Shown here: positions 1-64,000 of the stretch, piece after piece
Layout: each line of letters opens with the position of its first letter
Position numbering within the stretch: position 1 is the stretch's first letter
Virus record (IMG/VR): IMGVR_UViG_3300047994_000087
Coordinates: 82,742 to 146,741 of that record
Reading direction: 5' to 3' (one strand)
Source of the DNA: a virus
Length of the DNA stretch: 64,000 nt
The notes under the pieces: model-generated
Database searches by the model: none
What the model was told of the DNA's origin: nothing
Seen by the model: the letters and a program-made list of their open reading frames with translations, nothing else
Made by a program: the position numbers and the translations under genes

Positions 1-7
1 CGGAAAA

Positions 8-83
8 TGGAGGTCCAGGCACGACTTGCACATGCACCAGCGCTCTTATCGGGAGCGTGTTCCACTATTTGAACTACTGGACC
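8..83 (-). tRNA. tRNA-Ile(GAT)
   Basis: Cloverleaf GGTCCAG/CTGGACC, anticodon arm CGCTC-CCGATAA-GAGCG, encoded CCA; non-canonical T loop TGCAAGT. Confidence 0.9.
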
Positions 84-85
84 AA

Positions 86-160
86 TGGTCCGAGATGCAC
101 GAATTGAACATGCTTGATCCTGCTCCCAAAGCAGACGGCCAGCCAATGGCCCAATCCCGG
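86..160 (-). tRNA. tRNA-Pro(TGG)
   Basis: CCGGGAT acceptor, anticodon loop TTTGGGA, TTCAA T loop, CCA end. Confidence 0.9.
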
Positions 161-231
161 TCGTAGAGCTGTTAAGCTCTGGGGTTTGGACTAATTCGCG
201 GTCGGTTGAAAAATTTAGAGAAGGCATTGCC

Positions 232-329
232 TGAATTTCCTACATTGTTGATAGCTACGCTGCACAGCGATAATGACGACCAGCTAAACTGGCAATCGCT
301 TTGGAGGCTATAATGTAGGGACAAATTCA
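232..329. ncRNA. Long interrupted hairpin, candidate structured ncRNA
   Basis: Nested complementary pairs TGAATTT/AAATTCA, CCTACATT/AATGTAGG, ATAGC/GCTAT, AGCGAT/ATCGCT, CCAG/CTGG in an ORF-free gap next to tRNAs. Confidence 0.45.
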
Positions 330-648
330 CTGGAACTATTTCCTTTTAAACTAAACCTTTAGTGGCTGATCTTACGTGTAGCGCCTAAAGGCATCTGCAA
401 ACTAATCTATCACAGAAGCTGATCACTTGCAAATTTGTTTGCATTTTTGAAAACACAAACTAGATGCTCATACTTTTAATCACTTTCAAAATCAAATCCC
501 ATAAACCGATCTGCGTCATCATTACTACTAAACTCAAGGAATGTGCGTAAAGGCTCAGACCAATGAATGCAGTCGTATTCTATTTTGCCATCTAGGTTTC
601 TCCATTGCTCAGAGCAGGGGAGAATGACCTGTGTCTCTTGCGTTATTC

Positions 649-1416
649 TCACAACGTCTCCTCGTAGAGTTTAGTTGTCTCCAGTACGAGAGCAGGCAAT
701 ATCTTTACTGGATCACAGGCATACAAACCTGCAACGTTGACGCTGCCAGTTTCAAGAATCCGATAGCCATCTCCACCATCGCAAACATCCAGCACGTAAA
801 CTGGGGGCAATCCAGGATACATTGGGACCGACTCTGCAAATTCTTTTACGGTCTCTTCAACGCCAGCTTCTATGTGACGCTTTCCATCCCTTCTATAACA
901 ACAAACATCGAGGAGTCTTCCTTGGTGCATAAAGCATCTCCATTCATGCCGAATCTTATAGGCTGGAGCGGCAACAACCAATGTTGAAGGCTGCACCTGA
1001 TATCCATTGAATAGTCTCTCAAAATCTTCATAGCAATAGACGCCACCGTTGAAAAGCTTGTCGTTAGTGTCTGGACGTAGGAAAAGGTCTCTATCAACAA
1101 GCACCCCTTCTCTATCCCAACCCCATCTCTCCATTAAAGTCCCAGCTGGGAGCATGATATACTCCTGATTGAACAGAAATTTATGCCAATACCCTGCATA
1201 GTCTTGAAACCTCAGAGACTTCCAAGGGGTCAAATGGAACACATGGTTTTGAACCTGCTTAGTTACGCCGATACTTGCGTGCAGCAGTCCGTAATTCTCA
1301 TAGCGAGCAGCTTCTGTAGTCGGAAGAGTGTTTACCTCAACTTCCAGCCCAAGCTTTTCCGCCGCCTCTTTGACCAGAAGGTCTTCTGGAAGGAAATGTT
1401 CAAGTAACCATTTCAT
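649..1416 (-). CDS. ATP-grasp domain protein (R2K/DUF4343-like)
   Basis: LFLRPD..K.F.G, EWRCF, YVLDVC, ILETGSVNVAGLYAC motifs. Confidence 0.75.
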   Translation of the reverse strand: MKWLLEHFLPEDLLVKEAAEKLGLEVEVNTLPTTEAARYENYGLLHASIGVTKQVQNHVFHLTPWKSLRFQDYAGYWHKFLFNQEYIMLPAGTLMERWGWDREGVLVDRDLFLRPDTNDKLFNGGVYCYEDFERLFNGYQVQPSTLVVAAPAYKIRHEWRCFMHQGRLLDVCCYRRDGKRHIEAGVEETVKEFAESVPMYPGLPPVYVLDVCDGGDGYRILETGSVNVAGLYACDPVKILPALVLETTKLYEETL

Positions 1417-2153
1417 TTCTTCATTCCTTCCTCCAGCGTCACATAGCCATGCTTGATCGCGATTAGTCCTGTGGACATAAGCGGAAGGAAAGCAGACCTT
1501 ATCTCAAACTCCATCAGCTCAGGATGAGCATCGTGCATTCTCCGCACCAACGTGTCCATCTTGAACACTCCAAAAGGAGTGAGCATTTCCAATATTTCTT
1601 GTTGAAGGCTCATCTCATTTTCTCCAACACTTTCTATCTCCAGGGTCATTGAAATCAGCAGCCATAGGCTCTTTATCCCACAAGTCTACAAGCTCTTTTA
1701 CTACAGGGAGGGCTTCCGCTTCGTAATCAACCATGGCTTCGATACTCATCTTGATCGCCCTCCGCAGCTTCCTGCTGGTCTTGGCCTGCACCCACTTATT
1801 GGAAAACTTCTTTCCACACACGCCAATGTGTTTTTCATTGTAGTTTTTATGAGAGCGACTCACTGCTCGCACAGCCTCCAATCAATCTCATCTTCAAATT
1901 TCAGGGCTACTTTGTAAGCGACACCCCCATACAGACAGCTACAATCATTAGACTCTGAGTCATTATCATATTGATCATCAGTGCTACCGCCATTCTCGTA
2001 GAAGAATTGCCTGCGATTACAATCACACGAAGCGCTGCCTTCTTCCCACCAAAATAGGGTGGTGCCCTTTGTCACGCCTGGATAATCCATGTTGTGATCA
2101 TACTCAACCTGAGCACCGTCAGCAGTTCTTGTAATTCTTACTTGGTATTTCAT
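1413..2153 (-). other. Three small hypothetical CDS (1413-1649, 1615-1881, 1860-2153)
   Basis: Overlapping, co-oriented ORFs; the last has a WWEEG..SCDCNR Cys motif. Confidence 0.65.
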
Positions 2154-2213
2154 AAAACCGCTCCAGCAGTCAACATCTTTAGACTACTGGAGTTTTCATA
2201 CGCATCTTGTAAA

Positions 2214-2288
2214 TGGTTCCACTAGACTGGATCGAACAGTCATCAGACCCTTATGAGAGGTCGGCCTTAACCATTAGGCGATAGTGGG
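2214..2288 (-). tRNA. tRNA-Met/Ile2(CAT)
   Basis: Anticodon arm GACCT-CTCATAA-GGGTC, TTCGA T loop, CCA; C1.A72 mismatch. Confidence 0.85.
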
Positions 2289-2295
2289 ATAAAAA

Positions 2296-2370
2296 CTGCG
2301 AGAGAGGGCCACGATCCCCCAACCTTCTCCTTAACAGGGAGTTGCTGCCACCTACTTGAGCTATCTCGCA
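2296..2370 (-). tRNA. tRNA-Asn(GTT)
   Basis: TGCGAGA/TCTCGCA acceptor, loop CTGTTAA; no encoded CCA. Confidence 0.8.
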
Positions 2371-2377
2371 ATATAAA

Positions 2378-2448
2378 TGCTCCATGTTGGTACTGCCCCA
2401 ACAAATCTTCCTTGTAAGAGAAGCGTGATACTTTTTCACCAACAGAGC
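2378..2448 (-). tRNA. tRNA-Val(TAC)
   Basis: CTTCT-CTTACAA-GGAAG anticodon arm; T loop GGCAGTA; no CCA. Confidence 0.75.
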
Positions 2449-2451
2449 GAA

Positions 2452-2523
2452 TCGGCTGCATACGAGTTGCACGTATACCAAACTTCTTAAGAGGAAGGTG
2501 TCCTGCTATTAGACGAGCAACCG
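2452..2523 (-). tRNA. tRNA-Lys(CTT)
   Basis: CGGTTGC/GCAGCCG acceptor, CTTC-CTCTTAA-GAAG anticodon arm; no CCA. Confidence 0.75.
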
Positions 2524-2526
2524 AAA

Positions 2527-2601
2527 TGGCCCCCACACTTGAAGTCGAATCAAGACCCTTTCCTTCGTAGGGAAAGATGCTATCCATTACACTATGCGGG
2601 T
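2527..2601 (-). tRNA. tRNA-Arg(ACG)
   Basis: TTTCC-CTACGAA-GGAAA anticodon arm, TTCGA T loop, CCA. Confidence 0.85.
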
Positions 2602-2602
2602 A

Positions 2603-2678
2603 TGGCCTTCCTGGAGAGATTTGCACTCCCGTAAGCCCGCTTAGAAGGCGGGTGCCCAATCTACTAGACCACAGGAAC
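2603..2678 (-). tRNA. tRNA-Arg(TCT)
   Basis: CCCGC-CTTCTAA-GCGGG anticodon arm, CCA. Confidence 0.85.
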
Positions 2679-2679
2679 A

Positions 2680-2754
2680 TGGTGGGTTGTGATGGTTCTG
2701 CCCCATCATCAAACTGCTTAAAAGGCAGGTGTCTTGCTGTTAGACCAACAACCC
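2680..2754 (-). tRNA. tRNA-Lys(TTT)
   Basis: GGGTTGT/ACAACCC acceptor, loop CTTTTAA, T loop GGCAGAA, CCA. Confidence 0.85.
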
Positions 2755-2775
2755 AAATAGTTTTTAAATTTTGAA

Positions 2776-2849
2776 TGGTAGGGTGCACGGGGATCGAACC
2801 CGTTTTACCTAGTTGAAAGCTAGGGTTCCGACCAATAGAAGAGCACCCC
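2776..2849 (-). tRNA. tRNA-Glu(TTC)
   Basis: CCTAG-CTTTCAA-CTAGG anticodon arm, TTCGA T loop, CCA. Confidence 0.9.
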
Positions 2850-2850
2850 A

Positions 2851-2925
2851 TGGAGCCGATGGACTGGTACTGCCCCGTCGCTTCCACATTACAAGTGTGG
2901 TTTGCTACTTTTACAACACAACGGC
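2851..2925 (-). tRNA. tRNA-Thr(TGT)
   Basis: CCACA-CTTGTAA-TGTGG anticodon arm, T loop GGCAGTA, CCA. Confidence 0.85.
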
Positions 2926-2931
2926 AAAAAA

Positions 2932-3006
2932 TGGTGGAATGTCCGAGCTTTGCTCTCGGCTCTACTGATTGCAAGTCAGTGGTTTTACTGAATAAACTAA
3001 CACCCC
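2932..3006 (-). tRNA. tRNA-Ala(TGC)
   Basis: G3.U70 pair, ACTGA-CTTGCAA-TCAGT anticodon arm, CCA. Confidence 0.85.
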
Positions 3007-3209
3007 AAGTATCAGGCGCTAGCTCGTGCGTTCTTAGTAGAGGCGCTCTTTGTAGTTCGCTCTCGTGTCGTGTTTGTAGTTGTTGTAGAAATAGCATGAG
3101 TAGTAGGTTCCAGAATAGGTGTGCAAACGTTAGCGACAGGCATTACCCGTCTGCTATTTCGTTTGACATTTATCCTTACAGTACTCACGTGTTTAGGTCC
3201 TTGAATAAA

Positions 3210-3284
3210 TGGAGCGGTCTGTGGATCTTGAAACCACATTCTCTGCTTGGAAGGCAGTAGTCTTAGCCTTTGGACGAAGACCGC
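3210..3284 (-). tRNA. tRNA-Gly(TCC)
   Basis: GCGGTCT/AGACCGC acceptor, U73, loop CTTCCAA, CCA. Confidence 0.9.
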
Positions 3285-3367
3285 ATGGCGCCGATTTCTC
3301 ACGTCCCGGCACAGGCGTTAAGCTGGTTTGTTTATCTCCGTCCTAGGACCAGCGAGGACGCTTTACT

Positions 3368-3441
3368 TGGGAACAGGGGTGAGATTTGCACTCACGTACT
3401 GGGGGTATGAACCCCATAAGCGACTAATGCTTGACCCTGCG
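3368..3441 (-). tRNA. tRNA-fMet-like (CAT)
   Basis: CGCAGGG start with a 1:72 mismatch, consecutive G-C pairs in anticodon stem GGGG-TTCATAC-CCCC, CCA. Confidence 0.8.
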
Positions 3442-3552
3442 ATATAAAGACATTGGTGCGCTTTGTGTAGTGGCGTATGTCTTCTTGTTCTTACTAGTTA
3501 AGCACATTCTTTAACCGGTAGCAAATTTTTTCAAAATTACTCGTCTACTCTC

Positions 3553-3590
3553 AAAACAAAAACGCTCCTGAAGGACTACTTCAAGAGCGT
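3553..3590 (-). terminator. Rho-independent terminator
   Basis: ACGCTCTTGAAG-TAGTC-CTTCAGGAGCGT followed by TTTTGTTTT, downstream of CDS 3627-4118. Confidence 0.8.
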
Positions 3591-3626
3591 AAATGTGATT
3601 ACTAGATGTACCTAGATTTAATCCGA

Positions 3627-4118
3627 TTACTCAACTTTCCAATCAGACACGCCATCACTCAGGAAGGTTTTTGTAGTGGTGGTTGCAATAGTGGTTGAAC
3701 CAGCCGCACCCCCAGCTACCGTATCTGTTCCATTGGCAACTGCCATAGTTACAGTACTAGACCCTGAATTGTGGATATGTATTTCCGCACCCACACCAGC
3801 AGTTGCAGCGGATGGCAAAGTAGCCGTACTAGCTGAACTTGAGGTTTCATAGAACGATTGACCAGCTTTAGCTGTAAATGATCCAGCCTCACTTGTTACA
3901 GCTGTAAAACGACCCTGAAAACCAAGATTACCTTGAACAAGAGTCAACGGAGCTGCTACTTGTACAGGGAAGATACTTCCATTAGGAGCAGTAGTTCCAA
4001 TAAGAACTTGAACTCCGCCATCATACTGAGCCTTAACGATTCCAGCGCCAACCAAAGACAACACTGCTGCGGCCACGACCGCGATTACATTCTTTCTTCC
4101 TAGCTTCATTCTATTCAC
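3627..4118 (-). CDS. Signal-peptide-bearing protein with a tail-fibre-type C-terminal beta domain
   Basis: Basic-hydrophobic N-terminus ending VKA-Q; C-terminal TATLPSAA...SDGVSDW resembles the ends of 51556-53088 and 53586-54089. Confidence 0.65.
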   Translation of the reverse strand: MNRMKLGRKNVIAVVAAAVLSLVGAGIVKAQYDGGVQVLIGTTAPNGSIFPVQVAAPLTLVQGNLGFQGRFTAVTSEAGSFTAKAGQSFYETSSSASTATLPSAATAGVGAEIHIHNSGSSTVTMAVANGTDTVAGGAAGSTTIATTTTKTFLSDGVSDWKVE

Positions 4119-4153
4119 CCCAAATAACTAACTACGCTCTGAACTGTTCAATA

Positions 4154-4235
4154 TGGTGGAAATGCAGGGTTCCGCCCCCTGGTCCAACGAGTTCCACAGT
4201 GGGTTTTACTCATTGTCGACTGCTATTACATCCCC
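4154..4235 (-). ncRNA. Miniature tmRNA-like gene (tRNA-like domain only)
   Basis: GGGGATG..TCGAC 5' end, GGAC-T arm-CATTTCC-ACCA 3' end, G3.U70, no D stem; P2 helix AATGAG/CTCGTT encloses only ~17 nt. Confidence 0.75.
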
Positions 4236-4239
4236 ATTG

Positions 4240-4600
4240 TGGCTCTTGCTTACGGGAGCCAATCGTTATGCTGCCTTAGAGTTTCAGTCATAGGAGTTGC
4301 AGCCTCCCAGCTTCAATGATTGCAGGTGTGTTAGCTACTCACTCTGACGGCTTCCTGCCAGCCGCTTATCCTGGCTTGAGTTACCCCAAAGGGATTCAGA
4401 GGCGGTGATAAGACTTACCAGACCCTGGAGATCTTTCATTCATAGGACTGCATCCAGGGTATCTGATGTATTTGTATCACCCATGTTTGATGCTTCTTTA
4501 TTTTGCTCTGATCAACATCAAGACTGTCTATGTTTTCTAAAAGCACACACCATCTTCTGTGATGTGCATATAGTTAATTATGCGTGCGACAATTAATAGA
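4240..4600 (-). ncRNA. Candidate large structured ncRNA
   Basis: No credible ORF over ~360 nt; many helices (GGTGATA/TATCACC, ACCCTGGA/TCCAGGGT, CTCTGA/TCAGAG, GCGGCT/AGCCGT, TGGCTC/GAGCCA). Confidence 0.55.
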
Positions 4601-4602
4601 CC

Positions 4603-4815
4603 CTACTTTTGCCCTGCTTTGCTCCGAATCAAACTATCCAGAGTACTTGCCGCATGGTCTATGTACACAGCAACCTTATCCAACCCATCAGCAGCATCCT
4701 TGTCGTCCTGGTAGGTAAACGAGTACCCTTTTGCAATATCCCTTGCAGCCTCCAATCGTCTTTGCAGGGTGAGCAAATATTCGTAGCGCTCCAATAAATC
4801 TTTTGCCCTACTCAT
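4603..4815 (-). CDS. Leader-tagged protein, small helical (MSRAKDLLE)
   Basis: ORF with the shared N-terminal motif. Confidence 0.75.
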   Translation of the reverse strand: MSRAKDLLERYEYLLTLQRRLEAARDIAKGYSFTYQDDKDAADGLDKVAVYIDHAASTLDSLIRSKAGQK

Positions 4816-5177
4816 ATCCCTAGCCTGTGTCTAATTATGCTCTCGTAGTCATATCCATCACTGCCTACTTGCGCTTTGACTTCCCATATCCCTGCATTGT
4901 CTTTGTTGATAAAGAAGCAAGCCCAATAGTTGGGATCTAATCCCTCACATTCCATGAATCCGTCGTGAGTCATTTTGTAAGATTCCCAAATGTACATAGT
5001 GCTCTTGTCAGTACAAGGACGTTCCAGTAAACAGCGGAGTCTGTCATACCCATGATCAAGTCGCACTTCTGTAAGAGCGCGATCTATAGAACGAGCATTG
5101 ACCGACACACGAATCTTCTCCGCTGTCCCCACGTCCAACATCTCTACTGATTCTAGGATGTGTTTTACTCTACTCAT
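4812..5177 (-). CDS. Leader-tagged protein (MSRVKHILES); paralog of the C-terminal half of 5170-5763
   Basis: Shared ESVE..RVSVN.R..E.RL..MY.W.SY..TH blocks. Confidence 0.75.
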   Translation of the reverse strand: MSRVKHILESVEMLDVGTAEKIRVSVNARSIDRALTEVRLDHGYDRLRCLLERPCTDKSTMYIWESYKMTHDGFMECEGLDPNYWACFFINKDNAGIWEVKAQVGSDGYDYESIIRHRLGI

Positions 5178-5763
5178 CATTCAGGAACTCCTGCACTTCT
5201 TCTGGCTGATCATATGGCCGACCATCCACTACATAACTAGACATCTTCCAACCACTCTTAGCAGACGGCTCTCTGTCTAACTCTCCACGCTTACTAAAGG
5301 CATATGACACTCCCAGAGCATTGGCTGCAAATTCATGGGTACGGTCATAGGAAGCCCAGAAGTACATATCTCCGTCTTCTGACACCAGGAAGCGAACGTG
5401 GTTGCCGTTCAAACCGCGCTCGCCCAATCGCAACTCCTTCTCCATGCGTTTGACGTTACGAGGATTAACAGACACTCTTGTTCCGTCTGCTATCTCAACA
5501 CTCTCCATCGCCCTAGCCATCATGTAGGTCTTCTGCTCCAGGTCCTTTTGAGACATGGGCAAGGTCGGCTTTCCGGCCCACTTGTTTATCGCTGCACGGA
5601 TCTCAGGTGTGACGTTGTCGGTAGTGGCCCAAACAAACTGTCCATCACTGAATGCCATAACCACATGCCAGCAGTACAGGAGTTTGCAGTTGCCGTACAC
5701 CACTTCCGAAGTATGTGAGTCCAGGTCACGGACCAGCTCTAGAAGTCTTCCAGCTCTACTCAT
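5170..5763 (-). CDS. Leader-tagged two-module protein (MSRAGRLLE; internal MARAMES)
   Basis: ORF with the N-terminal motif and an internal leader-like copy. Confidence 0.75.
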   Translation of the reverse strand: MSRAGRLLELVRDLDSHTSEVVYGNCKLLYCWHVVMAFSDGQFVWATTDNVTPEIRAAINKWAGKPTLPMSQKDLEQKTYMMARAMESVEIADGTRVSVNPRNVKRMEKELRLGERGLNGNHVRFLVSEDGDMYFWASYDRTHEFAANALGVSYAFSKRGELDREPSAKSGWKMSSYVVDGRPYDQPEEVQEFLNDE

Positions 5764-6455
5764 TTATACTAAGCGCCTTCCCTACATGATAGTCAATCTC
5801 TTCCTGACTTATCATAATCAGGCCTACCTTTTGAGGACCAAATAGGTGGTGTACATTGAAAGTACACGTCTGCGCCACAATCTCAGTGAACAATACTGGC
5901 CACAATTCTTCTGGAGTATTCATGCACTGCCCTTGGTAGGCAAGCACCTCACCCCTCAGGCTAAAAGGAGCGTGTCCTGTTGTGTGTCCCAGCAGGTCGT
6001 GTGCAATGCGAAAAGCAACGTTTGTATCAACTGACCAGACAGGGTGGATACTGTGCAGACTGGTCACTTTAAACACACCCTGTGCAATGTCCGCAAACAT
6101 CTCGTCTGAGGACTTGTAGGGGTCGACATCGTCGTACCGGATAATCTGATAGTCCTTTGAAAGCATGGCGGCCTGCTCGACACAACAGCGTCCTAACTTC
6201 TCCCAACTTCTCCCAAAGCTCAGAGGCGGAAGAGTCGTATGTTGGCATAGCATCATAAGCAGCACAGATGTCAGCCGCTTCCTTACTATAGAAATCTATG
6301 CCTGTAGGCGATATGGCATACTCGCGCACAATGGCACCGCCACGAGGAGCATTGCCAGTAAGGAATATGGCGTTGTTTGCCTTTACTATCTCCTCAGGAG
6401 ACTTACACTGGATGCGCTCTTCTTTCATAGCTAATAATCTCTTTGCTCTACTCAT
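5756..6455 (-). pseudogene. Leader-tagged putative metalloprotease-like protein (MSRAKRLLA), frameshifted by a 10-bp duplication
   Basis: ORFs 6069-6455 and 5756-6265 join into 229 aa if one TGGGAGAAGT copy (6196-6215) is removed; FRIAHDLLGH...GE motif. Confidence 0.75.
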
Positions 6456-6904
6456 ATCTGAACCACCTTAGCCTTCCCCGATCCGGTCAGCACTAGGGCC
6501 AGATTGAGTCTAGTATTCCCGGACATTATTGTGCGTCGTCCGTTCTTCTCAAGCACGATGGGCAGCTTCATGGGAGAGCCATTATGAATGCCGTCTATGA
6601 TGTCCTGGAAGGTTTTATCGTTCCGATACTGTGGCCAGCTTCTGTAGCCCTTGACCATGTCTAAAAGATCCTCGACCGGCATCATTGTGGCACCGCTTAT
6701 GCCTGACGTGTTTGACAGAGAAATTGTCTGTCCTGCTCTGTAGGCGTCCTCAAAGTCTTCGAAGGTCGGCCAGATGTCTCCAGCCCAATGCCTTACGTGG
6801 TACTGGTACTCGACGTTATATTCCTGTTGCAAGTCCGCAGTGGAATTATCCACCCAGTTTATGGATTCGTTGATTGAAGATAGTATGTCTCGTGCTCTGG
6901 TCAT
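6452..6904 (-). CDS. Leader-tagged ParB/Srx-like domain protein (MTRARDILS)
   Basis: LPIVLEKNGRRTIMSGNTRL matches the ParB N-terminal P(I/V)V...I..G(H/N).R pattern; start moved to the motif ATG, which overlaps the upstream stop. Confidence 0.7.
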   Translation of the reverse strand: MTRARDILSSINESINWVDNSTADLQQEYNVEYQYHVRHWAGDIWPTFEDFEDAYRAGQTISLSNTSGISGATMMPVEDLLDMVKGYRSWPQYRNDKTFQDIIDGIHNGSPMKLPIVLEKNGRRTIMSGNTRLNLALVLTGSGKAKVVQI

Positions 6905-7515
6905 AGCATCTTCCTGTAGTGATCTGTCGATAGACTGTCGGAGAACTCCCACTCAATCTCATCGTCCTTCATTGCACGTGAAGTCTCCAGGTTAGAGAAA
7001 GCAGCGCCTTCCATAGAGTTGTAGACATAAATGGGAATTCCCTTTTGCTTTGCCAACTCCCAGTCTTTCTTCATACGGTTCATGTTTACCGAACCACGTT
7101 GCGACTTACCCAACCACATATGAATCGCCTTTATGTAACTACAAGCATCAGGGATAATCCTGTCTTTGCTGAAGACGCGATCTTCCATCTCAACTGTGTC
7201 GCCGGAACCACGTGAGTAGTCCTTGGCCTGGTGGAAGGCTTGGAAATCCACAGCGTGCCCTGAGTATCTATTGTTGAACTTGTCCCCATCAAGCACCAGT
7301 AGGACTTCCCTGTAGTTGTAGTCTCTGTAGGCATTACGCACACTACGAGACACGCAGAATGAATACGGCTTGTCTGGTGGATTCATAGCCCTGTCCACGT
7401 CGTAACCGCCAAGCATAAACTCGTTGTTCTCCAGAATACCCCCTAGAGCTGAGGCGCTAGTGCCGTGGAACACAACAGATGATATGCGTTCTAGGATGTG
7501 TCTTGCGCGGCTCAA
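6901..7515 (-). CDS. Leader-tagged ADP-ribosyltransferase-like protein (MSRARHILE)
   Basis: VFHGTS..L..IL, FCVSRS, EMEDR: H-x-T / S-x-S / E-x-E pattern. Confidence 0.6.
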   Translation of the reverse strand: MSRARHILERISSVVFHGTSASALGGILENNEFMLGGYDVDRAMNPPDKPYSFCVSRSVRNAYRDYNYREVLLVLDGDKFNNRYSGHAVDFQAFHQAKDYSRGSGDTVEMEDRVFSKDRIIPDACSYIKAIHMWLGKSQRGSVNMNRMKKDWELAKQKGIPIYVYNSMEGAAFSNLETSRAMKDDEIEWEFSDSLSTDHYRKML

Positions 7516-7850
7516 AATCCCATCTCCCTGCCATTCTGATATTTGTCTTGTTGCACTGGCCCCAGCACATCAAACTGCGTGGCAGTTGGATCAAATATCT
7601 GTCCACTCACTTCACACCAAGAGTGGTAGTGTCCGTCGTAATAACCTTCCATTCTCTCCACAGGGAAGCCCGCTCCATATAGCATCTTCGCCCAGGTAGC
7701 GCTTTTAGCGGTGCAGTCTAAGTTCCACTCATCGGCAAAGATGTTGGTGAAACGATGTGACATGATCCAGGCCTTCACCTCTGGGTTAAACCCAGGTGAG
7801 AACCAGAATGGTGGCTCCGCGCTCTCTAATAATCGTCCGGCGCGGCTCAT
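7512..7850 (-). CDS. Leader-tagged transglutaminase/papain-like domain protein (MSRAGRLLES)
   Basis: DC...G.P.E..EG...HSWCEV...FDPTA.QF: Cys-His-acidic pattern. Confidence 0.6.
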   Translation of the reverse strand: MSRAGRLLESAEPPFWFSPGFNPEVKAWIMSHRFTNIFADEWNLDCTAKSATWAKMLYGAGFPVERMEGYYDGHYHSWCEVSGQIFDPTATQFDVLGPVQQDKYQNGREMGF

Positions 7851-8405
7851 CTATAAATCTCCATGGAAGTAGTCCATAAGCAGCTCTTCAGAAGCCGCAA
7901 AGCGCTTGTCCATATCTTTGAATTCGGCTTCATTGGTGTAGCCATAGAACGGTATGTTCAGATTATGACAAAGCACATAGATGTCATAGACCACTTCTCT
8001 TGCCTGGCTTCCATAGCCACTCAGTAAGGACACGTGTACTTCTCTAACGTAAGTACGTGCATTAGGTATTTCAGGCTTGTCGCTGAATATGCGATCTTCC
8101 ATCTCTGAACGTCTGTACTTATCAGTGCCAGCCATCCAGTCGACAGCGTGCCCAGTGTAGCGATCATTGAACTTGTTCCCATCTAGAACTAGCACAGCTG
8201 TGCAAGCTCCATCTTGGAAGAACCCATTAGTTTTACTACGGGCAGCGCTCATGCAGTATTCACGTGTTGTGTCAGGAAGGCCATCTACTCCAGTGTGCTT
8301 TAGATGAAACAAATTCTGCTGCAATATAGACAGCGCATTCTCTCGGCTTGTCGCATGGAAGAGAATGTCCGACACTCGTTCTAAGATGTGACGTGCTCTA
8401 CTCAT
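7851..8405 (-). CDS. Leader-tagged ADP-ribosyltransferase-like protein, paralog of 6901-7515
   Basis: LFHATS, LVLDG.KFN.RY.GHAVD and EMEDR.FS blocks shared with 6901-7515. Confidence 0.6.
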   Translation of the reverse strand: MSRARHILERVSDILFHATSRENALSILQQNLFHLKHTGVDGLPDTTREYCMSAARSKTNGFFQDGACTAVLVLDGNKFNDRYTGHAVDWMAGTDKYRRSEMEDRIFSDKPEIPNARTYVREVHVSLLSGYGSQAREVVYDIYVLCHNLNIPFYGYTNEAEFKDMDKRFAASEELLMDYFHGDL

Positions 8406-9145
8406 TAGTTGCGCTCCCTCTGGACAAGCACCTTACGGTACTGAGAGAAGTTATTCTCAACCCAGAAGACAACGTCCGCTAATCTGTCCTCTGTATGGAG
8501 CACTCTGTCAGTCCGCTTATCTTGGACTTCCCAGCCACTTCCATTCCACCAGATAGGGACAAAATCTGTAGCAGTCCCTGCTACGAATACAGTTTGATAT
8601 TCCTCGTCGCCATGGTGTCTGACAGTTACTCCAGAAGCACGGAACATCACAGCATCACGTCCATAATGATCTCCTTCTGCTGGACGTAAATTATCGTCAG
8701 CAAAAGCAAACACGTAAGCGCTCAAGGGGTCACGAATGAGCTTAGCACTGTTCTTGTAATAGGTGGTCAGACCTAGCCGGTCGAAGTCCTCTAGGCCGTA
8801 CTTGAATCCCTGAGCAATGATGTCGCTAACGTTGTTAGACTTGTGAACCATCCATGTGTTGTGTGTGATCTCATCGAAGTCCATGAACATGTAAGAAGGG
8901 TCATCCGGGCTGTCAAAGCGGTTGTTGTCAAACACCCACTTACCAAACTTGATACGTTCTTCTTTAGAGAGGTCATCAAATTCTTTGCCGTCCTCAATGC
9001 CCTTTTCCTGCGCGTAATTCTCATACTCATAGGAGTGTGAGTAGGAGATGTCGTCAGCCTTCTCATCATCCGTCATGGTGAGATAGTTCTTGAACCAAAT
9101 CAACGGATTACTTATGTACTCTAAGATTTTCCCAGCCCTGGTCAT
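8405..9145 (-). CDS. Leader-tagged protein with an ART-like domain (MTRAGKILE)
   Basis: WMVHKS...DIIAQGF, YVFAF, HYG, DEEYQ. Confidence 0.55.
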   Translation of the reverse strand: MTRAGKILEYISNPLIWFKNYLTMTDDEKADDISYSHSYEYENYAQEKGIEDGKEFDDLSKEERIKFGKWVFDNNRFDSPDDPSYMFMDFDEITHNTWMVHKSNNVSDIIAQGFKYGLEDFDRLGLTTYYKNSAKLIRDPLSAYVFAFADDNLRPAEGDHYGRDAVMFRASGVTVRHHGDEEYQTVFVAGTATDFVPIWWNGSGWEVQDKRTDRVLHTEDRLADVVFWVENNFSQYRKVLVQRERN

Positions 9146-10179
9146 CTATGTGTCTCCACTCGCAAAATGGCAGACACAGGCACCCTCACATCTTCACCTT
9201 CTCGACGACTGATCCACTCACGCTCGTCGTCTTTACACATAAATGAATCTATCTCAGCTTCCTCATAGTCCTTCTCACAGGCATCGTCATAATCATCGTC
9301 GTCATCAAAATCTTCAGGATCTAGTGAGCATTCATACTGCTCTCGCCACCCTTCTCCAGCTATGTACGACATCTGATCAGGATGCTGCCTTGCCCACGAT
9401 CTGGTATATTGAACTTGCTCAAGTTGCCCCGCAAGAGCGTTCTTATCCACAGCAATCACACAGTCTCTGGCTGATATGTCATAGACCCATGGCTTCTCCG
9501 AGAAAGAGACAAAACCCTGTTGCCCTGGTCTGAACACACCGGTGCGTTTGATCTCGTCAGCCACGCTGAATGATGTTGTATGGTACAACTCCTGCGATTC
9601 TAATATCTTAGCCGCTCGTCCGAACGAAGACACTTGTAAGAATGCCAACACTGTGCTTGCTCTACTCTCAAACTGATAGCCATCAACTCCACGAGAATAG
9701 TCATAAGCTTTAACTTGTCCATCACGGCTTATGCCTACTTGCCCTGCATCGAGTTTGTTTATCCATTGAGGGTCAAGATCTGCCTGGTCATAAACACCAG
9801 CTTGTAAGCCCGTCTTGAAGCGCATCAGTTGAGTGAGCTTCTCCATCATCAAGACTTTCACTCCATGAATTGCAACCATCTCGCACTTCGCATAGTGGCT
9901 CATTGGATGCCGTTTGAATATGTCATATTCTTTCTGATTGTCAGACTCCCCCTCCAGATCAAGAGGCATCTTCACCACGTTCTCTCCAGCATCAAAGACA
10001 ACTCTGTATGCCCCAATACCAATTGGTTCCCCATATTTAGTAGTCAGGTCTTCCAACAGCGTTATATAAAGATGGAGTTGGTTCGGTGCGTATGCGAACG
10101 AAGCAGCTACATTTGCAGCAGCCTTCTGATAAATTTGATTATGGTCACGTTCATTCAAGAACTCAGAGGCTCTACTCAC
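9142..10179 (-). CDS. Leader-tagged fusion: kinase-like domain plus ART-like domain (MSRASEFLNE)
   Basis: IGIGAYRVVF..VVK..N..E (Gly loop, Lys, Glu) and YDY; internal RAAKILES followed by LYHTTS..I...G, FVSFSE, DEREW. Confidence 0.65.
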   Translation of the reverse strand: MSRASEFLNERDHNQIYQKAAANVAASFAYAPNQLHLYITLLEDLTTKYGEPIGIGAYRVVFDAGENVVKMPLDLEGESDNQKEYDIFKRHPMSHYAKCEMVAIHGVKVLMMEKLTQLMRFKTGLQAGVYDQADLDPQWINKLDAGQVGISRDGQVKAYDYSRGVDGYQFESRASTVLAFLQVSSFGRAAKILESQELYHTTSFSVADEIKRTGVFRPGQQGFVSFSEKPWVYDISARDCVIAVDKNALAGQLEQVQYTRSWARQHPDQMSYIAGEGWREQYECSLDPEDFDDDDDYDDACEKDYEEAEIDSFMCKDDEREWISRREGEDVRVPVSAILRVETHR

Positions 10180-10191
10180 CGGACTTACCTC

Positions 10192-10386
10192 TTAGTGAAT
10201 AGCTCTTGAGTCTTTCTTCCTAGCTCTGTTCATGGCTCTTGCTAATGCCTGTTCAGGATGCTTTCTGTCTTCCTCATCATCCGCAGCCTTCTGTGCTGCA
10301 AGCTCAGCAGCCGCTTTCTTAGGGTGCATTAGTTTAGAGATCATGCTGCGCTCAGCCAGGTCGAGTAATTTTCCAGCTCTAGTCAT
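10192..10386 (-). CDS. Leader-tagged small charged protein (MTRAGKLLD)
   Basis: ORF with the motif. Confidence 0.7.
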   Translation of the reverse strand: MTRAGKLLDLAERSMISKLMHPKKAAAELAAQKAADDEEDRKHPEQALARAMNRARKKDSRAIH

Positions 10387-10828
10387 TGTGCTTTTCCTCT
10401 TTGGCGCGAGCTTTTAAGTCATGATGAATGTCGTGATCCGACTTGCCACGGTAACTGTCCACGGTCTTGTCGAAGTCACTGTCCGAACCAGCATGCTTAT
10501 CTAAGTACTTACGCACGTGATGGTGTTTGTCGGCCACATGGTTCATAGCTGTCACCACTCTATGTCTCTCCGGGTCGTGACCGTCATCTTTATAGATGGC
10601 CTGGGCATTGTAAGGATGGGACAATTTCTTCTCTAAGTCCTTACCTGCATGTTTAACGTGGTGAGCTGTCTTCTTAGCTTGTGCGTCTAGACTACGTTCA
10701 AAAACCGACCGATCTGCACATGGAAGACAAATTCCTTCTTTTATCTCACCACCAAAGAGAGGCTGCTCACAAGTTTGACAAACGTGTTTCCAATCCAATT
10801 GTTCTAGTAGACGACCAGCTCTACTCAT
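10379..10828 (-). CDS. Leader-tagged protein with a CxxC..CxxC zinc knuckle and His-rich tail (MSRAGRLLE)
   Basis: CQTC...CLPC; His/Lys/Asp-rich C-terminus. Confidence 0.7.
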   Translation of the reverse strand: MSRAGRLLEQLDWKHVCQTCEQPLFGGEIKEGICLPCADRSVFERSLDAQAKKTAHHVKHAGKDLEKKLSHPYNAQAIYKDDGHDPERHRVVTAMNHVADKHHHVRKYLDKHAGSDSDFDKTVDSYRGKSDHDIHHDLKARAKEEKHND

Positions 10829-10995
10829 CACTTAGGTCTCCCAAAAATAAGGTCTTCAATCACTTGGTCGAGCAGGGAAAGGGCTGTGTTTGTTTTGCCG
10901 CTGTCCACCATCTGTCTGATCTCTTTCAGACGGTCGAGAGTGCTGCGCTCTTCATTCATTGTCGTTTGAGACAAAATATCTGCTGCTTTACTCAC
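10828..10995 (-). CDS. Leader-tagged 55-aa protein missing from the ORF track (MSKAADILSQTTMNEERS...)
   Basis: GTG start at 10995 overlapping the upstream gene end, TGA at 10828; fills the gap and carries the motif. Confidence 0.7.
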   Translation of the reverse strand: MSKAADILSQTTMNEERSTLDRLKEIRQMVDSGKTNTALSLLDQVIEDLIFGRPK

Positions 10996-12508
10996 CGACT
11001 TGTTCCTCTGGAATCAGGAACTGCTCAATGTCAGCATCAGAGAGTTCTTGTGCCTCATCTCGCTTGATGTCTGGTGCAAACTTATCCCAGAGAGCGTCAT
11101 ACATGATGCCCACTGAGCCACTCTCGTAATCATCATCGAACGTGGCATAGTTAGGGCTGTAGGGACTTGTACTTGCTGCGGAGTAGAGGTTACTCCACTG
11201 ACCACTATGGAAGTGATCTCCGAAGTACTTGATAGCGATCTCAGCATCATCGTCGCCACCATCTCTCCAGTCGACCAAACCACTCAGATGGCTCTTTAAG
11301 TAATCCATCATCTCTTGCTTAGTTGGGTCCATGGCTTCGTGCTTTCCCTGGTCTCCAAGCCTCAACTTGGTGCCTGCATTACTTTTGAAACCAACATGCT
11401 TAGGTCCTGTGTCAGTGACCTCCCAATCAGCCCCATAAGAATCTTGCACCTTATCACCAGGATTGAGTTTCTTGGAGCCGTGGAAATGATCGTGCACATG
11501 TGAGTACAGATCGTTGTGCGCTGGGTTCTTAGGACGGCCTTGGTCGTCATACCAAGTAGCCTCAGCAACAACGTCCTCATCCTTCTCACCACCCAAGTCT
11601 TTATCATCCTTTGGGTCCTGTGCGTCCTTCAGTTTGTTGTTGTCCTTGCCTTGCTCTTTGGCAGTGGATTCCCAGCTGGCTTTCGTCTTCGGTTTGGCTT
11701 TACGCTTAGCTTCAATCTCTTTAGCCTTGGCCAAATGATCCATCCCGGCCTTCATGTGGCTACCATCGGCATCTTCGTCTTCACAGTCGGAGCCTTCCTT
11801 AAGCACTGACTCTCCCATATAATTGTTGATGTACTCTTTTGCACGTTTAACGGTCGAGTGCAGCGTGCCCCCATGTCCGTCCGGCATGTGCTCTGGATGT
11901 GAAACTGTGTAGCCCTTAACTTTACGGTGAGTGCCAAAGCCTAACTGGGCTGATAGATTATGCGAATCTGGCAGTCGGTGTCCTATCTGTACGCCAGAGA
12001 AGGGCTTTATTGTCCATCCCTTGTGTTCTATGTCTTCATCGACAGAATCTTCCTCAACAGCCATGGCAGCTTTGAGCATGTCTGATGCGGACTCGTTCTT
12101 AGACACTTTATACTTTGGCTTGGAAGAGACTCTGTCCTTAACTTCGTCGTCTGTAAGGTCCGACAAGTTAACTATCTTTGTTGCTCCGTTTCTGAGCACC
12201 ATAATGGACCTATTTCCCTTAGCATCCATGCCTTTGTAATCACGGTGGGTGTTATTCCAAACAGCGTCTAAATGGTCATCACGTTTGGCTTCATTCTTCG
12301 GACCACAACCACACGCACCTTCTCGCACAACGTCTCGTCCAGTCAATTCCTTGATCATACGAGTGGCTTCATCGTGCTTCATAAGGCCGTTCAGTTTGAC
12401 ACCAGCACAGGAAGAAGCGAGCGACTTCTCCGCCATATTAAATCTTTGTCGATCTGCTCTGGAGAGATCATCGTCAAATGACTCAAGGAATTTAGCGGCC
12501 TTACTCAT
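10988..12508 (-). CDS. Leader-tagged multi-module acidic/basic protein, possible internal head polyprotein (MSKAAKFLES)
   Basis: Motif ATG at 12508 preceded by GGAG; repeated x-x-E-[SAG] junctions. Confidence 0.7.
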   Translation of the reverse strand: MSKAAKFLESFDDDLSRADRQRFNMAEKSLASSCAGVKLNGLMKHDEATRMIKELTGRDVVREGACGCGPKNEAKRDDHLDAVWNNTHRDYKGMDAKGNRSIMVLRNGATKIVNLSDLTDDEVKDRVSSKPKYKVSKNESASDMLKAAMAVEEDSVDEDIEHKGWTIKPFSGVQIGHRLPDSHNLSAQLGFGTHRKVKGYTVSHPEHMPDGHGGTLHSTVKRAKEYINNYMGESVLKEGSDCEDEDADGSHMKAGMDHLAKAKEIEAKRKAKPKTKASWESTAKEQGKDNNKLKDAQDPKDDKDLGGEKDEDVVAEATWYDDQGRPKNPAHNDLYSHVHDHFHGSKKLNPGDKVQDSYGADWEVTDTGPKHVGFKSNAGTKLRLGDQGKHEAMDPTKQEMMDYLKSHLSGLVDWRDGGDDDAEIAIKYFGDHFHSGQWSNLYSAASTSPYSPNYATFDDDYESGSVGIMYDALWDKFAPDIKRDEAQELSDADIEQFLIPEEQVGE

Positions 12509-12666
12509 CTGTATCTCTCCGAACGGGGGCACCAAGTTATTAACCTTGATAATAAGTCCCGTCTATATAGGTACGGGAAAACCAGAGAAATTAACTTCCC
12601 TGGCCCCGGATCGATGATGTGCGTCGATGAAATCTAGTAACTTGAGCTTCTAGATTAACACTTAGC

Positions 12667-12894
12667 TTATTGGTGCTTTGGAAACAGACCTCTATTTATG
12701 TCAAGCCTATAAAGGTCCAATGAGTGCATGACACTAGAGAGCTTCAGTATTGTCTGGTCAATGTCCTTAGCAAACTGACCTTCAAAACCAGGAACGTCTG
12801 GAGCCATATCCTCTATCTTCCGTAAGTGGTCGTAGGTCTCAGACAAGGAATAGAGTGCTTTGTCCAACCTCTTCACTATTTTCTTCCTACTCAC
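12667..12894 (-). CDS. Hypothetical protein
   Basis: ORF with GTG start and GAGG SD; only a weak resemblance to the leader. Confidence 0.6.
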   Translation of the reverse strand: MSRKKIVKRLDKALYSLSETYDHLRKIEDMAPDVPGFEGQFAKDIDQTILKLSSVMHSLDLYRLDINRGLFPKHQ

Positions 12895-13181
12895 GCGCCC
12901 ACCTCGGTCATCGACATAAACTGCTTCTTCATTTGTTTCCGTTGTGACTTAGCGTTTCTATCAAGAAGGTCGTCTCGCGCTTGGTCAAAGGCAGCCACAA
13001 TAGATTGACCCAAGTCCGTAAAGTCGCTAGTAACTCCATACATCTGCCACCGACCAGAGTACTTAGCCTGTACCTCTACGTGCCATCACCCATGTCTCCA
13101 GAATTCGATCTTCACCCGCACACCGCAGTTCAAACAATCAAGAGTAGCCATCTGCTCTTTCAATAGATCATCTATATTCAT
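12891..13181 (-). pseudogene. 96-codon hypothetical gene with an internal in-frame TGA
   Basis: ATG overlaps the thyX stop, frame ends overlapping the next start; single TGA at 13086-13088. Confidence 0.55.
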
Positions 13182-14029
13182 GCCGGTTGCTCCCACGGAA
13201 GGACAGTGATGTTTTCGTCTGCCAAATATTTCCTGTACTGCTTCCATCCTTTGAAATTGCCCAGGTAACCTCCATCGTATGAGGAGGCTGCGTGCTCTAG
13301 TGCGGACCCATGCATCGGACGACTCTTACACAGTTGGTCGTGGAGGGCCTTGTCCTTTTCTCTGCTGGGATGAGTGCCGTCGTGGTTTAAGTAGGACACT
13401 CGTGCGCATCTAGCTACTGAGCACTCTATAAGCTCTTGTATGTCGTCCCCATGCTCTTCAAAATCTTCCCACTCTAACTGATTAATAAAAGGAAGATGCC
13501 AGCGACCATAATCAAGTAGCTTCGGTACAGAAGCTCTATACGCTTCCCTCATATCTCTGGCTAACAGGGCGATGTGTGGCTCAGCCATGGGGTGATCACG
13601 CAGAGCAAAGAAATTGGCGTAATCAGTTGCTGACAAGACAATCTTTGTGAACATCCAGCTCTCCAATAACCTGTTTACGGTCTGCTTGTGCAACCCATAA
13701 TCAAGTAGCCGTTGTGCTCTGTCCACAGCTGCATCCCTGGCTTCAAGCCATGTGATTTTGCATGCCTCAATGGTCTCTGAATCTAACTCTTCTCCTGCCT
13801 GCATGCCAGGTTTATTAGAGCCCCAATGAATAGGAATGAATGGTTCTTCAACCACTTGCTTGATCATTTTAGCTACAGGGATGGCACGGCTGCTGGAGGC
13901 GTTCCTACTGAACATCCTGTGAGTATTAAATTCACTCAGCACTATACGAGGCAGTGTCAGAACAAAGGTGGTGAGCCGATCTCCTTTAGGATTGACTGAG
14001 TCACAGATTACTTGTGCTGATATTTTCAT
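13178..14029 (-). CDS. thyX: FAD-dependent thymidylate synthase
   Basis: EFNTHRMFSRNASSSRAIP, HKQ.VNRLLE, SVARCARVSY, H.SALEH: phage Thy1 motifs. Confidence 0.9.
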   Translation of the reverse strand: MKISAQVICDSVNPKGDRLTTFVLTLPRIVLSEFNTHRMFSRNASSSRAIPVAKMIKQVVEEPFIPIHWGSNKPGMQAGEELDSETIEACKITWLEARDAAVDRAQRLLDYGLHKQTVNRLLESWMFTKIVLSATDYANFFALRDHPMAEPHIALLARDMREAYRASVPKLLDYGRWHLPFINQLEWEDFEEHGDDIQELIECSVARCARVSYLNHDGTHPSREKDKALHDQLCKSRPMHGSALEHAASSYDGGYLGNFKGWKQYRKYLADENITVLPWEQPA

Positions 14030-14743
14030 TTACTCTTCATCCTCCGCATGTTCGGCATCGAATCGGCTCCACGGAATTTTCACACGGGTACTTATTGACT
14101 CATAGGACGTGAGACCATATTGTTTGATCCAACCATCCAGGTAGGCTTGCATCTCTGTAATTGCTTCATCTGGTATGTGGTCATAGGCGTCTTCATACAT
14201 CTGTTCCGTTTCGTCTTGAATCAAACGATCAGCGTCAAAACTCATATGAACTTCACGTGTCAGGTGAGCATACTTAGGACGCCTCTCCCTATGATAACCG
14301 GCCTGCTCGTTTTCATAGTCACACTCATAGGTATTGTCGTGAATGGACTCCATCATTTCGTCCATGTCGTCGTAATAGTCATCTCCAACATTCAAGCAGT
14401 AGGGATGGTTAGGGATCTCCTCTTCCGATACGACCTTGATTTTCCCTTCTGCAATCTGCTTTTCCTCTAAGCATTCAGAACACAATTCCCCAACATAAAG
14501 GTGCCAACGGGCAGCGCCACACCCGACACAATTCTTTTCTTTGTTCCGCTGCTCATAGGGCACGCAATGATGAATGTCGCCGTCAATATTTTCCTTGTGT
14601 TTATCCACTACCTTGCAATTGGAACAATACCAAACGTGCGACTCTTTCATAGAGCCATCTTCAGTCTGATGGAACAAGGGCATGGCCTTTGTCACCACGT
14701 ATGGTTTTGGTTCAGGAGTTACTGATTTGTGTCGTTGCATCAT
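14030..14743 (-). CDS. Hypothetical Cys-rich/acidic protein
   Basis: Three CxxC pairs, acidic C-terminus. Confidence 0.65.
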   Translation of the reverse strand: MMQRHKSVTPEPKPYVVTKAMPLFHQTEDGSMKESHVWYCSNCKVVDKHKENIDGDIHHCVPYEQRNKEKNCVGCGAARWHLYVGELCSECLEEKQIAEGKIKVVSEEEIPNHPYCLNVGDDYYDDMDEMMESIHDNTYECDYENEQAGYHRERRPKYAHLTREVHMSFDADRLIQDETEQMYEDAYDHIPDEAITEMQAYLDGWIKQYGLTSYESISTRVKIPWSRFDAEHAEDEE

Positions 14744-14980
14744 TATGCTCTCCTATCTGCCCACGGAGGTCTTCTGCCGCTTTTGGCATAACTGTGGTAT
14801 CGCTGGGCCAGGGCTTCTGGATTACAGGCCACACGTCTCACTGCCGGATAGACCATGTCCAAATCTTCCGCCATGTACCTAAGAGCTAAACTTTGAGCAG
14901 CATATTCCGCCTTCAACCATTCGTTCTCGTCAATGGTGTGGCAGCTAAACCTGAAAAACTTACCAATGTTTTTCCACATA

Positions 14981-15176
14981 TTAATTTACGCTCCAGTACG
15001 TAGTTGAGAAATTGGTGGCGCCTTGAGTCTTGAAGAACTTCATAGCTTCGTTCAGCAGCTCCTCAGTGGAGTAATGCCCTATGTGCAGGACATACGGGGC
15101 CTGTGGGCCATCCTGCTTCCTCACCTCAACATAAGCAGTCAATCTCCAGTATGCTTGATTGATTGATATTAGCCAT
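14981..15176 (-). pseudogene. Small gene frameshifted at an (ATCA)3 repeat
   Basis: Removing one 4-bp unit gives a 63-aa ORF MANINQAYWRLTAYVEVRK...WSVN that fills the gap. Confidence 0.55.
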
Positions 15177-15516
15177 CTCTAAATCCTTCATTCGCAACTA
15201 TCCGTCAAACAATAGAACACTGATTTCAAAGTAAAGAACTTTGGTTGCACTGGCTCAGGATCGTTCTTCTCATACCAATCAAGCGTTCTTAGATGCCTGT
15301 CGTGGCCCTGTTGCATTCTTCTCTGTTGGTTACTCCAAGCACACCACTTATCGGCGTAGTTTATTGGCTTACGAGGAATCAAAATCTTATACAGATGAGG
15401 GAACTCTTGGCCCTCACTGATACTCAGAAGAGGAAAGATCTCCTCAATGGAATCATCCGGCCCAATGGCAAAGAACTCATCAGTGTTGTCGACATAGAAG
15501 TATTGATCGCCAGTCA

Positions 15517-15894
15517 TCAGTCCTCCCCCGCTGCTTCGAACACCATGATCCCCAGTCTCTCTGCCTGTAGTTGGCAATCAGCAGTCCCACGGCCACCAGG
15601 AAAAACAACGAGCATATCCACATCCTTGTCTAACATTTCCAGCATTTTGTAATTCCGAATGACTCCAGCGCCACGCCCGTACTTGCCCCAATTTGCTTTT
15701 ACGGTTTGATGCTCTACGTCTCTGTCCATCGCCCAATAACGACCCAAACGATCAGCCCCTTTCGCACCGCCCTCAATGAGTAATTCAATAGGCTCTGAGG
15801 CGTGCACTTCATCGAGAGCCTTGTACAAGAACTCCTTATCGTCGTAAGTGCGGCCTCCTGTAACAACGACCTTCATCAAACACCCTTTATGCAA
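15517..15894 (-). CDS. SLOG/YspA-like (DUF2493) protein
   Basis: VVVTGGR.Y.D, IEGGAKGAD, ANWGKYGRGAGVIRN, FPGGRGT. Confidence 0.85.
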   Translation of the reverse strand: MHKGCLMKVVVTGGRTYDDKEFLYKALDEVHASEPIELLIEGGAKGADRLGRYWAMDRDVEHQTVKANWGKYGRGAGVIRNYKMLEMLDKDVDMLVVFPGGRGTADCQLQAERLGIMVFEAAGED

Positions 15895-16138
15895 CGATAG
15901 TCATGGATGCCTGCACGTCCTTCGGACACTGCTTCTGCCTCAAGATACTCCTGGCAGAAAATGAGTATGCCCTCTGTTGATCGTCTCACAGCAAGATCTT
16001 CTCCACACCCAAACTTGTCGTAGTAGCCAATGGAGTATTGGTCACCATCCTCGGTTGGCTGGTGTGCATCTAAATAAACATTCTCGTGCTTAAGAAGCAC
16101 ATGCATGACGGCACGTCCAAGTGTTTCGTATGCATTCA

Positions 16139-17482
16139 TTACCAGACTCCTGTGTAGTGCGCTATGACGGTAGCCGACACGCTGACTAGCACGACGTACA
16201 AAACTACAACAGCATCTAATACTACCTTCATGTTACTGAGGGTTTCTGTGTAGCTCTCAAGTAACTCATTAATCTGCGAAAGAGGTTCATCAAACACTGA
16301 AGCAATCTGATCCTGCGGCACTATGGTTGCCCTACTGGTCACCTTATCTAGCAAGTCACTAAGCAGGCCATGTGCAGCGTCTTTGTACTCTAACTTTTCC
16401 AAGCTCCTAATGTCGACTGGCTCATTTTGCTTATCTTCAATGGAATTGTCTTTAGCAACACGCTCTGTGTATGTTTGAACTGTTGCCTCATGTTGTGCGG
16501 CAAGTTCTTCAAGCTCTTTAACAGCTGCATCAGCCTTCGAACCAGTCCACTTAATACGAGTAATTCCTTCCTCTGCATCGTGTGTTGTCGTGAACACTTC
16601 CTCAGCAGCCACTTCCTGCACACTCGCACGTTTCTTGTATTTCTTCTTTATCTTAGCTGGCTTCACGTCTTTGAATGAATCAATAACCCACGTACCTTGA
16701 GCCTTAGTAGACTTAGGGTCCTTGTGCGCGTCAATCTTACCTGCCGCAATCAGGGTACGAAGTGTGGTGTCTGACATGTTCATGTAATCAGCCGCATTTT
16801 TTAATGACATCATGAGAGATGTGTCTTTCTGCTTCTTCACAGATACTCCTTGGGCTTTCTTACCCTTATGTGTTTTCTTAATTGGCTCATAACTACTGAA
16901 CACCTTCTTAACGACAGAAGGATCTGAAACGTCTATACTCCATCTATCAAACTCAAGACCGTTTTCATCGTTCGCCTTTTCCCAGCGAACAGGGAGCAGT
17001 CCTCTGCGACAGCAATCAGTTATCTTGTCCTTTGAAAATCCGAAATTCGTGCACACATGATGTGCTGTGTGCCAGTATCGCCCATCCTGGGAGGGGTCGA
17101 ACACCACAATGTTTCTACCGTGTTTATACACAGTCTCACGTGCGCTAACTGGAATCGCTCTGTATGATCCTGTGTTCGGTTCAATTGTACTCTGCATCAC
17201 TTCCTGTTCCTTTACCACTGGGGGCACAAGTCTAAGTTCTGGCTGTTTACTGACTGGCAACGTCTCAATTACATCCCACTCTGAGTTGGGAGCTACTAGG
17301 TGTGCTCGTCTCAATACAGAATAAACATAGTTTGTGTTGACACCTTGTTTCTTTGCAATGTCGACTACGTGTTTTCCATTTTCAAAATCTTCAACAATGC
17401 ATTCTTCTGTCCAGTCGATGTCATCACGAGTGTGATTCCATGCAGCAAACTGTTTATCCAACTTCTTCATTTGCCTACCCAC
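16139..17482 (-). CDS. Multi-HTH DNA-binding protein with a C-terminal transmembrane anchor
   Basis: N-terminal HTH (DIAKKQGVNTNYVYSVLRR), excisionase-like HTH (SLKNAADYMNMSDTTLRTLIAAGKI), hydrophobic C-terminus. Confidence 0.6.
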   Translation of the reverse strand: MGRQMKKLDKQFAAWNHTRDDIDWTEECIVEDFENGKHVVDIAKKQGVNTNYVYSVLRRAHLVAPNSEWDVIETLPVSKQPELRLVPPVVKEQEVMQSTIEPNTGSYRAIPVSARETVYKHGRNIVVFDPSQDGRYWHTAHHVCTNFGFSKDKITDCCRRGLLPVRWEKANDENGLEFDRWSIDVSDPSVVKKVFSSYEPIKKTHKGKKAQGVSVKKQKDTSLMMSLKNAADYMNMSDTTLRTLIAAGKIDAHKDPKSTKAQGTWVIDSFKDVKPAKIKKKYKKRASVQEVAAEEVFTTTHDAEEGITRIKWTGSKADAAVKELEELAAQHEATVQTYTERVAKDNSIEDKQNEPVDIRSLEKLEYKDAAHGLLSDLLDKVTSRATIVPQDQIASVFDEPLSQINELLESYTETLSNMKVVLDAVVVLYVVLVSVSATVIAHYTGVW

Positions 17483-17484
17483 AA

Positions 17485-19305
17485 CTACACCGCCTTCGGA
17501 TAAAGAACATCAAGAGCTGCCTCAGATGCCTTATAACGCTCTATAAATTCAATCAGCTGTCTGTTGCTGTCTACTGTTTCGGAAGCACGCGACTGAACAG
17601 CTTCTCTCTGGTGTCTGACCTTACGTGCCATGACTATGTCGTCTCCAGACGCAACTTCAGCACATACAAGGTAACTAACAGCTTCATTCAAGAAGCTGGC
17701 AGCTCGTTCTAAAAAATAGGTTGCCTGAATAAGATCGTCTTCAACTACTTTATGCATCACTTGATCTCCTTGTAATCCCACCGAAAAATACTATCAAGCA
17801 CGTATTCTCTGAGAACTTCTTCAATATAATCATCACGCTCCTGAGCATTCAGATCTTCTAATTCACTGTCTTCTATTTCAACAGTCTGTCGCTGAGTGCA
17901 ACCAACAAGGCCATTACTCACTGACACTTCAAACTTTGCCATGGTTTACCTCTTCCCTATAAAGGCCTTCTTACTCTGAGCACAGGACGGCAAACGCCTT
18001 GGAAGTTGCAACTCCACTCCGCAATTTGTGCAATTCCCAAATAGATCGTCTGTCGCAAGGTGGGCAGCTATCCATGGGTGATTAGAGCAAGGCTCAGCAC
18101 ACAACGGACACATGAACCAATTACGCTCCAGGTCGTCCAGAGCTAAGTAAGTCTTTTCTTTCTTCATACCAATTCCTACCGTCTCAGGTCATTCAGTTCC
18201 TGCTGCGCCTCATAGAGCTTGTAGTCCAATGAGCGGAACACTTCAGCTACATCCTCTCTGGCTCTGTCTAAATCGACTTCCTCAAACTTTCCAGGGTTGA
18301 ACGTGTGCGCCTTGGCCTTCTTTATCAGATGGTCTAACAGCTGCAAAAACTCAGCTTCAGTAAGACTCATCTGGCTTACCCCGTTATAACATGTCACCTC
18401 GCAACAATCCTGATGTTATGTTGAGCTTGTCTTGTAATTCGCAAATATCTCCCCAACTTCCATAGTCTGGCTCCAGGCCATTAGCGTTTAGTTTGCGTAT
18501 GTGCTTAGAAAGCTGTCGACGGAATAGCATATTCAAATTTATCCAATGTTGTTCTCGCTCACGCAATTCTTTTAAATTGGCACGGTCAAGTCGAATTTTT
18601 GCTATGCGATGTCTGTAATGAATTTCAAACTGAGGATCAGTCGCCATCTTCTCCTCTGCCTGTTCTCGCAGTAACTCCCAGTTAGGCTCTGGTTGCCCAG
18701 CATAATAAATCTCATCAATCACGCAGCCTACTTCAAAGTCATGAAACAAAGTCTCACAATCTTGCTCTAGCTGTTCGACATAATCTCTTACAGCCTTTTC
18801 AGCTGTGATAAGAGCACGTGCTGATTCTCCACACTCACTTTTCACATACCATGCATAGGCATCTCTGTAGTCTATAAGTAGTTGGTTAAAGGTTTTCTCT
18901 TCAGTCATTTACCCTCTCCTCAAGCTTTCTTAAAGGCCGACCGCCTCATTTGCCATTCCAGTCGCTGATGTTGTTGGTCCGCAATACTTACGGAGTTCCG
19001 GTCAAATGGGGTTCTCATATCTTCTTCCACCTAGCTAAGTGGTCGTACTCACCATCAGGATCAGTGGGCACGCCATTGTTTCCCCAGCCAAACACAGTTT
19101 CAAACGGAATCTTACTTACGGCAAACTGCCACAGTCCTTGTCCCCATTCACCAATAGCTCTACACTTTCTGACATCCGCACCCCAAGTGACAACAGACAC
19201 AAGTCCGTCTTTGTGGACAGACAAGAGAACTATTCCAGTACAATTACGTTCCTTTGCTAGCTTCTCTATTGTCTTGATGCCAACGGGGGCACGAGATTTA
19301 GTCAT
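17485..19305 (-). other. Cluster of small hypothetical CDS (17485-17781, 17757-17942, 17946-18167, 18176-18397, 18384-18908, 19015-19305)
   Basis: Tightly packed co-oriented ORFs with SD motifs. Confidence 0.65.
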
Positions 19306-19307
19306 TG

Positions 19308-19709
19308 TTATACCGCCAGCAGCTCAAGTTCAGAGATCTGCTTACGAATCTCATCCAGCGATTGGCTGGTGATGTTCTCATTTTCTTTGGCCGCTGCGAT
19401 CTCTTTCAAGTGAGCTAGCTTAGCAGCATTGGCTGCTCTGGTCTTGTTAGCCTCATTCTGTGCAACCTTGTGTTAAATCACGTGCTTCAGAATGTCCAGA
19501 CGTAAATCATTATTAGTTGCAGTCTTTCTTTTAACTGAAGTAGGTATGAACGATTCCACTTCTTCCTCGCGTAGTTGTGCATTGACCTTACGAGCAATAG
19601 CATCAAGCGCGTTGAGGTTAAGCTCATATAGATCTTCAGTGGCCAGTCTTCCTTGTGGTGCGTCGAAACGCAGTTTTAGCTTCGCAGCCTGTTCAAACAT
19701 ATTAGTCAT
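19308..19709 (-). pseudogene. Conserved phage coiled-coil protein interrupted by an in-frame TAA
   Basis: MFEQAAKLKLRF..G.L.TEDL.EL family; frame stays open 54 codons past the TAA at 19473-19475 with a typical SLDEIRKQISEL ending. Confidence 0.7.
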
Positions 19710-19741
19710 GTGTAATTTTAACTCCTTATTACTGTTGTTAG

Positions 19742-21247
19742 TTAGGTTTCCAAAAGTGGGTAGTATTCCTCTCCACGTAATCCAAACATCGAAGCAATGG
19801 CATTGTAACCAGTACGTTCCTGTGGTTTACCGAACAGTTCCCCTGTTACCGGATCGATAGGCCTTAAATCGTTAGCTACTTCCATCCAATACTCCTTAAA
19901 ATGCCCATCTGGTTCTGGTGTTGAATTGATTGCTCTCACCATAGTCATAGTGAGTTCAGTACCTTTAATTTCTTTATCCCACAACTCAAGCACGGGATTT
20001 TTAAAGCGCTCTTTCCCTGGAAGAACCCCCGGAAGCTTGTCTTCCCTATGTACTAGAACTGCATTACCTTCTCGGATGTAACGCTCCGCTGTAAATCGTT
20101 CCAACATAGCTCTCTTAATCTCTTGATTGACCTCTGTGTCAATTTTATCCACTGTGATTTGTTCTGGGTTAGTGATAATCCAAGAGTTGTACTCGTCAAA
20201 GAGGACACCGTGCCAAGAATAAACACCATAAGTATCAGCGTATTCCAAGGCGGGAAGTGCTTCATGATGAAGTCTCCCACCATGGGTGTCTACCCTAACA
20301 GCAGTCGGAAAATCCGATACAATACAAATATTCTCGTAAGGCCAGAACATATGGACTTCTTGTCCAAGCTCGTCCCAAAGTTCTAAATCAGCTTTATCTT
20401 GAGCTTTGTATTCGACCCCAAGAACATCTCCAGCAAATTTATAATAAGCAATCCAGTTTACCCACCAATTCATAAACCATCGACCGCCCAAAATCTTTTT
20501 GGCCAATTCTGGAAGGCTGCTCCTAAGGCTGCTCTCAAGGCTGCTCCCAAGGCTGCTCCCAAGGCTGCTCCTAAGGCTGCTCTCAAGACTGCTCCTAAGG
20601 CTGCTCTCAAGACTGCTCCTAAGGCTGCTCCCAAGGCTGCTCTCAAGGCTGCTCCTAAGGCTGCTCTCAAGGCTGCTCCTAAGGCTGCTCTCAAGGCTGC
20701 TCCTAAGGCTGCTCCAAAGGCTGCTCTCAAGGCTGCTCCAAAGGCTGCTCCCAAGGCTGCTCCAAAGGCTGCTCCAAAGGCTGCTCCCAAGGCTGCTCTC
20801 AAGACTGCTCTCAAGACTGCTCCTAAGGCTGCTCCAAAGGCTGCTCCTAAGGCTGCTCCCAAGGCTGCTCTCAAGGCTGCTCCAAAGGCTGCTCTCAAGG
20901 CTGCTCCAAAGGCTGCTCCCAAGGCTGCTCCCAAGGCTGCTCCAAAGGCTGCTCCCAAGGCTGCTCCCAAGGCTGCTCTCAAGACTGCTCCTAAGGCTCA
21001 TTTCATTTTTAAGTAATTCAGTGGCCTTCGGCCACAATGCTCCAATCATACAGGCCTGAAAAGGTGATTGAGCATGAATAATCAAAGGCTTTTCTTTCCC
21101 TAATCTTGCGTACAACCTAGTGATCAATTCCTCAACACGTACTTGATCCATGGGCTCTGTTCGATACCCAATCTGTAAATATTTTTCAAACCAAACTGGC
21201 ACCTGAGCTTCTTGCTCTGTCGTCATTTTCTCAATAAGGGTTTTCAT
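19742..21247 (-). CDS. DUF6745-like protein with 40 SL[EGRW]S repeats
   Basis: SPFQA..repeat..WPYENICIVSDFP..RLHHE..PALEY.D.YGVYSWHGV..N.EIKR...NSTPEPDG.FKEY. Confidence 0.8.
   Translation of the reverse strand: MKTLIEKMTTEQEAQVPVWFEKYLQIGYRTEPMDQVRVEELITRLYARLGKEKPLIIHAQSPFQACMIGALWPKATELLKNEMSLRSSLESSLGSSLGSSLWSSLGSSLGSSLWSSLESSLWSSLESSLGSSLRSSLWSSLRSSLESSLESSLGSSLWSSLWSSLGSSLWSSLESSLWSSLRSSLESSLRSSLESSLRSSLESSLGSSLRSSLESSLRSSLESSLRSSLGSSLGSSLESSLRSSLPELAKKILGGRWFMNWWVNWIAYYKFAGDVLGVEYKAQDKADLELWDELGQEVHMFWPYENICIVSDFPTAVRVDTHGGRLHHEALPALEYADTYGVYSWHGVLFDEYNSWIITNPEQITVDKIDTEVNQEIKRAMLERFTAERYIREGNAVLVHREDKLPGVLPGKERFKNPVLELWDKEIKGTELTMTMVRAINSTPEPDGHFKEYWMEVANDLRPIDPVTGELFGKPQERTGYNAIASMFGLRGEEYYPLLET
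20513..20998. repeat. 12-bp tandem repeat, ~40 units (AG[CT]CTT-NNG-AGC on the minus strand)
   Basis: Directly visible; variable codon is GAG/GGG/AGG/TGG. Confidence 0.97.
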
Positions 21248-21248
21248 C

Positions 21249-21605
21249 TTAGTCTTGTACCTGTCTGCTCATCTGACTCAGAACACTAAACTCACGAGGC
21301 ATAATCACCTCATATGTGCCGACTGGAAGTGTCACTTTGTCATGCTCTTCATGCGTCAAAACAGCTTCCATTCCAAAACAAACTTCAAGGAATCTCCGTT
21401 GGTCTTCACTTACATACAATTCCGCTTCCTTTGGAGAAATAGCATGGGCATGTCCTGTAACCTCTCCATACGCAAGAATCACACGACCTTTATCATTTTC
21501 TACTTTCTTTACTGATACTGGTTTTGAATCAACTTTTCTTAGGAGAACATCTCCTTGACGGTACATAACCTGTTTGGTGCTATCAATTTCTCTTTCTACT
21601 GCCAT
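21249..21605 (-). CDS. YRQGDV/GH.H small protein, usual partner of DUF6745 genes
   Basis: YRQGDVLL, LAYGEVTGHAH, HEEH..LP.G.Y. Confidence 0.8.
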   Translation of the reverse strand: MAVEREIDSTKQVMYRQGDVLLRKVDSKPVSVKKVENDKGRVILAYGEVTGHAHAISPKEAELYVSEDQRRFLEVCFGMEAVLTHEEHDKVTLPVGTYEVIMPREFSVLSQMSRQVQD

Positions 21606-21622
21606 TTGTATAATTCTCCCAA

Positions 21623-23575
21623 TTAGATTTTAACTCTGAGTGTTCTGGTGAACTTACCTTCTACCTTAACTACCATACTGGCTCTCTGTGTCTCAGAGAA
21701 TCCCAATCCAGACAACTGGTTAGGGTTATCTTCGATCTTCAGCTTGCCTCCAACAATCTCGAACACCTTACGGTGCTGGTCGAACTCCTGTTTCAGGAAC
21801 TCATTAAAGAACGGACGCACAAACTCATCAGACAGGCACTTCTCCAGCATGAACATGTAGTGCTTGTTTCCTACCGGCTTGTCCCAGTGATTAGGCGATA
21901 GAAGTATCTTAGTCACTTTATGGAACTGGTTGGTCTTTACCCCCCATTTCTCACGAGATACTACGTTCGACTTACTCTCTCCTGCGAACTTAAGTCCGTC
22001 TGTTTTCGAATACTCAAACTTGGCGATTTCAAATGTGCCACCGTTGTGTGGATTTGTCTTAGAATCGAAGTCGAAGGTCTCACCATTGCACTCAATCTGC
22101 ACAACAAATCCTTGATAGGTTGTCTCACGCTTGTTGTAGTTGTTTACTAGGACAGTATAAGTCCCTTCCTTCATGCGACTCTTATTTGTCCAGATTATGT
22201 TTTCTACTGGAGTCCTCGAACGTCCGTATCCAGCATTCATATCCACGTCTAAGGTACCGGAAGTAGGGCTGACTTTGCTCATGTAGCTAATCACGTTACC
22301 ACCTGGTTCTTTGACGTGTATATCCAAGTCATCAAAGTTGTGCCATGACAGAGAAGTACGCAGCTCTCCTACAACGTTACCACCAGCCTCTTTCACCCGC
22401 TCTTTGATGGAGTCCGTGACTGCGCCGGTATAACTCCAGGAGAAGCTATTGTCCCACTTGAACATGGAAGGAGCTTCTGGATTCTGCGCTGCCACCAATG
22501 ATACGAAGTTGTTCTGATGAGAGTTCTCCAGCAGTATTGACACGCTTTTAGCGTGAGGCACTACGTTGGCCAGGAAGTCTTCAATGCCAATCTCTTCGAT
22601 CTTCGAAAACGATTTAGGGTTGACGATAGTGTCTTTGGCCACCTGGTCGAACACATCGGTTAACACTTGTGGGCGGTCCTGGAATAGCACGTCACACGCT
22701 CTGATGTCAGTCTCAATAGCGTATCTGCGCTCCAGAGATTCCAACAATCCAAGTGCCTTGATCTTCTCTTTAGCCTCTTCAGCCATGCGCGGAGTAACCA
22801 AAGATGTAGGTCTCTTGTAGTTGGTAGGCGCCACAACTCTTTCGAACTTAGTCACAGCGGTATCTAGATCAACTCCAGCACTAAGATCAATCAATAAGGT
22901 TCCTATTGCGGTGTTTCTGATACGAGACACCACAGTGCCAGCTTCCTGAGAAGTGGCCCAGCTGTATGCTTCTTGAGTCAGTAGATGCTCGAACGTAACC
23001 GGTTCAGGAGCTAGTCTCTTGTACTGACGTTGGAGCAGAACGAACTTATTGAGGATCGGTTCGAACTCTTTGCCCCTATAGAGTGAGTTCTGACTGATAA
23101 GCTCCAACACTGTCTCAGTAGCGTCCAAGGTCAGCTCATCTAAGCTTCTCTGGAGAACATTCTTATCGTCACGTGCTTGTCCAAGCTTTGTGGGTAGATC
23201 TTTGTTGTCGACTACGAACTTGTTAGGCACCTTGAGATACAAGTGACTCCAGAATACAGAACGTTTCTCATCAAAGTTTTTGTCTGTTCCTGCCTTGTCA
23301 AACACTGAGTAGAACAAGTCTGTAACTGGTCTGCTATGAATGTACGCACTAAGTGCATCGCTTACAGCTTTAAACATCTCAGGAACGTCCAGGTCGTCCC
23401 AAAGGGAGATCACTTTGTTTTCCTTGATGGTCACAATCCCTGAGTACTGACGCAAGAAGCTCTTACAGCAGTTACATGTATGCTCCTGCCGGTATGCTTC
23501 AGGGAACGCATTGATGTAAACGTCCCACACTTCATCCCCGTCAACCGCGACATAGAATAGTCTGTCTTTAGACAT
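21623..23575 (-). CDS. Large conserved phage hypothetical protein with a YfaP-like DLD.H/LDVD domain
   Basis: H.C.CCK.F, RIRNTAIGTLL.D, APTNYKRP, W.N.DDLDIH, LDVDMNAG..PVENI.W; true start probably ~23 codons upstream. Confidence 0.75.
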   Translation of the reverse strand: MSKDRLFYVAVDGDEVWDVYINAFPEAYRQEHTCNCCKSFLRQYSGIVTIKENKVISLWDDLDVPEMFKAVSDALSAYIHSRPVTDLFYSVFDKAGTDKNFDEKRSVFWSHLYLKVPNKFVVDNKDLPTKLGQARDDKNVLQRSLDELTLDATETVLELISQNSLYRGKEFEPILNKFVLLQRQYKRLAPEPVTFEHLLTQEAYSWATSQEAGTVVSRIRNTAIGTLLIDLSAGVDLDTAVTKFERVVAPTNYKRPTSLVTPRMAEEAKEKIKALGLLESLERRYAIETDIRACDVLFQDRPQVLTDVFDQVAKDTIVNPKSFSKIEEIGIEDFLANVVPHAKSVSILLENSHQNNFVSLVAAQNPEAPSMFKWDNSFSWSYTGAVTDSIKERVKEAGGNVVGELRTSLSWHNFDDLDIHVKEPGGNVISYMSKVSPTSGTLDVDMNAGYGRSRTPVENIIWTNKSRMKEGTYTVLVNNYNKRETTYQGFVVQIECNGETFDFDSKTNPHNGGTFEIAKFEYSKTDGLKFAGESKSNVVSREKWGVKTNQFHKVTKILLSPNHWDKPVGNKHYMFMLEKCLSDEFVRPFFNEFLKQEFDQHRKVFEIVGGKLKIEDNPNQLSGLGFSETQRASMVVKVEGKFTRTLRVKI

Positions 23576-23664
23576 TGATGCAAATCTATCTGTAATGGCC
23601 TTCCTGATCTCTATGAAGGAAGGGGCTGCTATTTGTTGAGTAATTGATAATTTTTCCTTGTGTT

Positions 23665-24075
23665 CTAAACTAATTCAGTCAGTGGTCTGTGTGACAGACA
23701 ACGCCCTTCATTCTCAGAAACAGCTACTGCACGGTCGTCGAAAAGTAAATACATATGCTGATCTTTGCAATTGGTCACCTCCAAGGGCACACCGATATGC
23801 TTAATACACCAATTCTTTATGGCCAAGCGCTGCTTCTGGCTTTCAAAATAAGGAGTCTTATCGTAAGGGGCATAGACATCATCAATTAGACGGTCATCAA
23901 CACGCGCAGTGAAGATCTTTACTGTCTGCCCTTCCTCAACCCACTTCTTAACTCGTTCAAGCATGGCAGGAATAGGCTCTCCCAACTCAGGAAACATGCC
24001 CTTCTCGTAGTAGGATAGTGTGCCATCGAAGTCTACTGCAATGTAACCAGTTGGTCCTTGATCAAAACAACCCAT
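23665..24075 (-). CDS. HAD-family phosphatase (polynucleotide 3'-phosphatase-like)
   Basis: IAVDFDGTL, IFTAR, K...LFDDRAV. Confidence 0.8.
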   Translation of the reverse strand: MGCFDQGPTGYIAVDFDGTLSYYEKGMFPELGEPIPAMLERVKKWVEEGQTVKIFTARVDDRLIDDVYAPYDKTPYFESQKQRLAIKNWCIKHIGVPLEVTNCKDQHMYLLFDDRAVAVSENEGRCLSHRPLTELV

Positions 24076-26338
24076 TAAGTGTGCACTCCAATGATTTTTT
24101 GCAAGGCTTCAATCACTTTCGGAACGTCAGCACGTGGAACCAATGTGTGGTGAATTGCAATAAACGAGCCATTAGGCCTCTTCTCCAGGGCTTGGAAGGC
24201 TATGTTGCCGCTCTCCAATTCCTTGATGGCATAGCCTCCATACTGCTCTTGGGTCTTGCCACGGACTGCCTCTGTTCCGCGCTTAATAGCGAGGTCCAAC
24301 GGACTTGGTGGCTTCTCTTTCTGATTACTCATTATTTTCTCCTCTGATCTTCCAATACTATTCGGTGTCTCGTTATTTCTGAAATAAGCTCCAGCTCTAA
24401 CATGTCAATTACTCTGTCCACAACAGGGTTGAGGCCCGTGAACGTTTCCCTTAAAAACACCGGTCTATTGTGATTACATTCATAACCCAAACCGTCTGTT
24501 GATGAATCTAACAGACTAACCCCATTGTAATTACCAGCCATCAGATCGTTCAAAAGCCTCATTCTGTTGTTCAAGCAATAAACATCATGGTCGCTTGAGG
24601 GAAAGTGCTTCATCACCTGTTTAGCTTTAGCAATCTCCTTACGTGCTAATACACGCCTATCATCGTTCATTTGCTTACTGTGTCCTGTTCAGCTTCATAA
24701 GCCCGCCATGCAGCGGCCTCAGCTCTCATTACTCTAATTAACTGAATACGTTCCTTGAGTTGCTGTTGGCCAGTGAGTGCAATCACTTCCTCCGCCTTGT
24801 CTCTCAGTGCCTGAGTTGGCTCTACACCTGCCAGCAGCATACTAATAGTGGCAATCTGGAAGTCGATGTAGATGGTCTCAAGGTCTTTCTGCATCTCATC
24901 AATACCCTGCACAACGTCCTGGACCGTCACTCTGTCGACCGCATAGTCGTTTTCGACACTGACTAACTGCAACACCATCTTCTTCAGTTCGTTACTGTCC
25001 ATCGTCTTTCTTCTCCTCACGCGCTTTGTAATACAAGAACATACTCGACGGCATGAACTCCCAGTTGAGCTTCCTCCCCTGCATGTGTTGTAGACAAGCA
25101 GCCGTACCATTAGCTGTGCTGCTCCCTAACTGACCCTGGTCGTACACAGGACCGAACTGGTCTCTTAAGTCCACTGACTCTGGCAACTCGTGTTCCTGCG
25201 CCAACTTAACTAGCGCATCGACAGGGAATGTCTTCCTCCATCCGTACTTTCTATACTTACTCATTTCACTAGTTTCTCTATCCTTGCTATACGCCTATGC
25301 GCGGTATCTTTGAATGACTCCACATACGAAGCCATATCCTTAGCCACTTCCAGAACATTCTCAAGGATGTCCACGGGGTCTGGAGTTTTCTCGTTACTCA
25401 GACAATCAATAGCATCAGTGTGTATGGACTTAATTTCGTTCTCAATCAAGTCGATTGCATCAGTCAAATGATCCAGCTCATTTCGCACGTCATGCACGTC
25501 TACCATGTCGTAATCTTCATCACGGATTAGGTCTACTATGTCAGCTACCCTCTGTGTGAAGTCATCTTTTCCTCCAGCAAGTCTAATGTCTTCAACAAAC
25601 TCCGCCAGAACAATGGATGTCTTCATGTCATCGCACATTTCACGGGTTAGCTGCTTCCACTGACTAAAAGGATCGGGTCCTCCACTCAGAATAGCTTCCC
25701 ACTCGTCCTGGTTATATCTACGATGCTGCTCAACTAACTTCTCGTCCTTCAACCACACATAGGGCGGTTTGACTTTCTCTACAACAGAAAGTGTTTCGAC
25801 TACTGTCTGACTTATTTTCTTACGGCCCATTTCCCTAACCCCATCCAACCACTTTCTTTTGTCCACGAGATTCCACTGCCACATGTCTTACATGCATATT
25901 TCGAGTTGGCACTACGTGTTCTCCACTTCCCTAACTCGTGCCACGTGCAACTGAAATCCGCTGGGAATCTTTTACTGTCACGGACAAAGTCGGAATAATC
26001 CTGCCACTTTGGCCGCTGATAACGTCTCTTCCTACGTGCAGCGGAACTCATGCCACTTCTTCTCCGTATTCAAAGAACGAGTCTTTAGGCTCAACAGCTG
26101 GACCATTCAGTCCGCGCTGCTTCACCCATGCATCAATATGTCTCTGACTTCTCCAAGACATGGCAGGAAGTTCACAGTAGACGTACTGGCAAATCTCTAG
26201 TATATCGCTCAGGTTTTCACTGTCCGCCCTGCACACAGTCTCCATAAGGTCGTTTCTAAGCACGGCCTGTAGGAAGTCCCCTGGTAGAATGCCAAACTCC
26301 ACGTAGCGCCGCAGAGAGGCCTTGGTTGCGTCTTTCAC
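24075..26338 (-). other. Cluster of hypothetical CDS (24075-24332, 24332-24670, 24667-25002, 25261-25829, 25812-26051, 26048-26338)
   Basis: Packed co-oriented ORFs; starts of 24667 and 25261 re-placed at downstream ATGs. Confidence 0.55.
24992..25264 (-). pseudogene. Truncated papain-like (C1) peptidase fragment with catalytic Cys replaced by Ser
   Basis: YGW..LPESVDLR..PVYDQGQLGSSTAN..PS.MFLYY.AR; ends before the His/Asn half. Confidence 0.7.
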
Positions 26339-26701
26339 TTAATCTTCTCCTTCAAGCATTACAGTAATTACAGGCTCTTCAAGATCTCCAGGATGACATA
26401 GAGCATACACAGGAATAGTTGCTTGCCCATGTCCCAAGTGTAGAGCTTTGAACTCAACACGGTCACAGTCTCCAGCAGACCTAATAGCCTTAGCTAGTTC
26501 AGACATAAGATTCAATAACCTATTCTCCTGTCTATCTTCTGCGTCATTACCCTGACACTCAATCAGGCGAAGCCAAATCCCCTCTGAGATAGCAACTGGG
26601 TACTTTATTCCTGCCTGCTTAGATAGATCAGTGACATCAATAAGAAGTCCATCTTCTATTGCGTCAGCGCGTGAATAGCTGTAGATGACGTTGTAGTCCA
26701 T
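26339..26701 (-). CDS. DUF6573-like protein
   Basis: IYSYSRADAIEDG.LIDVT..AGIKYPVAI..PGD..EPVITVML.GED. Confidence 0.75.
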   Translation of the reverse strand: MDYNVIYSYSRADAIEDGLLIDVTDLSKQAGIKYPVAISEGIWLRLIECQGNDAEDRQENRLLNLMSELAKAIRSAGDCDRVEFKALHLGHGQATIPVYALCHPGDLEEPVITVMLEGED

Positions 26702-26717
26702 ATCCGCTCCGTTGGTC

Positions 26718-26767
26718 CCAATAAATCTATACTAGCGCTACCGCTATTATTCTGTCAAGTTTCAACC
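26718..26767 (-). promoter_or_regulatory. Repeated sigma70-like promoter, copy 1
   Basis: TTGACA-18 nt-TAGTAT; 49/50 identical to 33731-33780. Confidence 0.8.
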
Positions 26768-27188
26768 ATTTAAGAGCTGGATTGTTTAATTGCAGTGAAT
26801 CCTAGAACAGAAAGCTTCGTATTCATGAGTAGTTCTGTCTATGGCTTCTTTTATAGTGTCGTCTGGGTAGAAGTGAAGGTGGCAGCCATTGAAGCTCAGT
26901 AACACGTCTATGCCAAGCCGATCAGCAAGTGCTACAACTTCTAAGACTAGCTGGCCCAATGAAGTGCCGCCCTTTCCCTCGACAGTAACATATAAGTTAC
27001 TCACTCTTGTCGGCCTCCAGAATCTTTCGGTCTTCCTGAACGGTCACGGAGAAGAAGTAGTCACGAGCCGCCTTAAGGAAGGGGCAAATTTCTAAGTTGA
27101 TTTTGTCTTGCATTGATAAGCTCCTCAAAGGGGTTACTTATCTATCTTGAATTCTGCTGAACACTGATCGGAAAAACTCTAGACTTTG

Positions 27189-27857
27189 TTATGTGTTAGA
27201 CCGATTAATGTCAAATACTCGCACTGGATTAGTGGCTTTATAGCCTTCATCGCAAATCGCTGCGTTAATCACTTTGACCACTTTACCGTCTTCACGTTTG
27301 ATCTCATACTCACCATTACTTAAATGGATGTGCCCACAAACAATATACTCAGGAACTTTGGTCCTGTTCTCTAGCATCCAGAGCATGTCCTTACAGCCTG
27401 CACGAAAACCATTAGGGCACAGATCACCATATCCATAGGGCGGTCCATGCGTCAGAAGGATGTCAGTCTGTTCAGGCACGCATTCCCATATAGCACGCAG
27501 CTCTGCACCCCTCATCCTGTTCCATGCCCAATTACAGAAAGCGGGCTGTTCCGGCACTCCCCAAATATTCACCCCATCAATAGTGAACATCTGATTATGT
27601 AGATACACGGTTCCTGTTCTTTCTGCAATGTCATAAGCAAGCTGCTCATTGCCGCCAAAGGCAGGGTCCAATCCCTTTTCATGATTTCCACTGATCCAAA
27701 CCTTCCAGGGTTGAGGCTGAGCGGTTAACCACTCCTCGTACCACTCAAGCTCTCGCCTTGATCCACTGAAAGAAAAATCACCAGCGACAAGTAGCAGGTC
27801 TCCTGGAGGCGTGTCAATCCATTTCATATGGATATCGGAAACGCAAAGTACCTTCAT
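27189..27857 (-). CDS. Calcineurin-like metallophosphoesterase
   Basis: SDIH, AGDF, GNHE, LTHGPP, CGHIH. Confidence 0.9.
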   Translation of the reverse strand: MKVLCVSDIHMKWIDTPPGDLLLVAGDFSFSGSRRELEWYEEWLTAQPQPWKVWISGNHEKGLDPAFGGNEQLAYDIAERTGTVYLHNQMFTIDGVNIWGVPEQPAFCNWAWNRMRGAELRAIWECVPEQTDILLTHGPPYGYGDLCPNGFRAGCKDMLWMLENRTKVPEYIVCGHIHLSNGEYEIKREDGKVVKVINAAICDEGYKATNPVRVFDINRSNT

Positions 27858-30800
27858 TGAAAATCTATCCTCAAAACTAACTCATCGGTATCAGCGATCA
27901 CTATGTCAATTCCATAATCGTAGTAGGCTCTCTTAGCCATCAGTTGGAGGTGGAATGTTCCACAGTACCAAAGGTGACTGAAATAACTGTTCAACTGGTT
28001 GATTCCTCTGAACAGGTTCCTCTCGTCTCCCACATTGCCGACCATCCAACCTACTTGCTCAAGGAGCGCAGGCTTAACCCTGTACAAGAACTTCAACGCC
28101 ATCTCCTTATTCAATGACATTGGTGGCGGAGGGTTGATGTCTAGCACAAGATCGTCACTCCACATCAAGTGCATCTAGTCGACGTTCGTACTCGTCACAG
28201 AACATCTTTAACTTCAACAAGGAATCGCGCATCTTGTGTGCGTTCTCTTCAGTGAACTCATCCCCACCATAACCCTTAAAATGACGTGGGAACCAACCAA
28301 AGGGGCTACAACAGGACATATCTCCCCTTCTTAGCATGTCTAGCTGACTTTCAAATTTACTGTCGTCCAAGGCCCTTCTCTCCTATTAGCAAGAAGCTGC
28401 CAAAAAATGTGCCGAACACTAGCCCCACCGTCACAGAGGCAAGGGCGATAACTCCACCTACAAACATTTCAATCATTTGTGCTTCTCCTTGATGTCTCTC
28501 ATCCAGCGGGGATAGGTCTTAACCGTACTGGCCGCTATCTTCAGTTCTCTAAGATATGATTCCGGCATGGGGTCTTTCCTCTTGTCTCTCTTCTCAAAGG
28601 CAACCATGTCCCTACGGTAAATTTCATCTGCGCAAGCGTCCATCAAGTCCAACACCTGCCTCTCAGACATCTTCGACAGATCAATCTTTGCCATCAGTAG
28701 GTCCCGTAGTTAACATTATGGCCACAATGAAAGCAACAAACACTAGAGCACCTACAGCCGCGCCCATCGTGGCGGCAAGTGTAACAATTTCTGGTGTAGT
28801 CATCAGGCTTTCTTCCTGCTAACTAGAGCAATGAAATACAAAAACGACATGGCACTATATCCCATCAACACACAATCAATTACGTGATTATTCATTTGAC
28901 TTATGACTCTCCAATATTACTGTTGCGCAGTCCCGTATAAGCTCCAACTCAAGTCCAGAGATGTTGGCCGTTGCAGTCAACCCATCGTGGACTTGGTGGA
29001 CCACTATCAAGAATCTACCAGTACGCACGCCATGATCATCAAAAACAGGGATTACCTCAACGGTGTCTCCACCTTGTTCAGAACTACCGAACATTATCTG
29101 GCCATTGTCCGCAGTGTGACTGATGAAGTCGTCGATTACTCCGAAGTTCTTATCATTCATTCAACGGCTCCTTGTTCGATTCTTTTATCTGTTCGGAATA
29201 TCTAGTCCAGATATCAACCGCCGCCTTTCGCAGCTGTTTCTGGTCAACAGGCGTCTCTGCTTGTTTCTCCAACTGAGCTATCCTATCCTGCAACTGTACA
29301 ACCACTTCCATGAGGTCTGTGATCATTCGCTCAGTTGGCAGTGTACTGACGAACGAACTGGGGGACTTTGAGCAGTTGTAGCTCTCTAACACTTCCCTTG
29401 CGTCTTTCATTTAGCTGATACCTGTTCCTTCAAAGCTTCGATCTCACGAGTATGTTCAGCCAGTAGTTGGCACAGACGCATCACCACTTGAACCATTTGC
29501 CGATCATGGTAATTACCTTGATGGTATGTCATATGAAACAGCAGTTCCTCTGTGCCCATGTTCTCGTATAAGTCATTCATTGGCTTTCTTCTAACCCCAA
29601 GATTGAATTGATTGTTCTAGGCGTCTTATCTACCTGATCAGCAATTAAATTAGCTTTGCAGTACTCTTCCCATGCTTTTCTAAGCACCTCTGTATTACCA
29701 ACATAAGAAGTCTCCTTCCGCCCATAGTCATTCGTACCTGGACCAAACACTCTGTGCTTCGCTTCCAACGCCTCCAGAGTCTTCGACTTTACAGACATCT
29801 GTTCTTTCAAGGCCGCTATCTCTAGTTCCTGAAGTACTAACAATCTGAGTATATGCAGCATCAATCGCTGATCATCGCTGACCCGTTCAGGGTTGTTATT
29901 CCCCGCAATGAAAAACCATAGTTCCTGAGCTGTGATGTTGTCTTTATAACTATCAAACATCTACTTCACTCCTGTATGTGGGAAGGTGGTGTAGATCCTG
30001 TAATTTCAAATACCTCTGTATAATCATCCGGTGGATGTCCCAGTAGATGAGTAAGCATTGTTCTAGTGGCTCTCCGTGCTTCTTCTAACGATCCAAGCTG
30101 CGTTGCCGCCCACGGCATTTGCCTAGATGCGTTCTGAACTTTGGACAGGTTCCCTAGATTCTGGGCTACTGCACGTCCGTTGATCTCTTGCAGCCAAGCT
30201 GTCCAAACATTAGTGAAATCGCGGTGGTATACGACCTTATAGGTTTTCTGATTGTCTGTGATAGACACTGTCTTTCCTCTCAACAAAGATGAAGTGATAT
30301 CCCTTTGCTTTAGAGTAAGACGACCTCAACACTCCGCGCCGTTTTCTAGCTTTACGAATTAGTCTATTTAAGAAGGCCCATTTTGACTTGGTTCGACGAG
30401 TGCTCACTAAAACTTACCGGCCAGTTCCAATATGAATCGCGCCAATGTTATGGCGTCCTTATCGGTAATGAATACATCAAGATTCTCTGTGCCGTTCTCT
30501 ATTGCCAAATAGATCCGTCCCTGTCCACCTTCTGTAATACGTAACATGTTGTCTCCATCATCCATGTATGTGGCACGAGGATATCCATTGCCGTGGTCTA
30601 TGTTGATGTTGTCACTCAGGCGCTCAGGTCTAGCACGCTGCTTAGCATGTGCCCAAAACTCTTCATCAAGAGTGGGAACATCGTCGTCCTCTTCAGGTTC
30701 TAACACTGCCGACATTAGTCTTTATCTCCTGCCCAAGGTCCTAATTCTTCATACAACGCTTGTAGGAAAGCCTTCCCTATTAAATGTTCAGTCAATTCGC

Positions 30801-33685
30801 CACTGAACTGATAATCACTATCAAGCTTCCACACCGCCATTACCTTCTCAACTATCCGGTTGTTACGTGCTTCTCGCTCTGTCATTAGTCGACTGCTCCA
30901 GTAGCTATGGCACTAACGTCAGGACTGATACGAGCAAATTGATCAAGAACTTCCTGTCGACCAGCGTCATAATTATTACGCGCCCCTTCTTCATACCAAT
31001 GAGAAAGCTGCCTATAGAAATTAGCAATGGATTGATCACGTTTGGCCTGTATATACCCACACGCCTCTTTGTCATTCTCTAGTGCCAGTTGCTTCTCGTA
31101 CTCTAGAATCCTACTCATGTGTAGTTGAAAATCATTGTTCATGGACATGCCTTTACGGTTGCATCAACTTGGTTGCGCTCTTCTAACAATAGAAACGCCC
31201 GTAACCCTTCTCTCATAAGACTTAACTGGTTAACAGCTCTATCTACCTCCGTGTCCAGCTGGTCTATCTCGCGTTGTTTAGATGTGATCTTCTCTTCCAG
31301 TTCAACGATAGCCTCTTCTAAATCGACCTTGCCAAACTTATCCATGGATATATTGAACCTCTCCTTAGTAACGCGCCCAGCATGGGCATTAAACACATCT
31401 ACCATGTGGCTCAAGACTTCCAACTCATCATCGTTGACTAGGGTCTCTTCCAGAACGTCCTGGTTCTTACAATCTTTGATTGCAGAGTATGTTTCCCTTA
31501 TATTCTCTCCATTCAAAGACTCATGCCAGCGCTCACGCTCATCACAGAACCAGGGAAGTGGGTGTTTGGCTAATAGCTGATCGACGTGATGTTGTTTCAT
31601 TTACTTATTCTCCACGTACTCCAAGTATTCATAGAAGCGGTCTAGCTGCTTACCAAGCATCCCGTAGTCCTCGTCAGTTATTGGTCTGTTTCTGTCCATG
31701 GGACCAGGCTTTAATTCGGCCATTATTGGATATTTCTTCTTGTACATGTCGGCAAGTTCTTTGTCACTCATTATCGACCACCTTCCAGCTTCTTGTCCCA
31801 TTCTTCCGGTGGCCAGGCCTCAGCAAATAGCTCTCGTGTGTCGAACGGCCATTTGTGCTTGCATTCGTTGCACTGCCACCAATACTGTAATGGCTTGTAT
31901 TCTTTCAGCCCAATAATCTTGCCGCCGCAGTTGATATGCCTGTAGATCGTCGGTCTACCCAATTCTTGTGAAACCGTTGTTGGCATTGTATCCATCAGCG
32001 GTTGTACGAACACGACTCTGCCTCTGATCCTTATCGTACAAACGCTCGACGCGCTCCAGGCCCTTAACGTATTCTAGAATCTTCCGCTGGACGAACTCAG
32101 GGTCAATAACTGTGCGCTCACCATTGAAGTAAGTAGGTTCATGCTCCGCTGCAAGCAATGAGTTTTTGTATAAGGCCAATAGCTTTTCAAACTTCTCGCT
32201 CATCTCACTACTCCATCAGCTCTCATTCTTTTAAAAGGAGTCCGCCTGCATCCAACGGCTTCAAAGGTGGCTTCAATCCAATCACAGTGCCGTATGTCAT
32301 CGACCGCTTCTTTAGGCGTCAAGTCTTTATGACGGCTCCAGCGTAATCCATTGTCTTCATCCCGACATTCGAACTCAATCCAATAGAAACTATTCCCATC
32401 GAACTGGACACAGTGATTAGGAGCATTGTCGAAGTAATAACGAACGTATTCTAGTTCAGGCACTGACTCCGCGCTCCTGTGAGGTGGCAATAATAGGCAT
32501 CTCAAACTCATGGCTGACTTTCACCCAGTACTCTTCAATGTCCAGTAGGTCGAACTCGTCATTCATAACGCTCGTACTCCACAAGGGTTTGCATCTGACC
32601 CACTACCAAACGAGGGATATACCTAAGAATCTTGGCTAACCCTATGCCTGGAAGGTTTGACACAGGGAGAAAGTCGTCAAGATCTTTATGTAACCTCAAA
32701 TCTTTCTCAAAGGCGATGGCCTCTAAGCCATAAAGCGTCAAAGTCTCACTCACTGAATTTAACCTCTCAGTCCATTGATCTGTGTCGGTACGTCACCACC
32801 CAACTCACGAAGGCGGTTAACCATCTTCTCCAGATATTCCAGTCTGCGAGTCAGTCCAACTTGTTCAGTTTCTAATTGAGTGACTTTATCTCTCAAAGCC
32901 CCCAGATCAGGCTGATCGAAAACATTATCATAATATGGTCCTGGGGAGCCTGAGGCGGGTATTGCCTGAAAGTCCACTTCTGGGCTGCCAGTGTTCTGCT
33001 GTTCTTCTGTCATTTATCCACGTCCTTTGTTGCTTGTTTTCTATCAATGCTCTCAATTGCTGCCACTGCGAGCGCTGCTATCTGAATTAGTTGCTTCCGG
33101 TGCTGCTCTACAGGATCTGCGACAAAGTTCAGGCACCGACTTCTAATATAATTGAAGAAGTCCCATGGTCTGTGTTTGTCATCATGTTCAGGACCGCCTT
33201 CACTTGCACAACCAGTTCAGCTTTTAGTTCCTTGTACACGTCTGGTTCTATGCCAGCCAAAGTGTGTTTAATGCCGCAGCGGTCATTGAGGTCGTATAAC
33301 ACGGCCTTCACTATCTTCTTGGCTAATTTCTTGTTATCACTCATCCCGACACCCATTCCCCATCTTCGTTGATAACTATCGACTCCACGTACTTTGGAGC
33401 GTTAGGGTCTAGCTCTTTTATAAGATCCCACTCTTCTTGGTCATGGCCAAGTCTGGCGTGGTAGTACCACTGGTTTCTTACAGCGTCTTCCCAGGAATAG
33501 CCGCTGTCCCCTTTGTCAGCTTCTTTGATATGCTGTTCAAAGCTTCTTTTCATGTCAGCTAGTTGTTGGCCAAAGATGTACTCCTCGACCTCTTCTTTAC
33601 TGCCATTGAAAAGAGTAAAAGCATCGACTACTGTCGACCACACTGCATATAAGCCATTAGGTTGCTTGATGATTATTTTGGCCAT
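27854..33685 (-). other. Dense array of ~20 small hypothetical CDS, several with transmembrane or coiled-coil character
   Basis: Abutting or overlapping minus-strand ORFs with SD motifs; no family recognised. Confidence 0.65.
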
Positions 33686-33730
33686 ACATAACCTCTTTTA
33701 CCGGAACGTAATCAACCCACTTACCCTGAG

Positions 33731-33780
33731 CCAATAAATCTCTACTAGCGCTACCGCTATTATTCTGTCAAGTTTCAACC
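33731..33780 (-). promoter_or_regulatory. Repeated sigma70-like promoter, copy 2
   Basis: TTGACAGAATAATAGCGGTAGCGCTAGTAG. Confidence 0.75.
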
Positions 33781-33852
33781 TACCATCAAACTTGCCCAAC
33801 ATCTCCAGCTGTTTTCTGTAACTTCGAAAGGTTTCAATGCTGAAATCTTCCA

Positions 33853-35029
33853 TCAGAACCACTTCACCGAATGTGCTATAGCCCCCAGTGCTATAGTCAT
33901 CACGACACCAACAACGAAACTCCTCAGCAATACTTGGTCAATGAATCGTTGATTCTTTTCGTCTATAGCCCTCATTGCACTCCATACTCCAGGCGCGTCC
34001 CCAGTGTATTCATGATTGTCTACATATTTGTCGTCGCTCATTCTTCCATCGTCAAAGGCTGCCGCCTGATATGCGTTGTAATTGCCGAAATACCAAAGGG
34101 CTAATTCAGGCTGACCGTCATCTAAAGCCTTATGAGCACGATCATACACGTCTGATCGGAACTCCATCAGCTCAGACTTGGTATACGCAATATCAAATTC
34201 CTTGAGGCTTCTGATCTCGTCTTTCAGTTCCTTTTCCCTATCCTTGTGCCATTCAAGTGTCCGCACAGCATTGTCAGCCATTTCCTTAAGCTCGACGTTA
34301 CGAGCTGCTGTGACATCTAATGCCCTCTTCAAGTCAATCACTTCATCAAGCAGCTCATGTATACGCGTGACCGCTCGTTCATATCCCATCTAATCAACCC
34401 ACCCTGGTGGAAACGTAGTCAGCCTGAACTTCTCGTCCCCTAACGTGCCGCCGCACACATGCTCAGGAACCAACTTGAAGAGTTCATTCTTAACCTCTCG
34501 TGCCGACACTGGATCAAACCAACCGATCACATACATAACCAACTCTTTGAACGTCATTGGACGTGCATGTAACGCACGCATGATCAACACGTACAGGCCA
34601 GGAAAAGGTTCAACCACCTAAATACTCCTTCCCTTGTAAGTAATCAACCACGTCATCATCTGGATGTCCGTGAACGTCATCACCCATCTTGTACAGCCGC
34701 TCCAGCGTATTCACGTCTACCAGTGGTACGCTCTCGATCTCTGCCTCATGCTCGTGGTCCACAGGGTCATACGGCCCTACAAGTTCTTCGAACTCACTTG
34801 GGTATAGTGACACCCTATACACCGGCTCCTGGGGGTCTGCATTCAGCTCACAGGACAGTATGGTGAACTCCTCCATAGCCTCATCAAACAGTTCGTCTAC
34901 GGTCAGGTGAGTGCACGGTACGTTAGGGTACTTGATGCTTACCACGTCCCCATTATTCAAGAAGAACTCAAACAGTATGGTGAACAGGACTTCTGGTGTT
35001 GGGCATTCGTCTCGATCTAAAGTTGCCAT
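33853..35029 (-). other. Three hypothetical CDS (33853-34389 coiled-coil with C-terminal TM, 34390-34617, 34610-35029)
   Basis: Packed ORFs. Confidence 0.65.
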
Positions 35030-35038
35030 GTCAATCCC

Positions 35039-36190
35039 CTAATGCCAGTCTGTGAGTTCGTCCGCACCCTTTTGGGTCAAGTAACTGTCTGAAATCGCTT
35101 TCAATACTTTACGACCATTCCAAGACTGCTTCTCATAAACATCCTTCAGAACTACCCCTTCCCGTATTTTCTGGCCGCCCACAGTAGAATCTCCTTCCCT
35201 CATTGCACTAATCAACGCAGGTGAATAAGTTCCTAGATACAAGAAAGGCACCATAGGCAACTCTCTCTCCTCACAGAAGGCCTTGAACTGCTCATAAGGT
35301 AAATACTTGTAGTCCACCTTCACGTCATAGACAAACAAGCTGTGCTCTCCAGGTCCATGCCCGTAGTTGTACTTCGCCTGAACTCCATCACCTACAATCT
35401 CCCCATATATTGCTTCATTGGGCTTGAGTTTGCTAGGGATATCGTACTGCTTGGATATTTTTCCATATATGTCAAAGCCGTAGTACAGCTCACCTCTCTT
35501 AGGCTTACGTTGCAGCTGCACATTACGTGACCCATAGCAGAACTGATAGGCGGGCAGTAGTCCAAAGAACTTTCTGATCTTGTCCCATAACGTCGACGCA
35601 ACTGAGGGGAACAAACCAGCCCTATATGAGGTTCCATGCAACTTTTCGGAAATATAGACTGTGTCTTCATCCGTAAAGATCTGTGGGTAGTTTTTCCAGT
35701 TGCTAATGTCGTTATACTTCTGGAAGGCCGGATTGTTTCCAGGCTTCCGTTGTCCGCTTCCGCCGACCTGCATATGCTGAGGCAGCGAACTAACGGGCGG
35801 CTCGTACTTGGTGATCTGAAGAAGCTCAGTAACATCATCCCCCAACTTAGCCTTACTCAGCGCTGGGTACATCTCAAGCAACTCAGGACTGAAATCGACA
35901 ATCATGCCTTGGCTGATGGCACCACGAAGTTTGATTGACTTCACACGGCTCTTAGAGAGAGTGACCTTACTTCCTATTGGGAAGAGAAAGTCCTCCAGTT
36001 GCTTAGGGAGCACTGCATCGATGGGAATGTAGATAGTCTTATCGCCCACCTTGTAACGGGGCTGCCCATCCTCTGTCCTTGAGGTAACCACCCGCCAACC
36101 TCTCACTGCAACGCAGTCAAGTCTGTCCGCATTGGGATGTCTCTCAATACTTTCTATTGCTACCACTTCAACTCTGAAATCGCTTCCCAT
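35039..36190 (-). CDS. RNA ligase, DRB0094/Rnl5-like (N-terminal OB fold plus nucleotidyltransferase)
   Basis: HPNADRLD, LRGAISQG, EKLHGTS, YGEIVG, FVYDV, REGVV, LKAIS..YL. Confidence 0.9.
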   Translation of the reverse strand: MGSDFRVEVVAIESIERHPNADRLDCVAVRGWRVVTSRTEDGQPRYKVGDKTIYIPIDAVLPKQLEDFLFPIGSKVTLSKSRVKSIKLRGAISQGMIVDFSPELLEMYPALSKAKLGDDVTELLQITKYEPPVSSLPQHMQVGGSGQRKPGNNPAFQKYNDISNWKNYPQIFTDEDTVYISEKLHGTSYRAGLFPSVASTLWDKIRKFFGLLPAYQFCYGSRNVQLQRKPKRGELYYGFDIYGKISKQYDIPSKLKPNEAIYGEIVGDGVQAKYNYGHGPGEHSLFVYDVKVDYKYLPYEQFKAFCEERELPMVPFLYLGTYSPALISAMREGDSTVGGQKIREGVVLKDVYEKQSWNGRKVLKAISDSYLTQKGADELTDWH

Positions 36191-36192
36191 TT

Positions 36193-39100
36193 TTATTCCT
36201 CTGCGAGTGTTCCCGTTGCTTCATATGTAAGCTCCGCAAAAGGCGCAGGCATAAGAATGCTGTCTTCGCCACCTCCTTGATTTGCCGGATCTTCATAAAC
36301 TGCATTCAATGCTTTGGAACCGGTGCCGTAGTTGACTTTATCGTCATCAACCACCACAACATCTTTGGTCAGTTCCTTCGCTCTATTGATCAGATCCTCG
36401 TCTACTAGAACCGCCTCTTCCTCTGCCGCCTTCTGCGCAGCTTCAAAGGCTTCCAGCTCTTCCCGCACATCCTTGAGCGACTGCGTGCCTTCGGCTCTAG
36501 CTACGAACTCATGCCAATCACTTCCATCACGGCGCCGCAAGAAACGCTCAATACGCTCCTCAGGAAGTCCTGACAGGAAGGCAATCTCTTTCGCGCTGTA
36601 CTTGTCGAACACGTGCAAATAAAGTGCCATGCTGGCTGTTCCAAATTCTGAACGTGTCATCGTCATCTGTGCTTGTGTACTCATTCGTTTATTTCCTCAG
36701 TTGTTTGTTTGTCTTGTCCGTAAAACTCTTCAATAATCCGACCGTTACTGGCTATAATTTCTTCGTTTGACATACAGCAATTACAAAAGTCAAACGAAAG
36801 CACTCCGCCCTGTATGTTTGCGTGCAGCGGCCTTGATAGCGTGATCACGTCTTCCGTATCTTCTTCCGTCACGCTAAGTCCTCCCACTTCTCCAGTAGCT
36901 GTTCCTGGACCATCTGCACAAAGTCTTCAAGCTCCTTCTTGGAGCAGTCGAAGTACGTCACTATCTTCCGGCCTTCAAACACCACAAAGCATGCATCACC
37001 GTCACTGTTCTTTCCAACGATCATCAGAGGGCTAAACTTCTTACCGTCCTCTTCAATCTCCTGACCACGTAGATGGATGCTTGTGTCACAGTCATATTTG
37101 ACCAAAATCGGATTTGACTTCATTTACTGAACCACATACCTACAATGCCGACCACAAAAATGCCCACCAGCACTGTCAGCTGTAGAACCACCTGTGCAAG
37201 AAAGGGGACAATGCACCACATGTATCCAATGTGGATAATCTTTAGTGCTTCCAAAATAACCAGCACGAATGAAAGCCAAGCTAACATGGCGTCTACCTCC
37301 CAATTAACTGTCCTTAGATCCTAATAGCCCTGATGTGCGTCGAACTGCATAGCCGTCATATCATCTGAGTCTTTCTCTTCGACCTCTATGGGTCCTGCAT
37401 AAAAGCCACTGTAGTTCTGCATGGCACCGGAACGCCATTGGTTTAACTCATTACGTGCCGCTTGCAACTCACCCCTCAACTGTAACAGAGCCTCTGTAGG
37501 GGTTGGTGCTTTTCGCCGTCTTTCGTCCATAACTTCTGCGTCCATCTTTTCGACCTCTATCCAGGCCATGCGGAGTTTCTCTTTGAGAGATTCATTCTCT
37601 GTTCGCAACTTAGAAACTGTCTGCTCCAATATGACTTCTCTCGGTTCCTTCATCTCAATCCACTACAAAACTTACATACAAACAGTACTACTGCACACAT
37701 ACACACAAATACTCGCAGCATGACGAAGGCGACTGCCTTCAGGGTCTTCCTTGCAAATTCCTCAAACACTTTTCTTGACTCTCTCATTGTTTAGGTCCAC
37801 ACGCTTCCGACACCGCGAGAGGGAACAACTCCTTGACACACAACAAGAATTCAACAATCTCTGTCTTTGATAAGTAGAACACCACTCCCGGATTGGGGTC
37901 TAAATTCACTTCGACGCGCAGCACATCAGTCTTGTTTAGAAGCCTATCCCCTTTGGATATGTGCATCTCTACTTGGGAGCACTTTAGGTTGAATTCTTTG
38001 TTGATCATCTCAACATATCCCACAGCTTGGTCTTGAGTTCCCGCTTAGCATCTTCTTTCGCCTGCCATGCCCTGTAGTCGTCTAAGCAACGCTCATCTAG
38101 TGTCACGTCAGCAACTCTCTTGATCATTCTGATTGCGTCCAACACAACCTGGACATCGTCATCTCTCATGGGCTTGTCGAACGTCACTACGCAGCCGTTA
38201 TATCTATCTGTCATTCATCCACCCATTTAACTAGTTCTTTACTCCAAACCTTTCCAGGAGGGCCGTATGCTATCGCTATTAATTTGGCCCCTTCAAAGCT
38301 GCCCTCTTTGTTGCCCCAACTCTCTTTAGTCCCTTCAGGCCATGGCTCTGCCTTAGCTTGTTCATCTATTCCGCTAGCATATGCTATGAATGATTCTTTC
38401 GGCACCCAAGTACGCAAATGATTGACATGCACTTCTCCAACAAAATCCTCCCACTCAGGCGTCAAATTCCAGCCCCAATCAATGTCATTCATTCTTCCAC
38501 CGCACCCGTAATGAATTTGAGTGACCTCACTCATCAGCAATAAACGAGCCTCCCCAGGTCATACTGGCCCGTCCTTCATTGCGTCCTCTAGTGTGTCTAA
38601 CATAATCTGAGGCATGGGTCCGAGATCTTCAACAGAGCATTCCTCATTAGTCATTATGTTGAGCGCTTCCGTCAGGCCCAACACTTCCTCATACCTTTTG
38701 ATGGCAGCGAGCACTTCTTCAGGAGTCATCTCTACTTAAACCCCATTACGAAACAATTTAGCCTTGTCCCTATCGACCATCAATACACCAGTCCTAGTGC
38801 CATAAGTAATCCCCATCTCACGCAGACCAAGATCACCAGGATACTTAGTTTGTCCTTGACCAGGAACAAGCTCACCTGTGTTAGCTTCGCGCCACACGTA
38901 CACACCATTCTCCTGAAGGTGCATAGTGGCAAGGAAGGTGCCCTGATCGTTGATCACCAACTGAATCTTAGGGTCAGTTCGCCTTTTGTTCTTATGGCTT
39001 GGCATGATGAACAATCCCCTCGAAATAAAGACTCTGTTCTCTAACCAGGCACGACACAAGCGGCTGAATATCGCGCTTTGTCCGCTCCAATGAAGCATAA

Positions 39101-42100
39101 GCGTTAGCTTGGTGCCGTTTAGCTTCAGTCCCCAAGCCTTCCATAGTGAGCAACACTTTCATAGCTCGCTCAATATGCTGGTCTGCTTCCATCGCCAGCC
39201 GCATCCTGATCTCTTCTGGTGAGTATGCTGGGGCTATTTTCTGTTCTGTCATTTTTCGTCCTCTACCTTATGGAACCCAACCGTTCCTTCCTTCTGTCTA
39301 CGGTAAAACTCTTCTCGATAGGGCTCCAAAAACTTGGGCACATATCCGAATCCCCGCAAGTACCACCCAACCAGACCGATCAATGCATCTTCTCCAACTG
39401 GCTTCAGTATGTCGTCGACTTCCTAGTCATTCGCTGTCATAATGCACCGTCTGCGAGTAATAGACGCGCTTGTCGTCGTTGTTCCAGTCTTGTTGCAGGC
39501 ACTGTCTCAGTCGTTCATACAGTCCTTTACGTTCCGACTCAATCTCCCCAGTCCTTGGTAGATAGATCACGAACTTGTCGTAATCCTCATCACTTATTGG
39601 GGTGTCGCCAGACTTGACACGAATAGGTGAGCCTATGTTCTCTTTGCCGAAATAGACTTTCATCTCCAGTGCATCTCCATGTATAAGGTCGCCCTTGCCA
39701 TTCGTTCGACGGCCTCAAGTCTCTGGTGCACCTGGAAGAACTCCAGGCCTGTAACAATCGTGCCGATACTCAACAGCATCATCACAAAGAACACACCCTT
39801 ATCGTGCTTAGTGTCCATCATTCTTCTTTCGCCTCAGCATTGTCCTCTGGGTACAAACCAGCGGAGTAAGCAAACGACACAGCCCTAATCAAATAATCCA
39901 GGTCCTGGTCGTTAAACAATATTGCCCGCTTCATGCGGTCTGGGTCTTGTCGTAAGTCCTGCTCGTCTTGCAACAGGTCTGTCACATCTTTCATTGATTT
40001 TCCTCTTCTTCCTTGATTTCCGACTTAAGCAAGCTCTGTGTCAATTCCCGTGATGCATCTTCAAAGCCAGGACCGTCGCTGCCCCACTCCTCAATCATGT
40101 GTTGTTCTGCCAGCTTGAATAATTCGGGCATACGCCGCACTAATTGACCAAGCTCTGTCTCAGCTGCGGACTTTCGCCACTGAATCAACTCAGCAGACAA
40201 GGGACTAACCGCCCAATCTTCTGACAGCTCCAGGACCTTCTGTTTGGCCTCTCGCAGCTCTTCTTCCATCTTACCGACCTGCTCAACAAGATCGCTGCCA
40301 GTCACAACCACAGCGCCACCAGCGGACAAGTCATGGCTGGCCGTCTTCCAATAAACCGAGTGCTGTTCTAGTTGATCAATGATTGCCTCAAGCCTTCGCA
40401 CGGTCTTGATCAATAAACTCTGCGCGTTCGGGTCACCTTGGGCATGGCAATGTGCCAATCCAACAATCGCGTTTATTAAATCGCTTGTCAGTTCACTCAT
40501 GGACCACTCACCGTATAAGCCTGCTTCAGCCACTTCAAGTACTTAGTCAACTGCAACGCTTCCTCATGTCCTGGACCTACGAACTCTTTGATCGTCCCTG
40601 AGTCTGGGTCAAAGCAGTAACCGACTGACAGCTCAAGCTCCAACCGTTCCGCGCATTCAATTGCTTGGTCTATGGTAAATATGTCGTCGCTCATTACTTA
40701 TTCTCCAATGCAGCCTCTATCGCTGCTTCCGGTAACCATCTAGGGTCTCCAGTGATTGATATTGGATCATCGTACAAGCGCTTTAACTCTACTTCCCAAA
40801 CAGGAGATCCGTATCGAGGAAAGTGAACGGTCAGACCGACACTGTACGGGTCTGGTTCCTCTATGTCATTGTCTAAAAGGGCAGGCATCCTGCGGACCAA
40901 CTCTCCAAGCTTCTCATTCTTTAAGGTCATCTCAGGATTACACGTGTGCTCGTCGACCTGATAGGCCTCACACAGAGGGCACGCAGAGGCCATTTCAACT
41001 CGTTCTCTCAATTGCTTATTTTCAATCTGGAGTCTGTGCTCAATGCGCTGACATAGTTCGCGTATACGGAAAGACGCAGCCTTCCAATGGGCAGCCACTT
41101 TCCTGGCTTGCATAAGCTCAGCATTCTCTTTCTCAAGTTCAGTACACAGCGCATGGTATGCAGCATCACTAGCCATCAGTTGATCCGGTCGTGCTACGTC
41201 ATAACACGCTATTCCGCGCTCTGATGCAACAACCGCATTTATCAACGGTCTCCATTTATCACTGAGTGTCATCTATTAAAGTCCTAAGCTGGATGATTGT
41301 ATTGACTGTCTTGCAGCTCCGCCGCTTTCTTCACGTCTTCATGAATGAATGTGCTGCTTAAGTTCTCTATGTTGCTTCAGGATGTCGATCAGGTCATTGA
41401 CACCTGAAGGCAAAAGGAGTAATACGTATGTCCTTTGTTGGATGCCTGTTCTTATGCACAACCAACAACTCAAGCATGTACTCAATAGATAGTGTTTCTG
41501 CCACCGGTTCTTTCTCCTTCTCGAAGATCTCCCAAAACTTACTCATACGCTTGTCCACCTCGATTTATACTCAACACAGTGAGAGCACGAGAACCATGCG
41601 TAACCAACTTTACCCATACCACAGTTGGTAAATATTGCCTGCTTCCACTTGATGAAGACCCATTTATGCAGCCCTATGTCACATAACATTGTCACCACCC
41701 ACAATGCTGACACGAGTCACGCTCATGTATAGGATAGCCACACTTACATAGCTGTGCATCCGTTCTCTTCATCGCTGCTCTCGATATCACATGTACTCCA
41801 GGGACTTCTGGTCTCGTATCAGCCATTTCAACCAACTTGTTAGTGAGTTGTTTGATGTACTCAGCCTGTCCCTTTATGTGCCTTTCCATATCGTCAATTG
41901 CTTCTGCAAGCTCTCTAACCTTTGCCGGTATTACATAGATAGGGGCATGCGCATAGTCAGACATCTTGTAAGGCTGCCCAGACTTCTTAGATGCTTCCTT
42001 GATCTCAGTAAGTAATCGGTCAGTCTTCTTACTCATTCATTTGCTTCCAGGAACGTGCCGCCTGCAATGAGATCCTTACCCTTAATACTTTCTCCTGCCA

Positions 42101-44539
42101 GGAGGGCTGAGAACTCCTGATGCTTTCCAAACTCAGGCGCTGCTTCAGGAATGAGTACAAGCTCTGTGCCTTCCCATCCATACACAAACTTGCCTTCCAG
42201 GCCTTTGCCCTTCATGCAATTTGCATTCTCTAGGACATAGAGCAAGTTAGGCATAGTGATCTCAAACTCAAAGCCGCGAGGGTCATACACACGTGAGTAA
42301 GTCTGTCTGGCATCCCATCCTCTGCAACCACCGCCTGCCATCTTATTGAGCACGAATCCTTCAGTAGGCACATTGTCATATTCAGTGTTATCTATCTTCT
42401 CATCACGCCAACTCTGCCACGACTTCTCTTTACGGAGCACGCCCTTAGCGTCGTAGTAGATGACGTATGCAAGTTTGCCTGTATAAGTACCCTTGCGGTC
42501 CTGGTAGCCTACGTTGATCCGCTTGGGTATGTATATTGTGCTGTTCATCCGTTCCAATTCTCCTTGCCATACACACGCATCTTGTACAGATCGTCTCGAC
42601 TCATTTCTATAACCTCTTTGGCATTATTAGTCTTCTTCCAACCACACCCCCAACCATCCTCTTCCCACAAGCAGTCGAAGCATTTACGGCGCGGTGGAAA
42701 CGCCCCTCCCATATTCAGGGGTGTGTACTCACACTCTGCCACTTTGGTGTGCTTGCACTTCCTCTGTGTCTCAGCAATGAGTTCTGACTGTTCTTTGATG
42801 AGCTTATTTATTCTATCTTGCAGCCTGTAGATAGGGGGCTTGATTGTTTTGGTCATCCGTTCTCCCAGAGCTTGTCTGTTAAAGCTCTACTAGTCCGCTC
42901 GTGCTCCCGTTTTAACATGTCATATTCAGTGCACAAGGAAACAATCTCCGCCTCTAAATTACCTTTAGCGCGAATAGCATCGCCTACTGCTGCCCCATAT
43001 TCTGGCTTATTGACCAGCATCGACTTTATTTGATTAGCGGACACTAGATCATTAATGAGCTTGAGTATTTTCTCTGCCCTATTTACAGAATCTTCTTTCA
43101 TTCATCTATGTCCTCAAATGCTGCTTCGTAAGCATGCGCCCACGACTCCAGTTCTTCTAGCCGTTGCAATGGCACCCCTATCTTTGCCTCTTTAGGATAC
43201 TTAGGGTCTGCCGCATACGCCTCCAGCTCGTCATGTAATTTGAGCACGGCCATCGGAGTATTATAGTTGATGGCCTGCATGGCCTTCTCAGCCCTGGTCA
43301 AATACTCATACCTGTTCCTGGATATGAACTCGCCTATTGCACCACTGTTCTTACAGGGCTCACTCACCATCAGATAGATCCTGGCTTCCTTACAGATCTT
43401 GTCTGCCTCTTCTTCATTTGTCACAGCCCTAAAGCTGTTTTGCAAAGCAGTCGCACGGAAAGGGTTTCTGTGGTGCCACTTATCCGCATAGAATGAAGCC
43501 ACAAAGGCGCCGTCCATTACAAGTATCTTGTCGCCGTACTTGGTCTTCAATACTTTTCTCATTAGACCGACTCCGTGTCTGTGACTTTATAAGCTATACG
43601 CTTTGAAGCCTCTTCTATCTTCCCTTCACGCAGCAGACCCTCTAGCTCAAAGTACAACACCTCTGCGTCGTCCTCTGAAAGATCGTCGAAGCTTTCATCA
43701 TTGAGGTCAAATAGGTGTCTCTCATACGGAAGGCCAAATGCCTTAAGCAAAGTAATGGCAGTGTCTAGACACCCTATCTCACACAAATTTGTTGCTTCAT
43801 AGATCAAAACATGAACACCTTCACCACATTGGTGATACACACTGGTTAATTTGTACGGCGTTGTCAGCTCAATCATTACTGCAACCCCGGAAGTGCGTTG
43901 ATGTACTCCCACACGTGATCTGAACTGCCGGTCTCGGACTCGTGCAATGTGATGTTGACTATCTCTTGGAAGTAAATGTTCTCGTCGACACTGTCACTGC
44001 CCTGACATTCTTCAAGCTCTTCCAGCTCGCTCACCCACCCTGCAATCATGTCCCGTATTGCGTCATATCGCTCCGCTTTCTCAGCATCGCTCAAGTCTTC
44101 AGTAGGCCCGAACACCTGCGCATCACAGTCGAACTCTTCTTCATTTGTTGGTTCCATTTATCTGCTCTCCTTAGTACTTCACCCAGTAACCGTCCCTTGC
44201 AAGGATGTCCTCATTAAGACAAATGTCCGTGTTGCCCTTAAACAGCAACCGTCGACTCCCTATGTTAGCCACCTTCGGTAAGGTGCTTAAAAGAATGAAC
44301 ATCTCTCTTCCACAATCCAAGTAACCAGCTCCAGCGCCACTAATCATGTCCATCAACGGCCACTGTAGAGTCAGCTTATGCTCCAGATACGAAACATATT
44401 CCGGGGGCTCTCGCTTCCATTCAAAGAATGGCGTCTCGCTTTGTTGGGAGAAAAGCATGAAAGTCGCTTCGCACCACTCCTTCTGTTCCAGCTCTTCGAA
44501 CTGCTCAGTCAGAGAGTCTTTGTATTCTTCTGCACTCAT
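36193..44539 (-). other. Dense array of ~28 small hypothetical CDS, including conserved-family 42033-42557 (GKLAYVIYYD.KG.LRKE.SW; probably truncated)
   Basis: Packed minus-strand ORFs. Confidence 0.65.
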
Positions 44540-44565
44540 CTACTTACGTCCTCAGTTGTTTAAAA

Positions 44566-44812
44566 TTGCGGGATTCGCCACTATCGCAGGCGTGGCCCGG
44601 ACCATCTCTATCGGCTCGATTTTAGTGGTGCGCGTTCTGCAACGTTTACGCCGTATTGCGTTCAGGTCTCTCACCTGGCAGAGCCACTTTTATTTCACGA
44701 GCAGAGTTTGTAACGCCCACTCTCAATACGACTGATGTCAGACCTCCACTCGGTGGAGCTGGGTTCGGTATGTGCACGACCAGGGCCATCAACAGCCATT
44801 CTGACGTATCAT
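44566..44812 (-). ncRNA. Candidate multibranched structured ncRNA
   Basis: Helices GTCAGA/TCTGAC, CTCCAC/GTGGAG, GTCGTATTG/CAATACGGC, CAGGT-GAGAG-ACCTG, GCTCG/CGAGC, CCACTA/TAGTGG in a gap without a credible ORF. Confidence 0.55.
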
Positions 44813-44860
44813 ACGAATAGAACCAATCAAAAGATCGTTATTCATTCTTCCGTCAAATTT

Positions 44861-44952
44861 TTTGGTGTCTGTTGCTTTTTTAGAAAGCCTTCCCCCGTGT
44901 AGCAATGGATGGAAAGGCTGATTCGCAGGTAACTCACAACAGACACCAAACT
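44861..44952. repeat. Perfect 14-bp inverted repeat enclosing a bubble and an inner stem
   Basis: TTTGGTGTCTGTTG...CAACAGACACCAAA with inner AGCCTT/AAGGCT. Confidence 0.8.
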
Positions 44953-45217
44953 TCTATAATTGAGGCGCCTTCTTATCCCCGAAAAACGCCAGCAAGGGTC
45001 CGACTTGTCTAGTGATCAGCATCGACTTTACGGAGGGTGCTTTTTCGTCGCACACCAGGACACGCTAGAATTCTTATTGTTATACACATAGGTCTTCTAG
45101 GACCTTCTGCATTTTTTCGCCGTATAAAAGCAGGAATTGCAGCCTTCCTTCTGGGGTTTCACCTTAGTGGTTTGCTTTTCAGTCTACGTCACTTCAGGTT
45201 CATCATCCCCATACCAT

Positions 45218-48200
45218 TTACTTACTGAGTACAGCAGCCCCGCTTAGTTGTTTCGACAACTCCCAAGCTACCTCAGAACTCATAGTGATGTACTCACTTG
45301 TAGCTCCAGGAAGGGACTCGTAGTGACTTACTATGAAGGCAAGCTCTACTGTTCCTTTAGTGTGATCAACACTAACGCTTATGTGCCGGTTCTGGTTATC
45401 TCTAATCACTTTACTCATTATAGTCTGCGTTCCATATTGTCGGCCACTTCTGACCATGACTGAGCCCACCCACTTTGTCCTTTTATGTCTGATGCTTTAT
45501 ATGTGCAGAGTTCAATTTCTCTAGCTTGAACAGGAGTGATGTTGAGTAGTTTAGCCGCTTGAATATAGGCAGTGTTTCTGTATCCGTCAAATCCCAAACC
45601 ATTATTGGTTAATGCACACAGTGCACAGCCACCAAACCGGAAATCAATTGGGTCGAAGTGAGCCTGATTTCTTAATCTCATGAGCAAATGAGGAATCATG
45701 TTCATAGCATTTACTACGACATAAGAGGTGGGGTTGAACCCCATCTTCATGTTGCGTATTCTGTTAATCAGTTCCGCCTTCTTAGACGGGTCCATACCAG
45801 TATTAGTTGTTGCCACCTGCGGTTCAGCAGGTAGTGTGAGCTGTGTTTGTTTATCTACTATAGTTACGTCCATCTAGTTTCTCCTTAAAATGTTTTTTGT
45901 CATTGTGTGATCCCCGAAAGTGCTCTTAAACAATCTCTGTATTAACTATATGTGCGTCGTTGAGGGAGGACGAAAATTATGCAACCTCATCAGGTAGAGC
46001 AGGAAAGGCAATCTCTTTATCTTCACTGATCTTGTTACGCAGATCGATCAAGGCAAGAGTTGTTTTAACCAATCTATTCTCTGTCTCAGCAGCAGACTCA
46101 CGCGCTGCATGATTGAGTGTGGGATCAACAGCTAGTTCGGTAAGCAAGTCGCTCGCCTTAACTAGATGCTCGTCAATCAGCCTCACTGTCTGTGTTCGAT
46201 GTCGTGTCGTCATTCACTCCTCCCTGCCCTTCAAGTATGTGGGCTAATAACGACTCTACTGTTTCCAGTCGCTCATGTAAGGAAAGGGTGGCATTCTGCA
46301 TGTCGTCGCTTTTGTCAAACAGCGCATCCACATTACGGATGCTCATGACCTTGAAGTTTTTCAGTTCTGCAATTTGATCTGCGAACGTATCGAGCAACTC
46401 TTTAAGGCTATCTAAGCCCTCATCAGATACTCCCATGCCACGACGGATAACATTGATCAGAGCTTGATTCCTGCCCATTCTCGGCTGAGAACTGATCCAA
46501 CCAAGAATCTCTTTGTCGTGACATCTAATTCTTATTTCTGGTGGTCTTTTAGCAGCCATGCTTATCCCCACAATATCCGCCATTACGTTAACTCTTGGTA
46601 TATCTCTACTAAGGTCTACTCAACCTATCCTCAACAACACACTGAGGAGCATGATCTAACCACTTCTCTTCTTTCAGCACAGGCATTATCCCAGTAGGGA
46701 CACACTTATTTAGCTCACTCTGCATTGCCATTCGACCATACGCCATAACATCACTGACGCCCTTCCCCTCAGGCAGCTCAAACCTTATCCTGTGATATCT
46801 TGGATGTCCGCCCTCTTGAAGCAATGGGCTCTCGACCATCATGTACACAGTTCTGTTATCCACATAGACTTCAAGCACGTAGGGCATGTAGCCTAACATT
46901 TCTTCTTTAGGCATCTTCTCTCTCTCTCTCTCTCTCCTTGAACACATAACTCCATTCACCCTGCGATACCATCAAGTGACCACTGTCATCTCTACTGAAT
47001 ATAACAGGCAAATCCCGTTTGGTTATACGCAACACTGTCTCTGTTATGTCCCTTCTTACTAGGGGTGTGTCATCCTCAAACACGTAAAGCCACAGAGCTT
47101 TCCTTAACGTATTGACCTGCTCTTCTGTGAGGCAATATTCCTCTAACTCCCTTTCAAGTCTTACCCTCTTCAGCCCACCATTGCCATCACTGTATACAGG
47201 TACAATCACGTGAACACCATCAGGATCAGCGTTGCCTAACAGCTCTCCATACCTTTTAAGTGCGCTGTGTATTTGATCTGGTCCCAGATTGGCAGGGAAC
47301 TGCACTTCATAGATCTTCGGGGATGATCCCTCATCTTCCAGTACTTTGACGCGCTCCTGAAGCTCCAGGAACTGTCCTATGAGCTTTGCCATACCCTCAT
47401 TGGATATTAGCCTTGAGTTGTACTCGTTCTTAGGGAAGAAGGGGTTAAGCACCTCGTACTTATCAATCGTCTTAGGGTCTAATAGTCTTTCATCGCTATT
47501 CATTAGTATTCCCTCAAGGCTTTCTTCAGTGCAGGCAGTAGTTGGTTGGAGTTAGGAGTGAAGTCCTCCGATGTGTGTATCTCTGCTGTGACAGTGATGT
47601 CCCTGCTTCCATGTTTATATCGGTTGATGTTCACGAAATGATTCTCATTGAACAGTCTGATCACTCGCGTTCCTACCTCAACAGCCTCTTTGTTGGTACT
47701 TGTCTCTTTGAGCTTTACTTCCAATAGACCTAGAGCTTTAGTCAACTCAGCAGGCGTTCCCAGCTTTCTGTACTCCATTAAGTCATTAATGTCTTTACTG
47801 CCTACTGGAGTCAGTCTGTCGAAGTCTAATTTAATACATTCATCACTCATTTCAGTTCTGCATCCTTTGTTTGTTCGGGCGCACTGTCACAGCTGAACGT
47901 CATATCTAGTTTCAGCGGCTCACTGCCCCATTTGTCTTCTATAGCCTTCGGATAAACACCAAACAGTCGGAATGTTCTACCACCGACCGTATCAATCTCC
48001 AGGTCAGTCTTCCCTGGAGCAGTCTTTGAAGGCATCACACGGATCTCCTTCCAGCGGACTTCAACCATTGCCATAACCATCCGAGTTATCAGTTACTTCT
48101 CCCATAGGGTAGAAGGCAGACATATCAACCGACTGATTCGTTTGTTGTTCAAGATTCACGTACCATGGATAAAATATTCCATCAGGAGGATATACCCAGT

Positions 48201-48861
48201 CTTTAACGTCTACACTGCCAACTTCTATGCGCGTATCCACGGGAACCATCTGATCACCGTCATGTATATAGACTGTCTGATCAATGATCTTATCCATCTG
48301 AGTACTTAGTGGATTGTTCTTCTCTTCTTCCATCAGCTCTTTAACTCTCTTATTTAACCATTCACGAATGTAAGTAGGTTGTATCTCCAACAGTTGTTCA
48401 AGAGTCACTGATTTCATGCTGTACCATTCTTCGACTTCATCACTCATTGCTTGCCTTCCTCGCATCTTCTAATGACTTCAACAGATTCTCAGCAAACACT
48501 GTGGTTGCACTTTTACAGATCCTGTCCTTGTGTTGTCCTATATGCAGGTGCAGTAGATTGTGCAAAAGAGTTCGCTCTTCCTCGTCCAACTCAAGATGAG
48601 TAGTTATTTCAGTAGGTCCTCTATCCATTACCTGTCCTCCAAAGCTTTACACAACAATCATTAGTCTCTGTCCTCAAGAACCTTGTCTAGATCAACATAA
48701 AACTTGTCTGCAAATCGATCTGTGTTGCTATACTCCCTGCCCATCTTATGTTCTCCAACAATCTCTTGAAGCATCCGCACCTCAGATACTGCCAAAGAGA
48801 AATGAACCAACTGCTCAGGTGTTTTTGTTTGTTCGGACATAGTTGACTGCGCCTCCCGCAT
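45218..48861 (-). other. Cluster of ~11 hypothetical CDS (46173-46583 possibly ribbon-helix-helix plus coiled coil)
   Basis: Packed ORFs. Confidence 0.6.
46917..46936. repeat. (GA)10 microsatellite on the minus strand
   Basis: Directly visible; encodes EREREREDA at the end of 46907-47503. Confidence 0.95.
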
Positions 48862-48965
48862 TAACTCTGCATATGTCCATCATGGGACAGGAGGTCAGTC
48901 AGTGGCGAAAATATCTAATAAGCAACCAATTGAACTAGATAAGCAGATGCATACTGCTCACCCTT

Positions 48966-49320
48966 TTAGTAGGCGTAGAAGTTAAGTGTCCAGTCGGCCA
49001 CCGTGATCGCTGCTGATGTACCGGTTGATTTGTTGTTCACCTGAATCGTCGAGGCGCCCGTGATGACACTGAAGGTAGTGCCGCCATTATTCAGGCAGAA
49101 TGTGATTGACGCCGTGCCGCCACTGTTGCCGATGTTTGGCAAACCATAAATAATGTCGCCAACAGAATAACCATCATTGGCCGTTGTGCAGGTCAATGTG
49201 TACCAGAAATGCTGCGGCTGGAATCCAAGGCCGTGGGTGAATGGGCCGAAGACCGTAACGTTAGCCCATGTTGTGTTGGAAGATTTAAACACGCCCGGCG
49301 CGGTCACTGTCAGGGGCCGT
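48966..49320 (-). pseudogene. Orphan tail-fibre C-terminal domain fragment
   Basis: THGLG.QP...LTCTTANDGYSVGD motif; the annotated start lies inside a tRNA-like sequence, so no credible start. Confidence 0.55.
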
Positions 49321-49350
49321 CGCGGCTCAGAAAATACTTCTACAACATAA

Positions 49351-49421
49351 CACCCCGCGCGTGGATCGAACACGCATAAACTGGTTTAGAATCAGCCGCG
49401 CTACCACTGCGCCAATCTGCG
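49351..49421 (-). tRNA. Degenerate tRNA with CTA (amber) anticodon
   Basis: Good D arm (GCGC-AGTGGTA-GCGC) and T arm (GCGTG-TTCGATC-CACGC), loop TTCTAAA; acceptor stem unpaired, no CCA. Confidence 0.6.
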
Positions 49422-49426
49422 ATATT

Positions 49427-49490
49427 TGGTGGACCAGGCTGGATTCTAACCAGCGATCTATTTCAGCTTTGAGCACTAAGCTACCGGTCC
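49427..49490 (-). ncRNA. tRNA-like RNA lacking the anticodon arm
   Basis: GGACCGG/CTGGTCC-ACCA acceptor, D arm GCTT/AAGC, T arm GCTGG/CCAGC, only ~11 nt between D and T arms. Confidence 0.7.
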
Positions 49491-49602
49491 AAATGGCAGA
49501 GTGTTTATCTCTTAAACTGACTCCCTCTAAAACATCACTGCTTATCGAGCGGGCCCACTCCATGCGGTTAATTTAGCGCATCCAGAGCGGCAATAAAAAA
49601 AA

Positions 49603-51525
49603 TTACCAAACCGACACTGGGAATGACGAAGGCGTTATATTTGCCGAGCCGCTAGAACCAGCCGTGGCCGGTTGAGTTGAAGAGCCAGTGCCAACAGATC
49701 CACCGGTGACGACTGTCGTGACTGTGCTTGTGCTAGCGCAAACGCCGTCAATTATTCCGCCGCCACCACCAGCTCCCTCGCCGCCAGTTGTGCTAAATCC
49801 ATTGCCACCATTGCCGCCGGTGGCCGTCCACGTACCGGCCAAGGTGCTGCCACCTCTAACGAGAATAATCCCAGCACCACCGCCGCCGCCGCCGCCGCCA
49901 TTGGTTGTCGCATTTCCGCCCGCGCCACCATTAGCGGTGATCGTGGCGTTAATTGCTCCGGTTGCCTCAAGATAGAAGCCGCCACCGCCAGCACCACCGG
50001 CGCCGCCAACACCAGAAGCACTTGTCACGCCGCCGCCTGATCCTGACGAACCTGAGAACTGATCGCCCCATGTATAGGCTTGACCGCCATAGCTCTTTTG
50101 ATTGGCAGTAGACGATCCGCCGTTACCGCCAGCGCCACCAGATCCGCCGCCAGCACCACCAACGACGCTCGATCCTGTGCCGGCCCAACCGACTTCCCCT
50201 GCACCAATACCAGCGCCATTCTGAGGCGGCTGAGTAGTCAGGGTTGTCGCTCCGAAGCCTCCTGCGAGATTCGTGGAGACGACAACGCCAGATCCGGCAA
50301 TAGCTGTAAAGGTTCCGTTGCAATAAATGCGCGTATTTGAAGTTGCCGTCAACGTACCTGTAGAAGTGTAATTGCCAAAATGATAATAAGTGCCCGAGAT
50401 CGCGCCCGATGCCGGTAGTTGACGACCGTTGGCCAAAATACCGGCTGACTTTAGAGCCGCTAAACCGATCATTGTTTGGACTTGAGCGGCCGTTAGATCT
50501 GTCGGGCTAGCCGTTGATCCGCTGACGTTGCCCTTGATCGTGTTGTTCGCCATGGTGGCAAGGTTTGAGTTTGCGACTGTTGCTGAGGCAAGCTGCCCTC
50601 CGGTAATCCCAGCCGTTGCCGAAATCTGCGATGTAGTTATTGTAGCGCTAGCAAGCTGAGAGCCGGTTATACCGGCAGTTGCTGATATCTGCGATGTAGT
50701 TATTGTGGCACTAACAATATTGGCCGCCGCAACAACATTAGAGCCAAGAGTTGTAACCCCCCCCGCGCTCATTGTTATCGCGCCGCTTAGGCTAGACCAA
50801 GCCAAAAGACCGTTTGTCCCACTTTGCCCAATTGCTATTTGCCCGGAGGTCGGCGTGACATAAGGCCAAGTGACCAAAGCCCCAGCTGTTCCGCCCGCTG
50901 GCACTGAGAAGAAAAGGCTTCCCGATACTGCTCCGTTCAAACAGAGAGCGCCACCACCGGTTGATGGACTTGCAACAGTCGCTAAAATTTGCGCCGAGCC
51001 TAATATGCTCGTCGAATTACCACCACCTTGCATCCCGATAGGTGATAGGAGTACACTTGTTGTAGCATTGAAAATGGCCGCCATCTGGCCTTTGTTGGCT
51101 GTGTCCCCCAAGTTTGCCGATGAGCCAGAGTTGGTATAAACAGCGAGACTATATTGAGCCCCAGTTGCAATTGTTGAGGCAATAGTAATTGAGCCGTTGC
51201 CATTCGTAATGTTGATACCTGTTCCGGATGTGATTGTGGCCAGATTGTAAGTACCGCTTGACGTATTACCGATCAGCACTTGGCCGTCGCTCGGGGTAGT
51301 AGCTAATCCCGTGCCACCATTGCCTAAAGGCAGTGTGCCAGTGATAACACTGGACCCCCCCGCAAGACTCAGTGCCCCAAACGCAGGCGTTCCTGTTCCA
51401 GACGTTCCACTAAGCAACGGAATACCAGCACTACTAGCGGCGGCAATGACTGTGGAGTTAGGTAACTCTCCGTAAGGACTAGTGCCATTGAATAACAGAT
51501 AGTTTGCTTCAAGAACGGCTGACAT
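49603..51525 (-). CDS. Glycine-rich tail fibre/spike protein
   Basis: GTLPLGNGGTG, duplicated ATITTSQISATAGITG.QLAS, long polyglycine C-terminus. Confidence 0.8.
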   Translation of the reverse strand: MSAVLEANYLLFNGTSPYGELPNSTVIAAASSAGIPLLSGTSGTGTPAFGALSLAGGSSVITGTLPLGNGGTGLATTPSDGQVLIGNTSSGTYNLATITSGTGINITNGNGSITIASTIATGAQYSLAVYTNSGSSANLGDTANKGQMAAIFNATTSVLLSPIGMQGGGNSTSILGSAQILATVASPSTGGGALCLNGAVSGSLFFSVPAGGTAGALVTWPYVTPTSGQIAIGQSGTNGLLAWSSLSGAITMSAGGVTTLGSNVVAAANIVSATITTSQISATAGITGSQLASATITTSQISATAGITGGQLASATVANSNLATMANNTIKGNVSGSTASPTDLTAAQVQTMIGLAALKSAGILANGRQLPASGAISGTYYHFGNYTSTGTLTATSNTRIYCNGTFTAIAGSGVVVSTNLAGGFGATTLTTQPPQNGAGIGAGEVGWAGTGSSVVGGAGGGSGGAGGNGGSSTANQKSYGGQAYTWGDQFSGSSGSGGGVTSASGVGGAGGAGGGGFYLEATGAINATITANGGAGGNATTNGGGGGGGGAGIILVRGGSTLAGTWTATGGNGGNGFSTTGGEGAGGGGGIIDGVCASTSTVTTVVTGGSVGTGSSTQPATAGSSGSANITPSSFPVSVW

Positions 51526-51555
51526 GGATCACCAATACCCCTTTCCGATCCAGGC

Positions 51556-53088
51556 TTAGGCTACGAACCAGTTGGTTCCGTCGTTGTACACGGTGAGAGA
51601 GTCATACTGTGTTAGAATCGGCCAGTTAGACAAACCATTTATAGTCCCAGAAGCAGGTGTAACAAGTACCTTTCCTGTGCCATTGTCTTTCTTCATGATG
51701 ATGTAGGGAATCCACTTATTAGAACTCGATGCAGTAACAAGAGTGGCTGTAATAGTCGATGTACTTGTAGTCACCTGAGTGATGTAATCAGAAGCACCCT
51801 GAGTGAAGTTAGCAGATTGACTGACTAGACTTGGTTGCAGCGGATAACCGCCAAGGTTAGCTAGGGCAGTACTTGCACTTACAGCACCAGTTCCTCCCGC
51901 TCCTATAGAAACCGTTCCAAAACCAGGGGCAGCTGTAGACCCTGTGAAGTTACCAAATGCAGTGTTGGCAGATACTGTGGCGTTGCCCGTTCCGCCTTGA
52001 GCTACTGCGAGAATGTTTGATCCAAACGCAGCACTATCAATATTTGCCCAGCTAGCGGTTGAACCACCGGAGTATAGAACAGTGTGGTTAGCTCCTATTC
52101 CTAATCTTGTTGCAGAGCTGGAGCCATTACCAATAATCAAGTCTCCAGTTGTTGTTATAGGAGACAAGTTGTTGAATCCACCAGATGCAGATGTCGCACC
52201 GGTTCCCCCATGAGTTGTTCCAACTGCTGTACCTGCCCATGTTCCAGAACTGATCGTTCCAACTGTGGTTATAGCAGCTTGCCCTGCCCACGTTGACAAA
52301 ATTCCAATACCAGAACCAGTGACAGTGATCGACGTTCCATCTCCAACAGCAGTAATGATGTTGGACGAGATACTAATACCATTGCCTTGGGAATAAACCT
52401 GACCACCTGAGAACTGAGAGAAGCTGATAGAGGTTGTATCAAGAACAGCAGACAGACCAGGAGTAGCAACGAAACCTTGACCTCCATTAACTGATCCGGT
52501 AGTGACAAATGTGAATGCACTCTTCTCAACCTGAGCACTAGTGTCGTAGTCAGTGGCTCTTGTTAGAACAGCAGCAACACCGATAGCACCAGCGGTAGTG
52601 ACAACATAAATACCGTTTTGACTGGCAGTCGCCTGGTTCTTCACCAAGATTCGGTCGTTGAGCGCAGTTAAATAACCATCAATGGTCAATGTTCCTGTAG
52701 CTGTAACAGTGAAAGTAAAGGTAGGTGTTCCTACGTATGTTCCAGCAGGAAGTGCAGTTGTAGTTGCGCACATACAGGCAGCGTGGATGTCCAAACCAAC
52801 TACAGTGTTGTCTACGTAGTTCTTCGTTGCGTAATCGCCGGAAGCTGTAGGATCAGCTGCCCCAGTGACTTTGAAGCCTCCTGCCGCAAGATTTCCACCA
52901 AGAGTCTTCCCACTAAAAGTCTGTGAAGCTGCCAACATCATGAAGGTATCACTACCACCAGCATCAGGAACAGTAAGAGTGTGTCCTGCTGATGGGTTCG
53001 CAGCAACTATTGTTGTATTACCACCGGAGTTCAAGAAGACCAGGCTTGTCTCAAGAAACTGTGTTGGTAATGTGGTTAGAAACGCCAT
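51556..53088 (-). CDS. Tail fibre-like virion protein
   Basis: ADPT..DYATKNYVD, DRILVKNQ..SQNGIY, LTRATDYD, repeated GGTG, C-terminal DGTNW. Confidence 0.85.
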   Translation of the reverse strand: MAFLTTLPTQFLETSLVFLNSGGNTTIVAANPSAGHTLTVPDAGGSDTFMMLAASQTFSGKTLGGNLAAGGFKVTGAADPTASGDYATKNYVDNTVVGLDIHAACMCATTTALPAGTYVGTPTFTFTVTATGTLTIDGYLTALNDRILVKNQATASQNGIYVVTTAGAIGVAAVLTRATDYDTSAQVEKSAFTFVTTGSVNGGQGFVATPGLSAVLDTTSISFSQFSGGQVYSQGNGISISSNIITAVGDGTSITVTGSGIGILSTWAGQAAITTVGTISSGTWAGTAVGTTHGGTGATSASGGFNNLSPITTTGDLIIGNGSSSATRLGIGANHTVLYSGGSTASWANIDSAAFGSNILAVAQGGTGNATVSANTAFGNFTGSTAAPGFGTVSIGAGGTGAVSASTALANLGGYPLQPSLVSQSANFTQGASDYITQVTTSTSTITATLVTASSSNKWIPYIIMKKDNGTGKVLVTPASGTINGLSNWPILTQYDSLTVYNDGTNWFVA

Positions 53089-53193
53089 CTGACGGATACC
53101 TCTTGAAACTCAGTTCAATAGTAAGTCCGCCAGACATGGGTATTTTCTTTTAGCTTAATTGACTATATCAGCCAATTTCGATGTGCATAAATT

Positions 53194-53574
53194 TTAGATT
53201 TGAGGAGGGCTGAACTCTTCTACCTGCTCCTCAGTCCTAACGGCTTCGAGTTTGTGCTTATTCTTTTTATCAACCTTAGACTGGTGAATACGTCTACTCA
53301 CCTCGCCATTCTTCTCTTCATCCTGATACACTTCATCTCTGATACGCAGCTGTTCTAACTGCTCTTCTCGCAACTTAAGTTCACTCTGAAGTCGAGCAAC
53401 GTCCATGTTAGCTGCATTTAAATTACCCTGTGTGTGTCTAAGTTTAGTGACCATACGGTCATAGTCATTACTGAGGGTAGTGAACAGAAGTCCAATACGT
53501 ATGAACTCATCCTTAGCCAGGTGTACTTGCTCCCACACCTCAGGCATCGTCATTGATTGTTGTTCTTCCGACAT
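53194..53574 (-). CDS. Coiled-coil hypothetical protein
   Basis: ORF; likely start MSEEQ after AGGAG. Confidence 0.6.
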   Translation of the reverse strand: MSEEQQSMTMPEVWEQVHLAKDEFIRIGLLFTTLSNDYDRMVTKLRHTQGNLNAANMDVARLQSELKLREEQLEQLRIRDEVYQDEEKNGEVSRRIHQSKVDKKNKHKLEAVRTEEQVEEFSPPQI

Positions 53575-53585
53575 CCCACGTCTCC

Positions 53586-54089
53586 TTATGTAATGCGCCA
53601 CTTGGTCTCGTCGCTGGTAATCTCTAACGAGTCGATATTGCTTCGAGCCACGTAAATAACAGTACGATCTGCATTCTGAAATGTAACAGTGTTTGTGGAT
53701 GGACCAGCAATTCTATTCAGTTTTATAGTCTTACCTCCTCTAGTCGAAGGGTCTGGGACTGTAACTACTTGATCGTTGTCAGTGCAATCGAAGTCCAACC
53801 AATTTTCGTCGACAATTGTGTACGTAGAGTCAGTCACAGCTGGATTATCTACTTCCCAGTTCTGTCCACCTGGATTACCTTGAGGTCCTTGAGGTCCTTG
53901 AGGTCCTTGGATTCCTTGCACACCTGGGGGACCAACCGGTCCTTGGATTCCTTGCACACCTGGGGGACCAACCGGTCCCTGAATACCAGGAACATCCAGG
54001 CTCAAAACAGTGTCATCTACCACGTCAAGAGTCATTACACAATCAGTAACGTCGAAAGTCAAACAGATGGTAGGAATATCATCAGGCAT
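53586..54089 (-). CDS. Collagen-like repeat virion protein
   Basis: G-X-Y triplets including an exact 36-bp duplication (53905-53976); C-terminal beta domain. Confidence 0.8.
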
Positions 54090-54456
54090 ATAGATCTGTA
54101 GTCCAGGACGTAACTACATTGAACTGTCCATCTGTAATTGGAATCTTGAATCCACTTCCGTCAATTAACCACAGGTCCCAATTCAATACGCCTACAGGCC
54201 ACGACGCTGTGACGGCATTTACAATCCAGATCGTAAACTTCCCATTCACTGCATCTGTTATTGTAAGAGAGCCGTTACTCAAAAGAGTGTCGCAGGTCGC
54301 CACAAGAATGCCGTCCGCTGTTTTGACTTCCATCTTCAGGTTGCAAGAGGTTATGTCCAATGGCCCCTTGACCGGAGGAGGTCCTGGACTTGTAGTGGTA
54401 GTCAAACTACCTAACGCACGCCAATCCTGTCCTACCTTAATCTTTATAGCATCCAC
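54082..54456 (-). CDS. BppU N-terminal-like baseplate/fibre adaptor
   Basis: [28 protein letters not shown]...G.F.V pattern. Confidence 0.6.
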
Positions 54457-54519
54457 GTAGACAGGTCTCCATTCTTACAGCACTGCCTAATTTTGGAGCC
54501 AAAGAAACGCGCTCCGTAT

Positions 54520-55494
54520 TTATGTGCTGTATTTTCTTTGAAGATAGTCGACTCGGTCTCTCAGAACCTCATTCTCTTTCTTGAGCAACATGTAAGCCTC
54601 ATACAAAGTACACTGACCACAGGCCTCTCCATCTTCTGTAGGCTGCCAGCTGTTAGCCCAGCATCCATCGCAGGTAGTACCTATAGAGCGCAAGATGATC
54701 TGAAGGCGGTGGTTATCCTTCCTAAGAATGTATATCTCCCTATCCTTATCGTCCATCAATACAGATATGAGTTCGGCTGTAGTTCCCCATTCCTGAGAGC
54801 GTCACCAAGCTGAAGGAACTGTTCCTGAACTGCATCAGGATCTGACAAGGTTACTGGCCTGCGTTTGGCGAATATCAGATCATCTATTGCATCCGAGTGG
54901 AACTTACTCATGACCATGAAGGCATAAAGTAGAACTATGCTAGAGTCTCGACTAAGACATCCATCCCGCAATATCTCCTCTCGGAGTTCATTAACTGTTG
55001 GTACGTCGTTGATCAATATTATCGAGCCTTACGTTTCTTACGCTTGCTGCGTTCAAGTCTAGTGATGAGTCGATTCAAGTGTGCAAGTCTTGCTGACTCC
55101 GCATTGACCCTCTCCATCTCTTGCTTGTTCAGGATTTCCTTGAACTTCATTCGGGTCATCCAGAATGCCACTTCATTCTTAGTAGGCTTCTTTGCCTCAG
55201 GGTTTGATACTGTTTGATGCTCTACAGGCATGAATTCAACTATTTCATTAATAGCTTCCTGTATCAAAGGCTCGTTTAAAACTACATCACTCATGTCTTG
55301 CCTTTTCTCCTGGTATGCCTGCCTATATGCCACTTGCCACAGAACTTACATGTATATGGCTCATGCTGTGCTGTGTATAGCTTCTTCTTTCTTCCTTCTT
55401 CTAACTGATAGAGGGCTGAGTAGTACGTCCTGTACGGCCTTTTACGCTCACACACTTTCCACACTTCATCATTTTCGTCGTGGTGATCGGACAA
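54520..55494 (-). other. Four small hypothetical CDS (54520-54759, 54756-55016, 55019-55333, 55291-55494), two with Cys motifs
   Basis: Packed ORFs; 55291-55494 has C..K..Y...Y.C.FCG.WH.G. Confidence 0.6.
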
Positions 55495-55503
55495 ACAGAA
55501 GCC

Positions 55504-56601
55504 TCATCCATAAAGAGAGTTCTCCACACCAGCACACGACAGTAAATGGTGCATATGCTTTGAACTATCAAACCTATCGGAATAGACAATACCTTCAGCT
55601 ATCTCTACAGGACAGTTTTTGCCATTCTTGTTGGTGAGGAAGAAGATGCTCTCTCCACAGAATCGACAACGACAAGTCTTTGGAGGCACTAGCGGAGTCT
55701 CTTTAGACGGAAGGTCCTTACGTTTCTTTCTGAGGTCAGCAAGGAACCAGGTGAACTGGTCGAGCAGGGCGGCGGAACCTTCGATCTGCTCCTTCAGGGT
55801 TAGAGGTAATGCATCAACAGCACCTCTCAGTACCGACAGGGAATCCACCTTCACTGACTCAAGGGCTTTAGTCCACTGAGTTTCCAGGGATTCTTCCTGC
55901 GTCAGCGAAGCGGAGCCGCATTGGTCTGCTAGAAAACTAGAATCAAATTCTTCTTCTAACACTAAGTCTTGTTCACATGTTCTAGTGAGGCAATGGGGCT
56001 CCACCTGTTTCAGGAACCTAGAAGCATTACGCTTACTGCATTGAGCGAGTTCCACCAGTTTGTTCCTGGACGGTGGTGCGCCGTGAGTGACTAAGTAATT
56101 ATCATAGACAGCCTGTATCCTGTCGACTGACTCCTGGTGGCTGATTATTTTCTTGTTGTCTTCCGGTGCAACGTGCTTTACCTTTGGCTTCCAATACGCC
56201 TTGACTATGCAATCCCATTCAACATCCTCACGGTCATCGTCAGACATCAGCAAGAACTCAGAGTCCTGTCTGTGTCGAGCAATCATGACCTGAGCCCGCT
56301 CTTCTGGGTCTTTAATGGCCGGATGCCCCTTCCACCCACAAAAAAGTGTGTAACAGGCTACTCTGTTTTGGCAACGTCTCATGGACACTTCGCCAGAAGA
56401 AGAGCCTTCCACAAGGAACCGGACGCCTTGAGCTATTCTTGCTCTTTTAGAGCGTTCCTTGTCTAGCTTTACTACGTTGTCGATGGCCTTTGCCAGCAAA
56501 GCTTTTCGCTTGTCTATAGAAGCTTCACTTCTATATTTTTTTATGGCTTCATCGTTGATTGTTTTTGTGGACTGGGTTGAACTCTTGGTAAGATTATTCA
56601 T
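55504..56601 (-). CDS. Putative DNA-binding protein (HTH plus C-terminal zinc finger)
   Basis: PSRNKLVELAQCSKRNASRFLK HTH; CRFCGESIFF...PV...H..SC. Confidence 0.55.
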   Translation of the reverse strand: MNNLTKSSTQSTKTINDEAIKKYRSEASIDKRKALLAKAIDNVVKLDKERSKRARIAQGVRFLVEGSSSGEVSMRRCQNRVACYTLFCGWKGHPAIKDPEERAQVMIARHRQDSEFLLMSDDDREDVEWDCIVKAYWKPKVKHVAPEDNKKIISHQESVDRIQAVYDNYLVTHGAPPSRNKLVELAQCSKRNASRFLKQVEPHCLTRTCEQDLVLEEEFDSSFLADQCGSASLTQEESLETQWTKALESVKVDSLSVLRGAVDALPLTLKEQIEGSAALLDQFTWFLADLRKKRKDLPSKETPLVPPKTCRCRFCGESIFFLTNKNGKNCPVEIAEGIVYSDRFDSSKHMHHLLSCAGVENSLYG

Positions 56602-57104
56602 GTTGTGAATCCTGATGAAACGGTAAGCTCGTTTTATCAGCCAGGGGAACCAAGACAGTTACTAGCTGTCAGTTCCGTAAAAATATCCAGTGGCCTGCTC
56701 TTAAGGAGTGGGCTTCTGTATTCAGAGCTGATTTACCAACCTTATGCCCTCCTTACAGCCTCACTCAAAAACCTACTGCTTTCCAGGAGAGGGCAGAGCA
56801 ACGTCGCAGAATGACATAGCAAGAGTTAAGGAAGGGCCGACCAATCAAAGCCTACGTTGATCGCAAGAAAAACACGATCAAGCTTTACTTCAGATACGAC
56901 AAAGACACTATTGAGCGCATCAAGGCGACTGGTAGTGTCGTCTCTCCATATACTAAGACACGAACATACTGGACTATTAAGCCCACAATTGAGTCACTAG
57001 AATTTCTTGTAGAGGAAGGGGCTGACTTCCCTGTTCCTGGAGATGAGCAATACGTATTCCAGGACCTGGTCACGCAAATAGAGAATGACCAGTTACTAAA
57101 AGAA

Positions 57105-58532
57105 GTGAAGGTGCTTCTCTCAGATTCCTTATATGGTGATCCTGTTCCACGTTTACAAAAGCTGTGCTCTGTTCCTATAAGAGAACCGCAATGGGTGCCA
57201 TTGACTTATGCACTAGCGTGCAGTGAGGCGAACTTTCTGCTGGCAGATTGCATGGGAGCGGGAAAATCTGCTGAGGCAGTACTGGTCACGCTTCACACGA
57301 AATTCTCTAAACTCCCTGTTCTTATAGTTGGGCCTGCCAACGTTGTTGATAACTGGGTAGATGAACTGGACAAATTGTTCAATATCAAGGCTCACGTTCT
57401 GACGGAGCCCTTGAAGGAGTTAATACCAGGAGTCCGATTCTATATATGTAGCTATGGTCAGCTGAAGAAGCAAATGGTCGACGGCAAGAAGATGGTTGTA
57501 GTTAAGAAGACTGTGACCGTCGACGGCAAGAAGAAAGTCATCAAGGCCAAGGAGTTAGAGAAAATCCCTTCCCCACTATTTAGAAAGGACTGGTTCATCC
57601 TGGTTGACGAGTCACTTGCAATAAAGAAAAGGACCACACTCGCCTACAAGCGTCTGAAGAAGTTTCGTAAGTATTCCACAAATATGATCTGCATGACTGG
57701 CACTCCATGTGACCGATCTATTGATCTGTTCACCACTCTTGATCTGCTCATAAAGAACTTCATGAGCTACACAGCATTCGCAGAGCTGTTCTGTGGAATG
57801 CACTGGACCAAGGGTCGAATGGTGGTGACGGGATCTACCAACATGGCAGCTCTCAATAAACTCATGAGAGAGAACTGCCTGATCAGGAGGACAAAGGAGC
57901 AACTACTTCCCTTCCTTCCTCCTAAGACAAGACAAACATTTAATCTTGGTCGGCACAGTCTGCCCAAATCCAAGAGCGCCCTTCAGATGTTCACAGACAA
58001 TGCTAAATACAAAGCAGCAGATCCTGACTTTAAAGAGTGGCTAACTCAAGCAATGGATGTGGGAGAGAAGGTGTTGGTGTTTGGTCACCACAAAGAAACA
58101 CTCAAGCTGGCTGAAACTATCTGTAAAGAGAATGGCTGGAAGTTTGTTCGTATTGATGGGGCAACGTCAAACAGGCAAGAGCTGGTTAGACAGTTCCAGA
58201 ACGATCCTACTATCCATACATTTATCATTAGTCTAACCGCTGGAGGTATGGGGTTAAACATCACTGCCGCCAACATCAGTATTTACCCTGAATGGCATTG
58301 GTCTCCTGCCGTGATGAATCAAGCAGACGAACGAGCGCATAGACCAGGACAACTGCAAGCTTGTTACTCGCTGTATCCGCTGTTGACCACTTTCGATCAC
58401 TACATAAGAGACATCATGTTCTCTAAAATGGAAAATTCAATGCGTATCGTAGACGGTGGAATTGATGACGACGTTTCATCCTCAGACATACTGAGACAAA
58501 TAGCAGTGGACTACGACGTGCCACTGAAGTGA
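57105..58532 (+). CDS. SNF2/SMARCAL1-like helicase (true start probably ~56844)
   Basis: LADCMGAGKS, ILVDES, MTGTP, RIDG, AGGMGLNITAA, QADERAHRPGQ. Confidence 0.9.
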   Translation: MKVLLSDSLYGDPVPRLQKLCSVPIREPQWVPLTYALACSEANFLLADCMGAGKSAEAVLVTLHTKFSKLPVLIVGPANVVDNWVDELDKLFNIKAHVLTEPLKELIPGVRFYICSYGQLKKQMVDGKKMVVVKKTVTVDGKKKVIKAKELEKIPSPLFRKDWFILVDESLAIKKRTTLAYKRLKKFRKYSTNMICMTGTPCDRSIDLFTTLDLLIKNFMSYTAFAELFCGMHWTKGRMVVTGSTNMAALNKLMRENCLIRRTKEQLLPFLPPKTRQTFNLGRHSLPKSKSALQMFTDNAKYKAADPDFKEWLTQAMDVGEKVLVFGHHKETLKLAETICKENGWKFVRIDGATSNRQELVRQFQNDPTIHTFIISLTAGGMGLNITAANISIYPEWHWSPAVMNQADERAHRPGQLQACYSLYPLLTTFDHYIRDIMFSKMENSMRIVDGGIDDDVSSSDILRQIAVDYDVPLK

Positions 58533-58538
58533 GGTCAA

Positions 58539-58931
58539 ATGAACTTATTAGATAAGATCAGAATATTTGATAGTAGGTTAGCGGCAAGAGTACAGAACAC
58601 TCTGTTCAGATTGTTCCATCCGAAACAAGCTGCGGAACTGGATGAGAAAGTAAAGAAACTAGAGGCTATGAAAGCTGCTGGTGTTGCTCGTGATCGTTTG
58701 AGAGAGGATCATTACAAGCAGGTCAATGTCGACATTCTATCTAGGCATGCACAGTGGCTAACCAGTTCTGAGGCATTAAAGTCTCACTACCTAAGGCAAT
58801 ACATAGGTGAATTGGTCTTGGGATATTTGAAATTCAAAGAAGACTACCCATGGACTCGTACAGAAGAGTATTTTGCAAACTATTCCTGGCGCACACCCAA
58901 ACAACAACCAATCACGAACATAGATGAATAA
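58539..58931 (+). CDS. Hypothetical protein
   Basis: ORF with GAGG SD. Confidence 0.65.
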   Translation: MNLLDKIRIFDSRLAARVQNTLFRLFHPKQAAELDEKVKKLEAMKAAGVARDRLREDHYKQVNVDILSRHAQWLTSSEALKSHYLRQYIGELVLGYLKFKEDYPWTRTEEYFANYSWRTPKQQPITNIDE

Positions 58932-58934
58932 CCT

Positions 58935-58964
58935 TTGACAGAATAATAGCGCTTATGCTAGTTT
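58935..58964 (+). promoter_or_regulatory. Promoter of the same family, copy 3
   Basis: TTGACAGAATAATAGCG identical to copies 1 and 2; GCTAGT at the same offset. Confidence 0.7.
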
Positions 58965-58974
58965 GGAGAAGTGA

Positions 58975-59505
58975 GTGGTAAACGGAAAAAACAAAGGGAA
59001 CCAGTTCGAACGTGATATGTGCCGTCGACTATCTATATGGATAAGCGATGGTAAGCGAGACGATTTACTTTGGCGCTCTAACAGCAGTGGTGGTCAGTTC
59101 ACTCAAAGGGCTAAGACTAAGGGAGGGTTTGAGTCACAAGCGGGCGATATCGTGTCAATAGATCCCCTGTCAAAACCCTTCATGGATCTTTGCACAGTTG
59201 AGCTAAAAAACTATAACTCCTTGCAGCTACAGGGTTTGCTGTATTTTGGCAAATTTAAAATTACGACCTTCTGGCAAACGCATGTAGCATTGAGTAAGAA
59301 GGTCCATAAAATGCCGATACTGATCGGCAAGGAGCTTAGGAAACCCACAATCATACTTCTCCCGCCCATGGCAAGGGATGTCTTCAAATATGAGAAGGCA
59401 CCTCTTACTAACGGCGCCTGCACAGTATCCCTTTTGGAGGATTTCCTTACCGACAACCCATACAAATATTTTGAAACAAGAGAAATAAACAAACTAATGG
59501 AGTAA
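58975..59505 (+). CDS. Holliday junction resolvase (Hjc/PD-(D/E)XK type)
   Basis: KNKGNQFER, RSNSSGG, GDI, VELK, FW. Confidence 0.85.
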   Translation: MVNGKNKGNQFERDMCRRLSIWISDGKRDDLLWRSNSSGGQFTQRAKTKGGFESQAGDIVSIDPLSKPFMDLCTVELKNYNSLQLQGLLYFGKFKITTFWQTHVALSKKVHKMPILIGKELRKPTIILLPPMARDVFKYEKAPLTNGACTVSLLEDFLTDNPYKYFETREINKLME

Positions 59506-59509
59506 CCAT

Positions 59510-60769
59510 ATGGTACTAGAAGAAATCGCCAACACTGTAGACGAAAAAATTCCCACAACCGTAAAAGGTCTGTGTAGCTTCGTGCGGAGAGCTGCTAAGA
59601 AAACCTCTGATGTTAAGATCTGGTCCTCTTTGTCGGATGAAGCACAGGACTATCTAACAGCTTGCCGTAAGGCTATGCAAGAGCAACAAGAGATCCCACG
59701 TCCTGACGATTTTGTTGACGAGAGCAGTAATGTGAGTGGTACCGGTGAAGAAGACGATGAAGCTCCTCCAGCCAAGTTCAAGGTCAGCTGTAATGGCAAA
59801 AACTACTCTATCGATAATGTGCTCATGCAAATGGAGCAAGGCCGTCTCAAACTGCCTTCATTCCAGAGAAAGTTTGTATGGCCTAAGCCTACACAACAGA
59901 ACTTCATCCGTGCTGTCCTGGACGATATCCCTATCATTGGGTTGACGTTCACACTGGATCTTAAGTACGGGAACGACCGCTATATTATGGATGGATTTCA
60001 GAGGCTGTCCACGCTTAAGGCGTTCAAGGATGGGGAATTCACTTTACCTAAGGGACATGAGTTTGCGGGAGTGAAGTTTGACGACCTTCCTAAAGAAGTG
60101 AGGACTCATTTTCTCTGGAAGGACATTATGGCTAACGAGGTGATCGCAGACCGTGACGTATGGCCATATATATTCCGGCAGATTAACAGAGGGGGTAATC
60201 CCCTTAAAGAGGACGAGATACGTCGAGCTACTCCATGGGGTAAGGATCATCAACAACATCCAGTCATTGAGTTGTTTGATGAGCTAGCAGAAAACCATTC
60301 TCAGTGGCTCGAAGTGTTTGGCAAAAACTCACGCTATAAAGGGTTCGGCGCGTTGGTACGTGGAGTTGCCATGCATACAAGCTACAAGCTCTTCACTAAG
60401 AAGATGTCACCATTCCTGGACACGTTTTGTAGTTCCCTTGATGTGCTTCAACTGGATGCAAAAAACCTACAAGAGCGCCTTTCTTTGATCTTCTCCGCCC
60501 TTGCTGAAGAGATTGGTAAGAGCAGCTTCCGAAATGGTAAGACAGTTAATGCTGGTCTATGCGATTGCATGTTACACGCTGGGTTATTACTCACTGCTGA
60601 TGCGTCCAATTTCCCAGAGTCAGAGGAGTTAGGCACTAAACTCAAGCAAGTAAAGGCTAAGCTTCTGGCTGACCCTGCTGTAGTCAATGCCATAACTAAT
60701 GACACCTCTGGTAGGGCGTCTGTAATGACTCGCATGGAAGCTGTGGAGAAAATTATAGAAGGGCTGTAG
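59510..60769 (+). CDS. DUF262 (GmrS/ParB-like NTPase) domain protein
   Basis: LPSFQRKFVW, IMDGFQRLSTL, IFRQINRGGNPL. Confidence 0.85.
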   Translation: MVLEEIANTVDEKIPTTVKGLCSFVRRAAKKTSDVKIWSSLSDEAQDYLTACRKAMQEQQEIPRPDDFVDESSNVSGTGEEDDEAPPAKFKVSCNGKNYSIDNVLMQMEQGRLKLPSFQRKFVWPKPTQQNFIRAVLDDIPIIGLTFTLDLKYGNDRYIMDGFQRLSTLKAFKDGEFTLPKGHEFAGVKFDDLPKEVRTHFLWKDIMANEVIADRDVWPYIFRQINRGGNPLKEDEIRRATPWGKDHQQHPVIELFDELAENHSQWLEVFGKNSRYKGFGALVRGVAMHTSYKLFTKKMSPFLDTFCSSLDVLQLDAKNLQERLSLIFSALAEEIGKSSFRNGKTVNAGLCDCMLHAGLLLTADASNFPESEELGTKLKQVKAKLLADPAVVNAITNDTSGRASVMTRMEAVEKIIEGL

Positions 60770-61414
60770 ATGAGTAGTAAGGGAAGAGGGGGAATGCCAA
60801 GCATTGAGAAAGACCAATATTTTACTCCTCTGTGGTGCCTAGATTCCTTAATAGATGCTGGCATTCCCCCTCTTCCTTTTGACTCTTCACTACCTTGGCT
60901 AGAACCGTGTGCCGGATCAGGGACAATAATAAAAGCCTTCGACATGGTCGACTGGCATGCAGTAGAGCTAGACGAAAAGTATAGGCAAGATCTAGATACC
61001 ATAGACAACGTTCAGACTGTATCTTGTCCACAAGATTTTCTAACCAAGGATTTCAAACAGAGGTATGCTGCCGTACTAACCAATCCTCCTTATACATTGA
61101 GCTTTGATTTTGTACAGAAGGCTATGTCACTGTCAGATACAGTGATTATGCTTCTGCGCTTGAATTGGCTTGGCTCCATTGATCGTTATGACTTTCTCAA
61201 AGCGGCAACACCTGACGTGCACATATTAACACCACGCCCAAGTTTTGTTTACGGCACCACTGACTCTACTGAGTACGCTTGGTATGTGTGGTCCCCATTT
61301 TCTACCGGTAAGATACACATGTTGAAGATGGGACCAAAGAGAAGTAAGAAAGTATCTAGGGAGTTCAAATTGTACGATGCCACTGGACGAGTCAGATTGG
61401 ATTCCACTGCTTGA
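60770..61414 (+). CDS. N6-adenine DNA methyltransferase
   Basis: D.Y.TP, LEPCAGSG, TNPPY, LLRLNWLGS..R, RPSF..TDSTEYAW. Confidence 0.88.
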   Translation: MSSKGRGGMPSIEKDQYFTPLWCLDSLIDAGIPPLPFDSSLPWLEPCAGSGTIIKAFDMVDWHAVELDEKYRQDLDTIDNVQTVSCPQDFLTKDFKQRYAAVLTNPPYTLSFDFVQKAMSLSDTVIMLLRLNWLGSIDRYDFLKAATPDVHILTPRPSFVYGTTDSTEYAWYVWSPFSTGKIHMLKMGPKRSKKVSREFKLYDATGRVRLDSTA

Positions 61415-61913
61415 AGAAATGAGCAGCCACGACCTTACTAGGGTTGAGGAACTGATAGTAAAAGTTAAAGCTCACAGGATGTCGTCCGACCGTGTGGGCC
61501 GTCTGTTTATGCAACTGAGAGAAGGGTTCAAAGCGGGGGAAAATCCTCGCTTTTCTAGTTCTCAAGTTAATGTGTTTAAGCCATGGGATGCTCGTAAGGA
61601 AGAAGAGCAGAAGCAGTTTAAGGAAGCATGGGCAAAAGCGGTCAGTGATTTTACAGACAAGGGTTTCACTGATAACAAGCGGCTTCATGGGCTGATCATT
61701 AGGACAGTGGTTAATAGTCCATATTTCAAGGACAAGCTCTTGTGGTCCCTTATGCTGGATTCCTTGAGTCAAGCATATAGCCTCTTCGAAGACCAGTGGC
61801 CGTATGTGAAGACGCACGGCCTTACGTTTATAAGAGAAAACCTTGATGACAACAGATCAACAAACACTTCCAGAGAATCTACAACGGAACGTCCTGAGCC
61901 TGCTGCTGTTTGA
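61377..61913 (+). CDS. Hypothetical protein in the replication operon
   Basis: Overlaps both neighbours. Confidence 0.6.
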   Translation: MPLDESDWIPLLEEMSSHDLTRVEELIVKVKAHRMSSDRVGRLFMQLREGFKAGENPRFSSSQVNVFKPWDARKEEEQKQFKEAWAKAVSDFTDKGFTDNKRLHGLIIRTVVNSPYFKDKLLWSLMLDSLSQAYSLFEDQWPYVKTHGLTFIRENLDDNRSTNTSRESTTERPEPAAV

Positions 61914-63258
61914 ACCGAGACATGGGATTATAGCTCGTGAGCTTTTGCCTAAAGAGGTGTGGAATTCAGACAAAGGGGTGGCTTCTTTAGTCAACTCTGT
62001 GTATGGCTTTATTGACCTATACAAGGAAGTTCCCGGAGATCACACTTTCGATCTTATAGACGACCTCAATATCAAGAGTGAGGAGAAAGAGCACCTAGAC
62101 AGTCTGGTGGAATACTGCGCCAGCACCTACGATTCAATAAACATCCCTTATATATTCGGTCTGATGAACCGCTTTCATAGACAGGCTATTCTCAAGGACG
62201 CAATAAGGGAATGTGCTGGAAGAATAGACAAGGGTGAGATTGACTACGTTGAGGATGTTCTTCGTACAGCACTAAAGAAAGAGCTGGTGTCATTTAACCC
62301 TGGCTCTACTCTGTCTGATGTTCTTGACCGCATGAGACAACAGGACGACAACAACCGAGACCACATCAAACTAGGCATTCCTGCATTAGATGTACGTTTG
62401 ATCCATCCACGTAGAAAAGAGTTGTTCGCCCTGGCTGCCCCAGCCAAAGGAAGTAAAAGCTGGGGGCTGATATACACGGGAGTAATGGGCATTATTGGCG
62501 GCTTTAAAGTCGCACACGTAAGTCTTGAAATGAGTGAGGATGTAGTCGGCCAACGGTATCTACAAAGTTGCTTCGCCGTTACTAAACGCCAGTGCACAAT
62601 TACACAACCTCCAGCCTTTGATGGCAACCACGGAGTTAAGTGGGCTCAAGGAGTGGGGGCTAATGGCTGCTTGCAGAATGACAACACGCTTGATGATCTA
62701 GAGCGCAAGGTCAAGCACGCGATGTTCGACAATCTGCGCATCAAGGAGTTCCCTACATCAAGCCTATCGATCAACGGACTCAAAGGTTATCTAGACTCGC
62801 TTGAACAGACTGGCTTTACCCCGGATCTTCTAATCATTGACTACGCTGACCTGATGAAATTAGGCAACACCAAGGAAGCCGACCAGCGCATAGAGATCGG
62901 TAAGATCTACAAAGAGATACGAGGACTGGCTGTAGAACGTAACATCATGGTGGCAACTGCCTCACAGATTAACCGTGCCGGTGCCAGTTCTAAGAAGATT
63001 GACGCCACCCACATATCAGAAGACTACAGCAAGATAGGCACTGTAGACACGCTTCTAATTATACAAGCCACTCCTGAACAGAAGGAAGCAGGGTTTGCCG
63101 TGTTACACGTAGCTGCTGCTCGTAATGATGAGTCTGGTTTCGACGTGTACATATCTCAGAAGCTAGCTGCTGGACAGTGGTGCATGACTAGCAGTGATAA
63201 GCTCACACCAGACTTCGTTGACAAAGTCAGCAGCTTCGTAGGAATCACAATACCATGA
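61843..63258 (+). CDS. DnaB/T4 gp41-like replicative helicase
   Basis: AAPAKGSKS (variant Walker A), SLEMSE, IIDYADLM, TASQINR. Confidence 0.9.
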   Translation: MMTTDQQTLPENLQRNVLSLLLFEPRHGIIARELLPKEVWNSDKGVASLVNSVYGFIDLYKEVPGDHTFDLIDDLNIKSEEKEHLDSLVEYCASTYDSINIPYIFGLMNRFHRQAILKDAIRECAGRIDKGEIDYVEDVLRTALKKELVSFNPGSTLSDVLDRMRQQDDNNRDHIKLGIPALDVRLIHPRRKELFALAAPAKGSKSWGLIYTGVMGIIGGFKVAHVSLEMSEDVVGQRYLQSCFAVTKRQCTITQPPAFDGNHGVKWAQGVGANGCLQNDNTLDDLERKVKHAMFDNLRIKEFPTSSLSINGLKGYLDSLEQTGFTPDLLIIDYADLMKLGNTKEADQRIEIGKIYKEIRGLAVERNIMVATASQINRAGASSKKIDATHISEDYSKIGTVDTLLIIQATPEQKEAGFAVLHVAAARNDESGFDVYISQKLAAGQWCMTSSDKLTPDFVDKVSSFVGITIP

Positions 63259-64000
63259 GCGGTTGGCAAAGTTTTGTTGATGAGTACGGTATTGAGTACC
63301 GCCAGGGAAGCGGCTCTAATATTGAGGTCCAGTGCCCGCTGTGTGGATCAGACGACCGGAGCATGCACCTTGGACTACATCTGGAATCGTCGTCGTATGG
63401 ATGCTGGAAAGAAGCTGAGCACCGGGGTAAGAATCCTGAGCGTATTATCAAAGCATTGATTGGATGTACATGGGAAGAGGCTAAGAGACTAAACCAGCAA
63501 TATTTCCGGTGGGAGCATGCACCATACGTTCCTCCTTTGGAAGGAGAGTCGGTTCCAGTATCCGTTCCAGAAGAGTTCTGTAAGTTTGGTCAGGACTCTA
63601 GAATGGAGGAACAGTTCAAGCGCTACATAGCCAGTAGAGGAATAGATCCAGGATATGCCATACCCAGATATGATTTACGTTGGTGCGCCTTTGGTTATTA
63701 TGCTTATAGACTTGTCATACCGGTTATCCACCAAGGTGTGTGGTGGACGTGGCAGGCCAGGACCATCAATGACCATGAAGTGAGATTTCTTGCTGCGCAG
63801 ACTAAGGACTCTGACAAGAGAAAGGCTGATACAGCTAACAAGCCTAATGACTTTCTCTTTGATGGTGACAATCTCAAAGGTGGAAGACTTCTAGTTCTGT
63901 GCGAAGGCGCATGGGATGCGATCAAGATCAACTCCGCGATGATTCCCGGAGTGTCGGCCACGGCATTGTACGGAAAAGTGCTGATGCCAAAACAAATGAC
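63255..64000 (+). CDS. DNA primase (zinc finger plus TOPRIM), partial
   Basis: ATG at 63255, CPLCG..D..HLG..CW..H zinc motif, YRLVIP, WQAR, VLCEGAWDAIKI; open to the window end. Confidence 0.88.
   Translation, partial: MSGWQSFVDEYGIEYRQGSGSNIEVQCPLCGSDDRSMHLGLHLESSSYGCWKEAEHRGKNPERIIKALIGCTWEEAKRLNQQYFRWEHAPYVPPLEGESVPVSVPEEFCKFGQDSRMEEQFKRYIASRGIDPGYAIPRYDLRWCAFGYYAYRLVIPVIHQGVWWTWQARTINDHEVRFLAAQTKDSDKRKADTANKPNDFLFDGDNLKGGRLLVLCEGAWDAIKINSAMIPGVSATALYGKVLMPKQM

Follow-up and report, generated by a model that had tools for sequence, protein, structure and literature searches.

A tmRNA gene reduced to the tRNA-like domain in a 147-kb phage genome, and its relatives in viral contigs

Among described tmRNAs, the one closest to the element studied here is that of mycobacteriophage DS6A. 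It is listed in the tmRNA Website as ‘TLD only’ under tmID 11587, in the ‘Standard, no CDS’ form (PMC4131195, PMC11915505), and its sequence has been characterized as ‘little more than the TLD’ (PMC4131195). A DS6A-like molecule is reported to inhibit tmRNA strongly in E. coli whether it is chargeable or not, perhaps by titrating SmpB (PMC4131195, citing Mao et al. 2009; PMC11915505). Two functional options for the DS6A RNA are found in the literature, an SmpB/EF-Tu decoy and tag-less rescue (PMC4131195, PMC11915505). Only nine ‘standard, no CDS’ sequences are present in the 2025 tmRNA database (PMC11915505). The DS6A RNA maps to JN698994.1 28478-28560 (L262), in the gap between gp33 and gp34, and is unannotated in the GenBank record.

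Other known systems share parts of this design. Bacterial one-piece tmRNA (RF00023) has the full tRNA-like domain and the P2 helix, as do the short RNAs described below (mini-tmRNAs or minis), whereas the pseudoknots, resume codon, tag frame and stop of the bacterial molecule are missing from the minis. Alphaproteobacterial two-piece tmRNA (RF01849), which includes representatives from marine phages (PMC9004378), resembles our element in its T-loop (GGCGGNA or GGCAGUA) and AAUAG-type D-analog; our element, however, is in one piece, is not permuted and has no coding piece. The CDS-less tmRNAs of mitochondria and plastids (jakobids, oomycetes, Mallomonadaceae) are also tag-less tRNA-like domains and are thought to act with SmpB (PMC3590771, PMC11915505). 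These organellar forms are mostly permuted two-piece molecules and the sole tmRNA of their compartment, whereas our element is brought by a virus into a cell with its own full tmRNA. An earlier note on this DNA was right that tag-less tmRNAs are known from some mitochondria, and omitted the phage example that had also been published; the two functions it proposed for the element, decoy and tag-less rescue, coincide with those discussed for DS6A. Our literature search found no paper describing the breadth of the mini-tmRNA family.

The element is located in an IMG/VR virus genome, 146,741 bp long and rated complete by CheckV; the stretch under study (the window) comprises the last 64 kb of this record. 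Like the DS6A RNA, the element is phage-borne, about 82 nt long and in the standard non-permuted order. The two have in common an acceptor stem with G3:U70, a D-analog ending in UCGAC, a short P2, an A-rich linker followed by a mini-hairpin, and a T-arm. They differ in that DS6A combines a canonical UUCGAUU T-loop with D-analog GG, has GCAC in place of GGAC and ends in ACUA (CCA not encoded), whereas the window element combines GGCGGAA with AG, has GGAC and encodes its CCA. The window element also has, unlike DS6A, tandem G.U at acceptor pairs 3-4. The carriers are unrelated: DS6A is an actinophage siphovirus, whereas the window belongs to a 147-kb phage without a close isolate. Judged by its sequence, the window element is a divergent addition to a TLD-only type already published once (DS6A); it adds a divergent member and not a new principle.

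Architecture and detection of the window element

The 82-nt mini-tmRNA gene is encoded at 4235..4154 on the minus strand, with the RNA 5' end at 4235; RNA position p equals 4236 minus the window coordinate. The earlier note had placed the element at 4154-4235 without giving the strand; the sequence it reported is exact, its segments sum to 82 nt, and the tmRNA hallmarks it claimed (UCGAC, GGAC, no D stem, G3.U70, CCA) are all present. The P2 helix that it described also exists, with a different size, 7 bp (AAUGAGU/ACUCGUU) with a 15-nt tip instead of 6 bp with 17 nt. The parts of the element are as follows.

4154..4235 (-): whole mini-tmRNA gene, 82 nt (sequence; R1 model 67.3 bits, E 1.8e-13, full length)
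4229..4235 (-): acceptor stem 5' strand GGGGAUG, RNA 1-7 (7/7 pairs with CAUUUCC; RNAfold)
4215..4228 (-): stem-less D-analog loop, UAAUAGCAG followed by UCGAC, RNA 8-21 (sequence; covariation table)
4208..4214 (-): P2 helix 5' strand AAUGAGU, RNA 22-28 (fold; family P2 covariation)
4193..4207 (-): apical module, RNA 29-43, AAAAC linker, 3-bp mini-hairpin CCA-CUG-UGG, then A
4186..4192 (-): P2 helix 3' strand ACUCGUU, RNA 44-50 (fold; family P2 covariation)
4182..4185 (-): GGAC connector, RNA 51-54, the tmRNA hallmark 5' of the T-arm (sequence)
4165..4181 (-): T-arm CAGGG-GGCGGAA-CCCUG, RNA 55-71, 5 bp with a 7-nt loop
4158..4164 (-): acceptor stem 3' strand CAUUUCC, RNA 72-78 (7/7 pairing)
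4154..4157 (-): discriminator A73 and genome-encoded CCA, RNA 79-82 (sequence)

In the acceptor stem, G3.U70 is followed by G4.U69, giving two consecutive G.U pairs. This tandem wobble occurs in three of the 98 aligned family sequences. The T-loop GGCGGAA is non-canonical and of a type known from alphaproteobacterial permuted tmRNAs, and the D-analog contains the dinucleotide AG, which accompanies the G55-C56 type of T-loop. UCGAC and GGAC are separated by only 29 nt; the mRNA-like domain (resume codon, tag frame, stop, pseudoknots) is missing, and no tag-like frame is seen in these 29 nt or in the flanks. We also considered a hidden mRNA-like domain in the upstream stretch 4236-4602 and rejected it: there is no tag-like peptide and no Rfam match, and the fold z-score is -1.1. 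RNAfold recovers the structure of the element. However, its energy is not significantly better than that of shuffled sequences (z = -0.7), and therefore the support for the element is comparative.

Standard annotation passes over the locus. ARAGORN reported ten tRNAs at 8-3284 and made no call at the mini-tmRNA, Rfam at curated thresholds gave no match there, and the general tmRNA model RF00023 had no match anywhere in the 146,741-bp genome. Nor does the element look like an ordinary tRNA-Ala: the D stem and anticodon arm are absent, and neither ARAGORN nor Rfam tRNA models up to E 10 recognized it, so that the better fit to an ordinary tRNA model, which the earlier note had named as the outcome that would speak against it, was not seen. 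With permissive Rfam settings the best match was RF01849 (alpha_tmRNA; 25.2 bits, E 5e-5, 4184..4105), for which the gathering score is 50. It covers the T-arm, the 3' acceptor strand and CCA and then extends onto GGGGUGAAUAG, 46 nt downstream. RF04321 reached 18.2 bits against a gathering score of 47.

The picture is different with a covariance model (R1) built from 17 other viral mini-tmRNAs, the window sequence being left out. Searched against both strands of the 64-kb window, R1 matches the element over model positions 1-81 of 81 with the score given above, well outside what chance would give; the matches ranked after it, ordinary tRNAs, do not exceed 20 bits. In the entire 146,741-bp genome the model finds a single copy. 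On DS6A it scores 59.4 bits, end to end. RF00023 accepts minis with canonical T-loops above its gathering score, with the entire middle deleted. It rejects DS6A, the tested members with a GGC-type T-loop (L010, L004, L149) and the UGC-loop member L083; another UGC-loop member, L030, passes. Minis with the T-loop type of the window element go undetected by ARAGORN as well as by Rfam. Only part of the non-canonical set, the window element included, is therefore invisible to current annotation.

Mini-tmRNAs in viral contigs

Pattern scans of IMG/VR revealed at least 178 viral loci with at least 140 distinct sequences of 67-97 nt. The first degenerate pattern, in which only UCGAC, GGAC, the GGCGGNA loop and ACCA were fixed, retrieved the same short architecture from further viral contigs, where the stems show compensatory changes. 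A broader pattern produced at least 120 matches; all listed loci were minis of 67-97 nt with perfect pairing, and the imperfect matches were only register-shifted copies at the same loci. The third pattern left the acceptor stem entirely free, with ACCA still fixed, and yielded at least 99 distinct matches. Among the matches listed, 77 were minis; of the other 22 of the 99, most came from the 3' ends of tRNAs or of full-length tmRNAs. Since the size is conserved in at least 140 distinct sequences, the short form is not a one-off deletion. The family is real, common and almost unannotated.

The free acceptor stem is what makes the third scan informative about charging. All 77 minis among the matches listed have G3:U70, while pairs 5, 6 and 7 vary between GC, AU, UA and CG, which argues that charging, and not just SmpB binding, is under selection. 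For this question the acceptor-stem-free samples comprise the 77-mini scan and five sequences of the first pattern; another part of the family was collected with fixed GGGG/YTYC/ACCA, and conservation at these positions is circular there. GGAC was likewise fixed in the scan patterns, and its invariance in the family alignment is not independent evidence.

Covariation was assessed in a model alignment of 98 sequences, in which acceptor pairs 1-4, UCGAC, GGAC and ACCA were fixed and the informative parts are pairs 5-7, the T stem and P2. In this alignment 98.3% of the cells are paired, compared with 69% in shuffles, and there are 463 double-sided changes, compared with 110 in shuffles (0 of 500 shuffles reach the observed number). 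When the partner column is slid, pairing falls to 52-62%.

The D-analog and the T-loop also change together. The purine dinucleotide of the D-analog tracks T-loop positions 55-56 with few exceptions, in the combinations listed below; these are counts over related sequences and not independent events.

D-analog GG with T-loop xUC or xCC: 86
D-analog AG with T-loop xGC: 34
D-analog GA with T-loop UUU: 9 (counted by inspection; the scripted RG rule left them unclassified)

The window element obeys this rule, as AG occurs with GGCGGAA. The changes correspond to G19:C56 -> A19:U56 and G18.U55 -> A18.G55, the exchanges that an elbow like that of tRNA should show. The architecture, the membership of the family, its covariation and the conserved charging determinant are all direct observations. 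The family membership, the covariation and the likeness to DS6A bear out what the earlier note had proposed, namely a tRNA-like domain with alanine identity elements and without an mRNA domain.

A tRNA occurs within 500 nt in only 28 of the 178 listed mini loci, and hence the adjacency to a tRNA cluster seen in the window is not a family rule. In bacterial assemblies, three minis of the GGC T-loop type were detected (in Tissierellia, Clostridiaceae and Marinilabiliaceae MAG contigs). Another 32 matches, in Alphaproteobacteria and related MAG contigs, have the appearance of acceptor pieces from the permuted tmRNA genes of the hosts themselves. Inferring the host of the phage from its alpha-type T-loop was considered and rejected, because true minis of this type are found in Clostridia, Tissierellia and Bacteroidia MAG contigs. 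Some family loci have other structured RNAs close by. Locus L010 contains a ROOL RNA (3627-4233 (-), 319.8 bits) 1.2 kb from the mini, L129 a Pistol ribozyme (6093-6154 (-), 51.9 bits) about 100 nt upstream of it, and L125 a RAGATH-24 RNA (871-1073 (+)) near it.

Possible functions of the mini-tmRNA

We lean, with moderate confidence, towards a functional phage gene for a TLD-only tmRNA of the DS6A kind, which would be charged by the host and compete with host tmRNA. This charged competitor is favoured because G3:U70 is found in 77 of 77 minis beside freely covarying pairs and because the elbow is retained. The RNA would be cut, as a tRNA is, from a longer minus-strand transcript, its CCA end being genome-encoded, and would fold into a tRNA-like elbow without an anticodon arm. 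Host alanyl-tRNA synthetase would charge it through G3:U70 and A73, host SmpB and EF-Tu would bind it, and the resulting Ala-TLD/SmpB/EF-Tu complex would compete with host tmRNA for SmpB and stalled ribosomes. Since the mini-tmRNA has neither a resume codon nor a tag frame, nascent chains would be left without the SsrA degron, and the handling of ribosomes in infection would be split from proteolytic tagging. Release of the chains would then fall to the host, for example to ArfB or Pth, or come about by drop-off. Processing, charging, SmpB binding, ribosome entry and benefit to the phage are inferred. No SmpB, full tmRNA, ArfB/RF-1-type GGQ protein or Pth is encoded in the phage genome, and any activity of the mini-tmRNA would therefore use host partners.

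Several points weigh against the charged competitor. The window element has the tandem G3.U70/G4.U69 wobble and a non-canonical T-loop, and the 365 nt upstream of it yielded no sigma-70-like promoter. A message-less ribosome carrying peptidyl-Ala-TLD would have reached another dead end, from which only a host factor could free it. Furthermore, the inhibition that a DS6A-like RNA exerts in E. coli is reportedly independent of chargeability (PMC4131195, PMC11915505), which favours a pure sponge and makes it the sole reading with experimental support. Such an RNA would soak up host SmpB, perhaps also AlaRS and EF-Tu, off the ribosome and shut trans-translation down, its charging and entry into ribosomes being irrelevant. 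A conserved and covarying SmpB-binding elbow in a phage without its own SmpB agrees with this. However, a sponge does not need G3:U70, which all 77 listed minis with a free acceptor stem have while the neighbouring pairs vary, and a total block of rescue would trap ribosomes that the phage needs; we regard the sponge, the main rival, as fairly unlikely. It might be argued instead that the element is an inert remnant, either of a tmRNA or tRNA-Ala gene that has decayed or of host ssrA, taken up by integration or excision (an attP-type fragment), since tmRNA genes are common integration sites and their fragments occur in prophages (PMC9004378, PMC4131195). This is highly improbable, since at least 140 distinct sequences from unrelated phages agree in size and architecture and show compensatory changes, and since there is no anticodon arm and no fitting tRNA model. 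Moreover, the acceptor stem has kept its two strands, which are joined by a short conserved helix, an arrangement that, to our knowledge, integration fragments never have. The least probable reading, to which we give almost no credence, is that the element is the acceptor piece of a permuted two-piece tmRNA of the alphaproteobacterial type, with the coding piece starting from GGGGUGAAUAG. The RF01849 and RF04321 matches and the alpha-type T-loop GGCGGAA point in this direction, but both scores are far under the gathering scores. With the 3' strand, GGGGUGA on the downstream side forms four of seven pairs, whereas the upstream GGGGAUG forms all seven; no UCGAC follows the downstream copy, there is no tag-like frame on either side, and GGGGUGA is the ribosome-binding region and start of a 160-aa ORF. 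We therefore rejected the permuted arrangement and consider the Rfam extension onto this segment spurious.

The tip of P2 calls for one more alternative, a tag of zero length, in which UAA, UAG or UGA at the tip would serve as the ‘resume’ codon and a release factor would end the chain after one alanine. In the 102 long-loop members, P2 leads into a linker rich in A, generally with a U before it, and then mostly into a CC...GG hairpin of 2-4 bp. In 68 of these 102 members a stop triplet starts no more than 2 nt from where the 5' strand of P2 ends, compared with 40 +/- 4 in local shuffles, an enrichment possibly overstated by the relatedness of the sequences; CAA- or GAA-type triplets occupy that spot in 20-23 of them. 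UAA is present at the P2 tip of the window element, where the last U of P2 and the apical A's form the family motif UAAA, and natural tmRNAs with 2-aa tags are known (PMC11915505). On the other hand, the triplet is absent from a third of the members, and the short-loop forms (67-73 nt) are too small to have space for it. The U is usually in the last base pair of P2, and together with the A-rich linker and mini-hairpin that follow it resembles a structural motif. In published structures of the TLD with SmpB, P2 points away from the decoding centre in the manner of a long variable arm. Going by these structures, the tip of a 7-bp P2 would not reach the decoding centre, and we judge a zero-length tag very improbable. 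Because a third of the members are without the stop triplet and the 67-73-nt forms are too short for it, we read UAAA as a putative structural motif and not as a decoded stop.

If the mini-tmRNA is charged, it might go beyond competition and act as an active device for tag-less rescue, a form of phage counter-defence; we consider this unlikely. Stalled ribosomes would accumulate as host nucleases cut mRNAs and tRNAs in infection. Ala-TLD/SmpB would take the nascent chain, add one alanine (or several, if the reaction were repeated) and hand the chain to host ArfB or Pth, with the result that ribosomes would be recycled and phage proteins would not be degraded. Were this true, the tRNA cluster (at least 12 genes) and an RNA ligase of the phage would belong to the same translation-maintenance kit. 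Another possibility is that the mini-tmRNA is a decoy or trigger of defence proteins with SmpB-like domains, e.g. CoCoNuT types II and III-A (PMC11090510).

The mini-tmRNA probably separates ribosome rescue from protein tagging. The collection of at least 140 distinct phage versions, to be set against the nine database sequences mentioned above (PMC11915505), suggests that many unrelated phages tamper with host ribosome rescue and degradation tagging through one tiny RNA. Such RNAs would show, by natural example, the minimum that SmpB, AlaRS and EF-Tu require for recognition. The conservation of G3:U70 and the covariation of the elbow frame the question as one between a charged RNA on the ribosome and an SmpB sponge.

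Genomic neighbourhood and further genes of the phage

All genes around the mini-tmRNA are on the minus strand. The neighbouring features are as follows.

4236-4602 (-): ORF-free upstream stretch, 365 nt; a GGCUC...GAGCC hairpin ends 5 nt before G1
3627..4109 (-): ORF of the 160-aa protein, downstream of the RNA and separate from it, N-terminus resembling a signal peptide (PHROG tail-fibre match, weak, E 7e-5)
3562..3590 (-): strong intrinsic terminator, a 12-bp stem then a U-run, which ends the unit of mini-tmRNA and 160-aa ORF
2378-2448 and 2683-2754 (-): tRNAs from Rfam without an ARAGORN call, 41.8 and 47.7 bits

Beyond the terminator lies the cluster of at least 12 tRNA genes at 8-3284 (the ten of ARAGORN and the two by Rfam). 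Searches for relatives of the phage covered 50,697 phage records by blastn, with region 3300-5300 and the element as queries, and returned nothing usable. Three neighbouring proteins compared with IMG/VR gave no relative, and neither did an exact 32-mer. In tblastn of all 425 genome ORFs against the mini-bearing loci, only distant matches without synteny were obtained.

The 5' half of the RNA contains one arm of a 13/15 direct repeat (ATGTAATAGCAGTCG at 4217-4231 (-)), and the other arm (ATGTAATCGCGGTCG at 4077-4091 (-)) is in the next ORF. We rejected the downstream copy as a vestige of a duplicated 5' half, as the shuffle p is ~0.008 and 5 of 1066 window tiles reach its score; the repeat is possibly due to chance. 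In the opposite direction, at 4603-10179 (-), successive and otherwise dissimilar ORFs have a common start, M-S/T-R-A-x-x-I/L-L-E.

Two other unusual tRNA-like genes are present in the window. A 64-nt gene at 49427-49490 (-) has an acceptor stem with A3:U70, a D-arm, a T-arm and an encoded ACCA, and 5 nt in place of the 17-nt anticodon arm (Rfam tRNA 44.7 bits, no ARAGORN call). Its predicted structure makes it another tRNA mimic lacking an anticodon, the second in this phage and distinct in kind from the mini-tmRNA. Six nt after it, at 49355-49421 (-), there is a tRNA (Rfam 38.1 bits) with the loop UUCUAAA and anticodon CUA (amber), whose 3' acceptor strand is short of four bases. Candidate readings are a suppressor tRNA, a pseudogene, or one half of an arrangement split between it and the adjacent gene.

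An RNA ligase is encoded at 35039-36190 (-) (Pfam PF09414, E 4.5e-19; PHROG 968, E 1e-64). Its presence together with the tRNA cluster and the mini-tmRNA suggests a kit for translation repair and maintenance. Finally, the phage ORF at 59510-60769 (+) contains a GmrSD_N restriction-endonuclease N-terminal domain (PF03235, E 8.6e-13) and sits between SNF2-type and DnaB-type helicase genes.

Follow-up and report, generated by a model that had tools for sequence, protein, structure and literature searches.

A shared N-terminal leader on fourteen consecutive genes of an uncultured phage as a probable capsid-targeting sequence

Why do fourteen neighboring genes, coding for otherwise unrelated proteins, begin with the same few residues? 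We examined this question in a 64,000-nt stretch (the window) of a ~147-kb uncultured phage genome, in which 14 of 14 consecutive minus-strand genes between positions 4603 and 12508 start with M-[ST]-[RK]-[AV]-x-x-[ILF]-L, in most cases with E as the next residue. All of the ORFs listed in an earlier, sequence-only reading were found on the minus strand, with the coordinates and leaders it had given. In order of transcription, the array comprises the following features (window coordinates; L008 is a metagenome contig 99.76% identical to the phage genome):

10988–12508, minus strand: c14, transcribed first of the array genes; 506 aa, leader MSKAAKFLE; acidic, largely disordered
10828–10995, minus strand: c13; 55 aa, GTG start, leader (M)SKAADILSQTTMNE; gene call present in L008 too
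10379–10828, minus strand: c12; 149 aa, leader MSRAGRLLE
10192–10386, minus strand: c11; 64 aa, basic (pI 10), leader MTRAGKLLDLAE
9142–10179, minus strand: c10; 345 aa, GTG start, leader (M)SRASEFLNE
9598–9624, minus strand: internal in-frame leader copy FGRAAKILE in c10, at the junction of its halves; 17 bits with the leader matrix
8405–9145, minus strand: c09; 246 aa, acidic, leader MTRAGKILE
7851–8405, minus strand: c08; 184 aa, leader MSRARHILE; ADP-ribosyltransferase (ART) fold, Tpt1/DarT-like 'H-x-T' family
7512–7850, minus strand: c07; 112 aa, leader MSRAGRLLE; orphan
6901–7515, minus strand: c06; 204 aa, TTG start, leader (M)SRARHILE; ART-fold family, paralogue of c08 (38% identity)
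6452–6904, minus strand: c05; 150 aa, leader MTRARDILSSINE; orphan
5756–6455, minus strand: c04; leader MSRAKRLLAMKEE; frameshifted into overlapping ORFs 6069–6455 and 5756–6265
6207–6216: 10-nt insertion breaking c04 by comparison with L008; TTGGGAGAAG on the coding strand
5170–5763, minus strand: c03; 197 aa, leader MSRAGRLLE; 'VSVNPRN' domain
4812–5177, minus strand: c02; 121 aa, leader MSRVKHILE then SVEM; 'VSVNARS' domain
4603–4815, minus strand: c01, last gene of the array; 70 aa, leader MSRAKDLLE

The insertion that breaks c04 is apparently a tandem duplication, and the counterpart in L008 is intact (229 aa, phrog_3170). Three array genes have non-ATG starts (TTG at 7515, GTG at 10179 and 10995).

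Conservation of the leader

We derived a position matrix from the 14 leaders and used it, with a cut-off of 15 bits, to scan the 200,942 six-frame positions of the 146.7-kb genome. Eighteen positions exceed the cut-off; 16 of them lie immediately after an ATG, GTG or TTG, and the other two are one internal and one C-terminal copy in two kinase-like paralogues. A chance origin of the leader similarity is excluded. No other ORF start within the window scores highly, as the sequence-only reading had claimed. An exact [IL]-L-E at residues 7–9 is present in only nine of the 14 leaders. One of the rest has F-L-E at residues 7–9, and in four the motif is an [LIM]-x-E whose last residue falls at position 10–15 (endings MKE-12, INE-13, LNE-10, LAE-12 and MNE-15).

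The codons of the leader vary synonymously (Arg AGA/AGG/CGC; Ser AGT/AGC; Leu TTA/TTG/CTT/CTA/CTG), and no common sequence was found in the 40 nt upstream of the leader gene starts. The leader is thus conserved at the protein level rather than the DNA level, the opposite of the DNA-only conservation that the sequence-only reading had named as grounds for rejecting its own proposal.

Recurrence of the tag and the head machinery

The tagged set extends beyond the coordinates originally proposed. Outside the window there are about seven further tagged genes, and the genome as a whole has at least 20:

Genome starts 79469, 80242, 74531, 43090, 42851 and 12083 (outside the window): further leader genes
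Genome 41944 (outside the window): 14-codon leader remnant

Two or three of these (43090, 42851 and the remnant at 41944) are directly downstream of the capsid gene. As the sequence-only reading had expected, the motif recurs in the head module, and in the nearest cultured relative it is found on a protein of a head-scaffolding family (see below). One head-module gene, h2 (genome 42525–42851), is paralogous to the Cys-rich segment of c12 and lacks a clean [LI]-x-E.

The phage also encodes the corresponding T4-type machinery: a prohead protease of the S77/gp21 family, joined to a scaffold in one polypeptide, and a capsid protein of the gp23 family that matches Pfam Gp23. The fusion scores 34.4 bits against Pfam Peptidase_S77 (cut-off 27). 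T4 gp21 (5JBL) is the best PDB match of its profile, in an alignment that includes the catalytic Ser, and where the protease fold ends there is a conserved [VL]-x-E beside the ITE of T4. The C-terminal half of the fusion is a coiled coil. The neighborhood of the array itself is early-looking (thyX, tRNAs), and structural genes do not adjoin it. No promoter common to the array and the head genes was found, and the T4 late promoter TATAAATA is absent.

The same tag persists at the amino acid level in phages with no detectable DNA similarity to this genome. One is L015, a divergent metagenomic phage contig whose few shared proteins are 33–45% identical. Eight genes in a row there begin with almost the same tag, with NUDIX, ART-PolyVal, HNH and further domains as cargo, and conservation of the tag far exceeds that of the proteins attached to it. 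Four or five of the tagged L015 genes share the 'VSVNPRN' domain of c02 and c03. Rhizobium phage RHph_TM30 is the nearest cultured relative, with a 40% identical capsid protein and the same head gene order. Its gp329–331 start with MSKSADLI, MSRASGLI and MSRAKDILE. Of these, gp329 is a member of phrog_3503 'head scaffolding protein' (E 3e-12); gp285, near the capsid gene, starts with MSRSSELL.

Elsewhere among phages with S77 proteases, the ART-fold cargo domain is found behind other tags, each specific to its lineage and each ending in L/I-x-E. In Alishewanella phage Slickus01, nine consecutive genes, some of them homologues of this domain, begin with MKIDxLYESLLEE, and in a KVP40-like phage the domain carries the T4-like MKKFNEFANELAE; an S77 protease is present in each of the two. 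The family comprises 2,023 representative clusters, and among the best 150 matches we counted 117 N-terminal copies. The leaders of these copies peak at 8–10 residues in length; a Glu immediately precedes the domain in 103/117, and L/I stands two residues earlier, also in 103/117. When the ART-like domain is embedded in giant proteins, the P1 residue is Glu in 22 of 30 copies and P3 is L/I/V in 25 of 30. Because these embedded copies, too, are mostly preceded by [LIV]-x-E, the motif could, for that family only, belong to the domain.

Proposed role and alternatives

Since the tag ends in the cutting motif of the T4 head protease, it is most likely a "load into capsid, then clip" signal. Together with the T4-type machinery, the head-module tags, the alternative L/I-x-E tags and the protein-level conservation, this makes it probable that M-S/T-R/K-A-x-x-I/L-L-E is a capsid-targeting sequence (CTS) specific to this lineage. 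The checks made all came out as expected under this reading. Tagged proteins would, late in infection, attach via the tag to a scaffolding core, presumably the coiled-coil half of the protease–scaffold fusion, around which a gp23-type shell would assemble and enclose them. The gp21-type (S77) prohead protease, assumed from T4 to cut after L/I-x-E in this phage, would then clip the tag after the Glu of [LI]-x-E and free the mature proteins inside the head. At the next infection the cargo would leave with the DNA and act before phage gene expression, the SAM lyase against SAM-dependent restriction and the ART-fold enzymes, possibly with the kinase-like protein, by modifying host targets. In this scheme we infer that the proteins bind the core, are packaged, are cleaved after Glu, occur in virions and are injected, and we likewise infer when they are expressed. 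Because the tag would be a self-contained module of the first codons, cargo could be gained, lost, fused or split at tag junctions, and such events may have produced the array.

The tag could instead be a docking or regulatory peptide with no capsid role that acts in the infected cell, recruiting proteins or timing their turnover; its partner might be a chaperone, a protease adaptor, a degron reader or RNA polymerase, of phage or host. Protein-level conservation on unrelated proteins does require a common binding partner, which the data do not name, the array lies among early-looking genes, and u3, an untagged paralogue of the N-terminal half of c10, has lost the tag, so its domain can evidently do without it. 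We nevertheless regard this explanation as unlikely, because it accounts neither for the T4-type protease motif at the end of the tag nor for the tags right after the capsid gene and on the scaffold-family protein of RHph_TM30, the T4-like CTS on the ART-fold cargo domain in KVP40-like phages, or the S77 protease in every tag-array phage checked.

It is quite improbable that all tagged genes are duplicates of one ancestor and that the tag is a family relic rather than a portable signal. There are true paralogue pairs (c06/c08, c02/c03, c10/u3 and c12/h2), and duplication often produces tandem arrays. However, the tag sits on the unrelated families SAM lyase PF23780, ART fold, NUDIX PF00293, ART-PolyVal PF18760 and scaffold phrog_3503, the SAM lyase and NUDIX domains begin well after it, and it is the best-conserved segment between phages without DNA identity, which is unexpected of a relic. 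A nucleic acid-level module, serving translation initiation or coupling or as a recombination hotspot resembling the PeSL promoter–terminator cassettes, with incidental coding potential, would fit the many starts that overlap the preceding stop (ATGA), the ATGAGTAGAGC present in 8/18 starts, and the fusions and splits exactly at tag junctions. PeSL cassettes are reported to mediate modular shuffling in T4-type genomes (PMC2839356, PMC4122927). Like them, the tag is short, recurs at gene boundaries within a hypervariable region and is a plausible substrate for gene gain, loss and fusion. PeSLs are non-coding DNA motifs, whereas the tag is coding and conserved as amino acids, with an unconserved flank and free synonymous change that reaches every conserved residue (including Arg AGA to CGC and five Leu codons). 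The tag also persists as amino acids in L015 and RHph_TM30, and recombination at tags may be a consequence rather than the cause of a protein-level signal; this explanation is very hard to credit.

Cargo and known systems

The proposed "mixed set of enzymes" is solid for one SAM lyase and two ART-fold proteins, but most of the cargo consists of orphans. In the AF2 model of c08 (pLDDT 89), leader residues 1–10 have a pLDDT of 62 and the adjoining fold 96–98, so the tag looks like an appendage outside the predicted fold. The Pfam domain (PF23780) of the tagged SAM lyase, which lies outside the window, begins at residue 47, and the tag is therefore an add-on to that family. The product of c10 is a fusion of a tentatively kinase-like N-terminal half, two internal leader-like segments and a possibly ART-like C-terminal half with an acidic tail. 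No family assignment was found for c09, which did not match the ART-like profile, and the model of c14 stored in the Atlas has a pLDDT of 0.48.

The T4 internal-protein CTS was reportedly treated by Mullaney and Black in 1996. In T4, IPI, IPII, IPIII and Alt carry a 10-residue CTS that suffices for packaging and is removed by the gp21 prohead protease, which cuts after L/I-x-E; targeting residues lie toward its N-terminal part, and positions 8 and 10 are the processing residues (PMC9026906, PMC3012670, PMC5694885). T-even internal proteins are diverse, with the CTS as the one conserved feature (PMC3012670, PMC9026906). The present system likewise has a tag of ~10 N-terminal residues ending in L/I-x-E on otherwise unrelated proteins, hypervariable gene sets in which the tag alone is conserved, a gp21-family protease, scaffolding core and gp23-family shell, an ART-type cargo (compare Alt) and an anti-restriction candidate (compare IPI). 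It differs in spelling (MSRAxx[IL]LE rather than MKTYQEFIAE), in the number of tagged genes (~20, 14 of them in one array, versus 4–6), in having protease and scaffold in one polypeptide, and in its mostly acidic, enzyme-sized cargo, whereas T4 internal proteins are small and basic. The phage, known only as an IMG/VR contig, is also just a remote member of the T4 superfamily, with a capsid protein 40% identical to Kleczkowskaviridae. The "distinct, expanded" targeting code of the sequence-only reading is distinct only in its spelling, and the tagged set is larger, but its logic is that of the T4 CTS. If the capsid-targeting reading is correct, the array belongs to a larger, differently spelled version of the system known from T4. 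The early-looking surroundings, the imperfect motifs in five of 14 leaders and the acidic cargo are points against that reading.

In the giant phages phiKZ, 201phi2-1 and SPN3US, an S80 protease cuts inner-body and ejection propeptides after S/A/G-x-E (PMC5694885, PMC7411985, PMC10052503). There, too, a gp21-related protease processes many head-internal proteins after Glu, and the SPN3US paralogues gp53 and gp54 share identical N-terminal propeptides. Their propeptides, in contrast, are long and heterogeneous rather than one short tag, P3 is a small residue instead of L/I, and their genes do not form one array of unrelated enzymes.

The polyvalent proteins of phages and conjugative elements described by Iyer, Burroughs, Anand, de Souza and Aravind (2017) similarly bring together effector domains (ART, NUDIX, nucleases), and the prediction is that they are packaged and enter the recipient cell along with the DNA (PMC5512222). 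The ART-like domain of c06 and c08 also occurs inside proteins of 1–3.4 kaa, alongside ART-PolyVal, and c10, like P0129 of L015, fuses two domains that have a copy of the tag between them. Here, however, most of the domains come from individual genes with tags of their own instead of sharing one giant polypeptide, and the proposed processor is the prohead protease, as opposed to an embedded zincin-like peptidase in the polyvalent proteins.

The leader and its conservation as a peptide

The source record is a single contig of IMG/VR type (146,741 bp, CheckV completeness 100%), and the window is its final 64 kb. The sequence-only reading had claimed that every ORF from 4603 to 12508 starts with M-[ST]-[RK]-[AV]-x-x-[ILF]-L, and this is borne out for 14 of 14 consecutive minus-strand genes, here called c01 to c14, with c14 first in the direction of transcription. 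The ORFs are closely packed, a start codon often overlapping the previous stop (ATGA), and three have non-ATG starts (TTG at 7515; GTG at 10179 and 10995). The tag has a two-part layout, conserved residues 2–4 followed by [IL]-L-E. Glu is at residue 9 in 9 of the 14 leaders; [IL]-L-E occupies residues 7–9 in 9 of 14, L/I-x-E ends at residues 10–13 in three more, and the remainder have M-x-E or F-L-E.

Translating the genome in six frames gives 29 instances of the strict leader pattern, 14 of them the array starts. The position matrix derived from these 14 leaders exceeds 15 bits at 18 of 200,942 six-frame positions in the genome, and a start codon precedes 16 of the 18. The two other matches lie inside the 345-residue protein c10 and at the C-terminus of its paralogue u3, encoded upstream of the array. 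Conservation at the DNA level only, an outcome that the earlier reading had set against its own proposal, is not what we find: synonymous codons vary (Arg as AGA, AGG or CGC; Ser as AGT or AGC; Leu as five different codons), the upstream DNA is unconserved, and DNA comparison found no common sequence in the 40 nt upstream of the tagged starts. The tagged genes were also described as mostly unrelated, and their protein bodies are so, because all-against-all BLASTP of 24 proteins gives only four paralogue pairs. Among GenBank phages, megablast gave no match to the array.

The fourth gene, c04, is broken by a 10-nt insertion, TTGGGAGAAG, at window 6207–6216, apparently a tandem duplication. In L008, an ENA contig of metagenomic origin that is 99.76% identical, the insertion is absent and c04 is intact, encoding 229 aa. 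Either the gene became a pseudogene recently or the break is an artefact of assembly.

Head machinery, further tagged genes and comparison with T4

About seven tagged genes are found elsewhere in the genome, outside the window, for a total set of about 20.

Tagged genes outside the array, tag remnant and protease-scaffold gene (positions in the whole record)
start 12083: tagged gene, (M)ESRAGSLINMAE
41944: tag remnant of 14 codons in the head module
start 42851: tagged gene behind the capsid gene, paralogue of c12, MSRAGQLLKRME
start 43090: tagged gene directly behind the capsid gene, MSRASDLIDLIE
46222–44714, minus strand: protease-scaffold fusion, 502 aa, N-terminal Peptidase_S77 and C-terminal coiled-coil
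start 74531: tagged gene, MSRSGDILAAAE
78828–79469, start 79469: tagged SAM lyase, MSRAKRILAE
start 80242: tagged gene, MKRAKRIIE

Tag matches near the scaffold or capsid genes had been predicted, and they occur at genome 43090 and 42851 and as the remnant at 41944. Directly behind the capsid gene, at genome 43091–43162, and before the first tagged gene of the head module, there is a G+C-rich hairpin with T residues after it, which resembles a leaky terminator placed in front of these genes. Between the array and the upstream tagged block stand 19 clustered tRNA genes together with an HNH endonuclease gene. The cluster is on the minus strand (window 1–3290 plus genome 81010–82741; 5010–10025 in L005, a stretch of the same genome) and is split by the HNH homing-endonuclease gene (L005:5597–6454). 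Two proteins nearby have signal-peptide-like N-termini: one of 163 aa, rich in Ala, Thr and Gly (window 3627–4118, minus strand), and one of 214 aa adjoining the tagged SAM lyase (L005:2184–2828, minus strand).

The N-terminal part of the protease-scaffold fusion (protease domain, residues 1 to about 200) matches Peptidase_S77 (PF03420, the T4 gp21 family) with 34.4 bits against a Pfam cut-off of 27, and the next gene encodes a capsid protein of the Gp23 family (PF07068, 51.8 bits). A profile of two protease sequences has T4 gp21 (5JBL) as its best PDB match, with the region of the catalytic Ser aligned (VSSRA vs VASRG), and a conserved [VL]-x-E at the end of the protease fold stands beside the ITE of T4. 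The C-terminal half is scaffold-like. Within it, the motif LG-[ST]-x-x-E-L recurs in four repeats, each about 22 residues long (in L003:4714–6222, another stretch of this genome), which are conserved in Rhizobium phage RHph_TM30 and might be docking sites for the tag. For the capsid protein, no close relative was found in IMG/VR. Its N-terminus was considered as a tag-like cut site and rejected: the site is not conserved, because QKKAAEYIKE here aligns with YLKQ in RHph_TM30.

[quoted passage not shown] Several features of the present system are alike: (i) One short N-terminal peptide is found on otherwise unrelated proteins. (ii) About 10 residues in, the tag closes with L/I-x-E, the motif of the prohead protease. 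(iii) An S77 protease, a scaffolding core and a gp23-family capsid protein are all encoded. In contrast, the tag is unlike MKTYQEFIAE of T4, with the [LI]-x-E end alone in common, and there are about 20 cargo genes and a fused protease-scaffold in a remote branch of the T4 superfamily. We regard the system as the T4 CTS principle in a different spelling and on a larger scale, and not as a new category. The proposal that the tag is a capsid-targeting code for cargo that would be loaded into the head is supported by several independent comparative lines.

Cargo domains, fusions and polyvalent proteins

The cargo was earlier described as a mixed set of enzymes. This holds only in part, for the SAM lyase and for the ADP-ribosyltransferase-like (ART) fold of c06 and c08; most of the cargo proteins are orphans, for which Pfam and PHROGs searches gave no family. 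The SAM lyase matches PF23780 over residues 47–134 (61.6 bits; cut-off 28), so that the domain begins well after the tag.

The AF2 model of c08 has a pLDDT of 89.4, with 62 for the tag vs 96–98 for the residues right after it, and the tag is thus modelled as a low-confidence appendage. Among the first 34 Foldseek matches listed against the PDB, all are Tpt1/KptA, DarT, scabin or cholera-toxin chains except rank 34, an uncharacterised structural-genomics protein; the best E-value is 1.5e-4, with TM scores of only 0.45–0.49. Across 61 sequences of the c06/c08 family, residues H17, E101, E103 and R105 do not vary. No Pfam match exceeds its cut-off (PARP, 13.6 bits vs 26.7 required), and the family, which has no Pfam entry, numbers 2,023 representative clusters in metagenomes at E ≤1e-3. 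The ART-fold prediction is solid for c06 and c08, and for these two only. A similar assignment for c09 was rejected, as it does not match the profile of the ART-fold family. In the C-terminal half of c10, the first motif alone matches (probability 35%), and this half is possibly ART-like.

The N-terminal half of c10 and u3 share a GxGxY..V..K-like motif. A PDB profile search returned only the effector kinase SteC, a weak match (E 0.096), the AF2 model has a pLDDT of 37, and the homologue search gave one near-identical copy only; a kinase-like assignment is a weak lead. For c14, which is long and acidic, the stored Atlas model is of low confidence and poorly ordered, and no usable structural neighbours were obtained from it.

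The only two-module fusion in the array is c10, which consists of the tag, the kinase-like domain, two tag-like segments and the second domain. Its N-terminal half is 41% identical to u3 (L005:4243–4755, genome 80243–80755), which is without precisely the 11-residue tag region (MS|NQYW vs MSRASEFLNERDH|NQIY in c10), and thus tagged and untagged copies of one domain are present in the same genome. The C-terminus of u3 is a tag-like segment, and a separate tagged gene, u2, follows directly. In L015, a divergent metagenomic phage contig, the protein P0129 has the order tag, NUDIX domain, tag-like SRASTILDE, ART-like domain.

The c06/c08 domain, here named the 'H-x-T' ART-fold domain, is found either by itself, in proteins of about 290 aa that have a second domain at the C-terminus, or inside polyvalent proteins of 1–3.4 kaa, and homologues of the c08 domain are found in polyvalent proteins together with ART-PolyVal. 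Polyvalent proteins combine two or more effector modules in one polypeptide that is predicted to be delivered with the DNA (PMC5512222). Among the best 150 matches, 117 copies are N-terminal; Glu directly precedes the domain in 103 of the 117 and L/I stands two residues earlier in 103 of 117, with leader length before the domain (across the best 150) peaking at 8–10 residues. In 30 embedded copies, from proteins of up to 3,449 residues, Glu is directly before the domain in 22 and L/I/V is at P3 in 25.

These junctions can be read in two ways. [LI]-x-E may be a processing site between the modules of polyvalent proteins, which as a general rule we hold to be less likely than not; for this one family, alternatively, the [LIV]-x-E before the ART-like domain may be part of the domain itself. 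A broader proposal, to which we give somewhat less than even credence, is that tagged gene arrays and giant polyvalent proteins are interconvertible forms of one delivery strategy of the T4 superfamily, with the [LI]-x-E tag as both the capsid-loading handle and the S77 cut site separating modules, and with the 'H-x-T' ART-fold family as an injected effector throughout the superfamily. Genes would fuse to polyproteins and split again into tagged genes at tag junctions, with c10, u3/u2 and P0129 as examples. Were this true, the genome of any such phage would directly reveal its packaged 'injectome'.

Tags in other phages and the setting of tagged genes

Among the genomes examined here, the tag pattern is present in four lineages. 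L015, a Logan contig, has no DNA identity to the studied genome, and the few proteins in common are 33–45% identical; the best-conserved part by far is the tag. Eight consecutive genes carry it (MSRAKEILE, MSRAKGILE, MSRAGKILE twice, MTRAGKILE, MSRARDIIE, MNRARKILS and MSRARKILR), and the tagged cargo includes a protein with NUDIX and ART-like domains, ART-PolyVal and an HNH-like protein. A homologue of another signal-peptide-like protein lies immediately before this array.

The nearest cultured relatives are Kleczkowskaviridae, with the capsid protein of RHph_TM30 being 40% identical. The order of head genes in RHph_TM30 is that of the studied phage, the fused protease-scaffold included. Its gp329, gp330 and gp331 start with MSKSADLI, MSRASGLI and MSRAKDILE, and gp285, near the capsid gene, with MSRSSELL. 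gp329, annotated as a 'prohead core protein', falls in phrog_3503, 'head scaffolding protein' (E 3e-12), an indirect hint that tagged proteins may be part of the virion; a search of the studied genome for phrog_3503 gave no match. Alishewanella phage Slickus01, like RHph_TM30 a cultured phage, has a T4-like head module with an S77 protease, core proteins with numerous [LI]-T-E sites, and nine successive genes (record positions 86664–93266), each of which starts with MKIDxLYESLLEE; homologues of the c06/c08 domain are among them. In a KVP40-like vibriophage, a homologue of this domain starts with MKKFNEFANELAE, a T4-like CTS, and T4-like MKTF..F..E tags are found on homologues of the c06/c08 cargo in KVP40-like phages and several metagenomic proteins. 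Thus, one cargo bears differing, lineage-specific tags that all end in the gp21 motif, as a capsid-targeting signal predicts.

Should the tag be a capsid-loading signal, sequence alone would suffice to list the roughly 20 proteins delivered with the DNA, SAM lyase and ART-fold enzymes included, and these would comprise candidate factors for counter-defence and host takeover in the first minute. The T4 CTS principle, so far described for a few proteins of T-even phages, would then operate at much larger scale and in another spelling in remote branches of the T4 superfamily, namely phages with Kleczkowskaviridae-like head genes, Slickus01 and KVP40-like phages. Metagenomes could then be searched by rule for packaged effectors, and phage heads could be loaded with foreign proteins by means of new tags.

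Yersinia phage YerA41 (MW570730) was considered as further support and set aside, the phage being too distant (capsid protein 27% identical) and the tag resemblance in its head module too weak. Two small 'structural protein' genes there (L019:1487–2241) have faintly tag-like starts, MNKLTRVGQVL and MSRISDLNKKFE (the latter MSRISDL...). The published virion proteome of this phage reportedly comprises 63 particle-associated proteins.

In the studied genome thyX lies upstream of the array, and the genes around it look early. The T4 late promoter is absent (TATAAATA occurs once in the whole genome), a sigma-70 scan stayed at background level, and k-mer enrichment and longest-common-substring searches of intergenic regions found no motif common to the array and the head genes. 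The Slickus01 array comes after the terminase gene, with which it shares its strand, and the tagged genes of RHph_TM30 adjoin genes annotated as pectin-lyase-fold and SGNH/GDSL-hydrolase, which we take to be tail-fibre-like structural genes. Both placements are compatible with late expression in those phages.
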